Positions 1-64,000 of a DNA stretch of 64,000 bases are shown here, piece after piece; the first letter of the stretch is position 1, and every line of letters starts with the position of its first letter. The stretch is taken from contig NW_026928293.1 in the NCBI RefSeq assembly GCF_032062105.1, positions 62,001 through 126,000 on the forward strand, written 5' to 3'. The DNA is from Saccostrea cucullata. Its lineage: Eukaryota. A model generated the notes under the pieces. The model worked only from the letters and a program-made list of their open reading frames with translations. It was not told where the DNA came from and did not search any database. The position numbers and the translations under genes were made by a program.

Positions 1-25287: not shown

Positions 25288-25976
25288 AAGAACCACGAAC
25301 GATAGTATTGTTCTCCCGCCTACCTCTAAGTCAATTCTCAAAAGTTAACATATTCGAATGATTTTCATAAAACGTTACTTTTTTTGAAAACCAAAGAGAG
25401 ATAACTCTATAATTTTGGTAAAACTTGAGTTTTTCACTATGGAAATCAATGGAAAACGGAAAATATTTTTAAAACATCTTCCCCCCCCCCTCCCCCGTGA
25501 AACAAAAATTCCTTTTTACAGGTAATATGGACTGTCATTTTACAAATTTGTGCCAAAGCTTTTTGTGTTTCACGGGGGGAACATATGTTTATAGACAAAA
25601 AACGAAAAAAAAATGCTGATTTTTCACCAATTCTAAAGCTATTTACAACTAAATAATTGTATTTTATTAATTTATATATGTTTTATTTATTTGCGTAAAA
25701 CATAAGAAAAGATATGATATACATTTTATCACATTTAAGACTATTTCAAAATATGGTGATTCTTGAAAGTTAGATTTCACTAGTAAATATCGTCTACCCC
25801 CCTTTTTTCAAAAGCTGAAATTAATGAAAATATATTATCTAGCGCTGGAAATAAAATGATTAATCAATTACCATAGAACTGTTCTTTGTATTAAACAAAG
25901 ATTTAATGGCCAAATTGCCATAGAAATTGAATTTAATGGTTGCAAACTTTAGGCGGGAATCAAGAGTTAGAGTACA
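25288..25976 (+). mobile_element. Unclassified ~700-bp dispersed element (second copy inverted at 35973-36683)
   Basis: Colinear with the reverse complement of 35973-36683 over its full length; subterminal inverted 9-mer TCCCGCCTA/TAGGCGGGA. Confidence 0.8.
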
Positions 25977-26746
25977 TAGTTCCTTGTATCACACGTATAC
26001 TTTACTTTGTTAATTTGATACACATATATACTTCACTGTTAATTTGAATTACACATATACTTTCCTCATAAACCTAAACTGAATCCCTCCACTTTATGTC
26101 TATACTTTCCTCTGTTCATTTGTAATAATTAAACATACTTCACTCTGTTAATTTTTATGGTAGGATTGGATTTTACAGAGTTAGAAAATAACGATAAGTT
26201 GTATTGGTTAAGACCGTTTTTTAGTTTACATTCGGAAACTTTCTATAGCTTTATGCAGTGATTTGGGAAACGTCTTTGTACGGGTTATACACTGAAGTGA
26301 TCTCATTTAAGGAGTTAAAATAGCGAATAAGAGAGGTATTTTCATAGGAAAATTTTCGTTACACTGGTACCGTGTAATTCTCAAATTGCATTGGTACCGT
26401 CTATAACGAAATCCGATTACATTGGTGCCGTGAGTGTACTTAAGACTAAATGTAAAACCAAATCCGGTACAATTTGAAATTAATACACACTGAATTCACT
26501 CTGTTAGTTACGAAATAAAGTCTTCGTTTTCGTGAATGTTGTAGAATAACCTCAGAGGTCGAGAAATCTTGTTTGAAAGATAAAAGTCGAGGCGTTAGCC
26601 TAGGCTTTTATATTTCAAACAACATGTCTCGACCCTGGAAGTTATTCTGCATCATTCAAGACAACAAGGACTTTATTTCTATTCTACTAAGCAGCTCTAA
26701 AATACGACTGAACGTTTCTCTACAGAGAAACGCATTAGGTCACCAT

Positions 26747-27379
26747 TATGGCACGCCAAATTCACAAAAAACAGATAAACCTAGTTTCACATTTGATAAA
26801 CTAGGTTTATCGACTGTAAACTATAGTTTACAAACCGTAAACTATAGTTAACGATTCGTTAAGTATAGTTAACGATTCGTTAAGTATAGTTTTCATCTGT
26901 AAAACTATATTTAACGGTTGATAACTATAGTTTACGAATGATAATCTAAGTTTATCTGTCTGTAATAAGCGTTAACAATAGATTTTGTTGATAAACATAG
27001 ATTCACGTTTGTAAACTGTAGTTTACAATCGTAAACTATAGTTAAGAGTTGTTAATCATAGTTTCACAAATCGTGAAACTATATTTATCAGATCGTTAAC
27101 TATAGTTAACGGTTTGTAAACTACAGTTTACAAATTGTGAAACTGTATTTATCAGATAATCTATGTTTTGCAATCGCAAATGATAGTTTTCGGTGTTAAG
27201 TATAGTTTACGGTTGTGAAACATAGATTATCGCGTTAACTATAGTTTACAGATGTAAAATATAGATTAACGTTGTTAACTATAGTTTACAGTCCGTAAAC
27301 TATAGTTTACAACCGATAAACCTAGTTTATCGATTGTGAAACTATGATTTGCTCATTTTTGTGAATTTGGCGTGCCATA
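26747..27379. mobile_element. Non-autonomous IS3EU-like MITE
   Basis: Perfect 24-bp TIR TATGGCACGCCAAATTCACAAAAA; 6-bp TSD CACCAT (26741-26746, 27380-27385). TAY..RTA ends plus a 6-bp TSD match IS3EU as I recall it. Interior is a ~21-bp array built on the palindrome AAACTATAGTTT. Confidence 0.8.
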
Positions 27380-27808
27380 CACCATGCTTTGTTAATGCTG
27401 TTCCATTTAGCACCAGAGTGTAGATTTGTTTGTTTGGCTGTGTATATAATGCAGACGATTAAGCTTTCGCCACTTTCAAATTAGCCTTTTATTAATTGTA
27501 AATCTGTTTGTGGCTAATATAGATAGACCTTTTTTGAATATACAATATAACAAAATCGGCTTCCTGTTTTACCACTTTATCACTAAAATCACGGAGTTTA
27601 CATATGGCGTAGGGAGGTCCGTGAAACAGCCCCGCTTAGTTTTAGAAACCTACATTTATTAGCTACTTTCTGAAATATTATACAGTGTTTAAATTGCAAA
27701 TCGATATGGTCTAAATATGTATTTCAAGTCAAATGTACATTTCAACTGCACAGGTTTGATACGTGTTTCTGATCTGATAATTTTTTGATGACGTTCGTGA
27801 TTTATTTA

Positions 27809-28188
27809 AGAAATGAATTTCATTTTTGAAGATTCATGAGGTTATGAACTACGACGCGTCACGCCGACATATTCGTCAGCGCTTCATGATAAATATGCCG
27901 GCGTGAAGCGTTGTAGTTCATTTACCTCATGAATCTTCAAAAATGAAATTCATTTCTCATATTTACATTATTTTTCAAATGAGTAGCCACAAATTTACGC
28001 CATTCAACTGTCATTTTTAAAGCATTTAACAATTTGCACTATAGTTTTACGTCAAGTGCGGTATTGTGACGTAACAATGGAGATATTCATGCTCTGCATC
28101 CATGGTACTTCATGAGGAAATGAACAATACTTCTTATTGCAAAGAAACGTAAGGAAAATTATTTGGAAATGTAAATATTGGAGAATAA
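27809..28188. mobile_element. Long-hairpin element (unclassified)
   Basis: Imperfect hairpin 27809-27957 (~60-bp arms); TTCTCATATTTACATT right after it is inverted relative to AATGTAAATATTGGAGAA at 28168-28185. Confidence 0.6.
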
Positions 28189-28987
28189 TGTCCGCGGCAT
28201 TTATTTGATCTCGGCAATAATCGTAGTAGAATTTGAAATACACTCTAACTTCACTCTGTAAGTTTGAAATACACAAATACTTCAGTCTGTTTGTTTAAAA
28301 TGCACACATACCCCACTCTGTTAATTTGAAAATTCCCTATCCATCAATTCTGTTAATTTTAAATACATACGTTTTTCACTCTGTTAATTTGAAATACACA
28401 CATACTTAAATCTTTTAATTTGAAATATACATATACATTACGCTGTTGCTTTAATACACGTATACTTCACTGTCACAATTTGAAAAACATGTATACTTCC
28501 CTCTGCTCATTTGAAATACACATACATGTATACGTCACTCTGCTTGTTTGAGATACATGTATATATTCTTCAATCTGTTAATTTGAAATACACATACTTC
28601 ACTCTGTTAACTAGAAATACACGTATACGTCACTCCGTTCATTTGAATTACACGTATACTTTTCTTTGTTATTTTGTAATATACAAATACTTCACTCTGT
28701 TAATTTGGTAGGCATACATACTAGTAATTCACTCGGTAAATTTGCATTACAAATATAACCCTCCTCTAGATCCGCACATGATTGGATCACGGAGCAACGT
28801 CAAAATTGAGTAATTTACTAATTTTCACTTTATAGTATCTATAGCCTTACCTCTAATAAATGGAGCTGAAACGAAATAAAATTTACATGTTTAAATCAAG
28901 CCCTGCTGTATTACTTGAAATGCTATCAGGTAATTTAATATATCGCTCCGTTTAAAAGATATCAGTTTCTAAAAAAGGCAAAGAATC

Positions 28988-29673
28988 ATGACGTTGGAGG
29001 ACGTCACAGAGCAGCAAGTAGCAATAAAACTTTGCTTTGCATTCGGGGAATTTCTTTAACAAACTAAAAAAATCTGGATGAACCAGAAAATTTATGAAAA
29101 AAGCCGCGTATTTGTATTAAATGGAAAATGCAATTTTTGAGTGGTAGAGACTTTGAATCGGACGATGGATGGTCTTCAAAGAACCAAGTTATACTAGTAG
29201 ACGTACGGTGTATTTAAAAATCAATCAAAAGAGAGAGTTAGGAACGTCACTAAACGTGATGTGCGCTTCACTGTTGCGGGACTAATAGAGTTACGCAGTA
29301 AAGAATTTGAAAACACTGACAACCTATTTGCACAATTGTTAGCAAACTAGATGTAAAGTGTTATGGGTGCGTTTTTATGAATGGATCAGACGCTACAAAC
29401 TGTATAAAATTCAAAAGCAGAGTAAAATTTTGAGAAACTTTCTCGACGTTTTTTAGACGTTACAATATCGGTATAACCGTGCTCCGTGGTAACAAAACAT
29501 GTTGCTTTAAAAATTGGCTAACATGAGTTCTATTTAATCAAATGAAATGAAACTTCACACTTCGACAAGGTAAATATTATTTACGAAAACGTGTTGATCT
29601 ATAATCTTGTATTAGTACATTGTATTATGACGATGAGGAACATTGTCTACGTATTTTTTGAATGACCCTCGTA
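28988..29673 (+). pseudogene. Decayed mariner-family transposon relic
   Basis: MTLEDVTEQQVAIKLCFAFG...KWKMQFLSGRD resembles the mariner N-terminal HTH (EQR.AIKFCF...W...F.SGRES..DD) with frameshifts; mariner-like right end ...TTTTGAATGACCCTCGTA at ~29655-29673. Confidence 0.65.
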
Positions 29674-29947
29674 CATGTGCATACTTCACTCTGTTAATTT
29701 GAAATATGCACGTACCTCACACTGTTTATTTGAAATACACAAAGTTTTCATCACGTTAATTTGAAATATGCACATACTTCTTCACTTAAGATAATTTGAA
29801 ACACACATAAACTTCATTCTCCTTATTAGAAATACACATATACTTCACTCTATTAATTTGAAATGCAAATATGTTTAAAGTTGTTAATTTGAAATACACA
29901 TATAGTTCACCGTTAATTTGAAATACACATATCGTTCACTGTTAATT

Positions 29948-30240
29948 AAGGAATTAAGCTCGGCGGTTTATAAAGCGTAAACTGCCCCAAGTTATGTTAT
30001 ATCGTATAACATAAGTTGAAATAAGCTTCATTCCTTATAATATAATTTCAGTGTAGACAATAAGACAATTTTTCCTCCGAAAAAGACTTCAAATTTTACA
30101 TGTTTTAAAAGTAATGTCAAGCGGAGTACATGTAGTACCTTTCTGACGTAACTCATTGTGACGTGGGCAAGTTATGTTATACAAAATGGATTAAATCTTT
30201 TACCCAATCAAATGACGCGTTACAACTAAGATTAAATTAT
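29948..30240. mobile_element. Short hairpin-type element inserted in the minisatellite
   Basis: AAGGAATTAAGCT...AGCTTCATTCCTT inverted arms; ATAATTT vs terminal AAATTAT; CCAATCA ~30 nt from the end; splits one minisatellite unit. Confidence 0.5.
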
Positions 30241-31393
30241 TTTGAAATACACATATACAGTGTAGTTCACAGTTAATTTGAAATACACATATAGTTTACT
30301 GTTATTATGAATTACACGTATACTTTAATCTGTTAATTTGAAATAAACACTGCATTCCCTAAATCTGATGTTTTTGCTTTTCACTATCTGTTCCTCAATG
30401 TTTGGTTTTTTATGGAAAATCTGGTGAGATAAATGTCAATATTAAGAAAATAACAGCATCAACACAATAACTAAAGCAATAAAACAAAATAAAACTTTAA
30501 AACATCCCAGTGTATTGATTAAATGAATGTTACAGTGGTCTTATTTTTCTACTGACATTTTTAAAATTGATGTAATTTACGACAATTCCACACAGTCGAA
30601 GACAAATAATCTGTTTTTCCATAATACGATTTAATTTATGCCAAGTAGCTATAAACTGATAAAATGAAAAGACTTTGGATTTCAACATATCGTCTTTTTA
30701 AGATTTTGATGGGTATATATATGACAACACTCAATAACCAAAGAAAATTGTAAATTAGTGAAAGACAATACGTTTAATGAATAATATTTCAAAGAGAAAA
30801 TAACATCAAATTTTGAATAAAAAAAATATTTTTTCCAGGTTAAACATTCACAATAACTGAGAAAATTAGATTAATGATCACAAGAGAATAAATAGTTAAA
30901 TAAACGCATTAACATCCTCACAAATTTAAAGTTTTATTCAGAACCATTTAAAGATACAGCGTGACGCACAAATGAGAGAAAAATGACAAACGTAGATTTT
31001 TTACATGACCCGTGTAAATTTTGTTCAATTTCTGAAACTATTAGGTTTCAGAAAATTACAGGTTTCAGAACCTAAAAAAATCTATTTTTATGGAGAAAAA
31101 TACAAATCAAAATAATTTCAATAAAAATACGAAAATATTGCTTCAGAATTAATAGAACATTGATTTTCTAGAAACTTCTGATGGAGCTAAAATTACCACT
31201 ATCATGTACCAAAAACTCCATGTACACATTCCCTACGCGGCCTCGGTCAGGTCAGGTCATCTCGTGGGCCAGGTCTCGGGTCCTCATTTCACCATGTTGA
31301 CCTCAAAAGGGGTAATTAATTGTATATTATTAACCTTATTGCGCACATCCGTGTCTTATAGGTTCGTCTTTCCGCTTGAACATTTGTATACAG

Positions 31394-31400
31394 TATAAAA
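31394..31400 (+). promoter_or_regulatory. Candidate TATA box of the methyltransferase gene
   Basis: TATAAAA followed by GGAGG, about 80 nt upstream of the ATG at 31477. Confidence 0.5.
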
Positions 31401-31476
31401 GGAGGTTCAACGGTCTTGATTTCAAATGAAATAAATTCTCGGCTTAATCTTGCAGTTATCCCCGTTTAATAATAAA

Positions 31477-33679
31477 ATGAGCAATTTGACAAATTACAAC
31501 GAAGTTTCCAAGGTTTACGACTGTGGGAGAAAGGCTTTTGATGGCCACGTTCTCAAAAGTACGATGGAAAACTTTACAGAAAAGAAATTTCAGGTAAAAA
31601 TTTTTTTTTCTCGTTTACAAGGAATCCATGGAGAATTCCTTATTTTAAAAATTTCTCACACAGTTATGAAATGAAAATTCATCTTTTCTGCATGATCGTC
31701 CGAGTCATTGCCGTTCTTCTATTCAAAAACCAATGGGTCAATTTCAACCAAAGTTGGCACAAATTATCCTTGAGTTAAGGGAAATGAAGAGCCACTCCCT
31801 CTCCTAGGGTAGGTAATTAAAGAATAATGAAAATTTGGTGTTATATCTTTAAAACTCTCCTCAGAAACCACTGAGCCATAAAAATAAAACTTTCTTTACT
31901 TAGTATACATTTATATTGTACAAATTGTGACACCCGGAGAAAGCGTGAGGCCACAATCGGGGATCAAAGTTTTACATAGGAAATATAGGGGAAAATTTAT
32001 GAAATTCTTATCTCAAGAATAGCAAAGTCTTGTGAAGTCATATTCTGTAATATAGAATCATACTAAGGTAGAGTAAAGTTTTCGGTTTTTTAAAATCATT
32101 GCCCCCGGGTGTAGGATGGCAGCCACAGTATGGAATCAAATTTTTACAAAGTACATATGGGAACAATCTCGAAAATTTTGCTTCTCAAAAGCAGCGAAGC
32201 TATATTAAGTCAGATTAATATGGAAGTATCCTCAGGTACTGTAGATTCAGATTTGTTAAAATCGTGACCTGTAGGAGTTAGATGTGACCAAGACATGGGG
32301 TCAAAGTTATATTAAAAAAAGAATATAAGGGATATATCAATTAAAATTTCTTCTCAAGAACACCAAAGCTAGTCTTGTTAATCAGAAGCATCCACAGGTA
32401 GAGTAAATTCAGATATGTTCCAATTATGTCCCCAGAGGAAGGCAGGCCTCAGTAGAAGATCAAATGTCGGAACCACATTATATTGAAACTTTTCAATGCT
32501 GATTTCTGGATTTTCCTAGCTAAAGTGCCCATATGAACGATGTGGCCCATTGACCTCTTGTTAATTTTATTATCAAAGTTTTTTTTTAACGTACATTGTA
32601 ATTAAGTTGTCATTATCTTTTGTTGTACCTCTCCCCTTTCAAAAATTATTATAGATCCCTGTATTCTTATGATTTCATCCACTTTTAGGAAATGGATATA
32701 ATCGACATTGGCTCTGGAACAGGAAATTTTTCGGAATATTTTACTCAATTTGAGCCGCGAAGTCTAACATTACTAGATGCCAGTGAAGGAATGCTTAACA
32801 AGGCTCGAGCAAAAGTGAAAACGCCATCAAACCGGACTCAGTTGACCTTCAAACAAGCAGTTCTTCCGGAAATACCATACAAAGACAATTCATTTGACGC
32901 TGGTATGATCAACCACGTAAGTATATTATTATTTTAATAATTATTTTTAGGTGCGTAGGGGGTTGTCTCCTCAGACAAAATTATTTTGTATTCAAAATAT
33001 ACATAAAAAGGCTGCATATGGTCCCTTACTTTTTGTATTGTAGCAACCAGAAATTGCCCCCCCCCAAGAAAAAATAAAATTAATAGATATCTCTTTTCTT
33101 TTTTGATTTGTTTGAAAAAGTCCTTCAGGTAAGTTTATGTTTTGTTATTTCTAAAATAAAACTTCTTTAATTATATTTACTTGGTAGGTCGTGCATCATT
33201 TGGAAAAAAATCCTGATGGCGATTCGTACCCGGTGTTGCTTAAGACACTGAAACAAGTTTATCGAATTCTCAAGCCAGGCGGAGTGCTGACCATTATAAC
33301 GGATACACCAGAAAATTTGGAAGGAAATTGGTTTGTACATCTTGTACCAGGAGCCATGAAGAAATGGCATAAGCTGTTACCCACCCATAAGCAAATGAAA
33401 GACATGCTGAAAGACTCTGGATTTACTTTGAAATCAGCTTTTAGATCATTAATGATGTCATACTTTCCTGTTTATGGAGACTTGGATGGACCACTTCATG
33501 AATCTTGGAGAAATTTGAATTCCTTTTGGGATGTCTGCACGGATACAGAAATTCAGAACATGGTCAGAAAAGTGACACAAATGAAAGAAGAAGGCACTCT
33601 CAAAAAGTACTTTGAAAGTCATCATAAAATTGATAGTACTGGAGCTTATGAAATTTTTGTTGTCAAAAAAGAATTGTAG
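31477..33679 (+). CDS. Class I SAM-dependent methyltransferase (Methyltransf_11/UbiE-like), ~278 aa, 3 exons
   Basis: Exons 31477-31593, 32689-32916, 33188-33679, all phase 0. Motif I IIDIGSGTG, LLDASEGML, PYKDNSFD...NHVVHHL, and YRILKPGGVL. Confidence 0.92.
31680..32562 (+). mobile_element. Old, diverged Helentron-type family A copy in methyltransferase intron 1
   Basis: Degenerate ~166-bp units and 3' end CGATGTGGCCCATTGACCTCTTGTT. Confidence 0.7.
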
Positions 33680-33695
33680 GTGATGTATAATATAA

Positions 33696-33734
<39 letters not shown>

Positions 33735-34320
33735 AGAAAAAAAAAGAGAATTTTTAAATGAAAATCATTTTGACTTCACGCTCACTATATTTTGTTTCAC
33801 TGATAGTTTTTGTATCCACATTGAAAATAAAATCTATTTTAATTTTGTCAACTTGAAAGCCAAATTTTTAATTTTTTTAAATTATGCTGACTTCAATAAT
33901 CAATCGTTAATTCATTTTTAAGCAAGTAATAATGCATGAAGATTTTATTACCTATTGTGAAGCAAGCAATAATGCAAGAACTCAGATGGATATTTTCACT
34001 ATTGAATTTACCAAAGTCTGCATGGTGCAAAGGCTGATTAAATTCAATTACAGTACATACTAGTACACGTGATTGGTTGAGCTGAGAAATATAAGTCATT
34101 GGTGTCGGAACCGGCTTACCGGTGGGCCGGGGGAGCTTAGTCGCCCACTTTTTTTGTGCAAAGATAGACATAATAAAGGCATTAAACATTGGGGCGTAGG
34201 TTGGTTTTTTGGCATGTCAATATTTTTTTCAGTCTTGATTTTTTTTCATCTCTTTCAATTAGCTCCTTCCCCTCTTCAATTTTTTTTCCGACTCCGAGGT
34301 AAAACCAATGTCAAACGTAA

Positions 34321-34843
34321 AACTTTACACGATAAATTCTTATGAAAGTTTAGCAAAAATTTGATAATTAGCTAGCTTGCTTCACATATTTTTGACATCG
34401 ACCCTATAAAGCGATGACGATGAAACGATGATCCTTAAACAGAATGGCATTGATGCGATGGTACGACAGTGCGATGACAATGATGTCATGGCACGGTGAA
34501 GACATAGCGCAAAGGTGCGATAGCAATAACATGGTGCAATGACAGTGGCGCGATGGTACGTTGACGATGAAGCGTTCGATATTTACTGTCGCTCCACCAT
34601 GCTATCGCATTATCATCATTCTATATGTATTGCATTGTCATAGCAAATCGTCGCACTGTTGCTTCTTCATCATCGAAACATCGCTTTAGTATCGTCACAT
34701 CATGTTGCCATCATCCTTTTTGATTTCTGGCCATTCTATTTCTCATGATTAAGGCAAAGAGGCTTCGTCAAAATTCTGTGAAGAAGCCGCTTGGCTAATT
34801 ATCCAATTTTAGCTAATTTTCCAGAAGAATTTATCGTAAGTTT
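34321..34843. mobile_element. Degenerate foldback/MITE with (GCGATG/ACGATG)-type internal repeats
   Basis: ~80-bp diverged inverted ends (ACGATAAATTCTT...GATAATTAGC / GCTAATTATC...AAGAATTTATCGT); CGATG repeats in the left half and CATCG in the right half. Confidence 0.6.
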
Positions 34844-34977
34844 GTCGTTGCATTGGCGTCGGAAGCAAATTGAAAGTGGGTCGGGGTGGGGAGCTAATTG
34901 AAAGATCTAAAAATCGAACCGAAAACAAGAGGTCCAGTGGCCACATCGCTCACCTGAACAACTAGCTAGGAAAAAGC

Positions 34978-37577
34978 AACAAGAGGCCCATGGGACTATA
35001 AGTCACCTGAGTATCATGTAACAACTTTCCAACAATTGAATTTGATTCGTGTTTTAAACCAGAGGCCATGAAATTCACAATTTTGAAAGAGGCACCATTG
35101 CTTATCATAACTATACACTTACCATCTTACTTTGGTTACTTAATACCCAGAGGTAGATCAGAGTAACAAAGAGAAATGCATTTCCACTTTATCAGTTGTG
35201 CACCCCATCCCACAGGAACCACTGACCCTGGGGCAACATCTTTCAAAATTTTGGAAATTTTAAATTTTGTATCATCATGTTGTTGAGTAATATCAAAGCG
35301 CATATTTCAAAGCATTAAATTATTTCAAACTCTGTAACCCCCCCCCCCCCCCGTGCATCTGTCCCATGGGGCCCAGAATTAACCATTGTGGAAGAGGCAG
35401 CTTTCTTAGTCATAAATATGTACTGAGATCATTGGCTTAATACCCAGGAGCAAAGGAAAAGATTTCTAAAGAATTCATGCATTTTCATTATGTAAACATT
35501 AGAGCCCCGCCCTAACACAATAAGCCCTGACCCATGGCCCTGAAATTCACAAATCTTAAAAAGGCATCCTTCCTCCTCATAACTATGTACATAGTTCATT
35601 GGTTTAATAACCAGGTGCAGAAAAGAAGATTTTTGAAGAATTTATGCATTTTCACTATTTAAATTAATAGAGCCCTACCCTAACACCAAAGCCCCCAACC
35701 TAGGGGCCATAAAATGCACAATTTTAGAAGAGGCAGCCTTATTCAATATAACTAAGTATTCAGTTAGTTTATTTAATACTCAGGAGCAGAGAAGAAGTGT
35801 TTCAAACAAAAAATTCATTTTCACTATATAATTTAGCCCCGCCCTAGCACTAGATCCCCTGACCTTAGGTCCATGAAATTCACAATTTTGGAAGAGGCAG
35901 TCTTATTCAATATACAATTGGTCAGTTTATTTAATTTCTATGGCAGAGAAGAAGAATTTCAAAGAAGAAATACGCACGCTAACTGTCGATTCCCGCCTAT
36001 ATTTTGGAACCTTCAATATAAATAGCCATTTGGCCATAAAATCTTTGTTTAGTTCAATGATAATTGATGAATTGTCTTAATACCATCGCTAAACAGTAAA
36101 TTATTCATAATCCCAGCTCTTTAAAAAGGGGGGTTAGACGATATTTTTTCATTGAAATTGAAGTTTCAAGCATCACCATATTTCAAAATAGTCTTGGATA
36201 CGATTAAAATTAATGTTCCTTATATCTTTTCTTTTGTTTTAGGCAAATAAATAAAACATAAATATACCAATGAAATATAATGTTTCAGTTGTAAATCGCT
36301 TTGAAAATTGTGGAAAATAAGCATTTTTATCGTTTTTGTCAATAAACATATGCCCCCCCCCCCCCCCCTGTCACACAAAAATCTTTGGTATGAATCTGTG
36401 AAATAACATTCCATATTACCTGTAAAAAAGAATTTTTGTGACACGGGGGGGGGGATGTTTTAAAAAGATTTTCCGTTTTCCGTTGATTTCTATAGTGAAA
36501 AACACAAGTTTTACCAAAATTTTAAAGTCATCTCCCTTTGTTTTCCTAAATAAGTAATGTTTTATGAAAATCCATATATTAATTATCTATAAAAAAAAAA
36601 TAGTAAAAATTCATCGAATATGTAAACTTTTGAAAATTGACCTGGGGGTAGGCGGGAGAACAATACTATCGTTCGCAGTTCTCTATGCATTTTCACTGTA
36701 TATAATCTATATAGCCCCGCCCTACCACTAGAACCTCTGGCCCTGGGGCCATGAAATTCACAATTTTGGAAGAGACAGACTTATTCAACATAATTATGCA
36801 CTTGGTTAGTTTATTTAATGCCCATGAACAGAGAAGAAGAATTTCAAAGAATTTATGCATTTCACTATATTTATCTATATAGCCCCGCCCTAGCACTAGA
36901 ACCGTTGACCTTGGGGCCAGTAAATTCACAATTTTGGAAGAGACAGCCTTATTCAACATAACTATGCTTTTGGTTAGTTTATTTAATGCCCAAGAACAGA
37001 GAAGAAGAATTTCAAAGAATTTATTCATTTCACTATATTATCTATATAGTCCCGTCCTACTGTAGCACTAGAACCCCTGACCAGTTTTGGAAGAGGCAGT
37101 CATTTTCAAGTTAACTATGCACTTCCTTAGTTCATTTAATGCCCAGGAGCAGAAAAGAAGAATTTCAAAGAAATAATGCATTTTCACTATATAATTTATT
37201 TAGCCCAACCCTAGCACTAGAACCCCTGACCCTGGGGCCATGAATTTCACAATTTTAGTAGAGAACTCAATGCTGATTACAGTCATACCAACAGTTTGAA
37301 TGCTTAATGTCAAGGAGTAAAGAAGAAAATGTTTAAAGATTGCACTAACTTTAGTGCTTTTAGCCCTTACTCCCAGGCCCCAGGGAGGCAGAGACCATGA
37401 AAACCATAGTTTTTGTTCCCCTTTACCCATAGATGCTATATGCCAAATTTGGTTGAAATCGGTTCAGAGGTCTCAGAGATCAGAAGAAGCTGAAAATGTT
37501 CAAATGTTAACGCTTGACGAACGAGGTACGAAAACGGATAGCAATTAGTCACCTGAGATTACTCAGGTGACCTAAAA
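34978..37577 (-). mobile_element. Helentron-type element (family D) with ~167-bp tandem units, interrupted at 35973-36683
   Basis: AACAAGAGGCCCATGGGAC..AGTCACCTGAG at the left; GTCACCTGAGATTACTCAGGTGACCTAAAAA at the right; unit AATTCACAATTTTGGAAGAG... with period ~167. A family-A end fragment precedes it (34924-34976). Confidence 0.8.
35973..36683 (-). mobile_element. Second copy of the unclassified ~700-bp element, inserted at TA within a satellite unit
   Basis: Host unit reads AAGAAA-TA[insert]TA-TGCATTTTCAC; reverse-complement similarity to 25288-25976. Confidence 0.8.
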
Positions 37578-39467
37578 ATCAGTTCAGTATTGAAAAGTTT
37601 AAATATAAAGGTGGGTTCAGGGGTTGGGCGGGGTTATTTGAACAAACTTTAATCTATATTTTTTCATGCTTTATATAGATGATCAATCATGGGTTTAATT
37701 TGCTGTTCTTGTGAAGAATTTTAATGATATTTCTTATGTATGCCTACATTAAAAATTAAATTGATGTGGCCCCACTTTAATTTAAGTATTTAATTCCGAC
37801 CACAAACTTTTTTCTTTTGATTATCTAATAATATAGTATACAGGTCCTTGATTTATACAATAATTAATTTGGCAAAAAGTCTTTTCACTTGATCCCTTGG
37901 AAGTAGTAGTACGAATCTTAAATATATCGACCAAGATGTAGTGCTAGACTGGCTTGCCGATCCTCGATAATCATATATAGTCGTTTCGTAGGAATGAGAC
38001 AGGAAATGCCTGTCTAGATGTTCAGCATGAAATGAAATCGGGTTTGGCATACAATAAAATCTAAACTGTGATACAATGTTTACAAAAAAAATAGTGAAAA
38101 TTTATACTGGGAAAAATCATCTCAAGCAACGGTTCTGGAGTCCGCATATAGGTACATTTGGATCGTGATTTGTGACGATGACTAGGAAAAGGATTTACTA
38201 CTTTTCGCTGACTCCATTCGATACCAAAGAAGCGTGTGCCCACCAGGTATATCAAAATAATGTGCATCATATACGATAAAAAAGGCTAGCATGTTTTTTC
38301 TTTAATTTAATCCATTGTAACAATGTTTGTCGTATTCACAGATTACAGTATTCTAATAATATCCCCCTTAGACAGGCCTGACCATTAACATGCTTAATTA
38401 AGGTGTGTTTGGTTTTGATGATTCATATGTCCATATCCAGATCTCTGCATGCCATTCGCTACAGTAGTTACATATACCAGTAGTAGTTAGTTGGCAGACA
38501 AATCTGGATAGAGAACGATCTGGGCGTGTTTGTACATTTAAAGAATGTAGATAGCATTTTACTTACTGTAGAAATAACTGTAAGACAATGCACTAAGATC
38601 CTGTATTTATATTCATAGACATCCCCCATCTCAATTGTTAAAAAAAAAATTATACATCTAAGATGTACATTTTTGCTAACAATTAAGATGGGGAGTGCCT
38701 ATGATGTTATTGTCCTGTAACAGAAGGCTGGTAACAAAATTGAAAGGTCAGAGATGAGCAATATGCAATGAATGACTCAATATTATTAATGCAGAAAACT
38801 CAAAACTTCCAGAACAAAAGATTAAATTTACTTGAAATGGAGACTTTGGGATTAAGCAAACTTATCAGCTGCAGAAAAATAAAAGAAAGACGTTTTCAGG
38901 ATTTTATGCCACAGTAGCAACATAATGTTTTACAACTAATTTTGACATATGACCTGACTACATCAATGTATAAATTCTCTTTAATTCAGCATTCCAAGGG
39001 GAAGAACTTGACCTCTACATTTGCCAGATCTCAATTTTTATGCCTTTTTCCATGGTAATTCTTAGAAGGAGGGTCTAAAATCCTTTGCCAAACATACTGA
39101 TAAAGCTAAAAAAAAAAAAAAAAGAAACCATATACAATCTCAAATGAGAATTGTCTTATCAAAAAATGTTTGACAAGATTAGAAACATTTTAAAAAGCAA
39201 CATTCTTCTGGAATTAAAATAGGTAAAGATCATTCAAAATATGTGGGTTCTTGACAAGATCTGAATTTCAGCTGTTGTTTCATATTTAAATAGCCAACAT
39301 CGGAACTATTATTTCGTCTTTAATTCCGTCGCGGTTTTAATATTTAGTGTGTCTAACGAGATCTCGTTTTTGGCGTGAACTTGGGCAACATTTTGTAAAC
39401 AAGGACGCGCTGCTGAACTTGTCATGTCTTATGATGTCAAATAACCGCGTCTTACCTACAAATAACC

Positions 39468-42210
39468 ATGGTAAATTACCATTGTATTGCCGTGGGATGT
39501 AACAATGACTCCAGGAAATCTAACTTTATTAGTAAAAACCCGCATATGGTAGATAAAAATGGAAATGTTGTCACTTTTTATGTATTGCCGTCCGCAACTA
39601 AAAATCCAAAACTTCGGCGCCAGTGGATAAATACACACGGTACTAGGTCGTAAAAATATATAAACCTAGTAACACAGATCATTGGCACGCAGTATGCTCC
39701 AGACATTTTGTAGATGGAAGACCCACTGACACTAACCCAATACCAACTTTATTTGAATATAATAACTACATGCATGACCAGGCCCAGGGTAACAAGGAAA
39801 AAGGAAAACATTGAAACTTCAAAATACAAAAGTACTTCATCTTCCCAGGGGTTTGTATTTTAGCTTCTCGATCAATGATAATTTTACATAAAAATGTGAA
39901 ACCCATATTTCTATTATCAGATTATTAGGCCAAACGAAAATATATTCTTGTTTCCTGTTCCCTGACCAAAAAAGAAATAGGGTAGGTAGGTAGGGAAAAA
40001 ATTATTTTCAAAGCTCAATGGATGGAGAATATGTATCATGTAATAACAAGAAAACAGTATGTTTACACTTTACAGAGCAGGTTTATTAATAAAGATTTAT
40101 AAAATAAATTAAGGTATCCTGTGCACTTTAGATGTATTAGCTCTGTTAATGTTGTTGGGTGACTTTAGTATTTCAGGAAAATAGCCCCCCCCCCCCCCCC
40201 CCCCCCCAAATGAATATAAAAAATAATTAGGGTTGCAGGCTAAAATGTTAGGGTAGCTCGGGTGACAGGAAACAAGAGTACATATTAATTTTTCGCGTAA
40301 AGAATATATTCAATATAATTTGCATGAATAATCAATATCTAAATTTCATTCAGAAACACACACACACAAGTATCTTTTTATATCGCATGAATTATGTTGT
40401 AATAAAAACTGTTAATCAAACATTTTACATGCAGAAATGAAAGTCACTCTGAAGGAAAAAAACAAAGGACTTCACAGACTAGTGTATTTGTCCAGCCAGT
40501 ACCAGTGGCAGAGTTATATCAAGGCATACAGCATGAAATCATTATTCCTGACAAGGAAGGAGGAAAAGGTTGGAAGACACAGTTTTCTTAAAAATAACTA
40601 AATACATAACACTTCTTTGATTTTGTTTAAAAAGTTTGTCATTTATCTATGTTTTTTTTCTATTATCAGAAATGTCTGGATTAAAGAAACTTGCATAATC
40701 AATAATAACAAATATACCCCAAAAGATCATAACCAGTATATTTTCATATGCATAAAAATATGCTTTTGTATATGTATTTTTCTTTCACAGTTCCAATTAC
40801 AACTGATACACCTTATTCCCTACCTGGTATCATGCAACATGACCACCCATATGTAGCGAGTCCTATGTCAGGTTCATCTCATCTTAGTGACACAGACTGG
40901 GCAGATGCTGATACCCAAATAACAAATTTGGAACATGAAAATAGGCATCTGAAGGTATTTTTACAGCAGAGCAATTGTTTTTTTTAATTATTTCATGTTA
41001 TGTCACATAAATACATGTACAGGGTGTTTGAGCAAATATGTATTCTCTATTGTTTTTAATGTTTGTTTAAAAAAAATTTAATGTGTGCTTAACTTTGTAG
41101 GTTCATTGTGAACAACTCGAGGAGAGGATAGTGGCTTTTCAAGAGGAAAACACACAACTGAAAAATCAGTTAAATGAAAGTGAAAGACAAAGAAAGGAAG
41201 TTGAATCCAAACTTCTAAACAAAGACAAACTTTTCCGAGAGATTTTAATAGATAAACTAACGAAGTGTGACAACCATGTAAGACTTTTTCTTGGGCTGCC
41301 TTCTCTTCTGTTTTTAAAGGGTTTGTTCGACATACTGAATGGCGCAGCTTCCAGTATGAAGTATTGGACTCGTAGATCATCAAGTCATGAAAAAAAGTGG
41401 CACTCAGAAAATTTAAGGAGACCTGGGAAACAAAGAAAACTGCAGTTATTTGAAGAATTCATTTTGGCACTACTTCGTCTGCGTTTAGGCCTGAACACCA
41501 TGTTCTGTTCAGTTTTGTTTGGCGTGTCTCAGTCCACAGTTTCTTCCATATTCACCACATGGATGTGTTTCCTAGATCAGCAATTAAAACCATTACTTAA
41601 GTGGCCATCAAGGCAAAAAATAAAAAAGCATATGCCTCTTTCCTTCCGTTTAAAATACCCAAACACAAGAGTCATAATTGATGCAACAGAGATCTTTGTT
41701 CAACGTCCAAGGAATCCTTCAGCTCAGAGCAGAACTTGGTCAAATTACAAAAACAAGAACACTTTCAAAGCACTGGTTGGGATTTCACCAAATAGGGCCT
41801 TTACATTCATATCTGAATTATGGTCTGGAAACATTTCAGATCGCAGCATTACTCTGAGAAGTGGATTTCTAGATCTTATTCAGCGAGGTGATCATGTTAT
41901 GGCAGATCGCGGATTTCTAATTAATGACCTCCTTCTTCAAAGGGGAGCACAGCTGAATATGCCACCATTTTGTCGACCATGTCAGTATGGAAAAGGCAAA
42001 TACTTGACATCTAAACAAATTAAGGAGTCAAAAAACATTGCCTCATTGCGCATTCATGTGGAGCGTGCAATTCAGAGACTGAAAAGTTACAAATTCTTTG
42101 ATGGTATTATGTACATAAAATCATTGTCTGTTGCAAATCAAGCCTTACAAGTAGCGGGTATTTTTTGTAATTTTATGGCTCCCCTTGTCAGCAAAGTTCA
42201 GAAAAAATAA
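39468..42210 (+). CDS. THAP-domain / HTH / DDE_Tnp_4 (Harbinger/ISL2-like) transposase; THAP exon frameshifted
   Basis: Exon 1 39468-~39850 (CIAVGC...RRQW...VCSRHF...PIPTLF, split over frames); exons 40435-40568, 40791-40954 (DHPY motif) and 41101-42210 (coiled coil, HTH LRLRLGL..LFGVSQSTVS, catalytic IIDATE / MADRGF / RIHVERAI). Confidence 0.9.
39925..40300. mobile_element. MITE nested in intron 1 of the transposase gene
   Basis: Inverted ends ATATTCTTGTTTCCTGTTCCCTGACC / GGGTGACAGGAAACAAGAGTACATAT, flanked by TTA/TAA. Confidence 0.55.
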
Positions 42211-42569
42211 GATTTTCTAACTAAGTAAATAAAATACCATGATTATTGTTTGCAAGTGCTATAACATTACAAGTGCAACAACTTAAATTTTGTTGCAAAA
42301 GTTCATTCTTTCACATTATTTATTTGATATTTATATAGTTTACTGTTTTGACTGAAGGAAGTTTTATGTTAGTGTTATTTGTTATGTACTGTTATATTGA
42401 CATATCTATTATTACAGATTTACTGATTAAAAGTTTATATGAAGGACAAATCTTTTTTATCAGTGTTCCGTAATGCTGCACTAAGTCTGCAATATTCAAA
42501 GCATGTAGGAAAAAAATGACTGATTTGGATATGTTTTTGAAAAATTTCTTTAATTGCATAATAATAAAT

Positions 42570-44645
42570 TCAACTGATGATAATTTTTGGAAATATAAAT
42601 GTCTTATAAAACTTGACAATTTTTTGTTTCATACATCCCCATATTTGTCCATTGAAGAACACTCTTTCAGAAAAAATTCCTGAGTGTGTGTACAAAATAA
42701 AATCACAATAGGTACGCTTTGTAACAGCCATTTGACACATCATTTGACAATAATATGGTGAGTTACTGTTTTTCCTTAAAACAGGAAATCCATTTCTTAG
42801 TTCAAAATTTTTTAAATCACATGCTGCTGCCTCCTTTGGGTTTTTATCTTTATACTTGTATGGACATTTAATTTCGAGGCACCCTGGTAAACAACAATCA
42901 CACTCTAGTAAACCATCTGGTGAGGCACCAATGAAAGGAAGCTCATCATCGATTATCAGGCCTGCACTGGAATATCTTAGATTAGTGTGAATTTTCCCAT
43001 TTAACTCCAAATACATATCTCTACCTTTTGCTTCATATTTTCTACCATGTACAAGTGCAGGAATACAATTAGATTCTGAAGTAGCATATTTTTTACAAAG
43101 AATTTGTGTAACAAGGCTACCATTTTCATTCCGACCACTGAAATGCAGGCAGTTAAACACAGATGATGCAGTGATGCGACCTGCTCTTTGATGATGCCAT
43201 ACATCTGATGAGTTTTGACCAACTGTACATTTTGAAATTTTGACTGCAAGATTTCTGTCAAAATAAACTCTAAGACCATCAACAAATTCTTCAAAGGAAG
43301 CATTTGGATTCATCACATAAAAATTTTGAGCAAATTCAGTCACATTCTCACACACACTTTCTTCAAATTCATACTCAGAATCAGAACTATCAGATAGGGT
43401 ATATGCTGCACATGCAGCCAATTTTTCTGCTTTTAAAAGTTTGTATATATCTTTTTCAGTTCGATTGTTTAATTGTTCATTAGTAACAGGTGTGTATTCT
43501 TCATCACATGCCATGGGCTGAGGTTGGTTGTTTGGTTGCTGTCTTAGATCAAGGTCAGTAATTTTTACTGGTCTTGTTGACCTCACAGGATTTGTCCACT
43601 TAGCCTTTTTATCAGTGACACCAATCTCTGTTCGATCATTCAGTCCTAGGCAAAATTGTTGAAGTCCAAACAGCAAAGCAGCAATATGCTTACATGTACC
43701 ATCACCACTACAAAAAAATTATGGTACTGCTATTTATATTATGAAGTCAAAATTTGCCATCTTTATTCATGCTTTGATACCTTTGCTATCGTTTAAAAAA
43801 AATACCATTTATACATGCAGAATTTTAATTTTGCGAATCGTTGAATGCTTTAAAAAATATATTATACTTTTTTAAAAATCATTACAGCTTTTCTTCTAGA
43901 GAACAGTTAGTTATTTCCGCAATCTGATAATTTTTTCTTTTAAAAACATTGGATAGAAAATTCTGATCTGTATAAATATAAAATGCTTATAGAGCAGCCA
44001 ACATATAAGGAAAACACTGATATCATGTCACAACCTAGAATTATAATTTCAATCCAATGTTTTCTCAAACGTCCGCGACGAATTATTGTATAATAGATCT
44101 AGTACATACGCAACACATGTGCACTCTCCAGAGACAACTGTTCCATTCTCTTGTACCAACAGCCACATTTTGTAGGGCTCAGCTGTCTGTCGTTCCTCTG
44201 GAGTGGATGAACCTCTGATATAACAGAGATTAGAGTCGAGTTTAGACATGGCCACGTTACTAATGTGACCATTTGAATGCAAGCGGTAGCTGTTGTCGGA
44301 TTTGTAATTTTTCAGTCTTTCATTTGTCCACAGGCAACTGGTTTTTAAATAATACTGAATATCATACGCCTCAATGGACGGTATTTTATCTAAACAATCA
44401 TCCCATTTAATATTTGGGGAATTGGGATGTGGATATGTTACGCCATGGACAGTCCTACGTTTCAGTCGATCTGCAGATTCTTGTGCGAAATCGCATTTTG
44501 GCTGCAAATTTTGTCTACACGCTTCGCGAGCTAAGTCTAATAACTCATGTTTTCTGTAGCCCGATACCCTTATACCACGATCTGTCAAAAATTTCTTTAA
44601 ATCGGGCAAAGATTTTTGCACAAGAAATGATTCGTTCTCTGCCAT
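42570..44645 (-). CDS. SAP-like + SWIM zinc finger + YqaJ (lambda-exonuclease-like) protein, ~557 aa, 2 exons
   Basis: Exon 44645-44110 spliced (GT..AG, phase 2) to 43707-42570 rebuilds the SWIM motif ECTCVAGDGTCKH. N-terminal LPDLKKFLTDRGIRVSGYRKHELL is SAP-like. YqaJ motifs WHHQRAGRITAS, GRKYE, GASPDG, LEIKCP, YYCQMMCQM are intact. Confidence 0.92.
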
Positions 44646-44819
44646 TATTTTAGCTACCGATTTGTTTACAAAAGTTGCCCAAGTTACGCGTCATTTTTGT
44701 GACTTCTTTTTTAAAAGAGTTCCACAATTTTGGAGTTCCGATATTCCGTATTGGTAATTGCATGTACACAGTGAATTTAAATGGATAAATGCATTAAAAT
44801 GATGAGTACATCTGTCTTC

Positions 44820-45393
44820 ATCTTTGATGATTCAGGGGTATATAGTTTTTGCCCTGTCCATTCGTCTGTTTCACTTTGTCCACAAAAACATTAACCTTGG
44901 CCATAACTTTTGAGTGGAAGGGACTATGACTGTCATATTTCACAGGTGTATTCCTTGTGACAAGACCTTTCTTCTGGTACCACAAAATTGGACCTCTTGA
45001 TCTTGTTCGACCCAATTTTACAAAAAAAAATCAAACTTCTTTCGTGGCCGTAACTTTTGAATTGTTGGCACTAGGGCTTTCATACTTCATCTGTGTATTC
45101 ACTGTGGCAAGACCTTTCAATGGGTAAAATATTTTAACTTTTGACTATTACCTTTGAGTTTAACCAAGTTTTCAAAAACTTTAAACTTGTCCACAACTTT
45201 TGAACTGTTAGTACTAGGGCTTTCATATTTTACAGGTACATTGTGTATTCCTTGTAATGAGACCTTCCTTCGGATACCAACATGCTTGACCTGTTGACCT
45301 TGGAGTTTGACTTGCATTGCATTTGATAAACTTTTAATCCTCACCATAAGCTGCCATAGGGGGCATCACAGTATTTCACAAACACATCTTGTT
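44820..45393 (+). mobile_element. Helentron-type family B copy
   Basis: Colinear with 17678-18232; 3' end GGGGGCATCACAGTATTTCACAAACACATCTTGTT. Confidence 0.75.
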
Positions 45394-46045
45394 TTCTTAT
45401 GTTTGTGTCAAATTGTAAATTTAAAAAAATGTAACATGTAGGCCTATTATGAAACACTCTATAGGTTTACTATTACTCATTCGTTTTACACTATATGTAA
45501 AGCTAACTTTCTTTATATCCAAAGAACAAAGCAAAATCCTAGCATCCCATAGCATATCTATAAGTCATGGCAGCATTCAAGATTTTTCCCAATGCTAATT
45601 ACGTCACTTCCATTTCACACAGGACATAACACACACAAATGATTCAAGTTTAATTTAATACTTCTCAAACTAATTGATAGTTACTGGTGCTGGATTAAAA
45701 TATTTTGAGTTAAAAAAAATTGGAATATATCTTGATTTTTATCAAAATTATCAAAGATTTAAGACAGCAAAAATGGGGTCACGGAGCAGGGTTGAAATTG
45801 ACTCATTTACATAATAAACACTTCATAATCTTTATAGCCATACTTACCCCGGTAAACTCATATACTCTATCTATGTAATTGTATGATTTAGTTAACATTT
45901 TAGAGTCAGCAGTTGACAACAATTTTGAAAATTTGTAAGTCCCAGAGCAAAAGTGTGTTATTGTTCTTTGTGATACAGATGTATATTTACTTTACCAATT
46001 TTAATTTGTATTTCAGTTAGAGAGAATGCAAAAGAGCATCCAGCA

Positions 46046-47464
46046 ATGAATGTAGAGGAATCAACTGATTTTGGCAATCTGCCGATTGTCGTTTGGATTC
46101 GGGTATTGGAATATTTATCACTTAAAGACAGATACAGTGCATCTCTGGCGTGTTCAAACATTTACAATGCATTTAATCACCCCACACTATGGCAGAAAGT
46201 AACACTAGATGTAGGGGGAAGCTCAGGAAAACACAGAAACTTCCACTGTGTTAAAATTCCCAAAAGAAACTTTCTTCTCGTTCGTAGATTTGCAAAAATG
46301 TTCTATGACGTTACCTTTTTTATTTGTGAGCCCTTACATGTGAGCTTTGGAGAATGGAACACTGTTTTAGAAGAACACATCAAGGATTTTAAATTGGGTC
46401 ATCTAACATTGGATGTAGGTGGTTTGAGAAACAAACCAAATGTATCAGAAATGAAAATTCGTACCGAAAATATGAAGCCTATGGTAGACATAGTTAGAAA
46501 TCAGTCACATTTAAAGACTTTTGTCGTAAACTCATGGCCAGTATTTGCTAACTCCTTGCAGAATCCTGATGAAAATATATTTCAAGCTGTTATTGAAAAT
46601 AACAACATTAAAGGTCTGAGAAAACTAGGCTTGTTTAAATGCGATTCCACGGCTTGGTCTGTGCGAAGACCACATTTAATTTCATCAGAGTTGACTTTGA
46701 AATTGGTGGATCATTTCAAGAACTTGACCCATTTAGCCTTAAGATCGCCTATGATCACGTCAGATCTTATCTCGAGTCTATCATTGAGGGGTAGAGAGAA
46801 GCTTCAACAATTACACATAACAATTAATTTTATTCCTGAAGATGAATCCTTCAAAATGCCAACAGTGAATGAATCAGTTTGGAAAGATTTCTCAAGTTAC
46901 AACACGAATGTGAAAGTGAAAGTTTTGGTTTTGTCAAGAGCACCACATTACAAACTAGAGTGTTTCCTGAGGCCTTCCTGTCCTCTCTATGAAATAAAGT
47001 TTGGAGAATATATCAGAAGTGACAAGGAATTTATCGCTTACCTGGTGGATTCTTTCAATTCGACACTGGATACATTTGAATATAACGAAGAGGATGGAGA
47101 TTTTGAAAGAGAACTAGTTACTCTTGTGGAAAACTCAGACCAACTGTGTAGGTTAAAATACTGCGGCAAAATCAACTGTCAAAATGTTATACGTCTTGCG
47201 AAATTGAGAAAAAAGAACTGGGAGTCGTTTCACTTGATTAGAAAGAACATTTATAAAAAGAATGTCGAGAAGAATCCGGAAATGACCATTGACAGTGATC
47301 AAGTTATAGCGAAAAATAAGGATGGAGTGTATGTCCTTGTGGATCTAGTGAAATTTCACGAACAGGTTTCTATGTTAGACCACGAAGATGAGGAACAGAT
47401 AATGATTGAGAAAGTGTCCGAATATTTGGGTCGAGATTGGTTTCCTGACAAGTTTTATCAATAG
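46046..47464 (+). CDS. F-box protein with a probable LRR-like C-terminal region, 472 aa in one exon
   Basis: N-terminal F-box FGNLPIVVWIRVLEYLSLKDRYSASLACSNIYNAFNHPTLW; LxxLxL repeats (LRKLGL, LTHLAL, LQQLHI). An acceptor at 46016 with an open frame to the ATG means an upstream exon may extend it. Confidence 0.88.
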   Translation: MNVEESTDFGNLPIVVWIRVLEYLSLKDRYSASLACSNIYNAFNHPTLWQKVTLDVGGSSGKHRNFHCVKIPKRNFLLVRRFAKMFYDVTFFICEPLHVSFGEWNTVLEEHIKDFKLGHLTLDVGGLRNKPNVSEMKIRTENMKPMVDIVRNQSHLKTFVVNSWPVFANSLQNPDENIFQAVIENNNIKGLRKLGLFKCDSTAWSVRRPHLISSELTLKLVDHFKNLTHLALRSPMITSDLISSLSLRGREKLQQLHITINFIPEDESFKMPTVNESVWKDFSSYNTNVKVKVLVLSRAPHYKLECFLRPSCPLYEIKFGEYIRSDKEFIAYLVDSFNSTLDTFEYNEEDGDFERELVTLVENSDQLCRLKYCGKINCQNVIRLAKLRKKNWESFHLIRKNIYKKNVEKNPEMTIDSDQVIAKNKDGVYVLVDLVKFHEQVSMLDHEDEEQIMIEKVSEYLGRDWFPDKFYQ

Positions 47465-49004
47465 TCAATATACAAAGTTTACTGTGCGAGAGTTTACTCC
47501 CTAAAGGAAATATAATTACTGTCCAGTGAATTGTCCAAAGTTTTATATTATAGTCCATTATACGTAGTCAATTCAGAGAAGTTATTTAAGAAAAATTGAC
47601 TTAGGCAACCTTCAGAAAATTGTTTGGGTGTCCTCTCCCGACTTGATCTGAAAATATTGGATGGGTAGGTACATGAGAAATTTGTTATCTCAGAAAATAA
47701 TTTTATTTTAATTTCAAATCTTTAAATGTACCAAATGTTTTTTGCCCAAACGAATATTAAACAAAAGAAGAGATTTGATAAACTTGCGTAATTGTTGACA
47801 ATTCATGGACATGGGAATACTCTTTGAAGCCAAAAACGAAGATCAATAAGAAATTATGTGGACTCAAAGAAAAAAAAACTATCGTCTTATTATTGTAAAC
47901 GGAAGCAAGAGCTGCAATACCTGTATGTTTTGTTATTTTTTTTTCTTCAAATAATACATGTACTTGCAACCGAATGAAAGACTCTCAATGGTTACTTCCC
48001 TTACTTGTATGTTAAAATTTTACTTCCTGCAAAGGTCGATTTTCAGGGTATTTTTTTCCTTTACCTGACAATGCTGTTGCAAATTTGCAATAAGCATAGA
48101 GAAACGAATAAAATTTTGAAGAAAAAAGTTTACAGACCGTTTTCATCCCATGTATTACTAGTATCTAGATCTCAGCCATGTGAAATATTTTTTCCAAAAA
48201 GGCATGAAAACAATCAAAGAAAAATTGTGCAATACAAGATACTAGCTAGTATGTTATAAGAAGTTATTTTCATCAGTGTCTTTTGGGGCATGCATTACAT
48301 GGGTTTGCTGCTGTTTTCTGGCCATGTGTACAAAGACCTTGAATACATGCGGAAAATGTAGCTTCGAATGCTTTGAAGGATTGAAAATATTGAGAATATG
48401 TCGTTTTCTTACTTAAGGTGACATTTTTGTATTTTTTATTAAACAACCCTCGTAATCAAAGGGACGTAGTGTTTAGAAATGATTTCTCAAAAAAAAAATT
48501 GAAGATCCATTCCTTCTCATACTTTGCATTCATAATAATTTAAATAATTACTTTATATATGATCTTAATGAGCAAGGCATTTAATCAATCGGTGCTGGTG
48601 TGACAAGTCTACTGTTCTCTAGAATTCATCACTCTTATAGCTGGTGAGCTCTTTCAACATTATAATATGGTATCCCCATGTATGTACTAGTATCTCCATC
48701 AATAAATGAAAGAAAAAGTGAGCTAGCTCACATACCCCACGCTCCCCCAAAACTTGACAGTGATACACATAATGAAAGGCACAGCTAGTGCACTTTAAAT
48801 ACATAGTATAGATCAAAAAGGGCAATACATGTAATTGCAAAAAATTTTCACATCAAAATGTCTTGCATATGAGGACATTTAAATGTGGAATGAAGTTTCT
48901 AGATAAATAATGGAATCAAAATTTCTTGGCATTATACAAATCCAAACATTAATTTGAAGTGGTTGGGGGGGGTGGGGGGAGAAATTTTCTTGAATAATAG
49001 GCAA

Positions 49005-50020
49005 AACTCTTTGGGATAAAATAATGGAATATGTCCTAAATATCTGCATAGGTGGAAGAAACTATGTACAACAGTTTAAGAGGAGTGGTGCTGACAAACT
49101 GTTCATCTGTATATTCAAAATATGGCCAAAAAGTCTAAGTTGGAAAGTGTGGAAATTCCCGGAAAAATAAAGGAATCGGAATTTCCTGGTAATATGCACA
49201 TCTACATATTGTGTCCTAAATATCTGCAAAGTTTGACGAAATTCTGTGCTGTGGTTTATGAGGAGTTGCGCTGACAATCTGTTTATCTCTATATAAAAGG
49301 TATGGCCAAAAACCTAAGTATTTAGTGCGGAAAGTCCCAGAAAAAATAATGGAATCAGAATTTCCTGGAAATATGCACATCTACATATTGTGTCCTAAGT
49401 ACCTGTAATGTTTGACGAAATTCTGTGCAGCGGTTTATGAGGAGTTGCGCTGACAAACTGTTCATCTCTATATTCAAGGTATGGCCAAATGCCTGAGTTA
49501 AAAAGTGCGAATATTCACGGAAAAAATAATGGAATTGGAATTTCCTGGGAATATGCACATCTAGACATTATGTCCTAAATACCTGCAAAGTTTGACGAAA
49601 TTCTGTGCAGCAGTTTATGAGGAGTTGCGCTGACAAACTGTTCACCTCTATATTCACGGTATGGCCAAATGCCTAAGTTAAAAAGTGCGGAAATTCCCGG
49701 TAAAAATAATGGAATCGGAATTTCCTAGTAATATGCACATCTACACATTGTGTCCTAAATAACTGCAAAGTTTGACGAAATTCTGTGCAGCGGTTTATGA
49801 GGAGTTGCGCTGACAAACTGTTCATCTCTATATTCAAGGTATGGCCAAATGCCTAAGTTAAAAAGTGCGGAAATTCCCGGAAAAAATAATGGAATCGGAA
49901 TTTCCTGGTAATATGCACATCTACACATTATGTCCTAAATACCTGCAAAGTTTGATGAAATTCTGTGCAGCGGTTTATGAGGAGTTGCGCTGACAAAAAA
50001 AGAGGACTGACTGACGGACT

Positions 50021-50078
<58 letters not shown>

Positions 50079-50106
50079 TCCCGCAACTAGTTGCGTGGGG
50101 TATAAT
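49005..50106 (-). mobile_element. Helentron-type element (family E) with ~180-bp tandem array
   Basis: Five to six 180-bp units (ATGCACATCTACA...GAGGAGTTGCGCTGACAA), (GACT/GACG)n microsatellite, terminal hairpin TATACCTCCCGCAACTAGTTGCGTGGGGTATAA. Confidence 0.85.
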
Positions 50107-50433
50107 AAAACATAACAACAAAAATAGATTTTTAAAGTTTATTGGAAAAAAATCAACAAATATTTACAATATTAAAAAAAGAACATTTATATATAATATG
50201 CCATTAGAAAAATAATAAATAAAATAAATGGATAATGAAAAGGGGGAAAATGTAAGCAAAACGTAATTAAAACTATTTACAGTGATTCTATATGAACTAT
50301 GAAAGTGTAGTACCACCTACCTGTGTGACAATCTGTAGAAAAATATGATGGAAATACACCACCTAAAACCACGTCGTTAGGTACGTCACACGTCTTAGGT
50401 CAGGTGCTCAGTCACACAGGTAACAATGGAGGC

Positions 50434-62852: not shown

Positions 62853-64000
62853 CTCAATTGAGTTTTTTTACGTCTGGGAATCATTTCTATTCCATTGCCA
62901 GATTCTTTTGGAATCTTACTGGGTACAGATGAACTTTTAAAGCACGTGTCAACTTGAAAACTATTGATGTCCTAAAAGATAAGATACATGTAATAATTAA
63001 TATACTGTACCTTGTCAGACGCCAAAGATGGCGATAGTCTAGTTCTGAGGGTTGTCTCGTAAGGATAACCAAACTTCTGAAATATAAAAAAAGTCTTAAA
63101 TATCAATAAAACTTTTTAAAACTGCAATAGGTCAATGCATTGCTGTTTCAATTGCATAATTTTATTAATTTTCAGTTCTTCCTTAATATTTAAATATATC
63201 TTCCTTAATATTTAAATATTCTCATGCTATAGATATTTTATAACAGTATGGGGATATTTTAAATCATTGAGAGAGAGAGATTTAGAATGCTAAGTTCCTA
63301 TGCCACTTTAAATTTCCTTATCCAGTTATCCTCTTCTCCATGTATTAACATGTTCATGTCTGGTATTTTTGACCCCCCTCCCCCGTGCCGGAAGCAGGAA
63401 AGGTTTACGTTGCCAATTGCGACATGAAATGATGTAGAGCTAGGAGAATATATATATTTTTCCCTATATATTCTTATTAAATACAAGATTCTATAACCTG
63501 AAAACAGCTTTTTAACGAAAGAATCGTCTACATATATTATTTCTAGCATTAAAAAAACTTTTAAAATAGTTTTTGGACGGCATATTGTTTTTCACTAGTA
63601 CAATTTTGAGTGAGCTTTTTTTCCTTATAATATTGTTAAAATATATACATGTATTTGATACATTCTCATTCACTTAATATTTGCTTTTTTGGCTACTATT
63701 GAAACTTGGCTGCCAATTCAAGATTTACAATTATTTAATGGCACACAACTGGCGTGTTACACCCAACCCCACTGCACACAACTTTCACTTAAATCTTTTT
63801 CAACATTTGTCTGTAGCCTAAACAAAAAGTAATTTTCTCTATAAATAATTCAATATTAATTCCACTGCTTTCTTCATTAAGCAGTTCTCCACCACCCTCA
63901 CCATTATTCTTTTTATTTACTTTTTAACAGTAACTACGATTATATTTATGTTTTGACCCCCCCCCCCCCAAAAAAAAATCTGTACCCTTATGTAGAGCTA

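Follow-up and report, generated by a model that had tools for sequence, protein, structure and literature searches.

A two-gene transposon of Saccostrea cucullata, very probably ISL2EU, that pairs a DDE transposase gene with a lambda-exonuclease-like nuclease gene

The element, its transposase and its class

The window, a stretch of 64,000 nucleotides from Saccostrea cucullata (assembly GCF_032062105.1, contig NW_026928293.1, positions 62,001 to 126,000), contains a transposon whose transposase and nuclease genes are convergent (Table 1), in line with the two-gene element of a preliminary description made from the sequence alone. The limits proposed there agree with the family, in which all distinct ends from the end searches (16 matches each), 14 on the left and 14 on the right, break at the same bases. 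A genome search found five contiguous full-length copies including the window copy, a further two that carry insertions, and several partial copies. The young sister copies are 99.4-99.8% alike, and the window copy is 98.3-98.4% alike to them. AT flanks 13 of the 14 left and 11 of the 14 right ends of the family (counted by eye). The empty allele, contig L096, reads AATT at the site and is 90-95% alike in both flanks; in the filled allele at this matched site, the left flank reads AAT and the right flank ATT. The 12/16 identity of the terminal inverted repeats (TIRs) was reached by 40 of 200,000 random pairs. The TIRs are thus short and imperfect as first described. However, the suggestion that such minimal TIRs are special or unusual was rejected, because Table S2 of PMC4482050 lists TIRs of 6-18 bp for many ISL2EU families. 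The nested inverted-repeat element (arms 39932-39965 and 40258-40291) recurs at ~19 further places in the genome at 74-79%. The best database protein matches carry oyster and mussel labels.

Table 1. Features of the transposon copy in the window
Feature	Positions	Strand	Remarks
Transposon copy (very probably ISL2EU)	39292..44749	.	5,458 bp; 97.9-98.4% identity to seven sister copies
Left AT of A/AT/T target	39290..39291	+	Conventional target-site duplication; the element may equally well begin with this T
Left imperfect TIR, 16 bp	39292..39307	+	12/16 match with right end
Transposase exon 1 (THAP)	39468..39850	+	Splice joint in 3/3 RNA-type runs; broken in window copy
Nested inverted-repeat element in transposase intron 1	39927..40291 (approximate limits)	.	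Common to sister copies
Transposase exon 2	40435..40568	+	RNA-type contigs; P0121
Transposase exon 3	40791..40954	+	RNA-type contigs; P0121
Transposase exon 4: coiled coil, HTH_Tnp_4, DDE_Tnp_4	41101..42210	+	Open, but G>R at 41794
Exonuclease exon 2: second SWIM half, linker, YqaJ / lambda-exonuclease domain	42570..43707	-	
Exonuclease intron	43708..44109	-	402 nt, GT..AG; divides SWIM finger; joined in X6 record 10
Exonuclease exon 1: SAP-like module, first SWIM half	44110..44645	-	
Right imperfect TIR, 16 bp	44734..44749	-	Positions 2-4 differ between copies
Right AT of A/AT/T target	44750..44751	+	Conventional target-site duplication; the element may equally well end with this A

The four transposase exons join into a frame of 592 aa, which is open in four of the seven aligned sister copies (L002, L003, L006 and L008). 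Pfam searches of the window exons and of database protein P0121, which has the same exon chain, identified THAP, HTH and DDE domains, with E values of 1.5e-37 and 1.5e-13 in exon 4 (HTH_Tnp_4, DDE_Tnp_4). All three introns are spliced out in contigs of all three RNA-type runs, one recorded as RNA and two guessed to be RNA. An intact transposase had been implied for the window copy. However, its exon 1 carries eight extra nucleotides at 39633-39658, a frameshift with stops at 39651 and 39711, and the frame is restored only by a further four at 39791-39815. The extra eight nucleotides are absent from the reads and contigs compared with that locus; they may reflect either a genuine change in the window copy or an assembly error. 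In addition, the Gly-to-Arg replacement affects a position at which Gly is invariant in 80 homologues. Thus, the window copy, as assembled, cannot be autonomous, and its candidacy as an autonomous element was rejected. Both genes are open in three of the seven sister copies (L002, L003 and L008).

The element is almost certainly ISL2EU, as the preliminary description had it. It shares with described members a THAP-HTH-DDE transposase and a second, YqaJ ORF, the A/AT/T target with AT flanks and an AATT empty site, a short TIR (16 bp, in a range of 6-259 bp), a length of ~5 kb and an animal host; the match is one of domains, target and TIR, and the tree comprises families of this genome. It differs in its termini, which start AG/AC (GG is usual but not obligatory in the accessible ISL2EU descriptions), in its SAP and SWIM modules, which go unmentioned in the accessible parts of those descriptions, and in the broken transposase of the window copy. 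The class is already described, and Han 2015 (PMC4482050, in part) 'speculated' about the A/AT/T cut, shows one canonical empty site and calls the role of the second ORF unknown; the job of the nuclease is therefore an open question stated in print, as had been supposed. Proof of ISL2EU activity was not known to a 2022 paper (PMC9179366, in part), and no functional study of the nuclease was found in the literature within reach, outside of which lay most subscription papers, Repbase reports and bioRxiv supplements.

Two other identities were rejected. Spy has a transposase of the sister clade and an AT-rich palindromic target, but its insertions between AAA and TTT leave no duplication, and it mostly carries a single, THAP-less ORF (PMC4122938, in part), whereas the present element has an AATT empty site, two genes and a THAP domain. 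KolobokE (PMC9587614, in part) is also an animal DNA transposon with a lambda-exonuclease-like PD-(D/E)xK nuclease but belongs to another superfamily, whereas an AATT target, a separate opposite-strand nuclease gene and a DDE_Tnp_4 transposase are found here.

The nuclease and its pairing with the transposase

The two nuclease exons (44645-44110 and 43707-42570) join into a protein of 557 aa with no internal stop. The splicing first proposed from the sequence agrees with a contig of run X6, taken as RNA by guess, which joins 43707 to 44110 exactly, and with database protein P0001, which is also 557 aa long and 98% identical to exon 2. The predicted SAP-like module, intron-split SWIM finger and complete PD-(D/E)xK site were all recovered. 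The YqaJ / lambda-exonuclease domain (~42717-43199, Pfam E 5e-19) carries W349 and R353 together with E404, D443, E457, K459 and Q500 of the catalytic site. The SWIM motif CxC-x6-CxH spans the intron. Of its ligands, C184 is present in all 62 homologues that cover it, H186 in 61 of 62, C175 in 34 of 42 and C177 in 35 of 45; many homologues begin at exon 2. Pfam gave no SWIM match at E<=1 in five full-length proteins, and the SAP match lies below the cut-off.

A structure model was built from 78 homologues (pLDDT 86). The C-terminal part of this predicted model is most similar to LHK-Exo (Z 18.4, rmsd 2.4, 177 aligned), lambda exonuclease (Z 17.8, rmsd 2.9, 196 aligned) and the EBV alkaline nuclease (Z 17.1), with lower similarity to Dna2, MGME1 and Cas4, which process flaps or overhangs (Z 9-10). 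TnsA is not among the fold matches listed. Residues 89-200 of the model match ZSWIM8 (Z 8.5, rmsd 3.1, 98 aligned), and the N-terminus matches SAP domains (Z 5-7), including that of PIAS1 (Z 6.9, rmsd 1.9, 49 aligned). The best sequence matches are likewise lambda exonuclease and LHK-Exo (E 2.5e-7). R353, kept in 75 of 76 homologues, aligns with Arg-28 of lambda exonuclease, which binds the 5'-phosphate and drives processive digestion (PMC11611040, in part). By sequence and predicted model, the protein thus has the PD-(D/E)xK catalytic residues, the fold and the Arg pocket for a 5'-phosphate that characterize the lambda-exonuclease family, shared with LHK-Exo and the baculovirus and herpesvirus alkaline nucleases. 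The ring-shaped trimer and the processive 5'-3' activity that mark this family may also be shared by the ISL2EU enzyme. In comparison with these enzymes, the ISL2EU enzyme adds N-terminal SAP and SWIM modules, and the element is without an annealing-protein partner.

The pairing of the two genes was followed across the genome in both directions. A YqaJ search scored the best 150 of 502 candidates, of which 10 belong to the window copy's family; 120 of the other 140 were examined and fall into 38 families. An ISL2EU-type DDE gene lies within 5.8-10 kb around 113 of these 120 loci, mostly tail to tail with the nuclease gene, in tandem in one family and head to head in four. The reverse search scored 148 of 1,127 DDE candidates, 64 of which lie within 7 kb of a YqaJ match. 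Another 35 were examined and 31 of them have a nuclease gene or its remains, giving 95 of the 99 examined. Of the four nuclease-less loci, three are truncated copies from families that do bear the nuclease, and the fourth is a single locus close to the end of a contig. Among the 49 of 148 outside the examined set, ~14 near-identical DDE matches are without a top-150 YqaJ match nearby.

The comparison drew on the 43 families in which both domains could be read, 15 groups being too broken for use. It showed that G400, E404, D443, E457, K459 and Q500 are invariant in all 43 and that W349 and R353 are kept in the 40 covering them, in loci whose collection by a YqaJ profile biases them towards intact motifs. 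The closest family pair has a dN/dS of 0.085 for the nuclease and 0.060 for the transposase. Three other pairs among the 14 closest have a measurable nuclease or transposase ratio (0.115-0.188), ratios being few because nuclease dS is saturated in 10 of the 14. Between the window copy and its sisters pN/pS is about 0.2-0.3. Nuclease exon 2 of an older subfamily shows 22 synonymous and 13 replacement codon differences from L003; the corresponding figures are 8-9 and 10-11 for nuclease exon 1, and 21-22 and 5-6 for transposase exon 4. The nuclease is under purifying selection. Absence of the exonuclease from other copies and its neutral evolution, both raised in the preliminary description, are therefore not what is seen, since the family copies carry the gene, open in five of the seven sisters, and dN/dS is far below 1. 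In trees of the families of this genome, the well-supported splits common to both genes are 21 of 22, transposase splits found again in the nuclease tree, and 12 of 13 (Mantel rho 0.59), and no well-supported conflict between the trees was found among the 43 families. Such co-divergence is predicted by linkage alone.

These data bear on the explanation that the nuclease is a passenger or serves an end other than transposition, such as degrading extrachromosomal DNA that would alert the host or a structural role like that of the Harbinger Myb protein. Three different gene arrangements in this genome and the nuclease-less families and one family with YqaJ alone in Table S2 of PMC4482050 speak for it. 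However, with catalytic residues invariant in 43/43 families and a dN/dS far below 1, the nuclease can be neither a neutral passenger nor a protein whose role is structural only. The explanation as a whole is unlikely.

Insertion junctions

At an AATT target, duplication of AT and blunt insertion of an element with T and A at its ends give the same picture, so such sites cannot separate the two. Among relatives of Harbinger, duplications of 0, 2 and 3 bp occur (PMC12730594, in part). Across families, AT was found at 83 of the 86 junctions on the left and 84 of the 91 on the right, a clean AT at 167 of 177 in all (counted by eye, with ends chosen by hand, duplicates merged and families without clear ends omitted). 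The inner base is changed at 5 of the 177 junctions and the outer base at 7. Eight two-ended copies have one non-AT side, and in none is the same non-AT pair present on both sides. These counts are about what later mutation would give and hence do not separate the models.

The young copy L004 has AT on its left and AA on its right, and all seven paralogous empty sites examined read AAAA. Without mutation, this pattern would come from blunt insertion or a carried overhang like that of piggyBac, whereas duplication by fill-in requires that one particular base changed afterwards. The analogy with piggyBac is confined to the overhang described in PMC7351741 (in part), nothing having been found in the literature on mismatch repair at non-TTAA piggyBac sites. 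The asymmetric copies L183 and L150 gave no support for blunt insertion, because both have canonical AATT empty paralogs and altered filled left flanks, with two bases changed beside the junction in L183 and ~10 nt missing there in L150. No empty site was found for L008, nor for L150 from its more distant flank. Thus the L004 site, the one site on which the case stands, hints that the flanking T and A may be the element's own.

The altered flanks of L183 and L150, together with the related folds of Dna2, MGME1 and Cas4, speak for a nuclease that works once strand transfer is over, whether on the target DNA or on intermediates of repair, by resection of the target flanks or removal of flaps, and that thereby only raises the yield of completed insertions. 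However, the clean AT at 167 of 177 junctions argues against this, and since the L150 paralogs are only 77-79% identical, its ~10-nt loss may predate the insertion. We consider such a late role quite improbable.

Putative function of the nuclease

The conservation of the catalytic and pocket residues, the purifying selection and the co-divergence argue that the nuclease very likely works in transposition. Our preferred but tentative reading, in line with the example given in the preliminary description, is that it resects the donor ends 5' to 3' after excision, favouring homologous restoration of the donor copy. DDE enzymes excise the element and join its 3' ends to the target. Judged by its residues and fold, the second protein would be an active exonuclease of 5'-3' polarity, which may bind ends through its SAP and SWIM modules. 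Because R353 aligns with Arg-28 of lambda exonuclease, the enzyme would load on a free 5'-phosphorylated end, and since such ends exist only after cutting, it would act after the transposase cut. Candidate ends are those of the released donor flanks or of the element's non-transferred strands. The donor flanks are favoured as the candidate substrate because they would be unprotected, because resection commits a break to homologous repair and because a restored donor would explain the selection on the gene. Repair from the sister chromatid would restore the donor copy while the excised copy inserts elsewhere, and the net gain of a copy would be the selected benefit.

Donor resection is favoured by the lambda-exonuclease-like sequence, fold, catalytic residues and 5'-phosphate pocket, and by the purifying selection, co-divergence and gene pairing at 113/120 and 95/99 loci. 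On the other side, co-divergence follows from linkage alone, the loci are biased to intact motifs, and the ~14 DDE matches without a top-150 YqaJ match nearby have to be considered. Host cells already have resection nucleases, so it is not evident what the element would gain from a nuclease of its own. Spy, mostly single-ORF, indicates that this transposase clade can cut both strands without a nuclease partner (PMC4122938, in part), a point for donor resection. Counting against it, Table S2 of PMC4482050 lists families, with 100-116 copies, that encode a transposase of 523-528 aa but lack a YqaJ ORF. Spy and these families argue against the nuclease being strictly necessary.

The same data also fit trimming of the element's own ends. 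The nuclease could be a second subunit of the transposition machine that cuts or trims the non-transferred strand or the 5' flank at the element ends, as TnsA does for TnsB in Tn7, and without which the element could not be excised or the insertion could not be sealed. TnsA is a restriction-enzyme-like nuclease that produces the 5' ends, the 3' ends being the work of the DDE enzyme (bioRxiv 10.64898/2026.05.05.722991, in part). Related Harbinger elements need both genes for transposition in vitro (PMC9179366, in part); the near-universal pairing with no partner swap among 43 families and the AT/AA ends of L004 at an AAAA site, which plain gap fill-in does not give, point in the same direction. 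However, the conserved Trp/Arg pocket fits an end-loading exonuclease and not a nicking endonuclease, Spy transposes with one ORF, and the nuclease-less ISL2EU families of Table S2 are in print. We regard an end-processing subunit, the main rival reading, as somewhat unlikely. In both Tn7 and the present element a PD-(D/E)xK-type nuclease accompanies a DDE transposase, but TnsA is an endonuclease that nicks the non-transferred strand whereas the ISL2EU enzyme has exonuclease-type residues, so the analogy is functional only. A bolder form, which we hold to be doubtful and distinctly unlikely, is that ISL2EU makes no ordinary 2-bp duplication and carries the flanking T/A itself, with blunt TG...CA or TA...TA ends like Spy or a piggyBac-like overhang, the YqaJ nuclease being an end-shaping second subunit and the pair a eukaryotic counterpart of Tn7 TnsA/TnsB.

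The window copy is a poor substrate for assays, its transposase being broken. However, its family is young (99.4-99.8%), has three copies with both genes open, and has both genes spliced in RNA-type contigs, which makes it a usable base for the first ISL2EU assays of excision, integration and donor repair. A nuclease that steers donor repair would give a cut-and-paste element a built-in way to gain copies, and one that shapes the ends would make ISL2EU a two-nuclease transposase in animals.

Families and gene arrangements

In searches of the host genome with YqaJ and DDE profiles, the gene pair could be read in at least 43 families of the ISL2EU type. This number is far above the four families that Han's Table S2 (PMC4482050) gives for the Pacific oyster. 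Tail-to-tail is the usual arrangement of the two ISL2EU genes, and two further arrangements occur beside it. A head-to-head pair is present at eight loci (L174, L175, L178, L179, L192, L193, L204 and L221) belonging to four families, which form one clade in the transposase and the nuclease trees alike. A tandem pair is present in one family (L180, L187, L188 and L198). In addition, the DDE match at G000:C20380:13961-14683 (G000, the host genome as searched) and ~13 similar matches form a near-identical group with open frames of 504-513 aa. No YqaJ match lies near this group among the best 150 of 502 candidates. The group could be a young family in which the nuclease is divergent or absent.

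Surroundings of the window copy

The repeat nested in the transposase gene has ~19 further genomic places with identities of 74-79%.

Features within and around the element copy in the window
Feature	Position in window	Location or occurrence
35-nt hairpin	38613-38704	left of element
Nested inverted-repeat element	39927-40291	transposase intron 1; common to sister copies
Very high-copy repeat, units ~145 bp apart	44868-45302	right of element
Single long open frame with F-box domain, 496 aa stop to stop	45974-47464	just downstream of element

Junction bases and a fragment joined to a full copy

The first core base varies between ISL2EU families (G, A or T), whereas the T and A adjoining the core are nearly constant. 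Family 4 (L147, L152, L154, L155 and L172) is flanked by TAT...ATA instead of AAT...ATT. The right ends of L007, L147 and L154 have no A adjoining the element end, and their flanks start with TT or TA; these three copies represent two families, with two of the copies in the same family.

In the sister copy L002, a 716-bp left-end fragment (L002:6983-7690, minus strand) is directly followed by a full copy of the element. The inner junction between the fragment and the full copy is located at an AATT within ISL2EU element sequence. This AATT position inside the element gives the junction a transposase-made appearance: a sister copy may have served as the insertion target, or the transposition may have been one-ended.
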